A DNA stretch of 64,000 nucleotides from Eubacteriales bacterium. Its GTDB lineage: Bacteria > Bacillota > Clostridia > Oscillospirales > CAG-272. The stretch covers positions 78,780 through 142,779 of the forward strand of contig JAZKXO010000097.1 of NCBI GenBank assembly GCA_045611685.1, in the 5' to 3' direction. Within the stretch, counting starts at the first letter, position 1. Every line of letters starts with the position of its first letter. The position numbers were made by a program, and so were the translations under genes. Of this stretch, positions 1 to 64,000 are shown in pieces. Below the pieces are notes generated by a model that saw only the letters and a list, made by a program, of their open reading frames with translations, had not been told where the DNA came from and did no database searches.

Positions 1-11
1 AGTTCTTTGAT

Positions 12-1157
12 ATGAACATGCCAATCATTGAGATGGATGAGAAGCTGTACCAGAAGTATGTGGTATTTCTGAGAGAGACGTTGCACAACGATGTGAGTAT
101 CAACTCATACCTCAGAGACTTCATCACTACAATGCACTTTCTGATGCGTGAGGGGTACTTGCCGCACTTCAAGATGCAAGCCATCAAGGTTGACCGAAGC
201 GGTGTTGAAACGTACTCGGAAGCTGAGTTGGTTGCTCTTCTGAAGAAGCCAAACATCAAGAAATGCAGTTTCATTGAGTATCAGGCGTGGGTGATGACAA
301 ACTTCCTCTTCTCCACAGCAGTCCGTCAGCGCAGTCTGATGTACATTCGGGTGAAAGATATCGACTTTGACAACAGCGTGGTTTACGTCACCGTGACGAA
401 GAACAGAAAAACGCTGATTGTCCCCTTTAACCGAACCATGCACGGCATCCTTCAGGAGTTTTTGAAATACAGACAGCACAAGTCTGATGAAGATTTCCTG
501 TTCTGCAACGTCTTTGGAAAGCAGTTGACCAAAAGCACCTCGTATCACATGCTCTACGAATACAACAAGAGGCGCGGAGTGGAGACTACTGGAATCCACA
601 GGTACAGACACACCTTTGCGAAACAGTGGATTCTGAATGGCGGCAATGTGGTCTCCCTCTCGAAAATGCTCGGTCACAGTAGCCTCCAGATTACGCAAAA
701 CTACATCAATCTCCTTGTCAGTGACGTGGCGAAGGAGGGAGACACCATCATCACACTTGAGGTTCCCCGCCTTGCCAGAAGCACAAGACAACTCTGTGAG
801 ATTATCGAAATCGTAAAAGAGAAGAAACTCAAACTGATTATCAAAGGCAGCATCACTGTTGACTGTACTCTTGGGCGGCTTGATCCCATGTCAAATGCGT
901 TCATCCAGATGTCAGGCGTGTTTGCGGAGTTGGAACTCGGCATGATCAGAGACCGTGTGCGGTCAGGCATGGCAAATGCCAAGGCGAAGGGAGTACGGCT
1001 CGGCAGACCGCAGATGACAAAGGATGATATTCCGCAGATTTTTTACAGACATTATCCTACGTTTGTGAAAGGGGAATTGAATGTTTCGGAATTGGCTCGG
1101 GTGTGTGGGTTGAGTAGGAATACGGTGTATAAGTATATTGGACTTTTAGAAAGGTAA
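12..1157 (+). CDS. Chimeric recombinase ORF: a phage-integrase-family tyrosine recombinase fused in frame to the C-terminal part of a resolvase/invertase serine recombinase that lacks its catalytic-Ser N-terminus. Probable mobile-element remnant.
   Basis: aa 1-~238 carry integrase motifs (AVRQRSL, HRYRHTF, LGHSSLQITQNY with the catalytic Tyr). From aa ~242 the sequence becomes a resolvase core (GDTIITLEVPRLARSTRQL ... GVFAELELGMIRDRVRSG ... GRP) plus a terminal HTH (VSELARVCGLSRNTVYKYI). No YxRVSTxxQ segment is present. The frame is open to the window edge, so the true N-terminus may lie upstream. Confidence 0.7.
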   Translation: MNMPIIEMDEKLYQKYVVFLRETLHNDVSINSYLRDFITTMHFLMREGYLPHFKMQAIKVDRSGVETYSEAELVALLKKPNIKKCSFIEYQAWVMTNFLFSTAVRQRSLMYIRVKDIDFDNSVVYVTVTKNRKTLIVPFNRTMHGILQEFLKYRQHKSDEDFLFCNVFGKQLTKSTSYHMLYEYNKRRGVETTGIHRYRHTFAKQWILNGGNVVSLSKMLGHSSLQITQNYINLLVSDVAKEGDTIITLEVPRLARSTRQLCEIIEIVKEKKLKLIIKGSITVDCTLGRLDPMSNAFIQMSGVFAELELGMIRDRVRSGMANAKAKGVRLGRPQMTKDDIPQIFYRHYPTFVKGELNVSELARVCGLSRNTVYKYIGLLER

Positions 1158-1209
1158 AAGGATAGGGAGAGCGTTACTTTTCGCTCTCCCTCGCTGTATT
1201 TCTTCTGTT

Positions 1210-4200
1210 TTATTCTACGTTAATCATTGCATAGACCATCATCGCGACAAGCGATCTGGGCGCGTATGCTTTCGGCAGAAGCTCATTGTTCTCGCCGGTG
1301 TAGATATTCTTCATGTTCATCCACGCCATTGCCTCAAATGCCCACTCAGACACATCCGCTATGTCACTGTGCGGCATCCGGTACATCCATGCGCCTGTGA
1401 AACCGGCATTCTTGCTCTGCACATAGCGGTACAGAACGGTGCAAAGCTGCTCACAGGTCAGTGTATCCTCAGGAGCGAACTTTGTATCGCTGTAGCCGTT
1501 GACGAGACCAGTGGATGCGGCCCAACGAACTGCCTCCGTATACCACTCATCGGTGGGAACGTCCCTAAACTGCATTGCATAATTCACAACGGGACAGCCA
1601 TTCATTCTCCAAAGAATCGTGACGAGCATAGCGCGGGACAACTCGGTGGCGGGGCTGAACAAACCAAGTTCTGCATCCACACCGTTCATGATTCCGTTTT
1701 TATAGAGATACAGAACCGCAGCGTAATACGTGTCGGTTTCCGCTACGTCCGTGTAGGGATTGATCTGCTTGAAAACAGCGGAAATCGTGTGATCCTTTCT
1801 GACGTTTTGGAACGTGTATTCGCTGACCACACCGATGCTTTTTCCGTCAACAAGCACATCTGCAATTTGATATCCCTCACAGGGGGTGATGGTGTAGGTC
1901 TGATTTTTGCTGTACTTCACTTGGGTGATACCCTCTGGACTGATTACGCCTCCCTCGGTGGCGGTAGCAGTAATATCAAATTCCTGATTGTAGAGCATCA
2001 TCAGTACCCAAAACCAATAGTCGTTGCTTTCCGACTCAGCTTTTTTCCACATGGCGGTAAATGTAACATTCTCCCAAACCGTATAGGGGAATTCTACAAT
2101 ATCCGTGCCGTTAGTTGTCCATCCAAGGAAGATATACCCTTCACGTGTCGGCTGGGAAGGCTCTGCAACGGTGTCCCCACAAAAAACAGCTCCGGTGATT
2201 ATATTCTCTCCGTTAGTCGGATCAAATTTCGCGGTAAATGCCTGTGTGCGTGAAATCGTATATGTACCGCCTGCGGTTACGCTGAACGCGATTTGCCCGT
2301 TTGAGTACACCGCAATTTGCGTTGTACCATCAGGATTGGTGACCATCGCTCCCGCAAAACCGTTCGGCAGAATCAAGCGAGGCTGCTTCGTGAGGAAAAC
2401 ACTGCTGTCAGCCACAGTAACCGTGAGGAGTTCTCCTGCTTCATCGGCATAATCGACAATGAGTTTTGCATTGAAATCGGCCGACGGAGAAGTGCTGCGC
2501 CGGAGACGGAACGTACTCATAACATTCGTCTGATCTTCAAAAAGCCACGTGCCGATGGTGTTTTCATCGTCATCCACGACGCATATTTCTTTCACACCCG
2601 ACTCATTGAATGCGGAACTGTCGATAATCAGATCATCGGCTTCTTTGTTGATAATCTGCGTGTCGGTTTCCCAATCCACGACCAAGATGTTCTCATACTC
2701 TTCCCTGGCAGTGAGACGCATCCGCAGAACGGCAGGTGTACTTGTCTGGCCGAGTATGCCGGACTCAAGCGAGCTATCGCCGCTCCACCATCCTTTCACG
2801 GGGAATTTCCAGTGCGGATTGGTGATCACGCGTGCACCCGTTTTGTTCGTATCCACTTGGGCCGGGCGACGCTTCAGAAGATTTCCCACGCTCGCCTCGG
2901 TAGTTGCCGCAAGCATCTCAGCGAGGCCGAGGTTTTCGCAGTCGTTGTACTTGTCTGCATGAGGAAGGCCGGGCATAGGAATGTGACCGTTGCCTCGTTC
3001 GCAGAATTGTGCAAAATAATTCTGATACTGATACAACGTACCCTCGGTGTATACGTCAAAATCCGTTCCGTTATTGATAAAGTTGCTGTCGGTAACACGG
3101 AAGTAATAGGGGCTGAATCCCGAAATTAGCTGCACAGCGGTTTCGTTGTTGATAAAGGTATTGTTGTTCAACATGCCTTCGTTCATAGCTGAACTGCCAT
3201 TGACACGGACAGCAACATCGTTATTGATAAAGACAGAATGACTCGGCAGGATCACCCCGCCGTTCTGTGTCCAGTCAATCGCCACATCGTAACCGTAAAA
3301 CACGCATTGTCTGACGTTTGCGTAATCGCCGCTTATTGCAACGCTTTCCCCGTTTTCGGTTTCTTCGGGCGCAATAAAAAACACATTTTCAATTTCGACA
3401 TGGGCTCCACCATTCACAACGCCGGGAGCTCCGATGATCATATTGCCAACGATGCGTGTATTGCTACTGCCTCGAAGAACGACGGGAGTTAAAGACAATT
3501 CCCGGAATTTATCGGGGATCTGTACTGTTCCCGAATAATCTATATCAGCAAGTTGAACATATGTAACCTGCCGTGTTTGAGCCATTGGGTCGGGAATGAT
3601 GGCCGTGGAATCCTTGTCGAGCTCTTCTCCCAGTTCAACCAAAAACGCATTCAGTTCCTCCGTGGTATCGACACCCAACTGTGCGCAATCGTAGATTTTT
3701 TCCTCGGAACCTATGCAGAAGCAGATCGCGCTGCCGATATCGCCTGTGACTGTTTGACCATTCATGGTCATACTGACAGTCGCCCAAAGCTTCACCACGG
3801 ATCTTTCTCCACTTTTGAAGTACAGTTCCCAGTCGTTGATTGCAGAAGGAGTGATTTCTGTAATATGTTTTTTGTTGTTCAGGCTGAACGCTTCGGGACC
3901 GTAAAAATGTTCAATCCAAACCTTGGATACCTTTACCTTGGCACGGTTGTTCGTTACGGGATCGTAATATTTACGCCCGATTTCATCGTATTTGATTTCG
4001 GCGACGGAAATGTCAATATCCCCGAACAGCTGATAGGAATCGGAGGTGTCACGTGAGGAATCGCCCATTCTCATCGTCGTTTTTTCGTGTACCGTCATAA
4101 TGCCAGTTACGTCGCTTGTCGTGGAAAAGCCGACTACATAATTTCCGATATACAAGCCATTTGCTTCATACTTATTAAAGCCGGTATTGACATCAAATTG

Positions 4201-4644
4201 TCCCAGCGTGGTGCTGCCGTCCTTGATGATCAGTGTGTACGTCATATTGATCTGCTTTGGCTTCGGAAGCGCGATTTTCATATCGTACCGGTCTTCCGTT
4301 TCCGGCCGCACCACCCAAACAGGCACGATCGGATCGTGAGTAACACCCCATTCTTCGACTTCTGCGGTAAAGGTATTCTTTTGCGCTTCGGTAAAGCCTT
4401 CCTCGCACATGATCCAAACGGTTCCGTTCTCCAACTGATAGTAGTTGTTCTTCAGATCATAGAAGTTTTTGTTTGTCATCTTTGTGCTTTCGTCTCTCAT
4501 CTGAGAGGAATACATAGCAATCTCGATACTCGGTCCACTCGGTCCGCTTGGTGCAGGTGCCGCACCAGCTGTCAGAGCAAATACAGGGAGCATCGTGAAT
4601 ACCATCACAATGCTGAGAACCAAGCTCCAAAATCTTTTGTTCAT
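1210..4644 (-). CDS. Large SLH-anchored cell-surface protein: signal peptide, parallel beta-helix-like region, Listeria-Bacteroides-type repeat, InlB-B-repeat-like module and 3 C-terminal SLH domains
   Basis: ORF 1210..4824 trimmed to ATG 4644 (MNKRFWSLVLSIVMVFTMLPVFALTAGA signal peptide, GGAG upstream). Beta-helix-like repeats NNDVAVRVNG / NNTFINNETAV / SNFINNGTDF. EGYIFLGWTTNG repeat. SLH motifs YTDVAETDTYY, FRDVPTDEWY, HSDIADVSEWA at the C-terminus. Confidence 0.85.
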   Translation of the reverse strand: MNKRFWSLVLSIVMVFTMLPVFALTAGAAPAPSGPSGPSIEIAMYSSQMRDESTKMTNKNFYDLKNNYYQLENGTVWIMCEEGFTEAQKNTFTAEVEEWGVTHDPIVPVWVVRPETEDRYDMKIALPKPKQINMTYTLIIKDGSTTLGQFDVNTGFNKYEANGLYIGNYVVGFSTTSDVTGIMTVHEKTTMRMGDSSRDTSDSYQLFGDIDISVAEIKYDEIGRKYYDPVTNNRAKVKVSKVWIEHFYGPEAFSLNNKKHITEITPSAINDWELYFKSGERSVVKLWATVSMTMNGQTVTGDIGSAICFCIGSEEKIYDCAQLGVDTTEELNAFLVELGEELDKDSTAIIPDPMAQTRQVTYVQLADIDYSGTVQIPDKFRELSLTPVVLRGSSNTRIVGNMIIGAPGVVNGGAHVEIENVFFIAPEETENGESVAISGDYANVRQCVFYGYDVAIDWTQNGGVILPSHSVFINNDVAVRVNGSSAMNEGMLNNNTFINNETAVQLISGFSPYYFRVTDSNFINNGTDFDVYTEGTLYQYQNYFAQFCERGNGHIPMPGLPHADKYNDCENLGLAEMLAATTEASVGNLLKRRPAQVDTNKTGARVITNPHWKFPVKGWWSGDSSLESGILGQTSTPAVLRMRLTAREEYENILVVDWETDTQIINKEADDLIIDSSAFNESGVKEICVVDDDENTIGTWLFEDQTNVMSTFRLRRSTSPSADFNAKLIVDYADEAGELLTVTVADSSVFLTKQPRLILPNGFAGAMVTNPDGTTQIAVYSNGQIAFSVTAGGTYTISRTQAFTAKFDPTNGENIITGAVFCGDTVAEPSQPTREGYIFLGWTTNGTDIVEFPYTVWENVTFTAMWKKAESESNDYWFWVLMMLYNQEFDITATATEGGVISPEGITQVKYSKNQTYTITPCEGYQIADVLVDGKSIGVVSEYTFQNVRKDHTISAVFKQINPYTDVAETDTYYAAVLYLYKNGIMNGVDAELGLFSPATELSRAMLVTILWRMNGCPVVNYAMQFRDVPTDEWYTEAVRWAASTGLVNGYSDTKFAPEDTLTCEQLCTVLYRYVQSKNAGFTGAWMYRMPHSDIADVSEWAFEAMAWMNMKNIYTGENNELLPKAYAPRSLVAMMVYAMINVE

Positions 4645-4913
4645 TTGAATATCACTCCTGTTGTTTGATTCCGTATTTGTATTACCTTCGTTGAAACAGT
4701 TAAAAAGTGCGCCCACCGAAGCGAGCACACAAAAACGCAAACTCCGATAGTCGCCAAACAAAAAACAAATTGATAGGATACTCTCCAAACCAACCCGCGG
4801 AATTTGCACTTTTACCAAATTCATAAGGTCAGTTTGAAAATAGAGACAAAGCCCCCTATAAAACTAGAGAGTTTCTCCTAAAATTTGTATTTGTTTTTTT
4901 GTTTGGCATAATT

Positions 4914-4942
4914 ATTATAGCACATATTTTTAGATTTGCAAA
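4914..4942 (-). promoter_or_regulatory. Candidate sigma-A promoter of the SLH surface-protein gene (extended -10 TGcTATAAT, -35 TTTGCA), implying a ~270-nt leader
   Basis: Reverse complement of 4914-4922 reads TGCTATAAT. A 17-nt spacer leads to TTTGCA (4937-4942). Confidence 0.4.
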
Positions 4943-5322
4943 CCTTTTTACCAAAGATGATAAAAAGATGTTAAGAGTTGTATCAAAGATCTTCAAAAGA
5001 TGTTAAAAGGCCTTGATTTCTTGCCTATAGTTGATGTACAATGTATTCAAGAACACATCCAAGTGATGTGACTAACCCTTGAAAAATCATTGTTTTTGCT
5101 TGTTTTTTCACCCCGCAAAGCCACCGAAGGTGGATTTGATGTAGAAATGATGGGTCTGATCGGCGCAGGTAACAACCCACAGACTAAGTATGACCGTTGC
5201 ATGTGCAGTTGCTGTCGAAGAGGCTTGCAAGTAATCCTTGATTTATAAGGCTTTTTGAGACTTTTTGAACTTGTCAAAAGGCATTTTGAAAGCCTCAATA
5301 CCTAAAATCACAAATAAAAAAG

Positions 5323-5364
5323 TTGGACACATCATTTACGTGTTTTCCCGTGTGATGTGTCCAA
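5323..5364. terminator. Rho-independent (bidirectional) terminator hairpin downstream of the esterase gene
   Basis: 12-bp perfect stem TTGGACACATCA / TGATGTGTCCAA, flanked by an A-run (5315-5321) and a T-run (5367-5372). Confidence 0.75.
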
Positions 5365-5396
5365 TATTTTTTACATAAAGAGAGGATTTTGGGGTA

Positions 5397-6149
5397 TCAC
5401 AGACGCTCAATTTCCGTTCTTATCGCCTGATCCGGCGTGTGCTTTTCAAGGAACACCTTGTCTTTGTTCTCCAGTTTTCTGAATTCGCGGTAATATCTTT
5501 CTCCGAATTCACGAAGTGCTGCGGCAGAGAAATGCAAATTGTCGGGGTTGCCGCCCAGCCCGTGCGCCGGAACGAATCCGGTCATGGCATCTGCGTCGGC
5601 AATTCTGCACAGCGCCTCGTTGACAAGAGGGTAATTTTTGGCGATATAGGGATTCTTGTAGACAGCCAGATAATCACCAAGGCCACCCAGCAGGAACGGG
5701 ACATCATGAAGTCCCAACTTTTGGCGGAATGCATTCAGTATAACGGTGAGTTTTTCCTCGTAAAGCGGGTATCGGTCCGGGGCACAGTCCGACTCACCCT
5801 GGTGCCACAAAACGGCGGCAATGGTAGAGGTTCGGGAAGCAAGCTCAGCCATATAGCAGGCATGGTCAAAAAGAAGTCCGCCCACCTGCCACTGATTAAG
5901 CGTGGTTCCCCCGTCCGCGCAGGGAATGATTCCCACGTCCACATTATGCTCCTTCGCATACAGATCCGCAAAGCTTTCCGCAAAGCTAATGCCGGAAAAC
6001 TCTCTGTCCGGATTGACGGGAACGTACATGGGCGCCCAGCGGCCGTTCCTGAGCACCTGAATTTGGTTGTTTGCGATAGGGGCTACCTCATCCTTAAAAC
6101 CACGGCCTGCTGCATTGGACTGCCCTATGAGTAAAATAGAATGGATCAT
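5397..6149 (-). CDS. SGNH/DUF303-type carbohydrate esterase (sialate O-acetylesterase-like)
   Basis: ORF trimmed to ATG 6149 (MIHSILLIGQSNAAGRG, GAGG RBS). GQSN ... WHQGESD motifs are typical of the sialate O-acetylesterase / SGNH hydrolase family. Confidence 0.75.
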   Translation of the reverse strand: MIHSILLIGQSNAAGRGFKDEVAPIANNQIQVLRNGRWAPMYVPVNPDREFSGISFAESFADLYAKEHNVDVGIIPCADGGTTLNQWQVGGLLFDHACYMAELASRTSTIAAVLWHQGESDCAPDRYPLYEEKLTVILNAFRQKLGLHDVPFLLGGLGDYLAVYKNPYIAKNYPLVNEALCRIADADAMTGFVPAHGLGGNPDNLHFSAAALREFGERYYREFRKLENKDKVFLEKHTPDQAIRTEIERL

Positions 6150-6285
6150 AGTGAATACCTCGCTGTATTTTGAGAGTAGTTTTTTCTTTATTTTACTATA
6201 ATCGCCGTCTCTTTTCAATACTGTCTTTATAATTCCAAAAGGTATTACTTCTGTATTCGCTTCGGAAAACGACAACGCACACCAC

Positions 6286-6314
6286 TTGACTCGCCCCACA
6301 AAATCAGCTATAAT
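6286..6314 (+). promoter_or_regulatory. Candidate sigma-A promoter (TTGACT - 17 nt - TATAAT) for the 6376 gene
   Basis: TTGACT at 6286-6291, TATAAT at 6309-6314, exact 17-nt spacer. Confidence 0.5.
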
Positions 6315-6375
6315 AAGTGAGACATCGGCAAGATGCCATCATACCACATTCATCGTAAAACAAAAGGAGATTGTT

Positions 6376-7866
6376 ATGATCGAGATCGGAAGCAGACGGG
6401 AATGTTTTTTTGACAACTATCTCATTGATGAAGAAAAAACAACCGCCGAAAAACGGCTTCATAAGCCGATCCGCCGTCGGGTGCTCCATTCTTTCAACCA
6501 GCCCTTCGAGGACAACCTCACCACGTTTGTAACCGTCATTTGGGCAGAGGGCAAATACCGTATGTATTACGTTACGTCCAAAAACTATATCTGCTACGGC
6601 GAGAGCGACGATGCACACAACTGGACGTTCCCGAAGATGGGCATCGTTTCTATGGACGGCTCGACCGATAACAACATAATCTTGACTATGGAAATGCTCA
6701 AAGAGCAGTACCAATTCCGTGCGTTTGACAATATGTCCGTCTTCTACGATGAAAATCCCGCCTGCCCGCCGGACGAACGCTACAAGATGACCTGCATGTG
6801 GCTCGGCCACGAGGCGCTCCTGCTTCTTCTCAGCGCGGACGGCATCCACTTCAACAAGAGCCGTCTCATCACGGAGGAAGGCGAGTTCGATTCCCAAAAC
6901 CGTATGTTCTGGAGCAAAGCGCACGGAAAATATTTCTGCTACTTCCGCGGAGAGCATGAGCCTCAGCCTGGCACCGACCGAATGGATTTCTCGTATATGA
7001 ATAAGGACGCCCGACGCCTTTACGATCCGGATCGCCGCCTGCTGCGCGAACCCGGAGACGGAACGTTCACATTCAAGAGAGACATCTGCGTCGCCGAATC
7101 CGAGGATGCCGTTCACTGGTCTCACACCGAGCACATCCGTTTTAACGGCGCCGATTTCCAGATGTACAATAACTGCGTCTTCCCCTACCCCCGCGCGCCT
7201 CATATGCTGATCGCATTCCCCCTCCGCTATGCAGAGCGCAAGGCGTGGACAAAAAACTACGACGAACTGTGCGGTAAAGAGGATCGTCTTGCACGGATGA
7301 ACGTAATGGCGCGTCTCGGCCTTGCCGTAACGGACGGATTATTTATGTCCAGCCGCAACGGCTACGACTTCGTGAAATTCGATGAGGCGTTTATCGCACC
7401 GCCGCCGGAAAATCCAGAGTCCTTCGTATACGGCGACGGAACGGCCGTACCCACACTCATCGAAGTACCCTCCGAAATCCCGGGCGCGGATAACGAGTAT
7501 ATGATTCTCGTGCGCGAAAGCTACCGCACCGCCGTGGATCATAACAAGCTGGTAAAATACACGATCCGTATGGATGGATTTGTTTCCTTGCACGCGGGCG
7601 GAGATCCGTGCACGGCAGTAACCAAGCCGTTCTCCTACACGGGCGAAGATCTGTATGCGAATATTGCCACCTCTGCACGCGGCGGCGCATTCTTCACCTT
7701 GAAGGCAGGCGATGAGGAATACACCTCCGTTGAAATTTTCGGCAATGCAGTAGATAAACGGATTCGCTTTGAAGATGACAAGGCCGTAAAACGCCTCTCA
7801 GGCAAAGAGGTTACTCTCACCGTTCATATGTTCGACTGCGATCTGTACGCGATCCGTTTCCGGTAA
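6376..7866 (+). CDS. Uncharacterised 496-aa cytoplasmic protein, possibly a beta-propeller glycoside-hydrolase-like protein. The function is not recognised.
   Basis: ATG 6376 is preceded by AAGGAGA. Long clean ORF with balanced composition, no signal peptide, and a terminator hairpin directly downstream. Only weak resemblance to GH32/43-like propeller plus beta-sandwich proteins. The neighbour is a carbohydrate esterase. Confidence 0.6.
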   Translation: MIEIGSRRECFFDNYLIDEEKTTAEKRLHKPIRRRVLHSFNQPFEDNLTTFVTVIWAEGKYRMYYVTSKNYICYGESDDAHNWTFPKMGIVSMDGSTDNNIILTMEMLKEQYQFRAFDNMSVFYDENPACPPDERYKMTCMWLGHEALLLLLSADGIHFNKSRLITEEGEFDSQNRMFWSKAHGKYFCYFRGEHEPQPGTDRMDFSYMNKDARRLYDPDRRLLREPGDGTFTFKRDICVAESEDAVHWSHTEHIRFNGADFQMYNNCVFPYPRAPHMLIAFPLRYAERKAWTKNYDELCGKEDRLARMNVMARLGLAVTDGLFMSSRNGYDFVKFDEAFIAPPPENPESFVYGDGTAVPTLIEVPSEIPGADNEYMILVRESYRTAVDHNKLVKYTIRMDGFVSLHAGGDPCTAVTKPFSYTGEDLYANIATSARGGAFFTLKAGDEEYTSVEIFGNAVDKRIRFEDDKAVKRLSGKEVTLTVHMFDCDLYAIRFR

Positions 7867-7874
7867 TCAAAACG

Positions 7875-7904
7875 AAAGACACATCGGCCGGATGTGTCTT
7901 TTTC
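7875..7904 (+). terminator. Rho-independent terminator
   Basis: Stem AAAGACACATC / GATGTGTCTTT with a short GC loop, followed by a T-run. Confidence 0.75.
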
Positions 7905-7979
7905 ATTCCCCCATTGACAAAATCTCGTAAAAGTGATATATTATATGAGATGAAAACAAAATTTTTGGAGGAGTTCAAA

Positions 7980-8747
7980 ATGAGACTCGAAAACAAAGTT
8001 GCCGTAGTAACCGGTGCATCCAGCGGTGTTGGCCGTGAGATCGCGCTTCTTTTCGCGAAGGAAGGAGCAAAGGTCGTAGCCGTTGCAAGAAGAGCCGAAA
8101 GACTTGCCGCTCTCGAGGAGCAGAGCAAGGAGCTCGCAGGTGAGATCGTAGCATACGCCGGCGACATTTCCCTTGAGGAAACGAACGACGCGATGATCGA
8201 CTTCGCGATCGAAAAGTTCGGCAAGTTCGATATCCTTATCAACAATGCAGGTCTTATGGATAACTTCGCACCCGCCGAGAACCTCGACACCGAGCTTCTT
8301 ATGCGTCTTATGCAGGTAGACGTTTACGGTCCCGCCTGGGCTACCCGCAAGGCTGTAAGAGTATTTATGGAAAACGAAAACGGCGGTAACATCGTAAACG
8401 TTGCTTCCATCGCAGGCATCTGCGGCGGCAAGAGCGGCTGCGCGTACACGATGGCAAAGCACGCAGTGATCGGCCTTACCAAAAACACCGCGTTCTCTTA
8501 CCGTCTTAACAAGATCCGCTGCAACGCGATCTGCCCCGCAGGCATCAACACGGAGATGACCGATCCGGCTCTCTTTGCTACCGCTGACCAGAAGGGCCTG
8601 CAGAACGCGATGCTCTCCATGCACTTCGGCACAAGAAGCGCCGAAGCATTCGAAATCGCAGATATCGCGCTCTTCCTTGCAAGCGATGCAGCTGCCGTTG
8701 TAAACGGCGCCATCGTTACTGCAGACAGCGGTCTTATCTCGTTCTAA
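7980..8747 (+). CDS. Short-chain dehydrogenase/reductase (SDR) family oxidoreductase
   Basis: ATG 7980 after GGAGGAG. TGASSGVG Rossmann motif, NNAG, and the YxxxK catalytic motif (YTMAKHAV). Confidence 0.85.
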   Translation: MRLENKVAVVTGASSGVGREIALLFAKEGAKVVAVARRAERLAALEEQSKELAGEIVAYAGDISLEETNDAMIDFAIEKFGKFDILINNAGLMDNFAPAENLDTELLMRLMQVDVYGPAWATRKAVRVFMENENGGNIVNVASIAGICGGKSGCAYTMAKHAVIGLTKNTAFSYRLNKIRCNAICPAGINTEMTDPALFATADQKGLQNAMLSMHFGTRSAEAFEIADIALFLASDAAAVVNGAIVTADSGLISF

Positions 8748-8796
8748 GGAACGGTCGCTTTTTTGAAAAATCGATGCTGAGACTCAAATAAAAAAG

Positions 8797-8848
8797 ACAG
8801 ACACATTACTTGGGGATCTCCCTTGTGATGTGTCTGTTTTATTTTTTC
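8797..8848. terminator. Bidirectional Rho-independent terminator between the SDR (+) and XRE (-) genes
   Basis: 13-bp stem ACAGACACATTAC / GTGATGTGTCTGT (one G-T pair), with an A-run before and a T-run after. Confidence 0.7.
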
Positions 8849-9072
8849 GGATACGGCTTGCGCTCATCTGTCAAGCCGACAATATAGTCAATGGAAGTGT
8901 CATAAAAACCTGCCAGCATAATAAGTAGTTCCAACGGGATCTGCCGCTGACCGTTTTCGTATTGTGAATACGTGTTTTGCTTTACATGGAGATACTCAGC
9001 CAGACATTTTTGTGTTATATCAGAATCTTCCCTTAAATCTTTCAGGCGCACTCTCTTCCCTCCACACAACAT
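8839..9072 (-). CDS. XRE-family helix-turn-helix transcriptional regulator (77 aa)
   Basis: Trimmed to ATG 9072. LKDLREDSDITQKCLAEYLHVKQNTYSQYENGQRQIPLELL is a classic Cro/C1 HTH. Confidence 0.85.
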   Translation of the reverse strand: MLCGGKRVRLKDLREDSDITQKCLAEYLHVKQNTYSQYENGQRQIPLELLIMLAGFYDTSIDYIVGLTDERKPYPKK

Positions 9073-9179
9073 ATATATTATTATATAAAATCTCGAGATG
9101 AGATATTGACATTTATCTCGTTTTGTGATATACTTATGGATAGTACGGAAAATAAAAGCGCACAAAGAAAGGGAAAACA

Positions 9180-9815
9180 ATGAGCAAAAAAACAATCGCC
9201 TGCAGAACATGCGGTCATGAGATTGCTAAAAACGCAAAAACCTGCCCACATTGCGGTGCAAAGAACACAAATCCCGTCGTTTTAGTATGCATCGCAATTG
9301 TTGTCGTGATGTTTGTCCACCTTATTGTCAGTACTACTGGTACCAATAACGACACAAGCAATGGCTCCATCACCAACACCGATCAAGTAACAACAAATAA
9401 CAAAGTAAGTACTAACGAAAAAATAAATGTTTTTGCAGGCGATTGCGGCATCTCTGCTACTGCTGAAATGGGAACAGGTATTTTCGGCCAACCCGAAGTA
9501 TCCATTTCTATCACCAACACAACGGCTAAAGATATAAGCGCCATCAAATTCTATACAGTTCCGTTTGACGTTTACGGGAAAGAGATTAAAGGTATATTTG
9601 CAGAAAATTATCTCTCCACAGACGACACGATCTCCGCAGGAGAGAGTGCAACCAGGTCTTGGCAGTTCCTAGATAGTGACGTAAAAACTATAAAACTGTA
9701 CGTTTATAGTGTTTTCTTTAGCGATGGCACAGAATGGGGAGACAGAGAAGCCACAAGGTCCGTAATTCTCAAAAACGCATTAGAAATCACGGTAAACGGA
9801 ACAAGCGGAAAATGA
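9180..9815 (+). CDS. Zinc-ribbon membrane protein with an extracellular beta-rich domain
   Basis: N-terminal CRTCGHEI...CPHCGAKN zinc ribbon, one TM helix (VVLVCIAIVVVMFVHLIV), and a Thr/Asn-rich linker followed by a ~130-aa domain. Divergent from the XRE gene. Confidence 0.7.
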   Translation: MSKKTIACRTCGHEIAKNAKTCPHCGAKNTNPVVLVCIAIVVVMFVHLIVSTTGTNNDTSNGSITNTDQVTTNNKVSTNEKINVFAGDCGISATAEMGTGIFGQPEVSISITNTTAKDISAIKFYTVPFDVYGKEIKGIFAENYLSTDDTISAGESATRSWQFLDSDVKTIKLYVYSVFFSDGTEWGDREATRSVILKNALEITVNGTSGK

Positions 9816-9850
9816 CCGTCTCAAAAGCGTAGTTATTTCCCACAAATTAA

Positions 9851-9883
9851 AAAGGCATCTCCGTTTTGGAGATGCCTTTTGTA
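9851..9883. terminator. Bidirectional terminator between convergent zinc-ribbon genes
   Basis: AAAGGCATCTCC gttt tGGAGATGCCTTT hairpin followed by a T-run. Confidence 0.8.
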
Positions 9884-9892
9884 TGTATGGGA

Positions 9893-10363
9893 TTATTTCA
9901 GAAGACGGAACTTACCGATGATGGGCAGTTCCTTCGCTTTGCCCTGCACGGCATTGATAATACCGATGATCATCAGAACGAATGCGATAATGCTGCCGAT
10001 ACCGCCCGCGATCCAACCAAGGATCGGGATAATAGCAACGGCGCTGAGGATCAGGTTTGCAAGGAACAGGATGATACCCTGATTCACGTGATAGCGCGCA
10101 AATTTGGAATCCTGGCAGGCAAGGAGCGGAATGAGGAACAGAATACCGAGATACGAGAACAGGCAAAGAATCTTGTTCTTCTCGATATCAGCAGGATCAA
10201 ACTCCGCGGTCGTATCCTTCGTGTTGTTCAGTTCCTTCACGGAATCCACGGCAAATTTCTTCTCTTCGGGCTTGGGCTGCTCTTCGGTCAAGGGAGCACC
10301 GCAGATATTACAGAACTTCGCGTCTTCGGCGACTTCAACGCCGCATTTCGGGCATACGGGCAT
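9893..10363 (-). CDS. Zinc-ribbon domain membrane protein (DUF4870-like C-terminal membrane domain)
   Basis: Trimmed to ATG 10363 (GGAGGA RBS). MPVCPKCGVEVAEDAKFCNICGAPL zinc ribbon, then a membrane domain (FSYLGILFLIPLLA ... ARYHVNQGIILF). Confidence 0.75.
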   Translation of the reverse strand: MPVCPKCGVEVAEDAKFCNICGAPLTEEQPKPEEKKFAVDSVKELNNTKDTTAEFDPADIEKNKILCLFSYLGILFLIPLLACQDSKFARYHVNQGIILFLANLILSAVAIIPILGWIAGGIGSIIAFVLMIIGIINAVQGKAKELPIIGKFRLLK

Positions 10364-10540
10364 ACATGTATCCTCCAAAATTAAAATAAAACTCACGGGT
10401 TGGATTTGCAAAAACGCATTCGCCTTCCCTTTCGGTATTATATCATATTTTGTTCGCCGTTGCAAGGCTCGCTGAGAAAAATATGGACTTTTCCCTTCAA
10501 ATATGTCTCTTTTTCGGACAAGCTGTCACACGGATACCGC

Positions 10541-10574
10541 AAAAAATCCCCACGGGATTCCGTGGGGATTTCCT
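10541..10574 (-). terminator. Rho-independent terminator of guaB
   Basis: AATCCCCACGG gatt CCGTGGGGATT stem-loop with a flanking A/T run. Confidence 0.8.
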
Positions 10575-10588
10575 ATTTCTATTAAAGC

Positions 10589-12088
10589 TTACTGCGGAGC
10601 CTGATCCTTTACGACTACGTCGTGGGCGCCGCCCTCAACGATCGAGACGGCACTGACGAGCGTCAGGCGTGCTTTCTGCTGGAGCTCGGGAATGGTGAGC
10701 GCGCCGCAGTTGCACATCGTGGAGCGGATCTTTGCAAGCGTAGTCATAAGGTTGTCGTGGAGCGAGCCTGCGTACGGCACGTAGCAATCAACGCCTTCCA
10801 CGAAGGACAGTTTGGATGCGCCGCCCATGTCGTAGCGCTGCCAGTTGCGCGCACGGGCGCTTCCCTCTCCCCAGTACTCTTTCATGTAGTTGCCCTTGAT
10901 CATAACCTTATTGGTCGGGCTTTCATCAAAGCGGGAGAAGTAACGGCCGAGCATGCAGAAGTCTGCACCCATGGCGAGCGCGAGCGTCATATGGTAATCG
11001 TGCACGATACCGCCGTCGGAACAGATCGGGATGTATACGCCGGTCTCTTCAAAATACTCGTCGCGGGCCTTTGCCACCTCGATCACGGCGGTAGCCTGTC
11101 CGCGGCCGATACCCTTCGTCTCACGGGTGATACAGATGGAGCCGCCGCCGATACCGACCTTGATGAAGTCGGCACCTGCCTCAGCGAGGAAGCGGAAGCC
11201 TTCGCGGTCAACGACGTTGCCGGCGCCTACTTTTACGCTGTCGCCGTACTTTTCACGGATGAACGCGATCGTTCTGGACTGCCATTCGGTAAATCCTTCG
11301 CTCGAGTCGATACAGAGAACGTCCGCGCCTGCCTCTACGAGTGCAGGAACGCGCTCCTCGTAGTCGCGGGTATTGATACCGGCGCCGACGACGTAACGCT
11401 TCTGTTTATCAAGCATTTCGTGCGGGTTCTCCTTATGCTGATCGTAGTCCTTGCGGAACACGAAAGCGACAAGGTGCTGTTTTTCATCAATGATGGGCAA
11501 AGAGTTCAGTTTATGGTCCCAGATGATGTTGTTAGCTTCCTTCAGAGACGTGCCCTCGGGAGCTGTAATGAGCTTCTCAAAGGGAGTCATAAACGTCTCC
11601 ACTTTCTCATCCATGGACATACGGCTGACGCGGTAATCGCGGGAGGTTACGATGCCGAGAAGCTTGCCCGTTGCGGTACCGTCATCAGTTACGGCAATAG
11701 TGGAGTGCCCGAGACGATTCTTCAGTTCAATAACGTCGGCAAGCGTCTGATCGGGACGGATATTGGAATCGGAGCTAACAAAACCGGCCTTGTAATTCTT
11801 TACACGGCGCACCATATCTGCCTCGTCAGCGATGGACTGCGAGCCGTAGATAAACGAAACGCCGCCCTCACGCGCGAGTGCGATAGCCATACGGTCGTCG
11901 GACACGGCCTGCATGATCGCGGACACGAGCGGGATCGTCATAGAAAGAGAGGGCTCCTCTCCGCGGCGGTATTTTACAAGCGGTGTTTTCAGAGATACAT
12001 TGGCAGGAATACAATTTGCATCGGAATATCCGGGCACCAAAAGATATTCACTGAACGTATGGGACGCTTCACTGTAATAAAAAGCCAT
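10589..12088 (-). CDS. guaB: IMP dehydrogenase
   Basis: 499 aa. Catalytic loop [12 protein letters not shown], a CBS-pair insert, and the C-terminal EGGAHDV motif. GAAGGAG RBS. Confidence 0.85.
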
Positions 12089-12128
12089 GTTGTTGCTCCT
12101 TCATTTTATATAATTATACTTGTATAAG

Positions 12129-12157
12129 ATTATACCACAGTACGAGGGGGAAAACAA
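12129..12157 (-). promoter_or_regulatory. Candidate guaB promoter (extended -10 TGGTATAAT, weak -35 TTGTTT)
   Basis: Reverse complement reads TTGTTT - 17 nt - TATAAT with a TG extension. It leaves a ~35-nt leader. Confidence 0.45.
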
Positions 12158-12247
12158 GGGGGAAAAGCATAAAACTTTTCCGAAAGAAACGACTTTGTCT
12201 TTGTTAATTTTGCGCCCAAACGTTCTGAAAAAGCGGCATCAGCGAAA

Positions 12248-12282
12248 ACAAGGGGAAACGCCCAAAGCGTTTCCCCTTTTCG
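12248..12282 (-). terminator. Rho-independent terminator of the PPIase gene
   Basis: AAGGGGAAACGC ccaaa GCGTTTCCCCTT hairpin plus a T-run. Confidence 0.8.
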
Positions 12283-12287
12283 TATTA

Positions 12288-13820
12288 TCAGACGTCCAGA
12301 AGTGCGAGCGTGAGTTCGTTAACCTCAACAGGATATTTCTCCTTAAGCGCCTTCAGATCCTCTTCGTAGGCGGCGGCAGAAAGGATATCCTTCACTTCCT
12401 TATGCCATGCCTTCATCCCAAATCCGTCGAGATACATGACGTGATACCCGAACTGCGTTTTGACAATGGCGGTATCGCCGGCCTTACGGCCTTCCTCAAA
12501 CAGCCAAGCATCAAACTCATCTACCATCTCAGTCTTCATAACGTTCTCATACAGACCGTTCTCGGCATTGTCTTCGCTGTACTTCTTCGCAAGCTCACCA
12601 AAGGATGCTGCTGTTGCCGCACCGTTCTTCCACTCAGCAAGGATTTCCTCAGCCTTCGCCTCGGCAGCTTCCTCGGAGCCGTAGGTATCGGCGGTGAGAA
12701 GAATATGGCGCACGTTTACGGTATCATAAGTGAGAAGCGCGGCGGGCTCGAGAAGCATACCGACGGTCAGAGCGGTCTCCTCTTCATTCCAAGCGGTATA
12801 AACGTCGCCTGCTTTGCGGGCATCCTCGATCGCCCACTTCATAAAGACGTCGGTCTCCGTATAAATGCCGTCCTCGATGAGGTGTCCGGCAACCTCCTCG
12901 CGGATGCCTTCCTCGGTCTTATCTGCGTAATCCTTGTAGGCATAGTTCTTAAGGTAGTCGTAGGATACCTCGTCAAACTCCTCACGGGTTTTGACAGCAG
13001 CAAACTTTGCCTCAAACTCCTTGAGAAGATCGGTCGTTACGTCGCCCTCTACCATACCGTCGGTAACGGAGAGAGTCATAGCAACATAGGTAGCATGGAG
13101 CAGTTTGGTCGGATTTTCCTTCACGTATGCGTCATAATCCGCATCCGTGTAGGTGTACTCGCTCATAATCTCGTTGTAGCACTTCGAATAGAGAAGCGAC
13201 TGCTCCATGGCACGGCGCACGTCCTTTTCCTTCACACCCGCACCAAACATAGCCGAGATGTAGTATCCTTTGGATACACCGTTCTCTTTTGCCTGCTTTT
13301 CAATCTCGTCGATATTCTTTTCGATGATCGCGTAATCGTCCGCATCAAGGGTAATGCCGCGCACAGAAGCCTCCTCACAAAAGACGAGCGTGTTGGACAT
13401 CTCCGTGATCGCGTTGTTCATGAAGAACTTGTACCAGGTCGTACCGTCCTCGAAGAGCGGACACGGCTGATACTTCAGTGACTTCGTGGGATCAAGTCCG
13501 AGATAGGACACGGAATTTCCATACATGGAGAGGAAATTCTGGTACTGGTTGTAAAAGTGATAGGAAACGATCGCGTTATCCATCTCGTAATTATCGCTCT
13601 TTACGGAAACGGCCCGTCTGAGGAAGAATCCGTCGTCCATCATTTTGGTATACGCCACCACAGCACCAACGAGAACGATTGCGAGAATCACACAGACCGT
13701 TGCCACGATCTTCTTACCAATGCTCTTCTTCTTTGCCTTGGCCATCTCTTTCTGCTTCTTTTCCGCCTCAACGCGGCGAACTTCTTGGTTTTCTCTCTTA
13801 TTTCGGCTTGCCTTGCCCAT
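12288..13820 (-). CDS. Membrane-anchored parvulin-type peptidyl-prolyl cis-trans isomerase (PrsA/SurA-like)
   Basis: Basic N-terminus plus a TM helix (IVATVCVILAIVLVGAVVAY). C-terminal PpiC rotamase domain (VRHILL ... FGELAKKYSED ... TQFGYHVMY). Confidence 0.8.
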   Translation of the reverse strand: MGKASRNKRENQEVRRVEAEKKQKEMAKAKKKSIGKKIVATVCVILAIVLVGAVVAYTKMMDDGFFLRRAVSVKSDNYEMDNAIVSYHFYNQYQNFLSMYGNSVSYLGLDPTKSLKYQPCPLFEDGTTWYKFFMNNAITEMSNTLVFCEEASVRGITLDADDYAIIEKNIDEIEKQAKENGVSKGYYISAMFGAGVKEKDVRRAMEQSLLYSKCYNEIMSEYTYTDADYDAYVKENPTKLLHATYVAMTLSVTDGMVEGDVTTDLLKEFEAKFAAVKTREEFDEVSYDYLKNYAYKDYADKTEEGIREEVAGHLIEDGIYTETDVFMKWAIEDARKAGDVYTAWNEEETALTVGMLLEPAALLTYDTVNVRHILLTADTYGSEEAAEAKAEEILAEWKNGAATAASFGELAKKYSEDNAENGLYENVMKTEMVDEFDAWLFEEGRKAGDTAIVKTQFGYHVMYLDGFGMKAWHKEVKDILSAAAYEEDLKALKEKYPVEVNELTLALLDV

Positions 13821-14106
13821 AATTGTATCTGCCTTTCTTATTGTTTTTTGTAAAAAAACATACTGTAAAACTCGGAAAAAGCACTCGTTTTCCCGATAAC
13901 TTATTTATTATAGCACATCTTACGGAAAAAATCCATAACGAAACAGAAAAATTCACATATTAAATAACAAATATGAAAAGATTTTCCGAAAAATCGCCCG
14001 GCGTATTTACAATTAACTATTTATTTACGGCGGGATCTATGATATAATGTAGGGGAGTATGAAAAAAACGCATGCCGTTTTACGGTTGACAGGAGATATT
14101 ATTTTC

Positions 14107-15138
14107 ATGAGTGATACAAAAAAGACCGGCTGCGCCTCCGGTGAAAAATGCCGTCTCGGAAAAGTCGGCGGACAGTCCGTACTCGAAGGCGTCATGATGA
14201 AATGCGGCGACCGCATAGCACTTGCCGTCCGTGAGGAAAACGGAAATATAAAGCTTGAAACGGAAACGCACGTCTCCGTCAGAAAAAAATATAAGATCCT
14301 CTCCATTCCGCTTATCCGCGGGATCGCGAATTTCGTCGAGTCCACGGTAATGAGCTATAAAACGCTTATGAAATCCGCGGAGATGCTCGGCATCGACGAG
14401 ACGGACGAGGACTCAAAGCTGGAAGCGTGGCTCAGAAAAAAGCTCGGGGACAAATTTCTCGGCGTACTGACGGGCATCTCCATGGTTCTCGGACTCGTTC
14501 TCGCTATGGGGTTGTTTATGTACCTGCCCGCCTTTCTCACCTCGCTTCTTGATGGCGCCCTCGGCGGCATCGGTTGGTTCCGCAACCTTAGCGAGGGCCT
14601 TATAAAGATCGCCATTTTCGTCGCATACATCTCCCTTTGCTCGCTCATGAAGGAAATGAGACGCACCTTCGAATACCACGGTGCGGAGCACAAATCCATC
14701 GCCTGCTATGAGGCGGGGCTTGAGCTGACGCCCGAAAATGCGATGACCTGCCGCCGTTTTCATCCCCGCTGCGGCACGAGCTTCATCTTCGTCATCCTCA
14801 TTCTGAGCATTCTCGTAAACTCCCTCGTTTCCTGGGAGAATCTCGCGTTCCGCGTAGTATACAAGCTCCTCCTTCTGCCCCTCATCGTCGGTATCGGATT
14901 CGAGTTTATCGCTTACGCCGGCAAGCACGACAATATTTTCACGAAAATCCTCTCCGCACCGGGTCTCTGGATGCAGCGTATCACTACGCGCGAGCCGGAC
15001 GAGAGCCAGCTTGAGGTTGCCATCACCGCTTTGAAGCACGCCATGCCGGAACAATTCCCCGAAGTCAAAGAATCCGATCCGGCAGAAGACGTACCGACCG
15101 AAGTCGAAACGACCGACAATGACACTCCGAACGATTGA
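14107..15138 (+). CDS. DUF1385 domain-containing membrane protein (PrmC-associated)
   Basis: GGQSVLEGVMMK and the YHGAEHK motif, with the conserved position upstream of prmC. ATG 14107 is preferred over 14059 on RBS spacing (GGAGA, 10 nt). Confidence 0.8.
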   Translation: MSDTKKTGCASGEKCRLGKVGGQSVLEGVMMKCGDRIALAVREENGNIKLETETHVSVRKKYKILSIPLIRGIANFVESTVMSYKTLMKSAEMLGIDETDEDSKLEAWLRKKLGDKFLGVLTGISMVLGLVLAMGLFMYLPAFLTSLLDGALGGIGWFRNLSEGLIKIAIFVAYISLCSLMKEMRRTFEYHGAEHKSIACYEAGLELTPENAMTCRRFHPRCGTSFIFVILILSILVNSLVSWENLAFRVVYKLLLLPLIVGIGFEFIAYAGKHDNIFTKILSAPGLWMQRITTREPDESQLEVAITALKHAMPEQFPEVKESDPAEDVPTEVETTDNDTPND

Positions 15139-15967
15139 GTCCGCCTTATGCGCGGCGGGCATCCCGAAAGAGGACGCTGCCTTTGAGGCGAGACTCCTCG
15201 CCGCCCACTGCACCGGCATCTCCCCCGCCCGCCTTCTGACGATGCGCGATGAGGAGCTCTCCTCGCCGTCTCTCGAGGATGCGACAGCACGCCGATGCAA
15301 ACGCGAGCCGCTTCAGTATATTTTGGGCGAGTGGGAGTTCATGGGGCTCACCTTTGCCGTCTCCCCCGACTGTCTCATCCCGCGCGCCGATACGGAAACG
15401 CTGGTTGAGGCGGCTTTGCCGCACATCCCCGAAAACGCACGCGTGGCGGATCTCTGCACGGGCAGCGGTGCGATCGGCATCGCTCTCGCACATTTCCGCC
15501 CCGATATTCACGTTACGGCGGTAGAACTCTTCCCCGAAACGGCACGGATGGCAGATAAAAACAGCCGCCGACTCGGCGTTTCCGAGCGGTTTACCATTCT
15601 TCTCGGCGACGTTACGAAAAAGATATTCCAAGGCGGGACTTCATTTGACATGATTGTGTCGAACCCGCCGTATATTGCATTGAATGAAATGGAGGGTCTT
15701 GAGCCCGAGCTCTCCTTTGAGCCGCGCGCGGCACTTACCGATGAAGGCGACGGGCTGTCCGTTATCCGCGGCGTTCTCCGAACTGCCGCTGAAACACTGA
15801 CGGCGGACGGACTTCTTTTTATGGAGATCGGCGCCTCGCAGGGAGAGCGCGTTCTCTCCCTTGCCGCCGACTTCGGATTCTCCGGCAAAATTCTCCCCGA
15901 CACGGAGGGACGCGACCGCGTCCTTTTCGCACACCGATATTCTTACAAAAGTGAGGCAAATCTATGA
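15119..15967 (+). CDS. prmC: Peptide chain release factor N5-glutamine methyltransferase
   Basis: PLQYILGEWEF, DLCTGSGAIG SAM motif, VSNPPYI catalytic motif. Confidence 0.9.
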   Translation: MTLRTIESALCAAGIPKEDAAFEARLLAAHCTGISPARLLTMRDEELSSPSLEDATARRCKREPLQYILGEWEFMGLTFAVSPDCLIPRADTETLVEAALPHIPENARVADLCTGSGAIGIALAHFRPDIHVTAVELFPETARMADKNSRRLGVSERFTILLGDVTKKIFQGGTSFDMIVSNPPYIALNEMEGLEPELSFEPRAALTDEGDGLSVIRGVLRTAAETLTADGLLFMEIGASQGERVLSLAADFGFSGKILPDTEGRDRVLFAHRYSYKSEANL

Positions 15968-17022
15968 GTAACAAGATCACGCTTTGCGTCCTCTTCGGAG
16001 GACACTCCTCGGAGTACGAGGTTTCCCTTACTTCTGCGTATTCCGTCCTCACCAACGCCAATACCGCACGTTACGATATTCTGCCCGTAGGCATCACGAG
16101 AGAAGGTGCCTGGCACCTCTTCACCGGCGACTACGAAAAAATTCGCGACGGCAGCTGGTGCGACACCGCCTCCCTTCTGCCGAGTGTGACGGTGGATCTC
16201 ACACCTGGCTCGCAGTCGCTCCTCATTACAAAGCCGGACGGCACGTGTGAGAAACAAAAGGTTGACGTCGTGTTCCCCGTGCTCCACGGCGCGTACGGCG
16301 AGGATGGCACGGTGCAGGGTATGCTTTCCCTCGCGGGCATTCCGTTCGTGGGCTGCGGATGCGCTTCGTCCGTCGTATGTATGGACAAATCGCTCACCAA
16401 GCTCCCTGTAAATCAGGCGGGCATCAAGCAGGCATCGTTTATTCTCGTCCGCAAATCGGACGACAAAGCCGCCATTATCGAAAAGGCCGAAAAGGCAATT
16501 GCCTATCCCATGTTCGTAAAGCCCGCGCGAGCAGGCTCATCCGTCGGCATATCGAAGGCGAAGGATCAAAACGGCCTTCGCGCCGCGCTCGAAAAAGCGT
16601 TCCGCGAGGACGAGAAGGTACTTATTGAGGAAACGATTGTCGGTCGCGAGATCGAGGTCGCGGTCCTTGACGAAAAAGGCACGTACACCGTCTCCGACTG
16701 CGCCGAGATCGACGCGGGCGCAGAATTCTACGATTACGACGCGAAGTACGTTTCCGACTGCTCCTCGTTCTACATCCCCGCACGTCTGTCGAAAGAGACG
16801 CGCGACGAAGTCCGCCGACAGGCCGAGATCATCTTCAAGGCACTCGACTGCCGCACGCTTTCCCGCGTGGATTTCTTCGTGAAGGAAGACGGTGAAATCC
16901 TCTTCAACGAGATCAACACGATCCCCGGATTCACCCCCATCAGTATGTATCCGAAACTGATGATGGATGCAGGACTGACGTACCCGGAGCTGATCGACCG
17001 CCTCATCGACGCCTCTCTCTGA
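15964..17022 (+). CDS. ddl: D-alanine--D-alanine ligase
   Basis: LFGGHSSEYEVSL, HGAYGEDGTVQG, ATP-grasp motifs, EINTIPGFT. ATGA overlap with prmC. Confidence 0.92.
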   Translation: MSNKITLCVLFGGHSSEYEVSLTSAYSVLTNANTARYDILPVGITREGAWHLFTGDYEKIRDGSWCDTASLLPSVTVDLTPGSQSLLITKPDGTCEKQKVDVVFPVLHGAYGEDGTVQGMLSLAGIPFVGCGCASSVVCMDKSLTKLPVNQAGIKQASFILVRKSDDKAAIIEKAEKAIAYPMFVKPARAGSSVGISKAKDQNGLRAALEKAFREDEKVLIEETIVGREIEVAVLDEKGTYTVSDCAEIDAGAEFYDYDAKYVSDCSSFYIPARLSKETRDEVRRQAEIIFKALDCRTLSRVDFFVKEDGEILFNEINTIPGFTPISMYPKLMMDAGLTYPELIDRLIDASL

Positions 17023-17040
17023 ACGGTCACATAATTTAAG

Positions 17041-17072
17041 ATACGCCGCACCCAAAGGTACGGCGTATTTTC
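17041..17072 (+). terminator. Rho-independent terminator of ddl
   Basis: ATACGCCG..CGGCGTAT bulged stem followed by TTTTC. Confidence 0.65.
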
Positions 17073-17155
17073 ATTCTATAGGCGCAAGCGCGCATATCTA
17101 TGCAACTGTATGCAAATATTTGCAGAAAGATGCATGCTCTTTTGCATATGGACAT

Positions 17156-17271
17156 TACGCGTTCGCCGAAACCGCATTTTTACGCGCTCGCCGTTCACGG
17201 TTTTTCGATGCTTTTTTGTGCACCCTGCACAATTTCACATTTTGCGTTCGCCGTGCTTGCTGTTTTTGCGA
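17156..17271. repeat. Three iteron-like direct repeats (GCGyTCGCCG - 7-9 nt - TTTTT)
   Basis: TACGCGTTCGCCGaaaccgcaTTTTT (17156), TACGCGCTCGCCGttcacggTTTTT (17181), TTTGCGTTCGCCGtgcttgctgTTTTT (17241). Confidence 0.6.
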
Positions 17272-17283
17272 AAAACGAAAAAG

Positions 17284-17379
17284 TTTTCCACAGGTTGTTG
17301 GAAACCCTGTGGAAACTCCAATGATTTGGGGCAAAAATCAGAGTTTTCCACAGGGAAAACTATCCAAAACTGTGGAAAA
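17284..17379. promoter_or_regulatory. DnaA-box cluster: four 9-mers matching TTWTCCACA-type boxes as two inverted pairs, plus one degenerate box
   Basis: TTTTCCACA 17284-17292 (+), GTTTCCACA 17308-17316 (-), TTTTCCACA 17344-17352 (+), TTTTCCACA 17371-17379 (-). Degenerate CTATCCAAA at 17360-17368. Confidence 0.6.
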
Positions 17380-17433
17380 CTCCGCGATCGCGAAAAGTTT
17401 GCCTTCGTCGGCAACCGTCTTAAAATAGAAAAT

Positions 17434-17454
17434 GATGTTTTTTCAAAAAACATC
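17434..17454. repeat. Perfect AT-rich palindrome GATGTTTTTT-c-AAAAAACATC next to the DnaA-box cluster
   Basis: 10-bp arms with a 1-nt spacer, read directly from the sequence. Confidence 0.8.
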
Positions 17455-17616
17455 TTGACAAGAAATTCTGCTGATTACTTATGCATTTTTGTCAAAAACC
17501 GATTTTCCCGACGGGAAATGCCGAAAAGAAAAAAAGCGGCACGAATCATACCCGAACGGCCCCGGCGTGGTCAGCCGCCCGCATGGTAAACTCATGCCTG
17601 CTAAGTTAGTATATGC

Positions 17617-17650
17617 AAAAAATGCGCCGTTATACACAGCGCATTTTTGG
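17617..17650 (-). terminator. Rho-independent terminator of the dac gene
   Basis: AAATGCGC ... GCGCATTT hairpin with flanking A/T runs, immediately after the dac stop codon. Confidence 0.7.
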
Positions 17651-17653
17651 GTT

Positions 17654-18964
17654 TCAGAAAAAGTTGCGGCGGCGCATTTTCTCCTCACGCCGATGCGCCT
17701 GAATCAAAATGTACGCACCGCTGAAAAGAATGAGAAAGACGATAAGTGCACGGAAGAACCGTCCCGAGGTAAACGCTGTGATCTTCGAGAGGAAGTAGAG
17801 GAACTCACTGCGCGTCACGGAGACGGTAGCGATAAGATCCGTCGTGCCAAGTATCTCGCCGTTATACGTAACGGTAACCGTTCCGCAGATCTGCCCGGCC
17901 TCGACCGGTGCCACGAGGGATTCATCAAACGTATTGTAGCTGAGGTTGAATCCGTTGGGATCAAGATCGCGCGGCAGATACCGGACGATCGACTCAGCGG
18001 GCACGAGGGTTACGTAATCGACGGTAGAGGAAAGTGAAACGCTCATCTCACATACACGTTGGGATACCCCCAGCACCTCCGCGTATCCGTAAGAATCAAA
18101 TGCCCAATCGAGCATATTTTCTACATTTGCATAACTGTAAATATCCTCCTCCGTGCTCTCCGCGTTCATTACGATTGCGAGGTAGGAGAGATTGTCCCTG
18201 GAGGCTACGGAAACAAGGCAATATCCGCTTTGCACCGTGTATCCGGCGTTCATGCCGACGGCATCGGGATAGTAGTATCGGGTATCGTAGAATTTAGACA
18301 ACTGACTATTTCTGTTGAACAGATTGCGGTAGTCCTTTTTGTTCGTCTCGTCCATGACGTACTTGGTAAGTGACGTGATCTCGGTGAATCCGGGGAGACC
18401 GTAGGCATATTTCGCGATCGCCGCCGTATCGGAGACGGTCGTTACCATGCGATCGTCGTGCATGCCCGTAGGGTTGGTGTAGTACGTATTGTACGCGCCG
18501 AGCAGTTGCGCCTTTTCATTCATCATAGAGACGAACTTCTCCACAGACCCACCAACGGTAACGGCAATCACCTGCGCGGCATCGTTCGCCCCGTTGACGA
18601 GGAGCGCGTGAAGCATATCGTTCACCGTAACCTCTTCCCCGACGACAAGGCCTATATTGTTGCCGACGACCTTATAAAGCATCTCAGAGGTAACCGTGAT
18701 CTTTCTCGAGGGATCGCCGCCGAGTGCCTCGACGGCGAGAATACCGGTCATCAGTTTTACGGTGGATGCGGGATACACTTTTGCGTCTTCGTTGTACGTA
18801 TAGAGCACCGCATCGTTTTCTATGTTATAGAGATATGCGCCGCCCGCGTGCTCTACGAGGGGCGGCACGGCCGCTTTTGTCGGCACGGTGAACAAAAAGG
18901 AAAGAAAAGAAAGTGCCGTTGCCACAAGCGTCGCCGCTGAAAAACGGACAAGCAATCTTTTCAT
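17654..18964 (-). CDS. PBP5/DacB-like D-alanyl-D-alanine carboxypeptidase homologue. SxxK is present, but the SxN and KTG motifs are degenerate.
   Basis: Signal/TM N-terminus, ASTVKLMTG (SxxK), and peptidase S11 architecture with a C-terminal TM. Where SGNDAA is expected the sequence reads GANDAA, and where KTG is expected it reads NAG. Confidence 0.75.
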   Translation of the reverse strand: MKRLLVRFSAATLVATALSFLSFLFTVPTKAAVPPLVEHAGGAYLYNIENDAVLYTYNEDAKVYPASTVKLMTGILAVEALGGDPSRKITVTSEMLYKVVGNNIGLVVGEEVTVNDMLHALLVNGANDAAQVIAVTVGGSVEKFVSMMNEKAQLLGAYNTYYTNPTGMHDDRMVTTVSDTAAIAKYAYGLPGFTEITSLTKYVMDETNKKDYRNLFNRNSQLSKFYDTRYYYPDAVGMNAGYTVQSGYCLVSVASRDNLSYLAIVMNAESTEEDIYSYANVENMLDWAFDSYGYAEVLGVSQRVCEMSVSLSSTVDYVTLVPAESIVRYLPRDLDPNGFNLSYNTFDESLVAPVEAGQICGTVTVTYNGEILGTTDLIATVSVTRSEFLYFLSKITAFTSGRFFRALIVFLILFSGAYILIQAHRREEKMRRRNFF

Positions 18965-19914
18965 GACTCACCCTCCTTTATAAGCTCGGGATGATTTTCA
19001 AAATACGAACGCGCTCCCAGAACATCCTTCTCGATCGCTTCCTTCAGCTCGTCAACGGATGAGAATTTCATCTCATCACGAAGGCGGTGGTAAAACTCCA
19101 CGCGGATCAACTCTCCGTAAAGATCACCGTTATAGCCGATGATATGCGTCTCGCAGTTGATCTTATCGCCGTCTGATACGGTAGGGCGAACGCCCACGTT
19201 GGAAACGGCAGGATAGCGGCATCCATCTATCGTACAAGCGCAGGCATAAATACCGCGGAGGGGAATAATGTGCCCCTCGGGAAACGTCTGATTGACGGTG
19301 GGCAGTCCTATCGTTCGGCCAAGCTTACGCCCATGCACCACGGGAAGGCAGATCGAAAACGGGCGGCCGAGAAGTGCCGCCGCTTCTTCCATATCGCCCT
19401 CTGCCACAGCGGCACGGATGCGCGTGGAAGAAACGATGCGCCCATCAAAAACGACCGGCGGTACGACCGTAACAGAGCACCCGCGCGGTGAAAGAAGCGC
19501 CGAAAGAAGCTCTGCATCACCCGCGCCGCCCTTGCCGAAACGGTAATTGAATCCGCAGACGGCGGCGGCACAGTGCAGTTTTTCATAAAGATATGAGATC
19601 GCGAACGTCTCAGGCGAGAGTGGACGCATATCTTCGAAATTCTCTAAAATAGCGTACTGTACACCCGACGCGGCGATATGGCGGAGCTTTTCCTCCGTCG
19701 TCGTGAGCGAAGGGATCGATGACACGTCCTTTGCAAGCGTCGTGAACGACCAGACCGCACAGACGCACCCCGGTATTCGGGCGGCAATTTCCCGCACAGC
19801 GGAAAGAAGCCTCTCGTGCCCGCGGTGAACGCCGTCAAAATTACCCAGCGCGACGGCAAGCGGACGGTCCGGCAATGCTGTAACCGTCATTTCGGGAAGT
19901 TTGTAAATCGTCAT
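18961..19914 (-). CDS. ribF: Bifunctional riboflavin kinase / FMN adenylyltransferase
   Basis: ALGNFDGVHRGH, and a C-terminal riboflavin kinase domain (PTVNQ ... GIYA ... RLRDEMKF). Confidence 0.9.
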   Translation of the reverse strand: MTIYKLPEMTVTALPDRPLAVALGNFDGVHRGHERLLSAVREIAARIPGCVCAVWSFTTLAKDVSSIPSLTTTEEKLRHIAASGVQYAILENFEDMRPLSPETFAISYLYEKLHCAAAVCGFNYRFGKGGAGDAELLSALLSPRGCSVTVVPPVVFDGRIVSSTRIRAAVAEGDMEEAAALLGRPFSICLPVVHGRKLGRTIGLPTVNQTFPEGHIIPLRGIYACACTIDGCRYPAVSNVGVRPTVSDGDKINCETHIIGYNGDLYGELIRVEFYHRLRDEMKFSSVDELKEAIEKDVLGARSYFENHPELIKEGES

Positions 19915-19937
19915 TTGTATCCTTGATCGAAAGTGAA

Positions 19938-20900
19938 TTATAAGACCTTAATGGCAAAAAGCGGGCACACCCGCGAACAGTAGCCGCAAAGAACGCACTT
20001 TCCCATATCGACTGAGGCATGTCCGTCGATAACCGAAAGCGCCCCCTGCGCACAGCGGGAGACACACGCACCGCATCCCTCGCAGTAGTCCTCGATATGA
20101 AGACGGCGCGTTTTCTCCGAAAGCGCCACCTTTGCCGCCTCGGGAAACGAGCGCGTTTCAAAATACGCGATATTGGCATCGATCTCCGCCTCGGACTGCA
20201 TACCGACCGCGATCGCGTCAATATACGGCTTGGAGAGCGCAAAATCAAAAGCCTCGGACGCCTCGCGGAACAAGTGTCCGCCGCCGAGCACTTTCATTGC
20301 AAAAACACCGATCCCGAGATCGTGTGCACGGGAAACGGCAGACTCCATCTCCGCGATCGTACCGTCGGCGATACCGTACCCGCCACGGTTGAAGATGGGA
20401 TGGATCACGTCGAGAGTAACACCGCGGCGGGCGAGTTCAATGACACCCTCCACGGCGGCAACGTGATGCATGGACGCACCCACCGCCCGTATAACTCCCT
20501 TTGCTTTGCACTCGAACAGATACTCGAGCGCCTCGCGGTGTCCGCGCAGTGTTTCGTAGCTCTCCTGCTCGTGCAGCATAAAGATGTCGATCACGTCACG
20601 GTTCAGTTCCCGTCTGGCCTCTTCCACCGCTTCGATCGCCATCTCTCTCGTGTAGGCGTAAGTTTTCGTGGAGATGACCACGTCATCGCCTTTGTAAAGC
20701 TCCAGCGCACGGCGGATGAGCGGATAATTCTCGTAATACTGCGCCGTATCAGTAAAAGAGACGCCGCGGGAGAATGCGTAGGCGAGGACCTCCGCCGCCC
20801 GCTCGGGGGGCAGATTTGCCTGCACGGGACTTACTGTAAGCGATCCGATACAAAGGCGCGAAACGGAGACGTCGGACGCCCCGAGCGTAGTGTATTCCAT
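19938..20900 (-). CDS. Aldo/keto reductase fused to a C-terminal 2x[4Fe-4S] ferredoxin domain
   Basis: AKR N-terminal motifs (LGASDVSVSRLCIG, FTDTAQYY). C-terminal CEGCGACVSRC ... CVLCGYCSRVCP. Confidence 0.85.
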   Translation of the reverse strand: MEYTTLGASDVSVSRLCIGSLTVSPVQANLPPERAAEVLAYAFSRGVSFTDTAQYYENYPLIRRALELYKGDDVVISTKTYAYTREMAIEAVEEARRELNRDVIDIFMLHEQESYETLRGHREALEYLFECKAKGVIRAVGASMHHVAAVEGVIELARRGVTLDVIHPIFNRGGYGIADGTIAEMESAVSRAHDLGIGVFAMKVLGGGHLFREASEAFDFALSKPYIDAIAVGMQSEAEIDANIAYFETRSFPEAAKVALSEKTRRLHIEDYCEGCGACVSRCAQGALSVIDGHASVDMGKCVLCGYCSRVCPLFAIKVL

Positions 20901-20905
20901 AAAAA

Positions 20906-21163
20906 TCAGAGTCCCAGATACGTACGGACGAGCGCGCCCATCAGTTCATACCGATCAATACGCGCGATAAGACTTCTGGCGTTTTTGTAGTTGGTAATGT
21001 ACGTCGGGTCCTCAGACAGAATATATTCAACGATCTGGTGGATAGGATTGTATCCCTTCTCGCTTAGTGCCTCGTATACGGCAGACAGCGTTGTCTGGAT
21101 CTCGCGGTCTTTTTCATCCACGATGGAGAACGTTTTGGTTTTTTCTTTATCGAAGATAGACAT
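20906..21163 (-). CDS. ireB: IreB-family regulatory phosphoprotein (UPF0297/DUF965)
   Basis: 85 aa. TLSAVYEALSEKGYNPIHQIVEYILSEDPTYIT is the family signature. Confidence 0.85.
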   Translation of the reverse strand: MSIFDKEKTKTFSIVDEKDREIQTTLSAVYEALSEKGYNPIHQIVEYILSEDPTYITNYKNARSLIARIDRYELMGALVRTYLGL

Positions 21164-21245
21164 AGTGATTCTCCGAAGACGCCAAGTGGCATCGGTTTCC
21201 TTTCCCTTGCGATTTCAGCCGCACCCGGACTGATCCTTTACAAAT

Positions 21246-21274
21246 ATTATACCCTCAAATCTTTTGAAATGCAA
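21246..21274 (-). promoter_or_regulatory. Candidate sigma-A promoter of the ireB-AKR-ribF-dac operon (TTGCAT - 17 - TATAAT)
   Basis: Reverse complement: TTGCAT (21269-21274), 17-nt spacer, TATAAT (21246-21251). Confidence 0.45.
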
Positions 21275-21358
21275 TAGATACGGATGAATCAGCCGATTTT
21301 TTGTTGCACGGTAACTTTCGCCGAAATGCAACTATTTCAGAAAAAGCCCCCAATGCCA

Positions 21359-21388
21359 TTGACACTATTACTATAATTATGGTATAAT
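21359..21388 (+). promoter_or_regulatory. Candidate sigma-A promoter of the MinD-like gene (TTGACA - 18 - TATAAT)
   Basis: TTGACA 21359-21364, TATAAT 21383-21388. Confidence 0.5.
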
Positions 21389-21452
21389 TACTGTGAGCAT
21401 TTGGATAATACATCTATTTCGTTGCGTTTAAAAAACGGGGAGGCGATGTCCT

Positions 21453-22235
21453 TTGAAACTCATGAAAAGAATCGTCGTGACATCTGCCAAGGGCGGTATC
21501 GGAAAATCGACGGCAGCTCTCGGCCTTGCCGCGGCGCTCGCAAACGCCGGCCACCGCACGCTTCTCGTTGATTGTGATATCGGCAACCGATGCCTCGATC
21601 TCATGCTGGGTCTCGAGGACCGCGTGCTCTACGATCTCAGCGACGTAGCAGAGGGACGCTGTACGCCCTCGGATGCGCTCATCCAGCCGGAGGGAATGAC
21701 GGATCTGTACTTCTGCGCGGCGCCCGTAACGGCCGCCGCAGAGCCGGAATCGGAGATCTCCGCATACATACAGGCGCTCCGGCTCCTCGCCGAAGAAACA
21801 AATGCGGAATATATCCTTTGCGACACCGCGGGCACGGGTCCGCTCGTGCGCGCCATCGCCGAAGACTTTGCACACGGCGCCTTAGTGATCGCCACCCAAC
21901 AGCCCGCGTCGATCCGCTCAGCGGAGCACACTGCCTCTCTTATGGAGACGTGGGGCAATCTTCCCTGCCGCCTTCTCATATCCATGTTTGAAGACCGCGC
22001 CGCCACCGACGGCAGCCGCGCAGGACTTCTCGAAATCATCGACAAAACGCACGTCCGCACGGTAGGCGTCGTCCCGAGAGACAGAGCACTCATGCTCGCT
22101 CAAGAAGAAGGACGTCTCCCCGACGGAAAATCCCGCGCCGGACGCGCTTTCAGAAATATCGCCATCCGCCTCACGGGAGAAGACGTGCCGCTCTTTTACG
22201 GTATCCGTGAGATCAAAACGGGCAAAGTGCTGTAA
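21453..22235 (+). CDS. MinD-like ParA/MinD-family P-loop ATPase (orphan: no minC/minE nearby)
   Basis: VTSAKGGIGKST deviant Walker A. DCDIGNRCLDLMLGLEDRVLYDLSDVAEGRC closely parallels the MinD consensus. TTG 21453 start (GGGGAGG RBS), with ATG 21462 as the alternative. Confidence 0.75.
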   Translation: MKLMKRIVVTSAKGGIGKSTAALGLAAALANAGHRTLLVDCDIGNRCLDLMLGLEDRVLYDLSDVAEGRCTPSDALIQPEGMTDLYFCAAPVTAAAEPESEISAYIQALRLLAEETNAEYILCDTAGTGPLVRAIAEDFAHGALVIATQQPASIRSAEHTASLMETWGNLPCRLLISMFEDRAATDGSRAGLLEIIDKTHVRTVGVVPRDRALMLAQEEGRLPDGKSRAGRAFRNIAIRLTGEDVPLFYGIREIKTGKVL

Positions 22236-22291
22236 CACCTGCCCCCGATCACCGCTTAAGAAAGAATCTATACAGGAGCACACCGAATACT

Positions 22292-22732
22292 ATGGAAATC
22301 GCTTTGATTGCAGACGACACCAAAAAAGAACTTATGACCGAGTTTTGCATCGCGTATTGCGGCATTCTGAGCAAGCACAATCTCTGTGCCACCAGCACGA
22401 CCGGTAAGTATATCGAAGAAGCCACGGGTCTGCATGTGGAGAAGCTTCTCTCCGGCACGCACGGCGGCGAGCAGCAGATCATGTCCCGCGTTTCGTATAA
22501 CGAGATCGACGTCCTCCTCTATTTCCGCAGTACCACAGCGGATCTTCCGTTTTATCAGGAGGAAGAATACAACCTGCTCCGTATGTGCGACGTGCACAAC
22601 GTTCCCGTTGCCACGAACATCGCCACGGCGGAGATCCTCGTCTGCGCGATCGACCGCGGGGACCTCGACTGGCGCGAGATCGTCAACCCCAAATCGGACT
22701 ACAACCGCCGCCGCCGCGGACTTTCCAACTGA
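22292..22732 (+). CDS. Methylglyoxal synthase-like (MGS fold) protein with non-canonical active-site residues
   Basis: Collinear with MgsA (IALIA-DD-KK, ATSTTG, SG..GGEQQ, VPVATN..TAEILV). ADD replaces AHD, GGEQQ replaces GGDQQ, and FYQEEE replaces PHEPD. Confidence 0.75.
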   Translation: MEIALIADDTKKELMTEFCIAYCGILSKHNLCATSTTGKYIEEATGLHVEKLLSGTHGGEQQIMSRVSYNEIDVLLYFRSTTADLPFYQEEEYNLLRMCDVHNVPVATNIATAEILVCAIDRGDLDWREIVNPKSDYNRRRRGLSN

Positions 22733-23433
22733 TGAAAAAGAAAATCAAAAACGAAATCACCGCCTCCGCCCCGGACAGTATTGCCAGAGGCGCCGAGGCG
22801 GTGCGTCTTCTTAAGGAGATCTACCCCACGGCGGAGTGCTCGCTCGAATCGGGCGGCGATCCGTGGCGCCTTTTGATCATGGCACGCCTCTCCGCCCAAT
22901 GCACCGACGAACGGGTAAATATCGTCTGCCGTACCCTTTTTCGGGAGATCCCCGACGCGAAAGCGATGGCAGAGGCACCGCTTCCCCGAATCGAAGAACT
23001 CGTAAAACCGTGCGGCCTCTACCGCATGAAGGCGAAAAGCATAAAGGAAGCGAGCGAGATCCTTCTGCGCGATCACGGCGGCGAGGTACCCGATACGATG
23101 GAAGAACTGCTCTCCCTGCCGGGCGTGGGCAGAAAGATCGCAAATCTTCTGCTGGGCGACATCTTCGGGAAAGGCGGCATCGTCGCGGACACCCACTGCA
23201 TGCGCATCGCGGGCAGGCTCGGATTCTATCCCGAAACGCTCCGCGATCCCGTCAAGGTCGAGAAGATTCTCTCCCCCGTCATCGAGAAGGAAGAACAGTC
23301 CGATTTCTGTCACCGTATCGTCCACTTCGGCAGAGAATACTGCATGGCACGCGCCCCCGTCTGCGAAAAAGATCCCCGGGCATGTCCGCTTCACGGCATC
23401 TGTGCACATATAAAAAACAAAGAGAGCCTTTGA
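22732..23433 (+). CDS. nth: Endonuclease III (HhH-GPD DNA glycosylase/AP lyase)
   Basis: ATG 22732 overlaps the upstream stop (TGATG). LPGVGRKIANLLLG HhH motif and a C-terminal Cys cluster. Confidence 0.85.
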   Translation: MKKKIKNEITASAPDSIARGAEAVRLLKEIYPTAECSLESGGDPWRLLIMARLSAQCTDERVNIVCRTLFREIPDAKAMAEAPLPRIEELVKPCGLYRMKAKSIKEASEILLRDHGGEVPDTMEELLSLPGVGRKIANLLLGDIFGKGGIVADTHCMRIAGRLGFYPETLRDPVKVEKILSPVIEKEEQSDFCHRIVHFGREYCMARAPVCEKDPRACPLHGICAHIKNKESL

Positions 23434-23443
23434 GGCTCTCTTT
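23418..23443. terminator. Bidirectional terminator hairpin between nth and the GDPD gene
   Basis: AAGAGAGCC tttg aGGCTCTCTT stem-loop with A/T runs on both sides. Confidence 0.6.
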
Positions 23444-23446
23444 TCT

Positions 23447-24268
23447 TTATTTTCTCAGCATATCGGAAACGTTCTCACAGATGAACGCGTCAAAATATCG
23501 CTTTGAGGCTTTGTATTCCTCCACCGTCCGCACCGTCCACGCAAAGGTTGCCGCACCGAACATGCGGCATAGCCGCACGGGAAGATACCCGCCGTACAAA
23601 TGGCGTACCGCCACGAAATCCGGCCGAACGAGGAAATTCAGAAGCATCCGCTGGAGCAGAAAGGCAGTAATCCCCCGTCTTTCACCGTCCCGTTTGTATT
23701 TCGTCGTCAGAATCCCGCGCATCACGTGCGGCGCAAGCTTGCGGTAGCGCGAAACGAGAAACGGATTGAACGACTCCACACAGTACGGCCCGCCGTAATT
23801 TTCGAGGATCGGCATAGCGGCGTCAGCGAGAGATGTGTCGGTGTTCTCGCCCTTCAGTTCGATAATGAGCGGCACTTTTCCGTCCACGAGCGCGAGAACG
23901 TCGCGGAGTGTAGGGATTTTCTCCCCCGTTTCGAGAAGCGGCATCGCGGTGATTTCGACGGCAGTCATCTCCTCCGGCTTGCGTGGATCGCCGCACATAC
24001 GGGTAAGCGTCTTGTCGTGGAAAACGATCACTTCACCGTCGGCGGTGAGATGGAGATCCAGTTCAATACCCACCCCACGCTTCACGGCAGAGCGGAACGC
24101 GGCGAGCGAATTTTCAGGCACACGGATATTGTCAAAGTCCCCACGGTGCGCATAGATCTGCCCGAGGAAATCGGAAAACCGCTTTTTCGCGCCGCCGCGG
24201 GGCGCGATGAGAAACAGATAGACGATGACGGCGACGGCAGCCGCCGCCAAAACAACGTACAGCGTCAT
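23447..24268 (-). CDS. Glycerophosphodiester phosphodiesterase family protein (membrane-anchored)
   Basis: N-terminal TM. AHRGD..ENSLAAF, IELDLHLTADGEVIVFHD GDPD motifs. Confidence 0.85.
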   Translation of the reverse strand: MTLYVVLAAAAVAVIVYLFLIAPRGGAKKRFSDFLGQIYAHRGDFDNIRVPENSLAAFRSAVKRGVGIELDLHLTADGEVIVFHDKTLTRMCGDPRKPEEMTAVEITAMPLLETGEKIPTLRDVLALVDGKVPLIIELKGENTDTSLADAAMPILENYGGPYCVESFNPFLVSRYRKLAPHVMRGILTTKYKRDGERRGITAFLLQRMLLNFLVRPDFVAVRHLYGGYLPVRLCRMFGAATFAWTVRTVEEYKASKRYFDAFICENVSDMLRK

Positions 24269-24270
24269 AA

Positions 24271-25566
24271 TCAGTCGTCCGTATCAAAGGTTTCAAGAAC
24301 GGATTTCTTCATACCGGGGCGGCTGTCGCCGTGGCGAACCTGCCACATGGTAAAGAGCGCCAGCCCGGAGAACACGACCGCATACGGGAACAGAATGCGG
24401 TATCCGATAAGCTGAATCAGCACGCCCGATAGGATCGGCGTTACGATCTGCGCCGCCATCGAAAACGTATAGTAGATGCCGGTGTAGCGGCCGACGTCCG
24501 CGCCGGAGCTCATCTCTACCACCATCGGGTAGGAGTTTACGTTGATCGCCGCCCAGCCGATACCGATAAGGCCCATGATCGCGTAAATAACGAGGCTGTA
24601 CTGTCTGAGAAGGAATCCCGCAAAATACGCGGCGGTCATAAGCGCTACGCCGAACAGGATCACTTTCTTTCTGCCGAATCTCGACGAGATCGCGCCGATC
24701 GGGATATAACTGACGGTGGCAACGAGCGTGGCAACGAGCATCATGGATGCCCCCTGCCCCTCGGAGATGCTCCATACCTCGAGCACGTAACGGGAGTAGA
24801 CGCTTGATACCGCGTTATAGGCGATATACCAGAGCGCCACGGAAGCGAGAATGAAAAGGAGACTCCGGCGAACCTCCGGCGCGAGTGCACGCTTCTCAGC
24901 GGGCGCTTCGGTTTCTTTCGCTTCGTTTTCTTCCTCTTTTCTGATTTCGGCGGCGATCTTATTTTCACGGACGGTGAGCACAAGAATCAAAGCTGCCGCC
25001 ACCATAAATCCGGCGATAATGGCGAAAACTGTAAAATAGCTTGCCTCCTTCGTGCCGGTTTCGGTATCGACCGACGGAAGCAGGAACATAATGATGAGAT
25101 AGGTAAAGATACCACCGAGAGCGCCCATCAGATTGATAACGGCGTTACCCGCACTGCGAAGCGGCTTCGGCGTCAGATCGGGCATGAGCGCGACCGCAGG
25201 GGAGCGGTACGTCGCCATAGCGATAAGGAGAAAGGCGAGAGAAAGGCAGAAGAGAAGGAAATTTCTCGACCAGTCGGCGGCTGATACGACGATCATGAGA
25301 GCGGCGGCGGCAAACGTGCCGAAAAGGATAAACGGCGTCCGTTTACCAAGCCGCGTGTTCGTTCTGTCGGAGAGCATGCCGAAAAGCGGCAGAAGGAATA
25401 CGGCGAGAACATTGTCCGCCGCCATAACGACACCCGTTACGGATTCCGAAAGGCCGAACGTGTACTTTAGAATATAGGGCACGACGTAATCGTACAGCTG
25501 CCAGAACGCGCAGATAGACATGAAGGCAAGGCCGACAAAAAAGGTCCGCTTGTAATTGAGTTTCAT
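24271..25566 (-). CDS. MFS transporter
   Basis: About 12 predicted TM segments, GMLSDRTNTRLGKR (MFS loop 2-3 motif), GGGAGGAAG RBS. Co-operonic with the GDPD gene. Confidence 0.8.
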   Translation of the reverse strand: MKLNYKRTFFVGLAFMSICAFWQLYDYVVPYILKYTFGLSESVTGVVMAADNVLAVFLLPLFGMLSDRTNTRLGKRTPFILFGTFAAAALMIVVSAADWSRNFLLFCLSLAFLLIAMATYRSPAVALMPDLTPKPLRSAGNAVINLMGALGGIFTYLIIMFLLPSVDTETGTKEASYFTVFAIIAGFMVAAALILVLTVRENKIAAEIRKEEENEAKETEAPAEKRALAPEVRRSLLFILASVALWYIAYNAVSSVYSRYVLEVWSISEGQGASMMLVATLVATVSYIPIGAISSRFGRKKVILFGVALMTAAYFAGFLLRQYSLVIYAIMGLIGIGWAAINVNSYPMVVEMSSGADVGRYTGIYYTFSMAAQIVTPILSGVLIQLIGYRILFPYAVVFSGLALFTMWQVRHGDSRPGMKKSVLETFDTDD

Positions 25567-25611
25567 ACTTCCTCCCGTGCGAAAAACCGCACTTCACATA
25601 TGGTATGTGCT

Positions 25612-26871
25612 TCAGCGCACCTGACCGTCACCGGTTACGAGATATTTTTCCGTAGTGAGCGCCGTAAGGCCCATAGGACCGCGTGCGTGGAGTTTTTGCG
25701 TAGAAATACCGAGTTCCGCACCGAAGCCGAACTCGCCGCCGTCGGTGAAGCGGGTAGATGCGTTGACGTACACCGCCGCCGCGTCTACGGCAGACTGAAA
25801 ATACTCGGCGGCCGAAAGATCGTTCGTTACGATCGATTCGCTGTGACCGGTATTGTATCGGTTGATGTGCGAGACCGCATCTTCCACGGAAGAGACGACC
25901 TTCACGGAAACGATCAGATCGTTGTATTCCGTCTCCCAGTCTTCCTCTGTCGCAGGCACGACGTCCGGGAGAATCTCACGCGTCCGCTCACATCCGCGGA
26001 TCTCGCAGTGGTTTTCATCCATCGCTTTTTTGAGCATGGGCAGAAATTCAGGTGCAACCTCGGCATCCACGAGGATCGTCTCGCAGGCGTTGCAGACGGA
26101 CGGGCGCGAAATTTTCGCATTGACGGCGATCCGGAGCGCCTTTGTAAGATCAGCGGCAGAATGCACGTACAAATGGCAGTTGCCCGCCCCCGTTTCGATC
26201 ACAGGCACGCGCGCGTTATCGACCACGGCGCGGATCAGTCCCTTACCGCCGCGCGGCACGAGCACGTCGATACATCCCCGCATCTGCATCAGTGCCTCCG
26301 AAGAAGCGCGGGTGGTGTTCTCGATGAGCTGAACCGCTTCGGCTGCCAGTCCGGACTGTGCCAGCGCACGGCGAGCCAATGCGGTAATGGCACGATTCGA
26401 TTCGATGGCCTCCTTGCCGCCGCGAAGGACTACGGCGTTGCCGCTTTTGATGCACAGGGCGGCCACGTCGGCGGCGACGTTCGGGCGCGCTTCAAAGATC
26501 ACGCCGACGACGCCCATCGGCACGCGCACGCGGCGGATCGTAAGGCCGTTCGGGCGTGTCCAGCATTCGCCCTTGCCCACGGGATCCGGCAATGCGGCGA
26601 TATCCTCCACACCCTTTGCCATTCCTTCGATCCGCGCCTCGGTCAGGCGAAGTCTGTCAAGCATGGTATCCCGCACGCCGTTTTCGGCGGCATTCGAAAG
26701 GTCTCGGGCATTGGCTTCCAAAATCACGGATGCATTCTCCCGCAGAAAATTCGCAAATAGGCAGAGCGCCCGGTTCTTCACCTCGGTATGTGCGCCGGCA
26801 AGCCGGGCGGAATGCGCTTTCGCCCGCCTACACAGATCCATAACCTCTTCGTATACTGCGCTTTGTTCCAT
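25612..26871 (-). CDS. proA: Glutamate-5-semialdehyde dehydrogenase (gamma-glutamyl phosphate reductase)
   Basis: 419 aa. NASTRFTDGGEFGFGAE, CNACETILV and other family-typical motifs. Confidence 0.9.
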   Translation of the reverse strand: MEQSAVYEEVMDLCRRAKAHSARLAGAHTEVKNRALCLFANFLRENASVILEANARDLSNAAENGVRDTMLDRLRLTEARIEGMAKGVEDIAALPDPVGKGECWTRPNGLTIRRVRVPMGVVGVIFEARPNVAADVAALCIKSGNAVVLRGGKEAIESNRAITALARRALAQSGLAAEAVQLIENTTRASSEALMQMRGCIDVLVPRGGKGLIRAVVDNARVPVIETGAGNCHLYVHSAADLTKALRIAVNAKISRPSVCNACETILVDAEVAPEFLPMLKKAMDENHCEIRGCERTREILPDVVPATEEDWETEYNDLIVSVKVVSSVEDAVSHINRYNTGHSESIVTNDLSAAEYFQSAVDAAAVYVNASTRFTDGGEFGFGAELGISTQKLHARGPMGLTALTTEKYLVTGDGQVR

Positions 26872-27671
26872 TATGCTTCCACCTTTTCCTTCACGGCAAA
26901 ATATGTACCGGCGTGCTCACCGTCAAATACGTTATAAAGAATCCGGGGATCGCGGCCGTTCAGGATCATCATCGGAATCCCCGCGGCAGTCGCGATCTTC
27001 GCTGCCTTCAGTTTCGTTATCATACCGCCCGTACCGCGATTCGTGCCGACACCGCCGGCGCACGCCATGATCTCGTCGTTTATCTCCGATACCGTCTCGA
27101 TGAGACGGGCGTTTTTGTTCTTTCTCGGATCGCTGTCGTAGAGGCCATCGATGTCGCTCAGATTGATGAGCAGATCCGCATCGCAGATCATGGCAACGTA
27201 CGCGGAAAGCGTGTCGTTTCCGCCGAACTTGATTCCCTCGTAGGAAACCGAGTCGTTCTCATTCACGATCGGGATGCAGCCGAACCCAATGAGCGTAGCG
27301 AACGTGGATTTTGCAAGCTTTAAGCGGTTCTCGTCATCCACGACATCCTTCGTTACGAGGATCTGCCCTACCGTATGCCCGTAGTTCGCGAACAATCTCT
27401 CGTAAAGGCGCATGATCTCGCACTGTCCGACGGCGGCAAGCGCCTGTTTTTCTTCCGTCGTTCGATCGGTGATCTCAAGACCGAGGCGGCTCGTGCCCGC
27501 AGAAACCGCGCCCGAAGAAACGAGCACGACCTCACGGCCGGCGTTACGCATATCGGAGAGAACGCGCACGAGCGTTTCGATACGGCGGATATTTAGTTTA
27601 CCGGACGGATACGTGAGCGTGGACGTACCGATTTTTACAACGACACGGCGAAAATTCTCATTCTGTTCCAT
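26871..27671 (-). CDS. proB: Glutamate 5-kinase (no PUA domain)
   Basis: VVKIGTSTLT, VLVSSGAVSAG, amino-acid kinase fold. One-nt overlap with proA. ATG 27671 is chosen, and TTG 27701 is possible. Confidence 0.88.
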   Translation of the reverse strand: MEQNENFRRVVVKIGTSTLTYPSGKLNIRRIETLVRVLSDMRNAGREVVLVSSGAVSAGTSRLGLEITDRTTEEKQALAAVGQCEIMRLYERLFANYGHTVGQILVTKDVVDDENRLKLAKSTFATLIGFGCIPIVNENDSVSYEGIKFGGNDTLSAYVAMICDADLLINLSDIDGLYDSDPRKNKNARLIETVSEINDEIMACAGGVGTNRGTGGMITKLKAAKIATAAGIPMMILNGRDPRILYNVFDGEHAGTYFAVKEKVEA

Positions 27672-27886
27672 AAGTGTATATTTTTGCTCCCGTTTTCTCA
27701 AATTTTCATAAAAAATTTTCAGGTTTTTTTCGAAATGTATTTCATTTAAGCCGAGAATATATTATAATTAAAGATGAGTATTTGTACTCTCATGCAAAAT
27801 TGTACTCTTATTATATCACACTCCATAAATAAATCAAGAGGAAAGCGGCAATCACGCCGAGAAATTCACGAAACGGAGAAAAGATT

Positions 27887-28480
27887 ATGACCCAGAACAA
27901 AATGAAGCAGAAATACGAAATCGAGATCGCTGACGTACAGCTCTCCATCCTCACGGATGAATCCGAAGAATTCGTTAAGGATATTGTTTCCCGTCTGGAC
28001 ACGCTTATCCGCACCTTGACCGTACAGAACAAACGGTGTGCAAAAATCGACGCGGCCCTCCTCTGCGCACTCGACGCGCTCGGCGAGAAAGTGAAACTGG
28101 AAAAGAAAATCAAAAACCTCGAAACACAGATCTCTCTGTACGAGGCCAATCTGCGCCGCCTCCGCACGGACGATACGGCCGCCGAGGCAAAGCCAGCCGA
28201 GGCTTCTGAGCAGAACACCGCAAAGGAAGAAAAGCCTGTCGCACCGAAGGAAGAAGCAAAACCGAAAAAGCAGGCCGCAAAGCCGAAGGCAGAAGAAGCT
28301 TCGACAAAAAAGGCATCTGCCGAAAAATCATCTCCCCGCGCCGACAAGGTCAAAGAGATCGAAACGCTTCTGCGTCCGAAAAACGAAGCCGAGGCTCCGA
28401 AGGAAAAAGACAACGGCGGCGACAAGATCCGCCAGATAGAAGACCTCCTGCGCGGCCGTCCGAGCGGCGACGCCAAATAA
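27887..28480 (+). CDS. zapA: ZapA-like cell-division protein with a long K/E/A/P-rich C-terminal extension
   Basis: The N-terminal ~90 aa resemble ZapA (YEIEIADVQLSILTDESEEFVKDIVSRLD, AALLCALDA). GGAGA RBS. Directly upstream of the U32 gene. Confidence 0.6.
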   Translation: MTQNKMKQKYEIEIADVQLSILTDESEEFVKDIVSRLDTLIRTLTVQNKRCAKIDAALLCALDALGEKVKLEKKIKNLETQISLYEANLRRLRTDDTAAEAKPAEASEQNTAKEEKPVAPKEEAKPKKQAAKPKAEEASTKKASAEKSSPRADKVKEIETLLRPKNEAEAPKEKDNGGDKIRQIEDLLRGRPSGDAK

Positions 28481-28481
28481 G

Positions 28482-30548
28482 ATGCATCTGAAAACCGATC
28501 TGCCCGAGCTTTTAGCGCCTGCGGGATCACCTGAAGCGCTCTCTGCCGCCATTGAAGGCGGTGCGGATGCCGTATACTTCGGCTCCGTCCGTTTCAGCGC
28601 GCGGATGCGGGCAAGAAACTTCGACCACAGTGAGATCACCGATGCGATCGCTCTTTGCCGTGCGCACGGCGTGAAATCGTACATCACGGTGAACACGCGT
28701 CTGAGAGACAGCGAGATCCCCGAACTTCTCGATACGGTGTCCGTTTTGAACGATGCCGGCGCGGATGCGCTCATCATCGCGGATCTCGGTGCGGCGTCGC
28801 TTATTCGTGAGCGCTTCCCCGATCTTCCGCTTCACGCGAGCACACAGCTCTCGGGCGTCTCCTCACGGGACGCGTTGGAGCTTTCGAAGCTGGGATTTTC
28901 GCGCATGGTGTGTCCGAGAGAGCTTTCCATCGGACAGATCATGTCACTCACCGCCCATTCCCCCTTGGAGATCGAAATGTTTATTCACGGCGCGCACTGC
29001 GTCTCCTTCTCGGGGCAGTGTATGCTCAGCTACGCCATGGGCGGACGAAGCGGCAACCGCGGCGAATGCGCCCAGCCGTGCCGTCTTCCTTATATGGTAG
29101 CGGGGACGACGGGTGTATCGAAGTCCGAGTACCCCTTAAGTCTCAAGGATATGTGCCTCGCAGAGCACATCCGCGAGATCCTTTTAAGCGGTGTTACCTC
29201 CCTCAAGATCGAGGGACGGCAAAAATCCCCCGACTACGTTTGGGGGGTAACGAAGATGTACCGCACGCTGCTCGACGAACGGCGCGATGCGACGAAGGAA
29301 GAAATTGAATCTCTCGCCGCTCTTTTCAGCCGCGACGGATTCTCCGACGGATACCTGAAAAAGCGGTACGTCGGCATGCTCGGCATACGGCGCGAGGTGG
29401 ATACGAAAAACAGTAAATCCGCCGAAGCCTTCGGGGGACTTACAAAGCGCGTACCGATCTCGGCGCACCTAACCGTAAAGGCTGAGATGCCGATCACCTT
29501 ATCCGTGACTGCAGGCGAGCGCACCGTTACCGTAACGGGTGTTACGCCCACCGAGGCGCGTACCGTCCCCTTGACAGCAGACGCTGCCCAAAAGAACATC
29601 GAAAAACTCGGCGGCACGCCTTTCATACTCGACACGTTTACCGCCGATGTGGAAGACGGTCTGTTTGCGACGCCGGCACAGCTGAACGCGCTTCGGCGCG
29701 ATGCCATAGCCGCGCTGAACGCGCCGCCCGTGCGGCGGACTTTGGACGTTGTCCACGAGATGCCGACCTATCCCGAAACACGCGGCAAAAAACCGATTTA
29801 CACGGCGGAATTTCTCTCACCGGGGCAGATACCGATGGAGGCAGAGTCGTTTTTTGACGAAATCTATCTCCCGCTTCACTGCCGCACAAAGGACTTCTCA
29901 GTCGCTCTGCCGGAATACGCACCCGACAAACGGATGGGACAGCTCGAAGCGGCGCTTTCGCTCGCCTCGCCCAAATCGGTGCTGGCGCACAGCCCCGCAC
30001 AGATCGCTCTCGGGGGAAAGATGGGCATCCCCGTTACCGCTTCGCTGCGTCTCAATGTATTCAACGGCTTTTGCGCCGACGAAATCATCAAAATGGGTGC
30101 TGACGCCGTAACGCTCTCGCCGGAATTACCGCTCGGTGCGATGCGCGCCATACGCGCCCCGAAATCCGTGATCGTGTACGGTCGTCTCCCTCTTATGCTG
30201 ACGCTCCGCTGTGCGATCTCCGACGGCGGCAGTGCGTGCCGTATACACGGCGCTGGCGGATTCATGGAAAACGACACGGTGGAGAAAAACCACCTCTGCA
30301 TGGCTTCTCTCAAGGACCGCACCGGTGCATCCTTCCCGATCGTCGGGATGTACGACTGCACCAACATCCTATACAACAGCATCCCCGTCTATATGGCGGA
30401 CAAAGAGGCGACGCTTTCCTCGCTCGGTGCGGAAAGGTGGCATTTCCTTTTCACCACCGAATCGAAAAAGGAAGCCGCCGAAATCATTACCGCATACAAA
30501 GAGGGGCGCGCCCCCTCAAATCCATCGGCGATCCGACGGTTGAAATAA
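28482..30548 (+). CDS. Peptidase U32 family protein (collagenase-like / RNA hydroxylation family), long form
   Basis: ELLAPAGS..AAIEGGADAVYFG, ESEMFIHGAHC-type motif (EIEMFIHGAHCVSFSGQC), E..CAQPCR. Confidence 0.85.
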   Translation: MHLKTDLPELLAPAGSPEALSAAIEGGADAVYFGSVRFSARMRARNFDHSEITDAIALCRAHGVKSYITVNTRLRDSEIPELLDTVSVLNDAGADALIIADLGAASLIRERFPDLPLHASTQLSGVSSRDALELSKLGFSRMVCPRELSIGQIMSLTAHSPLEIEMFIHGAHCVSFSGQCMLSYAMGGRSGNRGECAQPCRLPYMVAGTTGVSKSEYPLSLKDMCLAEHIREILLSGVTSLKIEGRQKSPDYVWGVTKMYRTLLDERRDATKEEIESLAALFSRDGFSDGYLKKRYVGMLGIRREVDTKNSKSAEAFGGLTKRVPISAHLTVKAEMPITLSVTAGERTVTVTGVTPTEARTVPLTADAAQKNIEKLGGTPFILDTFTADVEDGLFATPAQLNALRRDAIAALNAPPVRRTLDVVHEMPTYPETRGKKPIYTAEFLSPGQIPMEAESFFDEIYLPLHCRTKDFSVALPEYAPDKRMGQLEAALSLASPKSVLAHSPAQIALGGKMGIPVTASLRLNVFNGFCADEIIKMGADAVTLSPELPLGAMRAIRAPKSVIVYGRLPLMLTLRCAISDGGSACRIHGAGGFMENDTVEKNHLCMASLKDRTGASFPIVGMYDCTNILYNSIPVYMADKEATLSSLGAERWHFLFTTESKKEAAEIITAYKEGRAPSNPSAIRRLK

Positions 30549-30593
30549 CTGTTTTCGGCGGTTGCCTACAACAACGTATAAAAGGAGTTCCCT

Positions 30594-31046
30594 ATGGCTG
30601 ACAAACTGGGCGTTCGCATAACGCTTTTGAAAGAAGGCGCATCCCTGCCGCGCTATGCAACGGCGGGCGCCGCCGCCTGCGATCTCACAGCCGCAATTGA
30701 CGCGCCGCTTACGATTCCCAAGGGTGAATCCCGCGCGATCCCCACGGGTATCGCCATCTCCATGGAGGAGGACGGCATCGTTGCCATCGTTTGCGCCAGA
30801 TCGGGACTCGCTTTCAAGCACGGGCTCTCGCTCGTCAACGGCATCGGCGTCATCGACCGCGACTATCGCGGAGAGATCGGCGTCGGCATCCGAAACGACG
30901 GAGCGGCGGACTACACCGTAACCCCCGGCGAGAGGATCGCCCAGCTTATGTTCGTGCCTTATCGCACGGCAGAGTTCACCGTCGTTTCCGCGCTCGATGA
31001 AACAGAGCGCGGCGCGGGCGGATTCGGCTCAACGGGAAAACTGTAA
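30594..31046 (+). CDS. dut: dUTP diphosphatase
   Basis: AAACDL, ARSGLA, GVIDRDYRGE, GERIAQL, RGAGGFGSTG: the five dUTPase motifs. Confidence 0.92.
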   Translation: MADKLGVRITLLKEGASLPRYATAGAAACDLTAAIDAPLTIPKGESRAIPTGIAISMEEDGIVAIVCARSGLAFKHGLSLVNGIGVIDRDYRGEIGVGIRNDGAADYTVTPGERIAQLMFVPYRTAEFTVVSALDETERGAGGFGSTGKL

Positions 31047-31056
31047 GGAGGGCCGC

Positions 31057-31314
31057 ATGAGAAAAGGATTCTGGCTCAATCTATTTTTTGTCTGCGTGGG
31101 CGTCGTCGTCGGCACGCTTGCCGCCGATCTCCTCTCGGACATTCCGCTCTTCTCTTTTTTATCCTACGGCATGGATTTCGGCATGCCCTCCCCTGCCACG
31201 TTTGATCTCAAGGTGCTGACCGTAACGTTCGGCGTTTCGTTGAATCTTAACATATCCGTTATCCTGTTTATCGTCCTCGCCGTGGTACTCGGCAATCTCG
31301 TGAGGAAAAAATAA
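31057..31314 (+). CDS. DUF4321-like small membrane protein
   Basis: ATG 31057 after AAGGAGGG. 85 aa with two hydrophobic segments and the conserved position upstream of maf/mreB in Clostridia. Confidence 0.65.
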   Translation: MRKGFWLNLFFVCVGVVVGTLAADLLSDIPLFSFLSYGMDFGMPSPATFDLKVLTVTFGVSLNLNISVILFIVLAVVLGNLVRKK

Positions 31315-31318
31315 CCGT

Positions 31319-31897
31319 ATGACAAGACAGCTTATTTTAGCCTCCGCCTCCCCCAGGCGGCACGATCTTCTGACGGCGGCGGGCATCCCGCACACCGTTA
31401 TGAGCGCGGACACGGATGAATCCCTGCCAAGCGGCATCGCACCCCACGAAGCGGTAGAGATCCTCTCCGCACGCAAAGCGGAGGCGATACTGCCGATTGC
31501 TCCCGCGGGGTCTATCATTTTGGCGGCGGACACCGTCGTAGCACTGGACGGAGGTATTCTCGGAAAGCCGCGTGACGAACTCGACGCAAAACGGATGCTT
31601 CTCTCCCTCTCCGGACGGGAGCATCACGTATTCACCGGTGTAACCGTGACCGATGGGGTGAAAACCGTTACCCGCCACGCAAAGACCGCGGTACGGATGC
31701 GAATCATCTCTGAGGAGGAGATTGACGCCTACATCAAAACGGGTGAGCCGATGGACAAAGCGGGCGCCTACGGGATTCAGGGCCGCGCCGTCTTCTTCGT
31801 CTCGGGCATTGAAGGCGACTACGCAAACGTAGTGGGTCTCCCCGTCTCGCTCGTGGGCGAAATTCTTCGCATTGATTTCGCCTTCCCGCTCTTTTAA
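31319..31897 (+). CDS. maf: Maf-family nucleoside triphosphate pyrophosphatase (septum formation protein)
   Basis: LILASASPRR, KAGAYGIQG. Confidence 0.9.
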   Translation: MTRQLILASASPRRHDLLTAAGIPHTVMSADTDESLPSGIAPHEAVEILSARKAEAILPIAPAGSIILAADTVVALDGGILGKPRDELDAKRMLLSLSGREHHVFTGVTVTDGVKTVTRHAKTAVRMRIISEEEIDAYIKTGEPMDKAGAYGIQGRAVFFVSGIEGDYANVVGLPVSLVGEILRIDFAFPLF

Positions 31898-31967
31898 CAC
31901 GAAAACAAAAGAAACTTAACGATAAATCGAAAGGAACTCCGCCCAAAAGCGGAGGAGGAATCACCAA

Positions 31968-32975
31968 ATGGGAAAGAGTATCGGCATTGATCTCGGTACC
32001 GCCAACACCATCGTCTACGTGAAAGGCAAAGGAATCGTTCTGAGAGAACCGTCCGTCGTTGCCGTGGAAGCGCGCACGCGCCGCGTGGTCGCCGTAGGCA
32101 ACGAGGCAAAACTCATGTTGGGCAAGACCCCCGGCTCCATTACGGCTATGCGTCCCCTCAAAGACGGCGTTATCGCAGAATTTGACGTAACGGCATCCAT
32201 GCTGCACCATTTCTTTAACCGTGCGGCGGGCAATTCCCTTTTCAGCCGCCCCCGCGTCATTATCTGTATTCCCTACGGCGTCACCGAAGTAGAAAAACGC
32301 GCCGTGCAGGACGTTACCCTGGAAGCCGGCGCGCAGTCCGTAGCTCTGATCGAAGAACCGATCGCGGCTGCCATCGGCTCGGGGCTGAAGGTCGGAAACG
32401 CGCAGGGCTGCATGATCGTTGACATCGGCGGCGGTACCACGGAGGTGGCCGTCATCAGCCTTGGCGGTATCGTACTGTCCACGTCGCTTCGCTCTGCGGG
32501 CGACGAACTGGACGAGGCGATCATTGCGTACATGAAGCGCGAGCACAATATCCTCATCGGTGAGATGACCGCGGAAATGCTCAAAAAGAACATCGGCAGC
32601 GTCCATCCGCAGACAGATCGCGGAACGATGGTCGTACGCGGACGAAATCTTTTGAACGGTCTGCCGGCGACAATCGCCGTCTCCTCAGCCGAGATCCGCA
32701 AGGCCATGGCCGAGGAAGTCGCGCACATCATCGAATGCATCCGCACGACACTCGAAAACACCCCGCCGGAGCTTGCGTCCGATATTTACGACAACGGCAT
32801 TATGCTCGCAGGAGGCGGCGCGCTCCTCAACGGTCTTGATCTGCTCATCAGCCAGGTAACCGGCATCCGCACGACCGTTGCGAAATCCCCCCTCGACTGC
32901 GTGGCGTTCGGTATCGGCCACGTGATCGAAAGCATGGGTGAGCTGTCCGGTATCGTAACCTTCCGCAGCCGATAA
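31968..32975 (+). CDS. mreB: Rod shape-determining protein MreB
   Basis: IGIDLGTANT, actin-fold motifs (DIGGGTTEVA), GGAGGAGG RBS. Confidence 0.95.
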   Translation: MGKSIGIDLGTANTIVYVKGKGIVLREPSVVAVEARTRRVVAVGNEAKLMLGKTPGSITAMRPLKDGVIAEFDVTASMLHHFFNRAAGNSLFSRPRVIICIPYGVTEVEKRAVQDVTLEAGAQSVALIEEPIAAAIGSGLKVGNAQGCMIVDIGGGTTEVAVISLGGIVLSTSLRSAGDELDEAIIAYMKREHNILIGEMTAEMLKKNIGSVHPQTDRGTMVVRGRNLLNGLPATIAVSSAEIRKAMAEEVAHIIECIRTTLENTPPELASDIYDNGIMLAGGGALLNGLDLLISQVTGIRTTVAKSPLDCVAFGIGHVIESMGELSGIVTFRSR

Positions 32976-33002
32976 TCAAACGATAGAAAAGGAGTACCCT
33001 TT

Positions 33003-33842
33003 ATGCGGCCATTTCTGAAAAACAAATTTTTCATAACCGCCGTCATCATAGCCGTTCTTGCGGCTTTGGTGCCTACGGCTTTGTCCGCTGCGGGCGCTCA
33101 TATGCCTCTTCGAAACTTCACGAACGTCCTTCTCACCCCTCTCCAGAAGGGATTCAACTACATAACCGACGCGATCGACGGCTTCTCCTCGTACTTTACC
33201 GAGTTCGATGAACTCGTAGCGGAGAACGCCGCCTTAAAACAGGAGAACGCCGCGCTCCGCGACCGCCTCTATAACGCAGAGGAGATCGAAAACCTGAACG
33301 AATGGCTCGCAACGTTTCTTGAGATGAAGCGGGCGCACACCGATTTCCACCTTTCCGCCGCCAAGATCACGGGTCGGGAGAGCGGCAATTACATGACCGT
33401 CTTCACGGTTGACCAAGGCTCCGCCCACGGAATCACGAAAGGAATGCCCGTCGTCAGTGCGGAGGGCGTCATCGGCTACATCGCCGAGGTAGGACTTACC
33501 TGGTCCAAGGTAACGACGCTACTCGAATCCGCCGCGTCTATCGGCGCATACGTGGAACGGACGGGCGAGCTCGGCCTTGTAGAGGGAAGCTTCTCTCTCG
33601 CCGCTGAGGGACTTTGCGAAATCACCTACCTTCACGCCGACTCCGACGTAAAGGTGGGCGACCGCATCCTTACGACCGGCTACGGCAGCGTCTATCCCCG
33701 CGATCTCGTCATCGGCTACGTTACCGAGGTTCTCTCCGACGAATACAGCCGCACGATTACCGCGCGGATCTCCCCCGCCGTATCGCTTTCCGACCTTCAC
33801 CAAGTGATGATTATTACCGAATATGAAACCGTTACAGAATAA
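33003..33842 (+). CDS. mreC: Rod shape-determining protein MreC
   Basis: N-terminal TM, a coiled-coil (ENAALKQENAALRDRL), and beta-barrel domains (GMPVVSAEGVIG, GDRILTTG..YPRDLVIG). Confidence 0.9.
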   Translation: MRPFLKNKFFITAVIIAVLAALVPTALSAAGAHMPLRNFTNVLLTPLQKGFNYITDAIDGFSSYFTEFDELVAENAALKQENAALRDRLYNAEEIENLNEWLATFLEMKRAHTDFHLSAAKITGRESGNYMTVFTVDQGSAHGITKGMPVVSAEGVIGYIAEVGLTWSKVTTLLESAASIGAYVERTGELGLVEGSFSLAAEGLCEITYLHADSDVKVGDRILTTGYGSVYPRDLVIGYVTEVLSDEYSRTITARISPAVSLSDLHQVMIITEYETVTE

Positions 33843-34140
33843 GCCGAAAAAACGGCGCGTCGACCGTGCCGTTCTTGAACTGCAAACGAAAGCGGTGCCG
33901 GCGCAAAAAACGGACCCGAAAATCCAGGCCGCTCCCCCCAATGCCCGACAAAGCATCCCGCAGGGCACCCCGAAAAACACACGAAAGACAACCCCAAAGC
34001 CCACACCGAAAAAAGGGTGGCTGGGCATCTCATGGGACGAACTCTGTGAGGGAATCCGCACGCTTTGGAAACGGCTTCTTTCTTTTCTAAAACAGAAGAT
34101 CGCCTCTTTGCCGTATCTTCTCCCCGAGGGGGATTTCGTC

Positions 34141-34653
34141 GTGAAAGCACTGATCACGGTGGGGCTCATTTTCTTTTTTGCACTTCTTCAAACAACGGTA
34201 TTCGCCCGTTTTCGTCCGTTCGGCGCTATCCCCGATCTGATGCTCCCGCTGGTGATCGCAATCGCCATGACGGAGGGCGAAAAATGGGGTGCCGTCTCGG
34301 GCATCGCCGCCGCGTTCGTAATTGAGTCGCTCGGCTCGACGGGCACCGTGCTTCTGCCCCTCTTTTACATGATAGCGGGATATTTTGCTCCGATTGTAAC
34401 TACGCTGTACTTCACAGACTCCGTGCCCGTGCGTATCCTCTATACCGCCATCTCCGGCGTAGGGCGTGCAATTCTAACCTTTTTTTATCTCTCCGGGGCG
34501 GTGGACGAATTTCACTTCTTCCCCCTCGCCGGCTCGGTCGTTCTGCCGGAATACGCCGCCACGTTCTCTCTTGCCATCCTCGCTCATCTGACCGTACACC
34601 TCTCACTCCACCCGTTCCATAAATCCCGTGCGGAGCGGACGGAAACGCTCTAA
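34141..34653 (+). CDS. mreD: Rod shape-determining protein MreD. GTG 34141 gives the canonical 170-aa form, and the same frame is open back to ATG 33823.
   Basis: Polytopic membrane protein (LQTTVFARF..PDLMLPLVIA). GAGGGGGA lies 7 nt before GTG 34141, whereas ATG 33823 has no RBS and overlaps mreC. Confidence 0.7.
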   Translation: MKALITVGLIFFFALLQTTVFARFRPFGAIPDLMLPLVIAIAMTEGEKWGAVSGIAAAFVIESLGSTGTVLLPLFYMIAGYFAPIVTTLYFTDSVPVRILYTAISGVGRAILTFFYLSGAVDEFHFFPLAGSVVLPEYAATFSLAILAHLTVHLSLHPFHKSRAERTETL

Positions 34654-34688
34654 CCTCGACACTTAACCGCAAGGAGGAAGAAGATACT

Positions 34689-36785
34689 ATGAAACAAAAA
34701 CGCGCCTTTACCGCCCGATACATATCTCTCGCCGTTTTCTTCATCCTCGTTAGCCTTATATACATCGCGCGCCTCATCAACATCCAGATCGCCGGTCAGG
34801 ATTTTTATACGATGGCGACCGGCAACGATTACAAATACCGCAAGGAAATCATCCAGGCACAAAGAGGCGAGATCTACGACCGTAACGGAAAGCCGCTCGT
34901 CGTAAACGAGTACACCTACTCGATCCACCTCGATGCCGGCAGTATGCCCGCTGCGCAAAAAGATAAAAACGAAGTTATCCTCGCGGTTCTGTCCCACGCC
35001 GCCGCTTTGGGTGAGTCGGACACATTTACCCTTCCCGCCTCCCCCTTTGCCTCCACCGTCACACCGGACGGCGAGACGCTTTATTTCGAATACAACGACC
35101 CGTATCTCGAAACGAGCTACGGACGGAAATTTTATAAACTCGTAACCGATCTGTCTCTCACAAAGGAAAGCCCCGCCCAGGATACCGCGGCCGTTCTTAT
35201 GAAGCGCTACGGCATCGTAGAGACGGACAAAGACGGAAGCCTCACCTACAACTACGATCCCGACACGGCGGCGATTCTTCTCACCGTCCGCCTCGATATG
35301 GAGCTCAGAGATTTCTCGAAGGTTACGCCGTACACCCTTCTTGAAAACGTATCCTTCAAGCTGCTCTCCCGCATTGCGGAGGCAGGCCTGCGCGGCACGA
35401 AGCCATATACCTCGGCTACCCGCGCCTACACCTATCCCGGCTACGCCTCACACATTCTCGGCCGCGTGGGCAAGATCCAATCCGCGTACGTGGAGTATTA
35501 CACAAACCTCGGCTATCCGCTCGATGCGACCGTAGGCATATCAGGTGCAGAGCAGGCGTTTGAGTCGTATCTCCGCGGCGAAGACGGTGAACGCACGATC
35601 GTGGAAGACGCCTACGGCAACGTCATTGACGAGTACGTCAGCCGCGAGCCGCGTGCCGGCGCAAACGTTTATCTGACGATCGACATCGAAATGCAGATGA
35701 AGGCGGAGGACGCCTTAGCAAGCAACATAAGCTACATCGTAGAGACCGCCACGAAAAGCGGCAAGGAATTCTCCGGCGAGGACGCTGATTCCGGTGCGCT
35801 CACCGCCGTGGACGTAAAGACCGGCGAGGTACTGGCGCTCGCCTCATACCCCACGTTTAATCTCGCTACGTACTCCACCGACGCCACGGCTCTCTACAAT
35901 GACGCGCGCGGTCCCCTCTACAACCGTGCGCTCCACGGTACGTATCCGCCCGGATCAACGTTCAAGATCGGCGTGGCGGCGGCGGCTCTCACCGAAGGGA
36001 TCATCACCCCTAAAACGGAGATCACCGCAACGGGCGTCTACGATTATTACTCCACCTATACGCCCACCTGCTGGATCTACAATATGTACGGCGGCAGCCA
36101 CGGCCCCATCAACGTTACGACCGCCATTCAGGTGTCCTGCAACTACTTCTTCTACGAAGTGGGGCGGCTGCTCACGATTGATACGATGAACCGCTACGAC
36201 CGCGCGTTCGGCCTCGGCGTGAAAACGGGCATCGAGCTCGGTGAACAGACGGGCGTGCTCGCGGGCCCCGATTACCGAAACGAGCACGGCCTCGGTGCGT
36301 GGAACCCCGGCGATACGCTGGCGGCGGCGATCGGGCAGTCGGATAATCTGTTCACACCGCTTCAGCTGAGCGTCTATATGTCCTCGATCATCAACAGCGG
36401 CACGCGTATGCAGGCGCACATTCTCTACAAGGTGGAATCGTTCCACACGGGCGAGGTGCTCTATAAAGCCGAGCCTACCGTCGCCGATGATTCGATCACA
36501 CTTGAGAAAGAGGTGCACGACGTACTTCTGAATGCCATGCGGCGCGTAACGGAAAACGGATCTGCCGCGCGCGTGTTCTCCTCCTACCCCATTGAGATCG
36601 GCGGTAAAACGGGCACGGCGCAGGTCAACGAAAACGAGAGCGACCACGCGATTTTCACCGCGTTCGCCCCGTTTGACGACCCACGTATCGCGGTTACGTG
36701 CCTCATTGAGCACGGCGCCAACGGCACGGATGCCGGCTACGCGGTGCGCGACGTATTCGATCACTATTTTGAACTTGACAAATAA
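34689..36785 (+). CDS. mrdA: Penicillin-binding protein 2 (elongasome transpeptidase)
   Basis: N-terminal TM, STFK (SxxK), SCN (SxN), KTGTA (KTG). Follows mreBCD. Confidence 0.9.
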   Translation: MKQKRAFTARYISLAVFFILVSLIYIARLINIQIAGQDFYTMATGNDYKYRKEIIQAQRGEIYDRNGKPLVVNEYTYSIHLDAGSMPAAQKDKNEVILAVLSHAAALGESDTFTLPASPFASTVTPDGETLYFEYNDPYLETSYGRKFYKLVTDLSLTKESPAQDTAAVLMKRYGIVETDKDGSLTYNYDPDTAAILLTVRLDMELRDFSKVTPYTLLENVSFKLLSRIAEAGLRGTKPYTSATRAYTYPGYASHILGRVGKIQSAYVEYYTNLGYPLDATVGISGAEQAFESYLRGEDGERTIVEDAYGNVIDEYVSREPRAGANVYLTIDIEMQMKAEDALASNISYIVETATKSGKEFSGEDADSGALTAVDVKTGEVLALASYPTFNLATYSTDATALYNDARGPLYNRALHGTYPPGSTFKIGVAAAALTEGIITPKTEITATGVYDYYSTYTPTCWIYNMYGGSHGPINVTTAIQVSCNYFFYEVGRLLTIDTMNRYDRAFGLGVKTGIELGEQTGVLAGPDYRNEHGLGAWNPGDTLAAAIGQSDNLFTPLQLSVYMSSIINSGTRMQAHILYKVESFHTGEVLYKAEPTVADDSITLEKEVHDVLLNAMRRVTENGSAARVFSSYPIEIGGKTGTAQVNENESDHAIFTAFAPFDDPRIAVTCLIEHGANGTDAGYAVRDVFDHYFELDK

Positions 36786-36786
36786 T

Positions 36787-36825
36787 AAAAAAGCGGAGAC
36801 TGCTTTTGCAGTTTCCGCTTTTTCA
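36787..36825. terminator. Bidirectional terminator between mrdA and the XRE gene
   Basis: GCGGAGACTGC tttt GCAGTTTCCGC hairpin between A- and T-runs. Confidence 0.8.
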
Positions 36826-37197
36826 GTTGTTCTTTTTCAGTTTCGCTTCCCAGTAGGCGTCACTGATCGCTTTCATGACGAGGTCCTTATCCTCTTCGGA
36901 GAGTTCACCGCCGGCGAAAAGTCCGCCCGCCATCTCGTAAAGTTCCGATGCCTTCATCCTGGCGGTCAGCGCCGCGTCCTTCGATTCGGCATCGGGAGCT
37001 TCTCCGATCAGTTCATCTACCGTAATCCCGAACGCTTTGGCAATCTTCGCGTATACAGCGGTGCTTTTCGGATAAAACTTCCCCGTTTCGTAATTCTGAT
37101 AATTGCGAAGGGGAATCCCAATACGGCTTGCCATTTCTTCCTGCGTGAGTGATACTGCCGCACGCAGGCTCCTCAGTTTTTTTGCAAACGTATTCAT
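36823..37197 (-). CDS. XRE-family HTH transcriptional regulator
   Basis: LRSLRAAVSLTQEEMASRIGIPLRNYQNYETGKFYP HTH. Confidence 0.85.
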   Translation of the reverse strand: MNTFAKKLRSLRAAVSLTQEEMASRIGIPLRNYQNYETGKFYPKSTAVYAKIAKAFGITVDELIGEAPDAESKDAALTARMKASELYEMAGGLFAGGELSEEDKDLVMKAISDAYWEAKLKKNN

Positions 37198-37275
37198 CGC
37201 GGCACTCCCTATATTAATGTACGGATTTATTGTATCACGCGCACGATGGGCGTGTCAAGGGAAATCTTTTATACC

Positions 37276-37839
37276 TTACCGCTTCCCCTTCGGATAGCGC
37301 TTCGGGATAAGGTGCGCGGCCTCAAGCCCCACGATCACGGACGGAATGAGCGCCAGTTGAATCGCGATGCCGGGCAGAGACGTTACGAAATAGCTCACCG
37401 CCCACATCTTAAACGAATACGCACCGGCGGCAAAGATCAAAGCCTTTGCGGCACCTGCAAAAAGCCTGCCGCCGATCATAGCGACGAGAAGGCTCAGATA
37501 CAAGTCGGCATACAGAAGCTTTGTGCGTACGAAGCGTATCATGAGCCCCGCGAGAAGTCCGTACACGGCGCACTCGACCATCATGGGAGGAAGATACGCC
37601 ATAGACGGCATCTGCGTGATTACAGACGACAAAAGCGGTCCTATGATCCCACAGAGGGTACCGTATACCGGACCTGCAATGAGTCCGCAAAGAAGCACGG
37701 GAATATGTATGGGTGAGATAATGCTTCCCGCGTTGGGGATCGCGTGAAACGCTATGGGCAAAACGACGCACATTGCCATACACATAGCGGTAATCACAGC
37801 GCAACGGACATGCGTGAGACGAAATTTTTGTGCTTCCAT
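37276..37839 (-). CDS. ECF-transporter S component (substrate unknown)
   Basis: Trimmed to ATG 37839 (GGAGG, 8 nt). Six hydrophobic helices. SPIHIPVLLCGLIAGPVYG is typical of the ECF_trnsprt family. Confidence 0.7.
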   Translation of the reverse strand: MEAQKFRLTHVRCAVITAMCMAMCVVLPIAFHAIPNAGSIISPIHIPVLLCGLIAGPVYGTLCGIIGPLLSSVITQMPSMAYLPPMMVECAVYGLLAGLMIRFVRTKLLYADLYLSLLVAMIGGRLFAGAAKALIFAAGAYSFKMWAVSYFVTSLPGIAIQLALIPSVIVGLEAAHLIPKRYPKGKR

Positions 37840-37878
37840 AAAAGAGTCCTCCGAATGATAAAGCAAACGAAACCGTCC

Positions 37879-38949
37879 TCAGGATTCTCTCAGATCCATA
37901 TCGGTCGTATCAATGATAAAGTCCGCAAAGGAACGGACGGAAAACGCTTTTTCATACTGCGTTTCCATCGGAATCCATTCCTCGATAAAACGCGTGAACA
38001 GCGCCTCATTGTGACAGCGCAGCTCGAGTCGTTCTCTTTGCGCCGCGGGGGTACAGCACACGTACGCCGTAAGATCATATGCCGCACGCAGATCGGGGTG
38101 AAGTGCATAAGAGCCTTCCACTATCGTAAGCGGTCGGGCGGGCACCTCTCTCGGATCGCCGATCGCCATGCGGGAGCAGTCGAACGGACGGTAGGCAAAC
38201 GGCAAGCCCGATCCGAGATGCGGAATCACTTCTTCCAAAAAGCGTTCACGGTGCATATTGCCGCCGGCTTCAGAAAGCCGTCGGGGCGTACGTAAAGGCG
38301 GCGGTAGAAAAAAGTCATCGACGTATACCACTGCGGCATCGTACAGTTCCCGAAGAAGACGCGCGAGCGTACTCTTGCCGCTGCCGCACATGCCGTCCAC
38401 GGCAAGAACAGCGTGTCCTTTTCCCGCTATCATCTCATCAATGGCGAAAAGAAGCGGCAAAAGCGGCACGTATTTTTCCGCGATCACGCGATAGGCAGGC
38501 GCGTATGCTTCCCTATAAGCAGAAGAATGACGCACCATAGGGCAGCCCGCCCCTCGGTAAGCGGCGAGGGCTTTCTCCCACACGTCCGCCGAGAATGGCA
38601 TATCGCCGTTTCGTGCCATCTCCCCGCACACATCGAGGGTTTTCTGAAACCCATCGGGATCGCCTTTGTGAAGAGCGGCGCTCTTCACGAACAAGCGGTT
38701 TACCGTCGGAAGGGCGGCTTCGGGAATCCCCCCAAGATACAGTCTCACGACACCGCCGCCGATATTCTCAGTGCGAACGACGCCCTCCCTTTCGGGGAGC
38801 GCTTCCCACTCTTCTTTAAGATACGCAAGGGATCTCTCGGCGTCGGAAATGATATGCCCGCCGCCGAACGCACGCTGATACAGAATCTTTATAACGTCGG
38901 TTGGCTCCATTTTCGGATACGCCAGAAAATGCGCTTTTACAATCTGCAT
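37879..38949 (-). CDS. Two-domain protein: unknown N-terminal domain (~170 aa) plus a uridine-kinase-like P-loop kinase domain
   Basis: Walker A GMCGSGKST, DDFF, and a Udk/PRK-like distal region (TIVEGSYALHPDLRAAYDL..V). The N-terminal domain is not recognised. Confidence 0.6.
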   Translation of the reverse strand: MQIVKAHFLAYPKMEPTDVIKILYQRAFGGGHIISDAERSLAYLKEEWEALPEREGVVRTENIGGGVVRLYLGGIPEAALPTVNRLFVKSAALHKGDPDGFQKTLDVCGEMARNGDMPFSADVWEKALAAYRGAGCPMVRHSSAYREAYAPAYRVIAEKYVPLLPLLFAIDEMIAGKGHAVLAVDGMCGSGKSTLARLLRELYDAAVVYVDDFFLPPPLRTPRRLSEAGGNMHRERFLEEVIPHLGSGLPFAYRPFDCSRMAIGDPREVPARPLTIVEGSYALHPDLRAAYDLTAYVCCTPAAQRERLELRCHNEALFTRFIEEWIPMETQYEKAFSVRSFADFIIDTTDMDLRES

Positions 38950-38968
38950 AATACCTCTTAGATACTAA

Positions 38969-38998
38969 GAAACGGCATGACGTGAATCATGCCGTTTC
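38969..38998 (-). terminator. Rho-independent terminator of the SLH repeat-protein gene
   Basis: GAAACGGCATGA cgtgaa TCATGCCGTTTC perfect 12-bp stem. Confidence 0.8.
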
Positions 38999-39014
38999 CT
39001 CTTATTCATGAAAA

Positions 39015-42000
39015 TCAGGGAATAAGATATTTCACGGGAGCATAGATACCCGAGCTGGTTTCCAGCATAATCCAAAGCGTACTGAACGCGTTCGAGGTAG
39101 GTGCGGGAATCACTGTTGCCTGCCCTGCCGTTACGTTCACGGTGCCTTTGTTTCCGTAAGCGTAGGCGCTGGAATAGCCACCGTTGAAGGTCAGAGCGGT
39201 ATATTCCGTGGTAGCGTTGGTATAGAAATACTTAACCGTACCGGTAACGCCCGGGAAAATGTACACACTGCTGTTCGGTCCGGGCAGAGGACTGCTCGTA
39301 AAGCCGGTAGCAGCAGATGAGCCGGAACTCGACGATCCGCCGGATACGGGAACGAAGATGACGTCCGTCTTATACGTACCGGTGTCAATCCAGATAGCAA
39401 CGTTCTTGAGGGACATCGCCATCGAACCGAGGCCGGGGATGGTGATGCTGCCCTGACCGAGCCTCATCGACAGATCAAGCGATCTGAGACCTGTCGTCGT
39501 GATCTCGTCCGTACCGGACAGGTACGCCATCATCCACGACTGGGAAGAATCACTCATCATTTCCGTCAGTTCTGCGTAATTCTCCGCATCGGTAAAGCAG
39601 TAATACAGTCTACCGAGAACACTCGGCTGGTAGAACAGTACGCCGTTTAAGATGTACGGTTCGCCGACAAAACCGCTGATACCGCCGGAACCGCCGATGG
39701 TAGCTCCGGTCGTAGAGAGAAGCAAGGGAGCATAGTACATGTTATCCGTGTCGCGGAAAATAAGCACCATGTAACTGTACCCTGCAGAATTGAGCGTTGC
39801 CGTCTTAGCGCCGCCGGATGAGACCGTAATAGAGCCGGAGCCAAGACCGGAACCTGCGCCTGCGGAAATATATGCGCGGAAGAACTCCTCAGAGTTCGCA
39901 GGTACGCTTGCTGTATTCGTATAGTACCAAAGGATGCTGCCCGCGCCGAGTGCATTGTAGGAAAGCATGGTAGCCGATCCGGTCGTCTGTGCGGTGGGCA
40001 TCGTGGAGAAGCCGTAGGTAGAAGCACTACCAACTCCGCCAGCGCCCGTACTGGTGGAAAGGACTACGGGCTTATAGAAGATGCCGTCGTCATCCTCAAG
40101 CATCACGACTACATACTTGGGCACGTACAGATCAAGATATATCTCGATATCTCTGTTGGTTTTGGCAGTTACAAACTTATAGCCTGCATACGTGGTGTAC
40201 TGTGCTTCCGTCTGCACCAGATTTTTGAGCGTTTCCTCATCGGGGAGCTGCTCCTCATCCGTGAAGTAATACCAAACGGTACCGCTTACGGAAGCCGTCA
40301 GAGAGATCTTCGCCTTTCTGTCAGACTGCGTATATACGGGATTCTTGGTGAATCCGACCGTGTTATGTACGGTGGGTGCTTCCTGTGCGCCGATGAGCGA
40401 GATTACGATCGGCTGCATGGGCGTTGCCACAGGGGTCATAAAGGAAGTACCTGTGGTCTCCAGCATAAGAACGAGGTAGGCGCACTCTAGGCCCATCTGA
40501 TTGGTAAGCGAGGTAGTGATGATCTGTCTGCCGGCGCCAACAGCGGCAGTACCGCCGATCGGCGTAGACAGAGAGGACTTCGTAGCGTTCTCATAGTTCG
40601 CCTTGAAGGACGTAGCATCCGGCACAGAATTATTATCGGTAATGTAGTAATACAGTTTGCCGGCAGCAGTGGGCTCTACGTTAATCTGGAAGAAGCCGGA
40701 GTTCATCGCGGTGGACGGAAGAACGGAGAATCCGCTCGGGGAGAGGCTGACGGCAGAGGGCGCCGCAAGCGTCACCACTACAGGACAGTATTCCGTACCG
40801 TTCACGGAGGTGAGGCGAAGAACGAGGTACGGATAGCTCTTGGCCGCAACCTGATCGGACAGCGCCGAAGCGTACGCAGTATCCTTACCTATGTCAAACA
40901 AGCCGGTAATCGATCTGGTAAGAGATTCGGATTTAGCGATATTCTCGAGATTTTTGGTAAACTGTTCTGCCGTAGGAACGGTCGCAGCGGTGCTGTAATA
41001 ATACTCAATAGTACCGTGTTCGCCGGCGGTCAGCTTCAGTATGTACTTATCCGCCTCGAGGGCAACCGTCGGAGCTACGGTGAAGCCGGATTCGGTAATC
41101 ACCGGAGCACCGGTTCTGGAAATAACGATCGGCTGATACGGGTTACCGGTTGCATCCTTCAGTTGAAGGACAATGTATTCGTATGCAGATACCGCCGACT
41201 TCGCGAAGGTATTCTCACCGACTACCTTGTTGGCAGTAACGGGAATCATACCCTTATGCGTGTTGGACGTGGCGGAGTAGTTCGTTGCAAATGCCGTGGA
41301 CGTCGGAACCGTCGCCGTATTGGTATAGTAGTAAGAAACGAGACCCGTTACATTGGTCGTGAAGTTCAGCTTCTCATACGAGCCGCTCGCAGAAACGATC
41401 GGCGTTGCGGCAAAGCCGTTTGACGCCTTATTGGCGATCACCTTAGGCTGATACTTGACACCGTTTGAACTCTGCAGCATAACGACTACGTATGCGTATG
41501 CGGACACCTCAGAGGAGTCTGCAATCTTTTGATCTACCGTCGTATTGGCGGTAACGCCGATATACGCCTTCTTGCCTGCAGCAACGTAGGCGGTGTTGTA
41601 GGTTTCCTTCGTGGGGACAGTCTCGGAGTTGGTGAAGTAGTAATACAGTATACCGGTTGCGGTAGGCTTTGCGGTCAGATGACAGCCTGCCGTATACGCG
41701 TAGGTGGTAGGCTCAGCGGAGAAGCCGGTCTCCCCTGCGGCAGCAGCGCTGGTGTACGGATTGCCCGCAAACATAGCCGTGATACCGGTTGCAATCGTGT
41801 AAGAGGTGGGAACTACCGCAGATTCAAATCCCGTTGCCTTAACGTTAGCGGCAGTCAGCGTGCCCGCACCGCCGAACGAAGAATTCTTCGCGGTGCTTTC
41901 GAGCGTCATCGCCTTAACGGAGGTACGCTGTACGGTCGTCATTTCGACCGGTGTTTTTGCCGTTACTGCTTCTACGGACGTTCCGCTGATAAGAGAAACG

Positions 42001-42869
42001 GACGCGGTATGTGCGATATTCGAATCCACAATGATCTGGTCTACGGTACATCCGGAAAGGATGACGGAGGTCGTTCCGCGCAGAACGAGCGTGTCCACAT
42101 CACAGCCGCTGAGCGTAACAGTGCCGCTCGATGCACCCTCGGTGATGAGGAGTTTTCCTTTGATCGTTGCATTGGAAACCGTGATACCGGAAACACCGAT
42201 TACGGCGTTTTCATCGTTAGCGTCAGCCTCGGTGCCGGTTGCGGATGTCTTGTAGATCGTACCTGCGGCACGGTAAAGGATAGCAGCCGCTTCAGAGCGC
42301 TTCAAAAGACCGTCGGGACGGAAGTTGCCGGTATCAGCATCTCCCTTAAAAAGGCCGATATAGCTGACCTGCAAAACGTAGTCGCGGAACTCGGAACGAA
42401 TAGAAGTATAGTCGGGATATGTAGTCTGAGAAACCTTCTCGTTCTCACCGAGATTCATATAGCGTGCCAAAAGCGCGGCGGCTTCCTGGCGGGTGAGATT
42501 CTCATTCGGAGCAAAATAGGAGCCGTAGCCGAGGAGGAATCCCTGCGCGGCAGCTTTTCTGACGTAAGGATAGAACCAGTCAGTCGCAGCAACGTCGGAA
42601 TAATTGACATCAGCCTCGGCGGTGAGACCAAACGTCTCCACCATCATTTTAACAAACTGGGAACGGGTAACCGGCACTTCGGGACGGAAGGAGCCGTCTT
42701 CGGCGTAGCCGTTCAGAATTTTCTTTCCAACCATGTAGTTGATTTCTTCTTTTGCCCATGCGGAAGATGCGGGCCAGTTCGCCTCGTCGGTGAACGCCGC
42801 AAAGACGCTCATCGGAAGACACGAAACAAGAAGCACAAGAGAAAGGAGTAAGGCGGTTGCTCTTTTCAT
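39015..42869 (-). CDS. SLH-anchored cell-surface protein: N-terminal SLH triplet, beta-helix-like linker and eight tandem ~100-aa repeats of an unrecognised module
   Basis: ATG 42869 (GGAGA, 8 nt). Signal peptide MKRATALLLSLVLLVSCLPMSVFA. SLH motifs (FTDEANWP.., YSDVAATDWF.., YPDYTSIRSEF..). The repeats share GF...P......G.LYYY.T....VP....F...Y. Confidence 0.85.
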   Translation of the reverse strand: MKRATALLLSLVLLVSCLPMSVFAAFTDEANWPASSAWAKEEINYMVGKKILNGYAEDGSFRPEVPVTRSQFVKMMVETFGLTAEADVNYSDVAATDWFYPYVRKAAAQGFLLGYGSYFAPNENLTRQEAAALLARYMNLGENEKVSQTTYPDYTSIRSEFRDYVLQVSYIGLFKGDADTGNFRPDGLLKRSEAAAILYRAAGTIYKTSATGTEADANDENAVIGVSGITVSNATIKGKLLITEGASSGTVTLSGCDVDTLVLRGTTSVILSGCTVDQIIVDSNIAHTASVSLISGTSVEAVTAKTPVEMTTVQRTSVKAMTLESTAKNSSFGGAGTLTAANVKATGFESAVVPTSYTIATGITAMFAGNPYTSAAAAGETGFSAEPTTYAYTAGCHLTAKPTATGILYYYFTNSETVPTKETYNTAYVAAGKKAYIGVTANTTVDQKIADSSEVSAYAYVVVMLQSSNGVKYQPKVIANKASNGFAATPIVSASGSYEKLNFTTNVTGLVSYYYTNTATVPTSTAFATNYSATSNTHKGMIPVTANKVVGENTFAKSAVSAYEYIVLQLKDATGNPYQPIVISRTGAPVITESGFTVAPTVALEADKYILKLTAGEHGTIEYYYSTAATVPTAEQFTKNLENIAKSESLTRSITGLFDIGKDTAYASALSDQVAAKSYPYLVLRLTSVNGTEYCPVVVTLAAPSAVSLSPSGFSVLPSTAMNSGFFQINVEPTAAGKLYYYITDNNSVPDATSFKANYENATKSSLSTPIGGTAAVGAGRQIITTSLTNQMGLECAYLVLMLETTGTSFMTPVATPMQPIVISLIGAQEAPTVHNTVGFTKNPVYTQSDRKAKISLTASVSGTVWYYFTDEEQLPDEETLKNLVQTEAQYTTYAGYKFVTAKTNRDIEIYLDLYVPKYVVVMLEDDDGIFYKPVVLSTSTGAGGVGSASTYGFSTMPTAQTTGSATMLSYNALGAGSILWYYTNTASVPANSEEFFRAYISAGAGSGLGSGSITVSSGGAKTATLNSAGYSYMVLIFRDTDNMYYAPLLLSTTGATIGGSGGISGFVGEPYILNGVLFYQPSVLGRLYYCFTDAENYAELTEMMSDSSQSWMMAYLSGTDEITTTGLRSLDLSMRLGQGSITIPGLGSMAMSLKNVAIWIDTGTYKTDVIFVPVSGGSSSSGSSAATGFTSSPLPGPNSSVYIFPGVTGTVKYFYTNATTEYTALTFNGGYSSAYAYGNKGTVNVTAGQATVIPAPTSNAFSTLWIMLETSSGIYAPVKYLIP

Positions 42870-42967
42870 TTCTTTATTCTCCGTTTCAAAAAATTTCATC
42901 ATTTTATGTTCGCAATTTTTATTCGCGGCGCCCTTGTTTTAGACACACGCAAAATTATCCTCTTTAT

Positions 42968-42995
42968 AGTATACCGCATTTGTAAAATAAGTCAA
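42968..42995 (-). promoter_or_regulatory. Candidate sigma-A promoter of the SLH repeat-protein gene (TTGACT - 16 - TATACT)
   Basis: Reverse complement: TTGACT (42990-42995) and TATACT (42968-42973). Confidence 0.5.
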
Positions 42996-43069
42996 CGGAA
43001 TTTCATAAGAAATTTGTTACTTTTTTTGCAAAATGGGCGATTTACACTATTTTTTCGAAAAATTGACCG

Positions 43070-43630
43070 TCAGCGTGCGATTTCGCCTCGGATATACGAA
43101 GCGATCGTTTTCATGTCTTCGTACATGGCTTCCTTTTTTGCGGGATCGCGTAAAAGCGCCGCCGGATGGTACACGGCAGTCAGCGTGTACTCGTTTTTCG
43201 TAAAGAACACCCCGTGCTCCTTCGTGATAAGAAAGTCCGGTTTGATAAGCCGCATGGCGGCAATACGTCCGAGACAGACGATGATCTTCGGTTCGATCAG
43301 CCTTACCTGCTCACGAAGGTATTCGATACACGCGTCCTGCTCCTCGGGGAGCGGATCGCGGTTCTGCGGCGGGCGGCATTTCAGAATATTGGCGATATAC
43401 ACCTGGCTTCGCTCAATACCGACGGCCTCAAGATACTTATCGAGAAGCTTCCCCGCCATTCCCACAAAGGGAATACCGGATTCATCCTCTTTCGCGCCGG
43501 GGGCTTCTCCCACGAACATGACATCCGCAGTAGGCGATCCCGTACCGAACACGCAGTTCGTCCGCGTCTCGGACAGTGCACAGCGTGTACACGATCGGCA
43601 TTTTTGTTCCAGTTCCGAAAGACTTTGCAT
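43070..43630 (-). CDS. Uracil-DNA glycosylase, family 4
   Basis: Trimmed to ATG 43630 (GAGGTGG RBS). CRSCTRC, GEAPGAKEDESGIPFVGMAGKLL, HPAALLR. Confidence 0.88.
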   Translation of the reverse strand: MQSLSELEQKCRSCTRCALSETRTNCVFGTGSPTADVMFVGEAPGAKEDESGIPFVGMAGKLLDKYLEAVGIERSQVYIANILKCRPPQNRDPLPEEQDACIEYLREQVRLIEPKIIVCLGRIAAMRLIKPDFLITKEHGVFFTKNEYTLTAVYHPAALLRDPAKKEAMYEDMKTIASYIRGEIAR

Positions 43631-43757
43631 AGATCCACCTCTTTTCTTTTTTGTGTGGGCTTGTACGTTACATCTTATTATACTATATTTCGCCAAAAAA
43701 GGAAAGAGCCGATTTCACTTTTCCGTCTGGCAAATTATTCCGCTGAAATAACGTTTT

Positions 43758-45164
43758 TCACAACGTCAGCACATCAATCGCGCGCCGCACAGCGGCGGCA
43801 TCCGCGCGTCCGCGGCTCTGTTTCATGACTGCACCGACGAGCACCTCTTTGGCTTTCTCCTTACCCGCACGGATCTCGGCGATAACGTCCGGATTCCGGT
43901 GAATCGCTTCTTTCGCGAGCGCTTCTATCGTCGCATTGTCGGTGATGACGAGCATATTCTCGCGCTCTGCCACCGTATCGGGATCTTCCCGCTCACAAAG
44001 ATGCGTGAGTTTTCTCGCCGAGGCGGCGGTGATCTTCTTTTCTCCCACAAGATCGGCAATACGAGCGAGGGCGGCGGCAGGCAAGCGCGGCGCACTGTCC
44101 CCCTCGGGGAATATCTCACCGATGAGAAGATTGGCGGCGGCGGTCGGGTTTTCGGTTTTTTTGAGCACAGCCGAAAAATATGCGGCGACGGCAGGCGTTT
44201 CTGCGAGTCGAAAAGCAGCATCCGGTTTGATGCCGGCGGCAACAAACTGCGCACGGAGCACATCGGGCATCGGAGGAATTTCCCCTCGGATCGCCTCGAT
44301 CTCTCCATCCGTGATCATAATATCCGGAATATCCGGCTCTCTCAGATACCGGTAATCGGCGGCAGATTCCTTTTTCCGCATAAGAACGGTCTCTCCGCTC
44401 GCCTCGTCATAGCGGCGCGTTTCGGGCACGATTTTGCCGCCCGCGTCGAGAATCTCCGCCTGTCTTTTAAATTCGTACGCGATCGCCTTTCCGACGAAGG
44501 CTATGGAATTGACGTTTTTGATCTCCGTGCGCGTGCCGTACGTGCTGTCACCCAGGCGGCGGACGGACAAATTCACGTCACACCGCATAGAGCCCTCGTT
44601 CATTTTGCAGTCCGAGACACCGGCGAAGACGAGCCGTTCACGAAGCGTCGAAAGATACGCCTTCGCCTCATCGGCAGAGCGGATATCCGGCTCGGACACG
44701 ATCTCGATAAGCGGTACGCCCGCGCGGTTGTAATCAACTTTCGTAACCGTACCCTCGTGGAGGAGTTTCCCCGCATCTTCTTCAAGATGGATGCGGGTGA
44801 TGCCGATCCTTCTCTCACCGGACTCTGTATCGACGGTGATAAAACCGCCGCGGCAGAGAGGCTCGTCGTATTGGGTGATCTGGTATCCTTTCGGCAGATC
44901 GGGATAAAAATAGTTTTTTCTGTCAAAGTGCGTGCGCCGTGCGATCAGAGAATCCGTAACGAGTCCCGCTCGGATCCCGAGCCGTACGGCGTTTTTATTA
45001 AGACGCGGCATCGTGCCGGGCAGCCCCATACAAACGGGACAGATCTGCGTGTTCGCGGCCGCGCCGTAGGCGGCACTGCACGAGCAGAATATCTTCGTCA
45101 CCGTCAAGAGTTCCGCATGCACCTCGAGCCCCACGATCATTTCATACTTTGTAAGATCAGCCAT
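43758..45164 (-). CDS. gatB: Asp-tRNA(Asn)/Glu-tRNA(Gln) amidotransferase subunit B
   Basis: YEMIVGLEVHAEL, NRAGVPLIEIVSEPD, C-terminal GatB/YqeY domain. Trimmed to ATG 45164. Confidence 0.93.
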   Translation of the reverse strand: MADLTKYEMIVGLEVHAELLTVTKIFCSCSAAYGAAANTQICPVCMGLPGTMPRLNKNAVRLGIRAGLVTDSLIARRTHFDRKNYFYPDLPKGYQITQYDEPLCRGGFITVDTESGERRIGITRIHLEEDAGKLLHEGTVTKVDYNRAGVPLIEIVSEPDIRSADEAKAYLSTLRERLVFAGVSDCKMNEGSMRCDVNLSVRRLGDSTYGTRTEIKNVNSIAFVGKAIAYEFKRQAEILDAGGKIVPETRRYDEASGETVLMRKKESAADYRYLREPDIPDIMITDGEIEAIRGEIPPMPDVLRAQFVAAGIKPDAAFRLAETPAVAAYFSAVLKKTENPTAAANLLIGEIFPEGDSAPRLPAAALARIADLVGEKKITAASARKLTHLCEREDPDTVAERENMLVITDNATIEALAKEAIHRNPDVIAEIRAGKEKAKEVLVGAVMKQSRGRADAAAVRRAIDVLTL

Positions 45165-46569
45165 CGGAAACTCCTTCCTCAAGCGCTCGGGCGGCGGCAA
45201 ACAAGAGATCCTCCCGCATAAAGGGTGCGATAATCTCGATACCGACGGGCATCTCCCCCGCCCGTCTCAAAGGAACGCTGACGGCAGGAAGGCCCGCGAG
45301 CGACACCGCTGTACAAAGGCAGTCCGCCGTTTGATACGGAAGTCCGTCATCCACCGTCTCAAAAAGGCGCGTAGCCGTATGCGGAACGGTGGGAAGAAGG
45401 AGCACGTCCGCACGCTCAAACTGTGCGTTAAGATCAGACGTGATCTCACAGCGCAGACGGCAGGCTTTCTCATAATAATCCGCCCGCCCGTCAAAAGAAA
45501 GGGCAAACGTACCCGCGAGAAGACGGCGCTTTATTTCCGCACCGAACCGGCGGCGTGCCGCCAGCATCCCCTCGGTGTAAGTCGATCCGTTCTCGGACGT
45601 GCCGTAGCGGATGCCGTCGTACCGCGCAAGATTCGACGATGCCTCCGACGCGGCGATGAGATAGTACGCCGTGTACGCGTCGTCCGGTGAGGGGATCGTA
45701 ACCTCGGTGATTTTTGCCCCGTGTGCTTCCATAACGGATATAGATCTTTCGTATGCCTCTTTCACCTCGGGTGAAAGAAGCGGCAGATTTCGAACCACCC
45801 CGACACGAATGTCGCGGACTCCCCTCTCCATGGCAGAAAGCCAATCCGAAAGGGCGTCCTCTCGGGGGATCATCGTCATATCGCCTGCATCGGGGACGGC
45901 GGCGGCATCGAGCACGATCGCCGCATCACGCACCGTTCTCGTAAGAATACCCACCGTATCCAGTGAGGAAGCAAAAGCAATAAGGCCTCTTCTGGAAATG
46001 CGGCCGTACGTGGGCTTCAGTCCCACTACACCGCAGAATGCGGCGGGCACGCGCACGCTTCCGCCGGTGTCCGAGCCGAGAGCGAACATCGCCTGCCCGT
46101 CGGCGACGGCGGCGGCACTGCCGCTCGAACTGCCGCCTGCAGAATGCAACGGTGACAAGGGATTGCGGACAGGACCGAACGCGGACGTCTCGCCAAACGA
46201 GCCCATGGCAAATTCGTCAAGATTCGTCTTGCCGACAAGAACGCTGCCGGCAAACGAAATACCCTCCCACGCGGCGGCAGAAAAAGGTGCTGAAAAATCC
46301 GAAAGCATAAGAGACGCCGCCGTAGTCGGTATGCCTTCGGTCAGAATATTATCTTTTACGGCGGCGGGGATACCGCACAGAAGCGATGCATCACCTGCTT
46401 TGATCCTCTCGTCCGCCCGATCGGCGGCTGAAAGTGCGTACTCGTCCGTAACAGTGATAAACGCGTTCGTTTCCTCTCTGCGCTCACGAATACGCGAGAG
46501 CGCCGCCTCGGTGAGCGCCCGTGCGGTCGTCTCTCCCTTTCGGAGCGCCTCGGCGGTTTTCGTAATCAT
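45157..46569 (-). CDS. gatA: Asp-tRNA(Asn)/Glu-tRNA(Gln) amidotransferase subunit A
   Basis: Amidase signature GGSSSGSAAAVA...GSDTGGSVRVPA. Confidence 0.93.
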   Translation of the reverse strand: MITKTAEALRKGETTARALTEAALSRIRERREETNAFITVTDEYALSAADRADERIKAGDASLLCGIPAAVKDNILTEGIPTTAASLMLSDFSAPFSAAAWEGISFAGSVLVGKTNLDEFAMGSFGETSAFGPVRNPLSPLHSAGGSSSGSAAAVADGQAMFALGSDTGGSVRVPAAFCGVVGLKPTYGRISRRGLIAFASSLDTVGILTRTVRDAAIVLDAAAVPDAGDMTMIPREDALSDWLSAMERGVRDIRVGVVRNLPLLSPEVKEAYERSISVMEAHGAKITEVTIPSPDDAYTAYYLIAASEASSNLARYDGIRYGTSENGSTYTEGMLAARRRFGAEIKRRLLAGTFALSFDGRADYYEKACRLRCEITSDLNAQFERADVLLLPTVPHTATRLFETVDDGLPYQTADCLCTAVSLAGLPAVSVPLRRAGEMPVGIEIIAPFMREDLLFAAARALEEGVSDG

Positions 46570-46841
46570 ACGGTTCCTCCTACCGTGCGGGGTACGGTAA
46601 TATATCCGTCCCGCTCTTTTCCCGAAAGCGAAAGAAGCGAAGCGGCATCGTGATACGGCATCGCCTCATCGGGGCGAAGTGCATCGGTAGATACCGCACT
46701 CGATGAAACTGCCCCCAAATGTTCCTTGGACATTTTTCTGTCCATAATGAGGATCTTTTTTATATCGGCACAGAGCGCATTCTCCTCTGTATCTGTCAGT
46801 TCCAGCATACAGAGATCCGCGATTCTTTGGGCGTTCGGCAT
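46566..46841 (-). CDS. gatC: Asp-tRNA(Asn)/Glu-tRNA(Gln) amidotransferase subunit C
   Basis: 91 aa, overlaps the gatA start, and sits in the usual gatCAB order. The sequence is divergent. Confidence 0.75.
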   Translation of the reverse strand: MPNAQRIADLCMLELTDTEENALCADIKKILIMDRKMSKEHLGAVSSSAVSTDALRPDEAMPYHDAASLLSLSGKERDGYITVPRTVGGTV

Positions 46842-47683
46842 CAGGCGTCCTCCCTCTCGGATTTAAGAAGCGCGATCTCCTTTTTGTATCCGTCGAGATC
46901 GCACGGTGTTTCGAGATAAAACGGCTTGTCTCTCAAAGCGGGGTGATTGATGATCCGACGGATTCCGTCGAGCGTCAAAGATCCCTCGCCGATTTTCTCG
47001 TGGCGGTCCTTATGCGCACCGAGCGGATTTTTGCTGTCGTTTAAGTGGATCGCATAGAGACGGTCAAGACCCACCACCCGATCAAACTCAGCCAAAACGG
47101 CATCCGTATCGTCGGCGATATCGTATCCGCCGTCGTGGATGTGGCAGGTGTCAAGGCAGACACCCACCTTCGGGGCGATCTCGGGCGTGAGAAGATCGAG
47201 AATCGCACGGAGCTCCTCAAACCGTCCGCCGATTTCCGTACCCTTGCCCGCCATCGTTTCGAGAAGAACGGTGGTCGACTGCGCGGGCGTTATGATTGCG
47301 TTCAGCATATCGGCGATCATAACGATGCCCGCCTCCGCTCCCTGTCCCACGTGGCAGCCCGGGTGAAAGTTATAAAGCGAGCCGGGCAGGTGCTCTAAAA
47401 GGCGGAGCTCATCCGCCATTGCCTCCGCGGTATACTGTCTGATATGCGGATCCTTCGCACACGGATTATACGTGTAAGGCGCGTGCGCGAGCGCGGGGAA
47501 AAAGCCGTTTTCATCCATAAGACGGCGGAGCGCTTCTATATCGTCGGGAGAGGGCGTTTTCGATTTGCTCCCTCGGGGGTTCCTCGTAAAATACTGAAAA
47601 GTATTGGCGCCGGCATAGAGGGCGTCACGCCCCATAGCCTCGTAGCCGCCCGCGATCGAAATATGGCATCCTACTTTAAACAT
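46841..47683 (-). CDS. nfo: Deoxyribonuclease IV (endonuclease IV)
   Basis: VGCHISIAGG, FTRNPRG, LETMAGKGTEIG, HLNDSK motifs. Confidence 0.9.
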   Translation of the reverse strand: MFKVGCHISIAGGYEAMGRDALYAGANTFQYFTRNPRGSKSKTPSPDDIEALRRLMDENGFFPALAHAPYTYNPCAKDPHIRQYTAEAMADELRLLEHLPGSLYNFHPGCHVGQGAEAGIVMIADMLNAIITPAQSTTVLLETMAGKGTEIGGRFEELRAILDLLTPEIAPKVGVCLDTCHIHDGGYDIADDTDAVLAEFDRVVGLDRLYAIHLNDSKNPLGAHKDRHEKIGEGSLTLDGIRRIINHPALRDKPFYLETPCDLDGYKKEIALLKSEREDA

Positions 47684-47828
47684 ATTCTGTCCTTTCCCGC
47701 CTTAGCGGTACGCGATTTTTCTATCATTATTGTAACAATTTATGGAGTTTCTGTCAAGGCGGCGGAATGATCCCTGCCCCTTTGGCATACACTAAATCAC
47801 CGATAAAATAAAATGGGGGAGAACGCCT

Positions 47829-48665
47829 ATGGCCCGCCCGAAAAAATCAAAAATTCTAAGCCCGCGGTGCGTCGTTCTTCTCGTGAAGCGCTGGGCCGCC
47901 GTTTTCAGGCGGGATATGATCACGGTATACGCGGCGCAGGCCTCGTTCTTTTTAGTTTTGGCATCCGTGCCCTTCCTTATGCTGCTCATTACCGTAAGTA
48001 GATTCCTCTTTCGCTCGTCGGGGGATGCGATTCTCACACTTCTTGAGGGCATCTTCCCCGACACGCTCCGAGATACGTTTACACTGATCGCGGGGGAGCT
48101 CACCGAAATCGGCGGCATCTCCCTTTTGTCCGTCTCGGCGGCAACCGCACTTTGGAGTGCCTCGCGCGGTATGGCGGCACTCGAGCGGGGGCTCGCGGGC
48201 GTCTACGGTGTCAACGTGAGCCGCGGATTTTTTCGCGATATTCTCCGCTCGCTCGCCTATACCGTAGCGCTCATTTTTCTCATTTTCTCCTCGCTCATCC
48301 TCCTCGTATTCGGTGCCCAGATTGCCGACGGGATCATGTCGATCCTCCCTGCGCTCGAAAAACCGATCGAAGCGATCCTCGGCGCCCGCGGTTTGTTCGT
48401 TTTCTTCGGCCTTACGGGATTTTTCACCCTTGAGCATCGGGTGATCTTAAAAGGCGTACCCGTTCTCCCCGGTGCCGTTTTGTCCGCCGCCGGCTGGATG
48501 CTCTTTTCGTATCTCTACTCGCTCTATGTCCGCCTTTTTCCCCGCGCGTCCTATCTGTACGGCGGCCTCGCTCTCCTTATCGTGTGGATGCTGTGGCTCT
48601 ACTTTTGTATGATCATTTTTCTCATCGGTGCGGAGATCAACAAGGGCGTGCGGGGAATAAAATAA
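47829..48665 (+). CDS. YihY/BrkB-family membrane protein
   Basis: AAQASFFLVLASVPFL, six TM segments, and the family-typical C-terminal LIGAEIN. Confidence 0.85.
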   Translation: MARPKKSKILSPRCVVLLVKRWAAVFRRDMITVYAAQASFFLVLASVPFLMLLITVSRFLFRSSGDAILTLLEGIFPDTLRDTFTLIAGELTEIGGISLLSVSAATALWSASRGMAALERGLAGVYGVNVSRGFFRDILRSLAYTVALIFLIFSSLILLVFGAQIADGIMSILPALEKPIEAILGARGLFVFFGLTGFFTLEHRVILKGVPVLPGAVLSAAGWMLFSYLYSLYVRLFPRASYLYGGLALLIVWMLWLYFCMIIFLIGAEINKGVRGIK

Positions 48666-48696
48666 AAACGCTGTTCTCACGAACAGCGTTTTTTGT
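48664..48696. terminator. Bidirectional terminator
   Basis: AAACGCTGTTC tcac GAACAGCGTTT hairpin plus a T-run. Confidence 0.8.
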
Positions 48697-51327
48697 TCAG
48701 ATAAACTCCGTGAGATCCTCGCAGAGCAGCTTCTCTCTCGTAATCTCGTACCAGGTATCCTCGGTTACAAGATCGGTTTCGCGCGCGATCGCGTCCAGAA
48801 TATACGACGGATTGAGGTAACTTTGCGCACTGTTTGCCGTTACGGCATCGATCCGGATCGTGTTCGTCCCCGCATCATATGCGGCGGTGAGGCCACGGAT
48901 GAGTCCCGTGATATCAACCTCTTTCTCACCGCTTTTGGATTTTTTGAGCATCACGACGGGACGGGTGAATCGGTCGTTGATCCACGCGGCGTAGGAATCC
49001 GCGCACTTTGGCGAATGGATCACCATGGACGCCTCCGCCCACGCGATATCGGTAAGCTTGGTCGTGCGATCGTACACGTCAATAATCCGAACGCCGGCGG
49101 GCGCTACGGCACGCATACGGTGAAGCACTTCCTCGTTCGGAAGATCGGCGCGGATACGGAGATCCATCACCTCGCGGGCACCGCCCGTGCCGACGGACAA
49201 GGGCGACGCGAACACAAGCTTCGGGCGGGGGTTGTAGCCCTCGCTGTAATAGACGGGCAAGGCGGATCTCGTTACGATATGCGACATAATGCGCGCAAGA
49301 TCGAGATGTCCGATATAGAGCGCGGAATCCTCTTTTGCAAAGCGCACGCGGATCGGTCTGTATTCGATCTTTTGGGACGTCTCGGGCTGAGGTGCAGCTC
49401 TATTTTCGACAGGCGCAGAAGTTTCCACTGCGGCTTCTTTCATCGGTTGAGAAGCACCCGCGGGGCGCATTTTGCCGCCCGGACACCAAGTGCATTTCTC
49501 GGCATCGAGAAGCGTATTCACGCCGCATCCGGAGCACTGATCTTGGCAGCCGGGCGTGGGCGTACCCGCCATGGACTTATGGCGCTCCTTCAAAAGGAAC
49601 GCTTTCGACACGCCGCAGTCGATCATATCCCACGGCAGAATTTCGTCGTCGGGAATAGAGCGGTTAGCGTAAAACGCGGGATCGATGCCGGCACGGCGGA
49701 ACACGTCGAGCCATTTTTCGTAATCGAAAAACTCCTCCCACGCGTCAAAGCGCATGCCATCCCGCTGTGCAAGCTCGAGTGCATCCGCCAGGCGGCGGTC
49801 GCCGCGGGCGAAAACTGCCTCGATATGCGACGTGGACGCGTCGTGATAGTTGAAGCGGATCTTCCGATCGGTGATTCTCGAACGGATGAATTTCTGCTTT
49901 TCCGAAAGGCTCGCCATTGTATCCTGCCCCTCCCACTGGAACGGCGTCATCGGCTTCGGGATAAAGCAAGCGGCCGAGATCGTTACCTGCGGCGGACGGG
50001 CGCGGTTTCTTTCGGGGGTCTTATAGAATTCGTCTATAACGTGCTTCGCAAGATCGGCGATACCGGCAAGATCCTCCTCGGTTTCCCCGGGAAGCCCCGT
50101 CATAAAATAGAGTTTCACCTGATTCTTCCCCGCCGCAAACGCAATGTGGCAGGCATTCAGGATCTCCTCTTCCGTTACGTTTTTATTGATCACGTCGCGC
50201 AGACGCTGTGTGCCCGCCTCAGGGGCAAACGTAAGCGTGGACGTACGTACGGAGGATATCTTCTCCATCAGTTCCTTCGTGAAACTGTCCGCGCGCAACG
50301 ATGGGAGCGACAGATTGATCTGCCGATCGTTCGTCCATTTGAGAAGCGCGTCGGTGAGAGATGCAATATCGGTATAATCGCTGATCGAGAGCGACATGAG
50401 CGAGATCTCATCGTAGCCCGTGTTCTCGACCGTCGCACGAGCGAGATCACAGAGAACGGGCACGGATTTTTCTCTGACGGGACGGGAGATAAATCCCGCC
50501 TGACAGAAGCGGCATCCGCGCACGCATCCGCGGTATACTTCGAGCGTTACGCGATCCTGCACCGTTTCAATGAGCGGCATCACGGGAGCCGTCGGGACGA
50601 CGGTGTGATCCACGTCCTTGACGATGCGCTTTATTACTCGCGCGGGAACGTCGGGGTATTTCGGCGTGATCGCTTTGATCGTGCCGTCCTCGTGCCACGA
50701 TACGTCGTAGAGAGACGGCACGTAAAAGCCCTCGAGATGCGATGCTTCCCGCAAAAACGCCGCTTTCGTATACGTTTTGTTTTCCTTCATGGAAATATAC
50801 AGCCGCGCAAGCTCGGGGAGCGCCTCCTCGCCCTCACCGATCGAGAAAATATCGACAAACGGTGCCATCGGCTCGGGATTGTACGCACACGGTCCACCGG
50901 CTAAGATGATCGGTGCATCCTCCGAACGCGCATCGGCACGAAGCGGGATGCCCGCAAGATCCATCATATTGAGAACGGTAGCATAGCACATCTCATACTG
51001 GAGCGTGAATGCGGCAATATCAAAATCGCCGACGCTATCCCCGCTTTCATGGGTGAACAAGGGAATTTTGCGCGCGCGCATCTCTTTTTCCATGTCGATC
51101 CACGGTGCGTACACGCGCTCGCACCAGACGCCGTCCACCTCATTGAGTGCCTGGCAAAGAATCCGCATACCCAAATTGGACATACCGATCTCGTACGTAT
51201 CGGGGAAACAGAACGCAACGCGGAGTTTTACGCTCGCTGAATCCTTATATACGGAGCCGGGTTCGCCGCCTGTGTAGCGGCCGGGCTTTTCTATCTTCCC
51301 TAAAAAAGGGCGAATGTCATCTCTCAT
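48697..51327 (-). CDS. B12-binding-domain radical SAM protein fused to a DUF2344-like C-terminal domain (TIGR03960/TIGR03936-type)
   Basis: Trimmed to ATG 51327. KPGRYTGGE, YRGCVRGCRFCQAG (CxxxCxxC). C-terminal IRVRFAKEDSALYIGHLDL. Confidence 0.85.
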   Translation of the reverse strand: MRDDIRPFLGKIEKPGRYTGGEPGSVYKDSASVKLRVAFCFPDTYEIGMSNLGMRILCQALNEVDGVWCERVYAPWIDMEKEMRARKIPLFTHESGDSVGDFDIAAFTLQYEMCYATVLNMMDLAGIPLRADARSEDAPIILAGGPCAYNPEPMAPFVDIFSIGEGEEALPELARLYISMKENKTYTKAAFLREASHLEGFYVPSLYDVSWHEDGTIKAITPKYPDVPARVIKRIVKDVDHTVVPTAPVMPLIETVQDRVTLEVYRGCVRGCRFCQAGFISRPVREKSVPVLCDLARATVENTGYDEISLMSLSISDYTDIASLTDALLKWTNDRQINLSLPSLRADSFTKELMEKISSVRTSTLTFAPEAGTQRLRDVINKNVTEEEILNACHIAFAAGKNQVKLYFMTGLPGETEEDLAGIADLAKHVIDEFYKTPERNRARPPQVTISAACFIPKPMTPFQWEGQDTMASLSEKQKFIRSRITDRKIRFNYHDASTSHIEAVFARGDRRLADALELAQRDGMRFDAWEEFFDYEKWLDVFRRAGIDPAFYANRSIPDDEILPWDMIDCGVSKAFLLKERHKSMAGTPTPGCQDQCSGCGVNTLLDAEKCTWCPGGKMRPAGASQPMKEAAVETSAPVENRAAPQPETSQKIEYRPIRVRFAKEDSALYIGHLDLARIMSHIVTRSALPVYYSEGYNPRPKLVFASPLSVGTGGAREVMDLRIRADLPNEEVLHRMRAVAPAGVRIIDVYDRTTKLTDIAWAEASMVIHSPKCADSYAAWINDRFTRPVVMLKKSKSGEKEVDITGLIRGLTAAYDAGTNTIRIDAVTANSAQSYLNPSYILDAIARETDLVTEDTWYEITREKLLCEDLTEFI

Positions 51328-51356
51328 AACAGTTCCTTTCAACGCTGACGTTGTGA

Positions 51357-51390
51357 GAAAAGAGGGAGGCTTTGACTCCTCCCTCTCCCT
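51357..51390 (-). terminator. Rho-independent terminator
   Basis: AGAGGGAGG ctttgact CCTCCCTCT hairpin. Confidence 0.65.
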
Positions 51391-51408
51391 TCGAGAAATA
51401 CTTTTTGT

Positions 51409-53847
51409 TTATTTGATAAACAGCTTTGCGGTAAGCATGGCGGGGATCATCCAGAACAGGTGATTCACCGCTACCATCCAGGAGCTTAAAGCGCCGATAT
51501 TTTGGGACATCGTAACGATTACCAGTATTGCCAAACTTACAACAGCAGATACGATACTGACGACGAGATTCGTATTCTTTACACTCAGAACCATATCGCA
51601 GTACGATACGACCTGCAAAAGCGATTTCGTCGTGCCGCGCGTAACGATACCGGAGTTCATGCGCTCGACGGTTTCCTCTTTCTCCGTGTTGCGGACGATC
51701 TTTAAGGGATACTTCTTACCGCGCACTTTCGAGAAAATCATTTCCTCATCAATATTGGGGTCGAGCGTCTTTACGCAAACGCACGTACCGCCGCGGGCAA
51801 ACTGACGAAGGATAAATTCAAAATCGGGATCCATTACGTAGCGAACGTACATCTTCGCGATGAGATCACCGTCGCGGAGCATATAGAGAATGCTGAGATC
51901 GCCCTGCACGTAGGAGTCCTCCTCCACCGTCTCCAGGGGGATATCGTAACCGAGCTCGGTCAGAACGTCGGATCTGCCGAACAGAATCCGACGGCCGTCC
52001 ACCACGGTTTCGAGATAACCGGCCTCGGCGGCGTGGACTTCCACGTCCTCGGAGCGGCCCATTTCAACCGTTGCGAGTTCAAACACGTCCGAGAGAGGTC
52101 CGCCTGCCGCGGAGAAGGAGCTGGCGGCGTAGTACAGAACGCGATCGATTCGATTATTATTGTAGATCTTGATGTTCTGCACCTTTACGCTGTACGAGGG
52201 GAATACGTTCTTGTCATCGAACGAAACGATCGACGCACCGGCATATTCGTCGAGAGAACACTCGCCGACGATCGTGCTGTCGTAATCGTACGCTTCGCGG
52301 TTCGCTTTGTAGAACGGATAACTGTATGTAAAGAACATAGACAGCGGTACACCGGCAACGAATGCAAGATACGCTGCGGTGATCGCGTCTTTACCCGTCG
52401 CTCCGCCGATGCGTGCAAACACGGCAATAAGAACGGCGGCGGCGGCCACAGCGGACAGGATCGCGCCCACGTACACGCGGGTCGTATGGAGAACGGCACC
52501 GGTACGGTCGAAATAACCGTCTACGAACTCCGTGCTCGTGATACGAAGAACGTCGGGGCTTTCCTCATCCGTTGCACCGAATGCACGGCTTTCCGAAACG
52601 CCCTCGCTCGGCGGGATACGGTTGAACACGTACTTCGGACGCTTGGAGGAGATAACGTTGAAGCTGAACACTTCACGCTTCGTATTGAAGTAAGCGTACA
52701 GAAGCGTCATAAACGCCGCAAGTGCCACGGGGAAATTGTAGAGAACCGGCTCCGTTCCAGCCTCAGCTGTAACAGCAAGGCCGACGGAATAGAGTACCGA
52801 GATAACGGAAAGAACGGAAAGCGCGCTTTCCGGCGTAGGTCTCAGCGTAACAAGATTCGTAAAGCCGGTGAAAATCTGCTCGTATGCGGCCGCCAAGGTG
52901 AGGAGCAAGAGCTGCAGGCTCATCATGATATAGACAACCGGATATACAGCGGGATCGAGCGCGCCGGCAAACTGCACACCGAAAATCGTGATGTTCTCAT
53001 AGAAGAACAAAAGTGCGGTCAGAATCGCGGCGGCGATCATCTTGATTTTCAAAGAGCCGAGCGAAAACTTATACGCAGCAGCGATCTGCGGCGTCTGCGA
53101 GCGGTCTGTGTACTCAAACTCCTGCGCCCGCTTCTGCTGTTTATCGATCTCGCGCTGCTCAGCGTCCATCCGTGCAGCGATCTGCTCTGCAGCACCTGCG
53201 CCAAGTCTGTCATCGAGTTGATCCTCGAGCCCGAGCGCAACCATGAGATTGATATCCGTATCGTCTATTTCGTGCTCTTCGGCTTCATCCTCCGACACAT
53301 CTTGTTGTTCGTCGGATTCATCATACGCCTCTTCGCCGTCTTCTTCGGATTCTTCCTCGGCTTGTTCTTCGTCTTCGACGGAATCGCCGTCGGGAATTTC
53401 GTCTTGTGCCTTATCGGCTACCGTTTCGGCCTGCCACTCAAAGAACAGATTCTTCATCTCGCCCGCATCTTCCGATTCATCGGCATCCTCCTCGGAAGCA
53501 TCTTCCGCTTCGTCTGTCATTTCCTCGGAAATCTCGTCAAAAATCGCGCTGTCGGGAGCGATGATATCGTCATCATCCTCCTCGACCTGACGGCGAAGAC
53601 GGGCGAAAAAATTCGAGAAGGATTTTTTCTCCTCGACCTCTTCAAAGGCCTCCTCGTCCGCATCCTCCGCGGGTACTTCCTCGTACTCTTCGGTCTCGGC
53701 GGTCTCTTTTTTCAAAGGCTCTTCATCCGCATATTCCGGAAGATACTTTTGCAAAAGATCCTGAATGTTCAGTTCGCTGTCGTTGCCGGCTTCCTCCCGG
53801 CGATTTTTGTTCTGTGCGGAATTGAATTCTGTACTCATAGCCAACAC
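51409..53847 (-). CDS. Polytopic membrane protein with P1B-type-ATPase-like architecture, degenerate catalytic motifs, and a ~250-aa hyper-acidic N-terminal region
   Basis: The layout is TM bundle, soluble insert, TM pair, HAD-like domain, then C-terminal TM pair. The sequence reads SFDDKNVFP where FDKTGTLT is expected, AGVPLSM where CPC is expected, and no GDGxND. The N-terminus is >40 percent D/E. The start is ambiguous (GTG 53847 with GAGGA 6 nt upstream, ATG 53838, or TTG 53853). Confidence 0.6.
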   Translation of the reverse strand: MLAMSTEFNSAQNKNRREEAGNDSELNIQDLLQKYLPEYADEEPLKKETAETEEYEEVPAEDADEEAFEEVEEKKSFSNFFARLRRQVEEDDDDIIAPDSAIFDEISEEMTDEAEDASEEDADESEDAGEMKNLFFEWQAETVADKAQDEIPDGDSVEDEEQAEEESEEDGEEAYDESDEQQDVSEDEAEEHEIDDTDINLMVALGLEDQLDDRLGAGAAEQIAARMDAEQREIDKQQKRAQEFEYTDRSQTPQIAAAYKFSLGSLKIKMIAAAILTALLFFYENITIFGVQFAGALDPAVYPVVYIMMSLQLLLLTLAAAYEQIFTGFTNLVTLRPTPESALSVLSVISVLYSVGLAVTAEAGTEPVLYNFPVALAAFMTLLYAYFNTKREVFSFNVISSKRPKYVFNRIPPSEGVSESRAFGATDEESPDVLRITSTEFVDGYFDRTGAVLHTTRVYVGAILSAVAAAAVLIAVFARIGGATGKDAITAAYLAFVAGVPLSMFFTYSYPFYKANREAYDYDSTIVGECSLDEYAGASIVSFDDKNVFPSYSVKVQNIKIYNNNRIDRVLYYAASSFSAAGGPLSDVFELATVEMGRSEDVEVHAAEAGYLETVVDGRRILFGRSDVLTELGYDIPLETVEEDSYVQGDLSILYMLRDGDLIAKMYVRYVMDPDFEFILRQFARGGTCVCVKTLDPNIDEEMIFSKVRGKKYPLKIVRNTEKEETVERMNSGIVTRGTTKSLLQVVSYCDMVLSVKNTNLVVSIVSAVVSLAILVIVTMSQNIGALSSWMVAVNHLFWMIPAMLTAKLFIK

Positions 53848-53887
53848 ATCCAATCCTCAAAATTTTGTTTTATCATCCCAAAGTGGA

Positions 53888-54754
53888 TTATAAGCGCTGC
53901 ATCCGCGCCGCATGGCAAAGGATGACGGAAGCAGCGGTCGAGACGTTCAAAGAGTTTACCTTTCCGTACATCGGAATGGATACGATAAAATCGCTGCGGT
54001 CGCGTACAAGCCGGCTGACGCCCTCGCCCTCACTGCCGAAGACGACAGCGGCACCGACGTTCCAGTCCGTTTCGTAGTACGGCGTGCCGCCCGCCTCGGC
54101 GGTAAAGATCCAAAGGCCCATCTCTTTGAGCTCTTCGATCGTAGATGCGATATTCTGCACCTTGGCGATCGCCATATGCTCAAGCGCACCCGCGGACGCG
54201 TTCGTTACGACAGGGGTGAGTCCGACCGCGCGGCGCTTGGGCAGAATAATACCGTGCGCACCGGCACACTCGGCACAGCGGATCATGGCACCCAGATTGT
54301 GCGGGTCCTCGATGCCGTCCGCGATCACGATGAGCGGTTTTTCTCCGCGCTCGCGCGCGATATTTACAATTTCCTCGACGGTAACGTACTGTTTTTCCGC
54401 CGCCATGGCAACTACGCCCTGATGATGCGCGCCCATCGTCATATTATCGAGCTTCTGCGCATCAACCTCGATCACCGGAACGCCGAGACGGATCGCCTCC
54501 GCCACGATGACGGTTATGGAACCTTCTCTGTCGCCGGCACGAACGAAGATCTTATCGATCGACCGCTCGGATTTGAGAAGCTCTCTGACGGAATTTCGGC
54601 CGCAGACAATGTTCTCGGGCAGAACTGTTTCCTTCCCAGTCTCACTCGTGGGTCTCGGTCCTCGACGGTCGTTCCCGAATCGGGAACCGCCGCGTTTATC
54701 ATATGTTTTTTTCGGATAGCCGCCTGCGCGGCCTTTTTCGGAATTATAAGCCAT
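53888..54754 (-). CDS. rlmB: 23S rRNA (guanosine-2'-O)-methyltransferase RlmB (SpoU/TrmH family) with an R/G-rich N-terminal tail
   Basis: GRNSVRELLK, PHNLGAMIRCAECAGAHGIILP, SLNVSTAASVIL SPOUT motifs. ATG 54754 is preferred, and ATG 54805 is possible. Confidence 0.85.
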   Translation of the reverse strand: MAYNSEKGRAGGYPKKTYDKRGGSRFGNDRRGPRPTSETGKETVLPENIVCGRNSVRELLKSERSIDKIFVRAGDREGSITVIVAEAIRLGVPVIEVDAQKLDNMTMGAHHQGVVAMAAEKQYVTVEEIVNIARERGEKPLIVIADGIEDPHNLGAMIRCAECAGAHGIILPKRRAVGLTPVVTNASAGALEHMAIAKVQNIASTIEELKEMGLWIFTAEAGGTPYYETDWNVGAAVVFGSEGEGVSRLVRDRSDFIVSIPMYGKVNSLNVSTAASVILCHAARMQRL

Positions 54755-54919
54755 TTTTTCACCCGGCTGATGCCGGTCCTTTCCGATTTGGGCATAAGGA
54801 TACATTCTCTGACTATTATAACATATCTTTTCCGATTTGTATATACATTTTTATTTTTTTATGCCGAAAATTGTCTCCAAAACGAGAAAGTCTTGCCTCG
54901 TTTTCCCTGAAAAACGGAA

Positions 54920-54949
54920 AAAGGAGATGCGATCATTCGCATCTCCTTT
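54920..54949 (-). terminator. Rho-independent terminator of the zinc-ribbon gene
   Basis: AAAGGAGATGCGA tcat TCGCATCTCCTTT perfect 13-bp stem. Confidence 0.8.
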
Positions 54950-54989
54950 AATACACCGTGACAATGGTTCTTAAAGAACGGCAGAAAGA

Positions 54990-55268
54990 TTACTGCTGCT
55001 CCTTGATTGCTGCAAAGCACTCGCTGCAGTAAACCGGTCTGTCATTGCTGGGCTGGAAAGGAACCTTTGCTTCCTTACCGCATCTTGCGCAAACAGTGGT
55101 GAACATCTCTCTCTGCGCCTTGCTGGCGTTCTTACGAGCGTCGCGGCAATTCTTGCAACGCTGGGGCTCGTTCTGGAAGCCCTTCTCTGCGTAGAATTCC
55201 TGCTCACCTGCGGTGAATACAAATTCGTTGCCGCACTCTTTGCACGTCAGTGTCTTGTCCTGGTACAT
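54990..55268 (-). CDS. Small zinc-ribbon protein with four CxxC pairs
   Basis: 92 aa. CKECG...CKNC...CARCG...CSEC, duplicated zinc-ribbon arrangement. Confidence 0.75.
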   Translation of the reverse strand: MYQDKTLTCKECGNEFVFTAGEQEFYAEKGFQNEPQRCKNCRDARKNASKAQREMFTTVCARCGKEAKVPFQPSNDRPVYCSECFAAIKEQQ

Positions 55269-55417
55269 GTTTAAAACCTCGCTTAAAATAAAAGGATAAA
55301 ATTTTTGCCCTCGACGGAGTTCAACCGTCACCTTTGGATTACAACGCTCTTGCATTAAGCTATTCGGGCTTACATATTGAAATGCGCACGAAAATCGGGC
55401 ACACTAATATCGGGGAG

Positions 55418-55996
55418 TCAGTTAGAAAGCAAGCCTTTAATCTTAACGCGAATCCGGTACAATGCGTTGCTGACGGATTTCTCCGTCTTTCCAACGTTTC
55501 CAGAGATGCATTTCACGGACCTGCCGCTGATATACTGCTCAAATATGGAATTTTCGTAAGGCGAAAGGGCACTTCGAATGCGTGCGGTCAAAGCCGCTGC
55601 CTCTGCTTGGGATACAAGCTCCGAGAGCGGATCTCCTGCCCCGCCGCGCGCGGCGTTTGATTCGCTTTTGCTCTTCGAACGCGCCGCCGATGCGGATTTC
55701 CGCAAAAGGGAGATAAGGGAATTGCGGATACATATTTTCGCATACAAACCGAACGTAACATCACTCTGCCGTGCATCGTACGATGCCGCGGCGCGATACA
55801 GCGCCAAACGCGCTTCCTGCTCCAAATCCTGCACGGAGATTGCGGAAATGTCCGCCGTATCCTTGAAGGAATCAATGAACCGCTCGCTCATCGAACGGAT
55901 GAGCGGGGCGTACTGTTCGGTAAGACTGCTGAAAGCATTTTCGTCTCCGCACGCCACAGCCGTGAGGAGGTCGTGGATTTCTTTAGTCAAAGGCAC
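55418..55996 (-). CDS. Sigma-70 family RNA polymerase sigma factor (SigH-like regions 2 and 4)
   Basis: Region 2 (DLEQEARLALYRAAASYD ... FGLYAKICIRNSLISLLRK) and region 4 HTH (LSPYENSIFEQYISGRSVKCISGNVGKTEKSVSNALYRIRVKI) resemble B. subtilis SigH. Confidence 0.75.
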   Translation of the reverse strand: MPLTKEIHDLLTAVACGDENAFSSLTEQYAPLIRSMSERFIDSFKDTADISAISVQDLEQEARLALYRAAASYDARQSDVTFGLYAKICIRNSLISLLRKSASAARSKSKSESNAARGGAGDPLSELVSQAEAAALTARIRSALSPYENSIFEQYISGRSVKCISGNVGKTEKSVSNALYRIRVKIKGLLSN

Positions 55997-56152
55997 CCAC
56001 CTTAAATCTTTACAGATTTATGAATACATTATATCATAAATCACAAATTTGTCAATAGTTAACGAAAAGTTTTTTCATTTTGTATATATTTTGGGCGATA
56101 GAATGGGAATTTTTCGGAGAAATTTTCACTTTTTCAACATTCTTTTTCATTT

Positions 56153-56728
56153 TTATTCAAAAATGTAATTCACGTCTCCGGTGAGAAGCGCCAGTATTCC
56201 GCGGTAAATAATCTCCGGTCTGTCCGCAAAATTCTTCGTGATCCGCTCAAGCCGGCGGCGGTCATCCACGCGGAGATCCACGCCGAGAACCTTTCCGTCT
56301 TTGTCCTTGATTGAGCAGTGATACATAAAGCCTTCGCCCAAAGAATCATAGTTCTGATCGACCGCCGCGCCGAGCCTTTTCAGTGAAAGGTGTCTGAGTG
56401 CACTGCGCTCACCCTGCTCGCGCACGGTGATCATGAGGTTCTCGCCGAGCACGTGCGCGACCTCGCGGCCGGTATCCGTGATCTCAAACTGTTCTTCCCC
56501 GTCAGCATCCTCGGATAAATGGAGTTGTGCGACATCCTCGCTCGCGCGGGCGATATGGCCGGCATCAAGGAGCTGAAAAAAGCAATCCGCGAAATCGAAA
56601 AAGCGGACGATCCCATCCTGCACAACGATCGAGCCGATCGTGTTGTAATCGAGCGGATACCCGATTTTATCAAGCAAAAACAGAATAAATATTTTAATTT
56701 CGTTTTTATCGCGCAAGGGAGCCGGCAT
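56153..56728 (-). CDS. DUF4364-family (PadR-like winged-helix) protein
   Basis: ATG 56728 is chosen (GGAGA, 6 nt). EIKIFILFLLDKIGYPLDYNTIGSIV is typical of DUF4364. Confidence 0.7.
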   Translation of the reverse strand: MPAPLRDKNEIKIFILFLLDKIGYPLDYNTIGSIVVQDGIVRFFDFADCFFQLLDAGHIARASEDVAQLHLSEDADGEEQFEITDTGREVAHVLGENLMITVREQGERSALRHLSLKRLGAAVDQNYDSLGEGFMYHCSIKDKDGKVLGVDLRVDDRRRLERITKNFADRPEIIYRGILALLTGDVNYIFE

Positions 56729-56760
56729 AGACATTCTCCTTTCCAAAGGCACCGAGGGCA

Positions 56761-56795
56761 AAAACCGGGAGGTATTTCTACCTCCCGATTGAAAA
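56761..56795 (-). terminator. Rho-independent terminator of the SBP gene
   Basis: CGGGAGGTA tttc TACCTCCCG hairpin flanked by A/T runs. Confidence 0.75.
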
Positions 56796-56832
56796 CACGC
56801 GGTGGTTTAATTGTTAAGTGTAAGAGAACCGA

Positions 56833-58557
56833 TCAGTCTTCCTCGGGAAGATACGCGGTGTAGTTCTTCAGCTTCATCTGCTTGAATTCGCGGCTTGCGT
56901 AGTAGGAGGAACCGTACCCGGACAGATCGTCGTGGATAAGGAACGCATCCTGAAGGAAGATGAGCGGCATAACGGGCATATCCTCCATGAGTTTTGCTTC
57001 TGCCTCATGGAGAGCAGCAACGCGGTCAGCGGCATTCGCTGCGGCATATGCCTTCTCGATGAGGGCGTCGTATGCATCGTTCTTGTATCCGGTAGCGTGG
57101 CCGTATACATCGTACGTGGGGGAATCCATGTTCACACCGTTGCCGGAGAATTCAGCGGCAAAGGGAGCAAGGGCCACGAACGCGTCGGGAGCCAGCATCT
57201 GCAGATCAAGCGCGATCACATCGAAATCACCGGACTGATAACGCTCTGTAATAGCTTCGCTGTAAATATTCTTATCGGTACCTTTTATCTTTGCGGGAGC
57301 AACCTCCTCAACGGTGACCTTAAAGCCGAGAGACTCCCACACGCCTTTCACATAAGCGGCAACGGCAAGATCTGCCTCATTGTTGCGCACGGTGATGGTG
57401 AAGGATCCACCCTTCACGCCGGCCTCGCTAAGAAGCGCTTTGGCACCTGCCACGTCAGCGGCAGCAGCAATCAAGTCGCCGCCGATTTCACGGAAGGACG
57501 TGCCGGCAGACGTTTCGAATACGTTATGGGGGATAAGACCGGTTGCGGCCTTTGCGTATGTAACGATCTTCACAATCTCGTTTCTGTCGATCGCCATAGA
57601 AAGCGCGCGGCGGACGCGAGCATCGGAGAAGAGCTTATTGTTCGTATTGAAGTAATACGTGTGCGTTGCCAGCTCGTCGGTAATAACGGCTTCGTTCTTA
57701 TACTGTTCGCGGGAAGCGAGCGGAATCTCGTCGAGATAGAAGAGCTCGCCTGCCTCAAACTTCTGAAGCTGTGCTGCGGCGTCACCGTAAGAATAATTCG
57801 TTACGAGGCGGTACGGGATTACGTACTTATCAAGAGGCTCGTTCTTCTCATCGTTCAGATAGTAGTAGCCGGAGCGCTCGAGACGGAGCATTTCGCCTTT
57901 ATTGATTGCCTTAATAGCAAACGGACCGTTCGTTACGATGCTGGAGGCCTGCTTTGCCCAGTGCACGTCACGCTCAACGATATCCTCACGGAGAGGAACG
58001 AGTGCGGGTGAGGACATAGCGGTAAAGAAACGATCCACGTCGGGCTTCTCATTAAAGTTTACCTGAAGGACGTATACGTCAACAGCGGAGATGCCGACGT
58101 CATCAATGGAAACGTCGCCCATCTTTACCTCACGTGCGTTCGTGATATCGTAAAGAAGTGCTGCGGCTTCGCTTTTGAACGTAGCGTCCAGAATGCGCTT
58201 CCACGCATACACGAAGTCAGCGGCCTGTACGGTACGTCCATCGGTCCACTTCGTGCTGTTCAGCGTGATGAGCATGTACCAGCCGTCATCATCGTTGCCG
58301 AGAAGCTCGTACTCCTTCATAAGCGCCTTTTTCCACTTACCGTTCTCATCAAGATCGGTAAGGCCCTCGTAGACGAGATCGAACACCTGAACCATCGCGT
58401 CATCGTTGAAATGAAGCGCAGGATCAAAGTCAACCATTTCATGGGTCATATAGACATCGATGATCATACCCTTATCGCCTTTTTCAAGCGTGGTACAGCT
58501 TGCCAGAGCGCCCAAAAGCATAACGGCGCAGATCATCAGGGATAAAACTCTTTTCAT
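56833..58557 (-). CDS. ABC transporter substrate-binding lipoprotein, family 5 (peptide/nickel, OppA-like)
   Basis: Lipobox LLGALASC, ~570 aa, with family-5 SBP architecture and motifs. Confidence 0.85.
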   Translation of the reverse strand: MKRVLSLMICAVMLLGALASCTTLEKGDKGMIIDVYMTHEMVDFDPALHFNDDAMVQVFDLVYEGLTDLDENGKWKKALMKEYELLGNDDDGWYMLITLNSTKWTDGRTVQAADFVYAWKRILDATFKSEAAALLYDITNAREVKMGDVSIDDVGISAVDVYVLQVNFNEKPDVDRFFTAMSSPALVPLREDIVERDVHWAKQASSIVTNGPFAIKAINKGEMLRLERSGYYYLNDEKNEPLDKYVIPYRLVTNYSYGDAAAQLQKFEAGELFYLDEIPLASREQYKNEAVITDELATHTYYFNTNNKLFSDARVRRALSMAIDRNEIVKIVTYAKAATGLIPHNVFETSAGTSFREIGGDLIAAAADVAGAKALLSEAGVKGGSFTITVRNNEADLAVAAYVKGVWESLGFKVTVEEVAPAKIKGTDKNIYSEAITERYQSGDFDVIALDLQMLAPDAFVALAPFAAEFSGNGVNMDSPTYDVYGHATGYKNDAYDALIEKAYAAANAADRVAALHEAEAKLMEDMPVMPLIFLQDAFLIHDDLSGYGSSYYASREFKQMKLKNYTAYLPEED

Positions 58558-58856
58558 GGTGTGGATACATCCTCCTCGTGGTTTTATGCGATTCTTTGCG
58601 GCAAATATAAAAATGCCGATTACTCATTATATTATAGCACCTCTACAAGAGATAATCAACAACCTATTGCAATCCGCACAAAACTTTCGGACAGATGCAC
58701 AATATCAGCGCTGTTTTTTTGGCAATTTTAACAGAAATCCACTCCTTTTTTGGCTCCGTTTCCTTTCTCAGACGGGATCTTTTTCCCACCTGCGCATACG
58801 GCTTGAAAAAAAGCGGATACTGAAAAGAAAAAGCGCCGAGAAAAAGGGGTACACGA

Positions 58857-59741
58857 ATGCACAGATACGAAAGAACGGATCTCGCCTGCGAGCTGCCGAA
58901 GGATACGGACAAAAACGGCATTATTCACAAAAAAGAGACACACTTCGGCATCGAAACCGAGGAGACGCTCGTCTGCCCGGGCATAGGAGAGGTCTCCTTC
59001 GGACGCCCCGCCGGCAGATACGCAACGCTCCATCTCGGTAAGATCTGGCTGATGGATAAAAAAGAATCGGAACGCGCCGCCGAAGCCACCGCCGCCCTGC
59101 TCTTTGATTTTCTCACCGAGACGGCAGGCAGAGCGCCGGACGGACATTTTTCCGTTCTCGTCGCGGGGCTCGGCAACCGTTTTATTACGTCGGATTCGAT
59201 CGGCCCCCGAACGGTTGATCGAGTCACGGTAACGAATCACGCCGCGGATACGGATTCTTTGCCGTCGCTCCTCGGATGCGCCCGTGTCTCCGCGATTGCA
59301 CCGGGCGTCGTCGGTCAAACGGGCATAGAGGCGGCGGCGATCATCAGAGACGCCGCAAAAGCGGCAAGAGCGGATGCGGTCATCGCCGTGGACGCATTGG
59401 CGGCACGATCGACGGCGCGGCTCGGCACTACCGTGCAGATTACGGACACGGGGATCCGCCCGGGATCGGGCATCGGTATGCGGCGCACCGCCGTCACGAA
59501 AGAAACTGCAGGCGTTCCCGTCATCGCGATCGGCGTGCCGACGGCGGTCGATTCCGCCACGCTCGTCTTTGATGCGCTCCGAAAAGCCGATATTGATTTC
59601 CCCTCGGACGAGCTCGTCCGCGTACTGGAGGAAGGACGCAGTTATATCGTTTCTCCGCGCGAGAGCGATCTGATCGCCGATGCCTCGTCTGCTCTTTTGG
59701 CAAGAGCGATCAACCGCGTTTTGACACCGGCGCTGACGTAG
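58857..59741 (+). CDS. gpr: GPR endopeptidase (spore germination protease)
   Basis: RTDLACE N-terminus, GLGNRFITSDSIGP, VIAVDALAARS, and a conserved spoIIP neighbour. Confidence 0.88.
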   Translation: MHRYERTDLACELPKDTDKNGIIHKKETHFGIETEETLVCPGIGEVSFGRPAGRYATLHLGKIWLMDKKESERAAEATAALLFDFLTETAGRAPDGHFSVLVAGLGNRFITSDSIGPRTVDRVTVTNHAADTDSLPSLLGCARVSAIAPGVVGQTGIEAAAIIRDAAKAARADAVIAVDALAARSTARLGTTVQITDTGIRPGSGIGMRRTAVTKETAGVPVIAIGVPTAVDSATLVFDALRKADIDFPSDELVRVLEEGRSYIVSPRESDLIADASSALLARAINRVLTPALT

Positions 59742-59805
59742 CGCATACTCCCGTCCGTTTTCGCATATATATGGAGCAAAAACAGGAGCGAAAAAGGAGC
59801 ACGGC

Positions 59806-61011
59806 ATGACGAAAACACATCTCGGCAACACGGAAAAACCGTACCGCGGTCCGATCAACGAAACGGAGCGCCGACTCGTCCTCTACACGCCGCCCGCAAA
59901 GAGGAAGGGAACACCGACCCGGCATCGGATTCTTTCCTTTGCGTGTGCGTTTTTCTGCGTGTTTTCGGCGGCGCTCGGCGGGATCAACACGGCGACGTAC
60001 GTCCAGCGGACGAGCATGGAGGGGATCGTCCTCCGCCTTGGGAATTTCGCCCTCTTCGGGCTCGGAACAATAACCGTTCAAAAGGAAAAACCGCCCCAGA
60101 ACTTCCCGTTAACCGACGTTCCCGACGAGCCGGAGACACTCCCTCCGTCAGAGAGTGCGGACGGTGAAACGGCCGAAGATGCACAGACGGTACGGTATCC
60201 GATACAGGCGGCAGACATCGGCGGCAAAGATCTCCACGCACTTCTGAACGAAACGACGTACGAGCCTGATACCGAGGCACTTCTGTCATCCGCCCTTCCC
60301 TTTCCCGATCTCAGCGAGCATATGAAAAAATACGGTCCCGACGAGCCTTACATTCTCATCCTTCACACACACGGCACGGAAGCATTCGCCCCCGAGGGCA
60401 CGGATACGTACACCATGTCGGATTCGTTCCGCTCGGACGACGTTTCAAAAAACATCGTAGCGGTGGGCGCGGTCATGGCAGAAACGTTCGAGCGTGCCGG
60501 TATCCCCGTCATCCACGTAACGGAGATGTTTGATGAGCAATCCTATCAGGATTCGTACAGCCGCGCGGCGGCAGCGATCCGCGAATACATAAAGGAGTAC
60601 CCCTCCATACAGATCGTGCTTGACGTACACCGCGATTCCATAATCCGTGCAGACATGACAAAAATCCGCCCCGTTACAACGATCGACGGCAAAGACACCG
60701 CGCAGTTCATGACCGTTGTCGGGACGGATTTCAAAGGGGCGAATCACCCCGATTGGACGAAAAATCTCAGTTTTGCTCTCAAGATTCAAGAGAATCTTAT
60801 GGGACGTGCCGATCGGTTCGCCCGCACCGTGAATCTGCGCGGGGCGGGATTCAATCAGCAGTACACGAACGGATCGCTTCTCCTTGAGGTGGGGTCGTGC
60901 GGCAACACGCTCACCGAGGCCAAGCGCGCAGGCGCGCTCGCGGCGATCGCCATCGCCGACGTTGTGAGCGGCGGCAAATGTACGCTCACCGTTTCCGATA
61001 TTCTCCCGTAA
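59806..61011 (+). CDS. spoIIP: Stage II sporulation protein P
   Basis: N-terminal TM, YILILHTHGTEAF, LDVHRDS, NQ....SLLLEVG. AAGGAG RBS. Follows gpr as in Bacillus. Confidence 0.88.
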   Translation: MTKTHLGNTEKPYRGPINETERRLVLYTPPAKRKGTPTRHRILSFACAFFCVFSAALGGINTATYVQRTSMEGIVLRLGNFALFGLGTITVQKEKPPQNFPLTDVPDEPETLPPSESADGETAEDAQTVRYPIQAADIGGKDLHALLNETTYEPDTEALLSSALPFPDLSEHMKKYGPDEPYILILHTHGTEAFAPEGTDTYTMSDSFRSDDVSKNIVAVGAVMAETFERAGIPVIHVTEMFDEQSYQDSYSRAAAAIREYIKEYPSIQIVLDVHRDSIIRADMTKIRPVTTIDGKDTAQFMTVVGTDFKGANHPDWTKNLSFALKIQENLMGRADRFARTVNLRGAGFNQQYTNGSLLLEVGSCGNTLTEAKRAGALAAIAIADVVSGGKCTLTVSDILP

Positions 61012-61013
61012 GA

Positions 61014-61847
61014 TCAGCCGAAAAGAAGCTCGTCGACCTCGCCGAGGCTCTCAAAAATCATATCGGGACGCATATCCTCCTCTGCCGCATCGACGTCAGA
61101 AAGAGTGCTCTCACCCGTGAGAACCAATACAGCGGTAATGCCGTGTTTTTTGCCCGTAGCGATATCCGTATACAGCCGATCGCCGAAGATGCACATATCC
61201 GAGCGTTCCACGCCTGTGATCTCCGAGATCATTTGGGCAGTCTCCGGATAGGGCTTGCCGAAATAGGTAGGCACCGCGCCCGTGGATGCGGTAACGGCGG
61301 CGGCGATCGCACCGCTGTCGGGTATAAACCCGGTCTCCGTAGGGCAGTTGTAATCGGGGTGAGTGGAAAGATACTCCGCGCCGCCCCGTATGAAATCGCA
61401 GGCAAGCGTCAGTTTCTCATAGGTCAGAGTAGTATCAAAGCTCGTAACGACGATATCCGCTTTAGCATTCTTGTCAATCAGTTTTCCCTCTCTGTTCGAG
61501 ATCATGGGAACGCCGGCAAGCGTGAACTCGTCCCAAAGCTCTCCCGTCCCGAGAAGATACACCGATTTCCCCGCCCGATTGCGCGTGAGAAACGCGGCGG
61601 TAACGTCGCCCGAGGTCATGATCTCGCCCTCCCCGGGTTCAAAACCGAGGCGGGTGAGTTTCTCATAATAGAACTCCTTTGAGTGGGAGGCATTGTTCGT
61701 GAAGAACAAAACGCGCTGTCCGTTCGCCCGCAGATTTTTGATGAAACGGATCGCGAAATCAAACGGGATTCCCCCGAGGTAGATCGTGCCGTCCATATCG
61801 AAAATAAAAAGTTTTTTCCCCGCTAAAATCTGCCTGTTCGCATCCAT
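61014..61847 (-). CDS. HAD-IIA family hydrolase (NagD-like sugar phosphatase)
   Basis: FIFDMDGTIYLG, FFTNNAS, GDRLYTDI motifs. Confidence 0.85.
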   Translation of the reverse strand: MDANRQILAGKKLFIFDMDGTIYLGGIPFDFAIRFIKNLRANGQRVLFFTNNASHSKEFYYEKLTRLGFEPGEGEIMTSGDVTAAFLTRNRAGKSVYLLGTGELWDEFTLAGVPMISNREGKLIDKNAKADIVVTSFDTTLTYEKLTLACDFIRGGAEYLSTHPDYNCPTETGFIPDSGAIAAAVTASTGAVPTYFGKPYPETAQMISEITGVERSDMCIFGDRLYTDIATGKKHGITAVLVLTGESTLSDVDAAEEDMRPDMIFESLGEVDELLFG

Positions 61848-62041
61848 ACGTTCCTCCCAAGAATCGCTCTTATGTTCAAAAAGTGCGTTTTACAGAGTAT
61901 ACCACAAAAGCGAAAATTTTTCAACCTTTTCCTTTTAGTCACGCCCAACCGCCGAAGGTTTTATAAACAGGTTGCTTTCCCATACGAAGTATGCTATAAT
62001 AAGGGAAATGAAAGTCAAACTGAACCCTCGGGAGGTTTCTC

Positions 62042-62893
62042 ATGAGTAAGCGCGTTATCGTCGGCATTGACGTCGGCGGCAGCACCACCAAAATCGGCGG
62101 ATTTGACATTACGGACGGCGACCGCCGCCTGATTGAGCCTTTGTTCGTGCGTGCGACGGATCCCATTACGTCTATCTACGGTGCGTTCGGCAAGTTTACC
62201 GATTTGAACGGTCTTTCGCTCACCGATATCGAAAAAGTAATGATCACGGGCGTCGGCTCGTCCTACATACAGCGTCCGATCTACGCCCTCCCCTGTGAGG
62301 TGATGCCGGAATTCCGGTGCATCGGACTTGGCGGTCTGTATCTCTCCGGCCTTGAACGCGCGATCGTTGCAAGCCTCGGCACGGGAACGGCACTGGTGCA
62401 CGCCCGCCGCGGCGAAGAGCCGCAGTACCTCGGCGGCACGGGTGTGGGCGGCGGTACGCTCATGGGGCTATCCAAAAAGATGCTCGGCATGGATGACATC
62501 CGTCATATTGAAGAGCTCGCACGCGAGGGCGATCTCGGCCGCGTGGATCTGAAGATCAGCGATCTGACGAAGGTGGATATCGTGCCCGGCTTCTCCGATA
62601 CGATGACCGCCTCCAACTTTGCCAACGTGAGCGACATCACGACGAAATCGGACATCGCGCTCGGCATCATCAATCTGGTGTTCGAAACAATCGGTATGGT
62701 GGCGATATTCGCCGCGCGCAATCACGGCATCCGCGATATCGTTCTGACAGGCAATTTGACGAGCGTGGAACACGCGCCGGAGGTTTTTGAGTCGCTCAAC
62801 AAGATGTTCGATATGAACTTCCTCATTCCCGAGCGTTCCCAGTTCGGGCCGGTAATCGGCGCGGCGCTCTCCGGCTGTCCGCGAGTGAAATAA
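62042..62893 (+). CDS. coaW: Type II pantothenate kinase
   Basis: ASKHA fold: GIDVGGSTTKIGG, SLGTGTALV, GGTGVGGGTLMGLSKKML. Confidence 0.65.
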   Translation: MSKRVIVGIDVGGSTTKIGGFDITDGDRRLIEPLFVRATDPITSIYGAFGKFTDLNGLSLTDIEKVMITGVGSSYIQRPIYALPCEVMPEFRCIGLGGLYLSGLERAIVASLGTGTALVHARRGEEPQYLGGTGVGGGTLMGLSKKMLGMDDIRHIEELAREGDLGRVDLKISDLTKVDIVPGFSDTMTASNFANVSDITTKSDIALGIINLVFETIGMVAIFAARNHGIRDIVLTGNLTSVEHAPEVFESLNKMFDMNFLIPERSQFGPVIGAALSGCPRVK

Positions 62894-62897
62894 GAAA

Positions 62898-62930
62898 TAA
62901 AAACGGTGGGCTTTCCCACCGTTTTTTATT
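62898..62930. terminator. Bidirectional terminator between coaW and hom
   Basis: AAACGGTGGG ctttc CCCACCGTTT hairpin with A/T runs. Confidence 0.8.
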
Positions 62931-64000
62931 TCAATCAAGTATACGAAGTGCCGACTCCACCTTGCCGGGCAGAGAGGAAAGTCCTTCACTGAGTGCGCTT
63001 TCCGTCATGACGGGCGTAATGAACTCCGAAACCCCTGCGGGCGTGCCGGGCACAGCCGCAACGTCACCGAACACGAGATGTGCAGCATCCATGACCTCCT
63101 GTACGGATGCACCGCTCACGCGGACGTACATGCGGTTTTTGCTGTCGGCGAACTTTTTGACAAATCCGGCGGGAGCGTTCTCCCACGTTTTAGCCGATTC
63201 CGTCTTGTACGAGCCGTTCAGTGCAGCTGCCACGTCGGAGATAACCGCGCCTGCGGTCGGATACCGACCGGCACCGCGGCCGTAGTACATCACGTCTCCC
63301 GTGAGAGCCGACGCCACGGACGCCGCGTTATACACGTCATCCACGTGTGCCAGCGGATTCTTTCCGGGCACAATACGCGGGCACACAAAGACGGATACGC
63401 CGTCTGCCTCGCGCTTGAACGAGCCAATGAGGCGCACAGCGCCGCCGAGGCGCTTTGCCGCATCCATATCGGCGGTGGTGAGTTTTGACATCGTTTCGGC
63501 ATACACGTCGTTTTCGTCTGCGATATAGCCGGTCGCGACGGCGGCGAGAATCATGATCTTCCGCTGTGCGTCAAAGCCGTGAATATCGGCGGAGGGATCC
63601 TTTTCCGCATAGCCGAGCTCTTGTGCTTCGGCGAGCGCCTCATCGAAGGAGATACCGCCGTCGCGCATACGGGTCAGGATGTAGTTCGTCGTACCGTTCA
63701 AAATACCGTTTATCGCATCCACGCGGTCGGTGGCAAGGCTCGTACGGATGGAACGGATCAGCGGAATACCGCCGCCCACGCTTGCCTCATAGAGATACGC
63801 GGCACCGGTTTCGTCTGCCAGACGCATAAGCTCTGCGCCGTGCTTTGCCACGAGTTCCTTATTGGAAGTGATAACGTGCTTGCCCGCTTTAAGCGCAGCC
63901 GTGGAAAACTCGAGCGCCGGATGCACACCGCCCATCGTCTCAACGACGAGGGAAATCTCCGCATCGTTCATGATCGTGTCCACGTCGTGGATCACGCGAT
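62931..64000 (-). CDS. hom: Homoserine dehydrogenase (5' end beyond the window)
   Basis: VITSNKELVA, YEASVGGGIPLIR, C-terminal ACT domain. The ORF runs off the right edge. Confidence 0.88.
   Translation of the reverse strand, partial: RVIHDVDTIMNDAEISLVVETMGGVHPALEFSTAALKAGKHVITSNKELVAKHGAELMRLADETGAAYLYEASVGGGIPLIRSIRTSLATDRVDAINGILNGTTNYILTRMRDGGISFDEALAEAQELGYAEKDPSADIHGFDAQRKIMILAAVATGYIADENDVYAETMSKLTTADMDAAKRLGGAVRLIGSFKREADGVSVFVCPRIVPGKNPLAHVDDVYNAASVASALTGDVMYYGRGAGRYPTAGAVISDVAAALNGSYKTESAKTWENAPAGFVKKFADSKNRMYVRVSGASVQEVMDAAHLVFGDVAAVPGTPAGVSEFITPVMTESALSEGLSSLPGKVESALRILD

Follow-up and report, generated by a model that had tools for sequence, protein, structure and literature searches.

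In Bacillus subtilis, six clusters of DnaA boxes (DBCs) located outside oriC bind DnaA and jointly restrain the initiation of replication (PMC3245932; PMC5295017), these clusters being mostly oriC-proximal (PMC3245932) and having, when taken individually, little effect (PMC3245932; PMC5295017). In E. coli the DARS core consists of three DnaA boxes, the first of which points the opposite way to the other two (Sugiyama et al. 2019, PMC6868365), and datA is a non-coding locus with about five high-affinity boxes that acts on the DnaA pool through IHF-dependent ATP hydrolysis on DnaA. B. subtilis is devoid of IHF (PMC13220808) and, according to a review, has no counterpart of the datA system.

Here we describe an array of five DnaA-box motifs (A to E) lying between ddl and dac in a 64-kb stretch of DNA, hereafter the window. 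The array shares with the B. subtilis DBCs (PMC3245932) its consensus boxes, its intergenic location, a Firmicute chromosome and, as judged within the 64-kb window, a position away from dnaA and oriC; like them it is a conserved cis element, and some of the DBCs adjoin DnaA-regulated promoters. It differs from the DBCs in showing neither sequence homology nor a common locus, in lying between convergent 3' ends and not upstream of a protein gene, and in its strict five-site geometry with a coupled AT-rich block; moreover, DBCs bind DnaA, whereas the array is predicted to do so from its sequence. When the relative orientation of the boxes is compared, the array resembles the DARS core in that A (+) opposes B (-) and C (-), and the binding regions for accessory proteins that DARS2 adds may be likened to the AT-rich block at fixed distance here; the gaps differ, measuring 3 bp in the array and 5 bp from box I to box II of DARS. 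The likeness to datA resides in the non-coding nature of the locus, the number of boxes and an action on the DnaA pool that is here proposed for the array, the differences being the IHF-dependent ATP hydrolysis used by datA and the lack of sequence similarity. The order of DnaA-box cluster, GC-rich stretch and conserved AT-rich block is also that of Firmicute oriC regions; unlike them, the locus shows no skew switch, no dnaA/dnaN among the window ORFs scanned and no DnaA-trios in the gap, and the flanking genes converge. Finally, the motifs are related to the Spo0A boxes found at B. subtilis oriC (TGTCGAA versus TGTGNATAA; PMC5295017), so that the same DNA could be readable by both Spo0A and DnaA, although the sites of the array carry G or T, and not C, at the discriminating position.

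Results

The locus and its relatives

The array is placed in a 631-bp gap flanked by convergent genes. ORFs and Pfam matches confirmed the flanks given in the preliminary description, with ddl (+) ending at 17022 and dac (-) at 17654 (Table 1). Each of them is the final gene of its own unit, DUF1385-prmC-ddl and ribF-dac, respectively. The sequence of the ddl terminator is not kept in relatives; in the two-way terminator the stems vary among lineages and the loop TTATACAC is kept. Candidate protein-coding ORFs in the gap (159, 102, 74 and 72 aa) were rejected on account of 1-nt indels among relatives and an A-to-D spacing that varies between 59 and 61 bp. The earlier view of a gene-free gap that needs no promoter had nevertheless to be abandoned, since a conserved minus-strand promoter and a candidate hairpin RNA gene were found in it.

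Table 1. Features of the ddl-dac region, in coordinates of the window.
Feature	Position	Strand	Description and evidence
ddl (D-alanine--D-alanine ligase)	15964..17022	+	ORF; homologues with Dala_Dala_lig domains; left flank; synteny common to relatives
ddl intrinsic terminator	17038..17072	+	Inverted repeat: hairpin ATACGCCG.../...CGGCGTAT then TTTT
Palindrome P1	17216..17232		TTGTGCA-ccc-TGCACAA; alignment; upstream of box A at a fixed distance (68 bp)
Box A	17284..17292	+	TTTTCCACA, perfect; identity 0.91
Box B	17296..17304	-	TGTTGGAAA in the window, 2 mismatches
Box C	17308..17316	-	GTTTCCACA, 1 mismatch; identity 0.93, highest of the boxes
Box D	17344..17352	+	TTTTCCACA, perfect; conserved GGGAAAAC adjoins (17353-17360)
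Box E	17371..17379	-	TTTTCCACA, perfect
Conserved AT-rich block	17417..17500		74% AT; near-identical in seven lineages
H1, candidate small RNA	17528..17603	-	76-nt extended hairpin, invariant apical GGCUGACCACGCCGGGGCC, ending U7
H1 promoter	17608..17636	-	TGTATA (17636-17631), 17 nt, TATACT (17613-17608), within invariant GCATATACT
Two-way terminator hairpin 3' of dac	17618..17648		Inverted repeat; loop holds the -35 of the H1 promoter
dac (Peptidase_S11 D-Ala-D-Ala carboxypeptidase)	17654..18964	-	Pfam match and synteny; right flank

The Ddl protein of the window, for which no exact match is on record, belongs to an uncultured Oscillospirales/Eubacteriales clade, the closest species-level genomes having Ddl proteins 74-77% identical. 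The comparison set, gathered via Ddl homologues and their contigs, comprised ten lineages (the window, L001-L004, L122, L123, L124, L128 and L131), with Ddl 63-79% identical to that of the window. All ten keep the same gene order, i.e. a prsA-like gene, DUF1385-prmC-ddl reading into the gap and, from the opposite side, dac-ribF, and the box cluster is present in the gap of each of them. Lineages whose Ddl is at most 54% identical had no boxes at the locus and showed a small ORF after ddl instead, and in L005 (Ddl 65% identical) the synteny is lost along with the box element. Searches of plasmid and phage collections retrieved no similarity to the locus, which is therefore not on a mobile element.

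A five-site array

The four boxes read previously are all present on the strands assigned to them (TTTTCCACA at 17284(+), 17344(+) and 17371(-), and GTTTCCACA at 17308(-)). The consensus TTWTCCACA occurs without mismatch four times in 64 kb, versus 0.74 expected from shuffles, none of 100 shuffles reaching the enrichment; three of these four perfect boxes fall within 96 bp at the gap, with one other elsewhere. From these counts the chance of finding at least three perfect boxes in any 96-bp interval of 64 kb can be calculated as about 1e-5. The assertion that no comparable cluster occurs elsewhere in the window also held, the runner-up being three one-mismatch boxes in a dehydrogenase gene (8236-8374).

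The description of the cluster as two inverted pairs was right in part. The inverted repeats are real, with perfect arms of 10-13 bp that in the second pair are perfect 13-mers, and each pair belongs to a larger nested palindrome that joins A with E and C with D; the conserved design has, however, five sites, with box B between A and C, in the layout A> <B <C, a 27-bp spacer, D> <E. In most relatives box B reads TGTGGGAAA (1 mismatch), weakened to TGTTGGAAA in the window. The degenerate CTATCCAAA (17360-17368), which had been counted as a further motif, is not conserved in relatives and was dropped.

Conservation of the boxes at the ddl/dac junction of related genomes had been proposed as a check, and they are kept in ten lineages. 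Column identity in the ten-lineage alignment is 0.87-0.93 in the boxes versus 0.53-0.60 in the spacers, and TGTGGAAA in box C is invariant in 10/10 lineages; the alignment thus demonstrates purifying selection on the boxes, as sequence motifs, in these ten lineages. The geometry is equally constrained. Boxes A, B and C follow each other at 12-bp steps in all lineages, and A is separated from D by 59-61 bp and from E by 87-89 bp in the lineages measured; such distances are held in nearly all measurable lineages although the DNA between the sites drifts.

Two lineages depart from this design. In L128 the cluster is rearranged into about 8 sites, 6 of them in one orientation, and the palindromic pairs are lost. 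In L124 the boxes have drifted, most of them reading TTTTCCCCA or TTTTCCTCA, poor matches to the usual DnaA-box consensus. The three-site geometry of A-B-C also recurs in a different lineage and at a different locus: in L066, upstream of a pgeF-like ORF, TTATCCACA(+) and TGTGGATAA(-), the latter at +24, enclose a weak middle box, and about 1 Mb of other loci yielded no second pair of this kind. A metagenome scan with GGCCCCGGCGTGGTCAGCC, the 19-mer of highest conservation, was discarded; its 41 matches were all due to chance, and nhmmer detected no homology among them.

Elements at fixed distance from the boxes

Two further elements accompany the boxes. The palindrome P1 is clearly kept in 9/10 lineages and weakened in L128 (identity 0.85 versus 0.53 in the next spacer), its spacing to box A being 68-69 bp in the seven lineages measured. 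On the other side of the array, the AT-rich block starts at a fixed 47 bp from the start of box E, behind a GC-rich spacer (59% GC), and its AT content reaches the 99.8th percentile of the 80-bp intervals of the window. It includes a 17-mer, GTCTTAAAATAGAAAAT (17417-17433), an invariant TTGACA (17455-17460) and an inverted TTGTCAA (17489-17495), with a fixed 37 bp from the 17-mer to TTGACA; no conserved minus-strand promoter was detected inside it. The block is still recognisable in L128 and L131. In L124 it is gone together with the canonical boxes, P1 and H1 being retained, and this joint decay suggests that boxes and AT-rich block may form one functional unit.

Possible pairing between the box arms

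Among the outcomes that would speak against DnaA sites, the preliminary description had named inverted repeats belonging to a transcribed structured RNA. On either strand the 126-nt box region does fold strongly, at about -50 kcal/mol and with z-scores between -6.5 and -7.7. Pairing in helix A-E amounts to 97%, two positions are changed on both sides, and none of 500 shuffles reached its covariation score; these changes are CCACA to CAACA on both arms in L003 and L131 and a substitution of the tenth base on both arms in four lineages. In L001, box E alone has changed, which breaks helix A-E. Helix C-D shows no compensatory change, and in the ten-genome alignment the B helix is only 50% paired. 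The box "stems" are nearly invariant and the "loops" variable, the opposite of what the true RNA H1 displays, so that the boxes do not look like part of a structured transcript; invariant stems with variable loops are the signature of protein sites and not of RNA. The covariation of A and E might come from hairpins or cruciforms that form occasionally, or from palindrome arms evolving in concert. Taken together, the invariant stems, the sparse covariation, the rearranged boxes of L128 and the recurrence in L066 point to the motif itself, which matches the DnaA consensus, as the object of selection.

Replication signals in the window

The preliminary description had listed a displaced or secondary origin first among the possible explanations, and had proposed to locate the minimum of the cumulative GC skew. 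Within the 64 kb the cumulative skew falls monotonically through the site, with no minimum at the cluster; the skew is negative in 27 of 32 intervals of 2 kb, and the cumulative curve passes 17.3 kb without inflection. Codon bias and strand bias were separated using the third codon positions of Pfam-supported genes. In plus-strand reading, the third-position skew was about -0.26 in plus-strand genes and about +0.08 in minus-strand genes, and the replication-type offset was about -0.12 to the left of the gap and about -0.08 to its right, i.e. of the same sign. The flanking genes point into the gap, and forks leaving the site would meet them head-on. As had been noted, dnaA and dnaN are absent from the window ORFs scanned: no DnaA signature motif (GKTHL, DHTTV) was found in any frame of the window, no DnaA or DnaN Pfam domain in the ORFs scanned (most of those of at least 100 aa in the window), and neither gene in the gene lists of the relatives' loci. 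The gap holds no array of tandem DnaA-trios, the consensus of which is reportedly TA[AG]. Given the constant sign of the skew, the convergent genes, the absence of dnaA and the lack of a DnaA-trio array, an active origin or terminus at the boxes is contradicted by the strand-asymmetry evidence within the 64-kb window, and the first of the earlier options finds no support as far as an active origin is concerned.

H1, a candidate small-RNA gene

A structured RNA does exist in the same gap, 150 bp from the boxes. The most conserved stretch of the gap, more so than the boxes themselves, is 17417-17620, in which H1 is found. In eight lineages, 97% of the cells of the H1 helix are paired and 10 of its 26 pairs have changed on both sides (0/500 shuffles), and in the ten-genome fold 13 of 29 pairs are compensatory. 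H1 can be assigned to the minus strand by its excess of G-U pairs, 39 versus 7 on the plus strand, where the breaks read C-A; folding gives z-scores of -3.3 for the minus strand and -1.0 for the plus strand. The apical sequence, 17-19 nt long, is near-invariant, with one substitution, in L124. A U-tract follows the hairpin in 9/10 lineages, L124 being the one without it. A covariance model trained without L131 and L124 recovered both of them (E values of 1e-7 and 5e-4, respectively) and otherwise hit only generic terminators in 0.96 Mb. Rfam 15 gave no match at gathering score in the 64 kb, and only chance-level matches at E values up to 10 in 16950-17750.

Directly upstream of H1, the promoter TG(T/C)ATA-17-TATACT is present in 9/10 lineages with a 17-nt spacer, and no other sigma-70-like promoter on either strand of the gap is conserved in six or more of the ten lineages. 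Three features of a small-RNA gene, namely conserved promoter, covarying helix and intrinsic terminator, can therefore be recognised, and H1 qualifies as an independent candidate small-RNA gene matching no Rfam family. That H1 is a mere terminator of dac was rejected, the near-invariant apical sequence and the promoter directly upstream being features foreign to terminators. No target of its loop of at least 10 nt was found in the window. The invariant GCATATACT may also be likened to the -10 elements of CATA type that sporulation sigma factors recognise; a role of H1 as a CsfG-type sporulation small RNA, suggested by the look of its promoter, is only a lead. H1 and the box array appear to be separate units, since L124 keeps H1 while its boxes and AT-rich block have decayed.

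Discussion

Of the explanations offered earlier, a DnaA-binding or DnaA-titrating locus is the best supported, on the grounds of the ten-lineage footprint, the fixed geometry, the boxes of L128 and the recurrence in L066. We somewhat favour the interpretation of the five-site array as an extra-origin DnaA docking site of the kind of the B. subtilis DBCs and, more loosely, of datA and DARS. Three points count against it: the A-E covariation is unexpected of independent DnaA sites and hints at pairing or concerted evolution; the boxes of L124 are poor by consensus; and a role in titration may be weak, if individual B. subtilis DBCs, which have little effect, are a guide. The coupling of an AT-rich block with a GC-rich spacer also looks more origin-like than would suit a simple sink. 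In the proposed mechanism, DnaA would bind the perfect boxes A, D and E and be recruited to the weaker B and C by protein-protein contacts favoured by the 12-bp spacing; the resulting DnaA oligomer, together with the AT-rich block 47 bp away, would build a fixed nucleoprotein complex. Such a complex would either withhold DnaA from oriC or read the DnaA level locally, the local readout consisting in the control of the promoter-like TTGACA or in a roadblock that separates the two convergent units of transcription.

The alternative that survives best, although we regard it as rather unlikely, makes the array an operator that controls a promoter in the AT-rich block (TTGACA at 17455, with A/T tracts in front of it), DnaA switching a plus-strand RNA on or off; this RNA would run antisense through H1 to the terminator at 17618-17648 and so couple replication status to H1. 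Such a promoter would account for a TTGACA that is invariant in 9/9 lineages retaining the block and keeps an exact distance to the 17-mer (37 bp) and to box E (84 bp), as well as for the joint decay of boxes and block in L124. It would also have precedents in B. subtilis, where DnaA acts from box clusters as an activator of sda and as a repressor of dnaA, ywlC and yydA (PMC3245932). However, TTGACA lacks an acceptable -10, the TATGCA/TATACA at 18-nt spacing being without the final T and L128 having none; the conservation-aware scan revealed no plus-strand sigma-70-like promoter common to at least six lineages; and no conserved RNA structure is seen on the plus strand, on which the H1 helix turns into C-A mismatches.

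A palindrome-binding regulator unrelated to DnaA, the third option of the preliminary description, is disfavoured by the odd number of sites, the tandem pair, the non-palindromic cluster of L128 and the exact DnaA consensus. That L128 keeps the boxes and loses the palindromes makes, in particular, a dimeric protein recognising 10-13-bp inverted repeats less likely. The other regulator to be weighed is Spo0A~P. Every box is also a one-mismatch Spo0A box (TGTGGAA or TGTTGAA), more TGTCRAA-like motifs occur in the AT-rich block, and at the oriC of B. subtilis the two kinds of box overlap (PMC5295017); on the contrary, no box has the defining C at the fourth position. Conservation reaching past the 9-mer (GAGTTTTCCACAG), the perfect 13-mer arms of the second pair and the covariation of arms A and E would likewise fit a protein other than DnaA. 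Against any of these proteins stand the conservation of the DnaA box over its full nine positions, the occurrence of both tandem and inverted sites, with the palindromes gone in L128, and the TTATCCACA of L066, by which the third position varies between T and A as in the DnaA consensus. We thus find it quite unlikely that the sites bind either Spo0A~P or a dimeric regulator.

It is tempting to speculate on a Clostridial counterpart of the DARS- and datA-type sites of the DnaA cycle, or on a conditional origin, in which the opposed trio, the second pair, the AT-rich element and a promoter directed toward it would serve to remodel DnaA or to open the DNA. We know of no DARS in B. subtilis and, to our knowledge, no remodelling element of the DARS or datA type has been described in Firmicutes; this reading is, in our estimate, decidedly improbable.

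Still weaker is the idea that the boxes act as nucleic-acid structure, a nested hairpin (A-E, C-D) formed in a transcript or as cruciform or single-stranded DNA, which we hold to be very improbable. Its strength is the folding of the region on either strand and the 97% pairing of helix A-E with a covariation that none of the shuffles equalled; yet the near-invariant stems and free loops are the reverse of H1, helix C-D lacks compensatory change and the B helix is half unpaired, L001 breaks helix A-E and L128 has no nesting. In addition, transcription from the sole conserved promoter feeding the region ends at the H1 terminator, and five matches to the DnaA consensus would not arise in a random stem. 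Least probable of all is a conditional, secondary or relict origin, displaced from dnaA and served by transcription from the H1 promoter, for which the box cluster with its 59%-GC spacer and 74%-AT block at fixed distance, the direction of the H1 promoter toward that block and the proximity to B. subtilis oriC of guaB and a dac gene, which we take to lie there, have to be set against the absence of any sign change in GC skew or third-position skew, flanking genes directed into the site and head-on to departing forks, and the lack of dnaA/dnaN in the window ORFs scanned and of a DnaA-trio array.

Beyond the Bacillus and E. coli models, initiation control has hardly been studied, and in the Oscillospirales, abundant and uncultured inhabitants of the gut, it has not been studied at all. 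If the array is an extra-origin DnaA docking site, a conserved cluster with a non-origin position, rigid geometry and an AT-rich block would provide a testable handle on how DnaA is buffered or read out in these bacteria, and a DARS-like role, if true, would be new. H1 is the second yield of the locus, a new small-RNA candidate with strong covariation. With the array and H1 side by side between the peptidoglycan genes ddl and dac, one may ask whether replication status is tied to cell-wall synthesis or to development.

Covariation within the box array and neighbouring conserved elements

Comparison of the ten lineages sharing the array of five DnaA-box-like sites (A to E) in the ddl/dac gap revealed that boxes A and E, with their flanking bases (17282-17293 and 17370-17381), covary between lineages. 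In two of these, L003 and L131, CCACA is replaced by CAACA in both the A and the E arms; in L001 the CCACA to CAACA change is found in box E only. Between lineages, the tenth base flanking these boxes is likewise altered in both arms. Treating A and E as independent DnaA sites does not account for this covariation. Upstream of box A, at a distance of 68-69 bp in the seven lineages measured, lies the palindrome P1, which resembles an operator for a dimeric regulator; a Rex-type site is one base longer than P1.

The other side of the gap carries H1, a candidate small RNA found in all lineages having the box array (10/10). Its apical sequence varies in L124 only, and it has a conserved promoter of its own (TGTATA-17-TATACT). 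Comparison of H1 with Rfam families retrieved no match. The -35 element of this promoter corresponds to a TG(C/T)ATAA word that also occurs at 17478-17485 (minus strand). Perfect or one-mismatch Spo0A-type boxes (TGTCGAA) are found in several lineages (L131, L128) at the TTGTCAA arm of an inverted pair within the conserved AT-rich block downstream of box E. Right after the ddl terminator, ATGCA/TTGCA motifs recur in 10-bp steps at 17098-17150 (CTATGCAACTGTATGCAAATATTTGCAGAAAGATGCATGC), a position at which relatives retain TGCATA(A/G)A in one or two copies only, the same TG(C/T)ATAA word as in the H1 -35 element.

Coordinates of the features described in this section and the following ones
Feature	Position	Strand	Remarks
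Palindrome P1	17216-17232		TTGTGCA-ccc-TGCACAA; conservation extends to almost all of the ten lineages
H1 and promoter	17528-17636	minus	new candidate small RNA; 76-nt covarying hairpin, U7 tail
Inverted pair	17455-17461 and 17489-17495		TTGACAA ... TTGTCAA; within AT-rich block
Second SLH protein	39015-42902		1295 aa
ORF without Pfam match	10622-12127	+	501 aa
Box cluster, L066	450-545 (L066 contig)		TTATCCACA (+), weak middle box, TGTGGATAA (-) at +24
Boxes, L124 (L125 likewise)	6420-6560 (L124 contig)		TTTTCCCCA, GGGGAAAA, TGAGGAAAA

Other features of the window

Rfam searches at gathering score across the window (1-64000) returned no matches, and no tRNA, riboswitch, T-box or leader; having none of these is unusual in 64 kb of Firmicute sequence. 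The left end (features 12-1157 and 1210-4824) is low in GC (45-50%) and contains an ORF matching both Phage_integrase and Resolvase domains, adjoined by a 1204-aa SLH-domain surface protein; this region may be mobile or variable. Inside a short-chain dehydrogenase gene, 140 bp (8236-8374) hold three DnaA-like boxes with one mismatch each, which probably reflect chance in an AT-richer stretch. The 501-aa ORF is probably a shadow ORF of an opposite-strand gene; in relatives, guaB (IMPDH) occupies the same position on the opposite strand.

Similar and half-decayed clusters in other lineages

The contig L066, from a different Clostridia lineage, carries, where a pgeF-like (DUF152-type) ORF begins ~5.5 kb upstream of ddl, a box cluster whose three sites reproduce the A-B-C geometry of the window and are followed by two further one-mismatch boxes. 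In the L124/L125 lineage (Ddl 65% identical) the gap is GC-rich and the AT-rich block is absent, box C, P1 and H1 being retained. This version is a natural 'half-decayed' form of the module.
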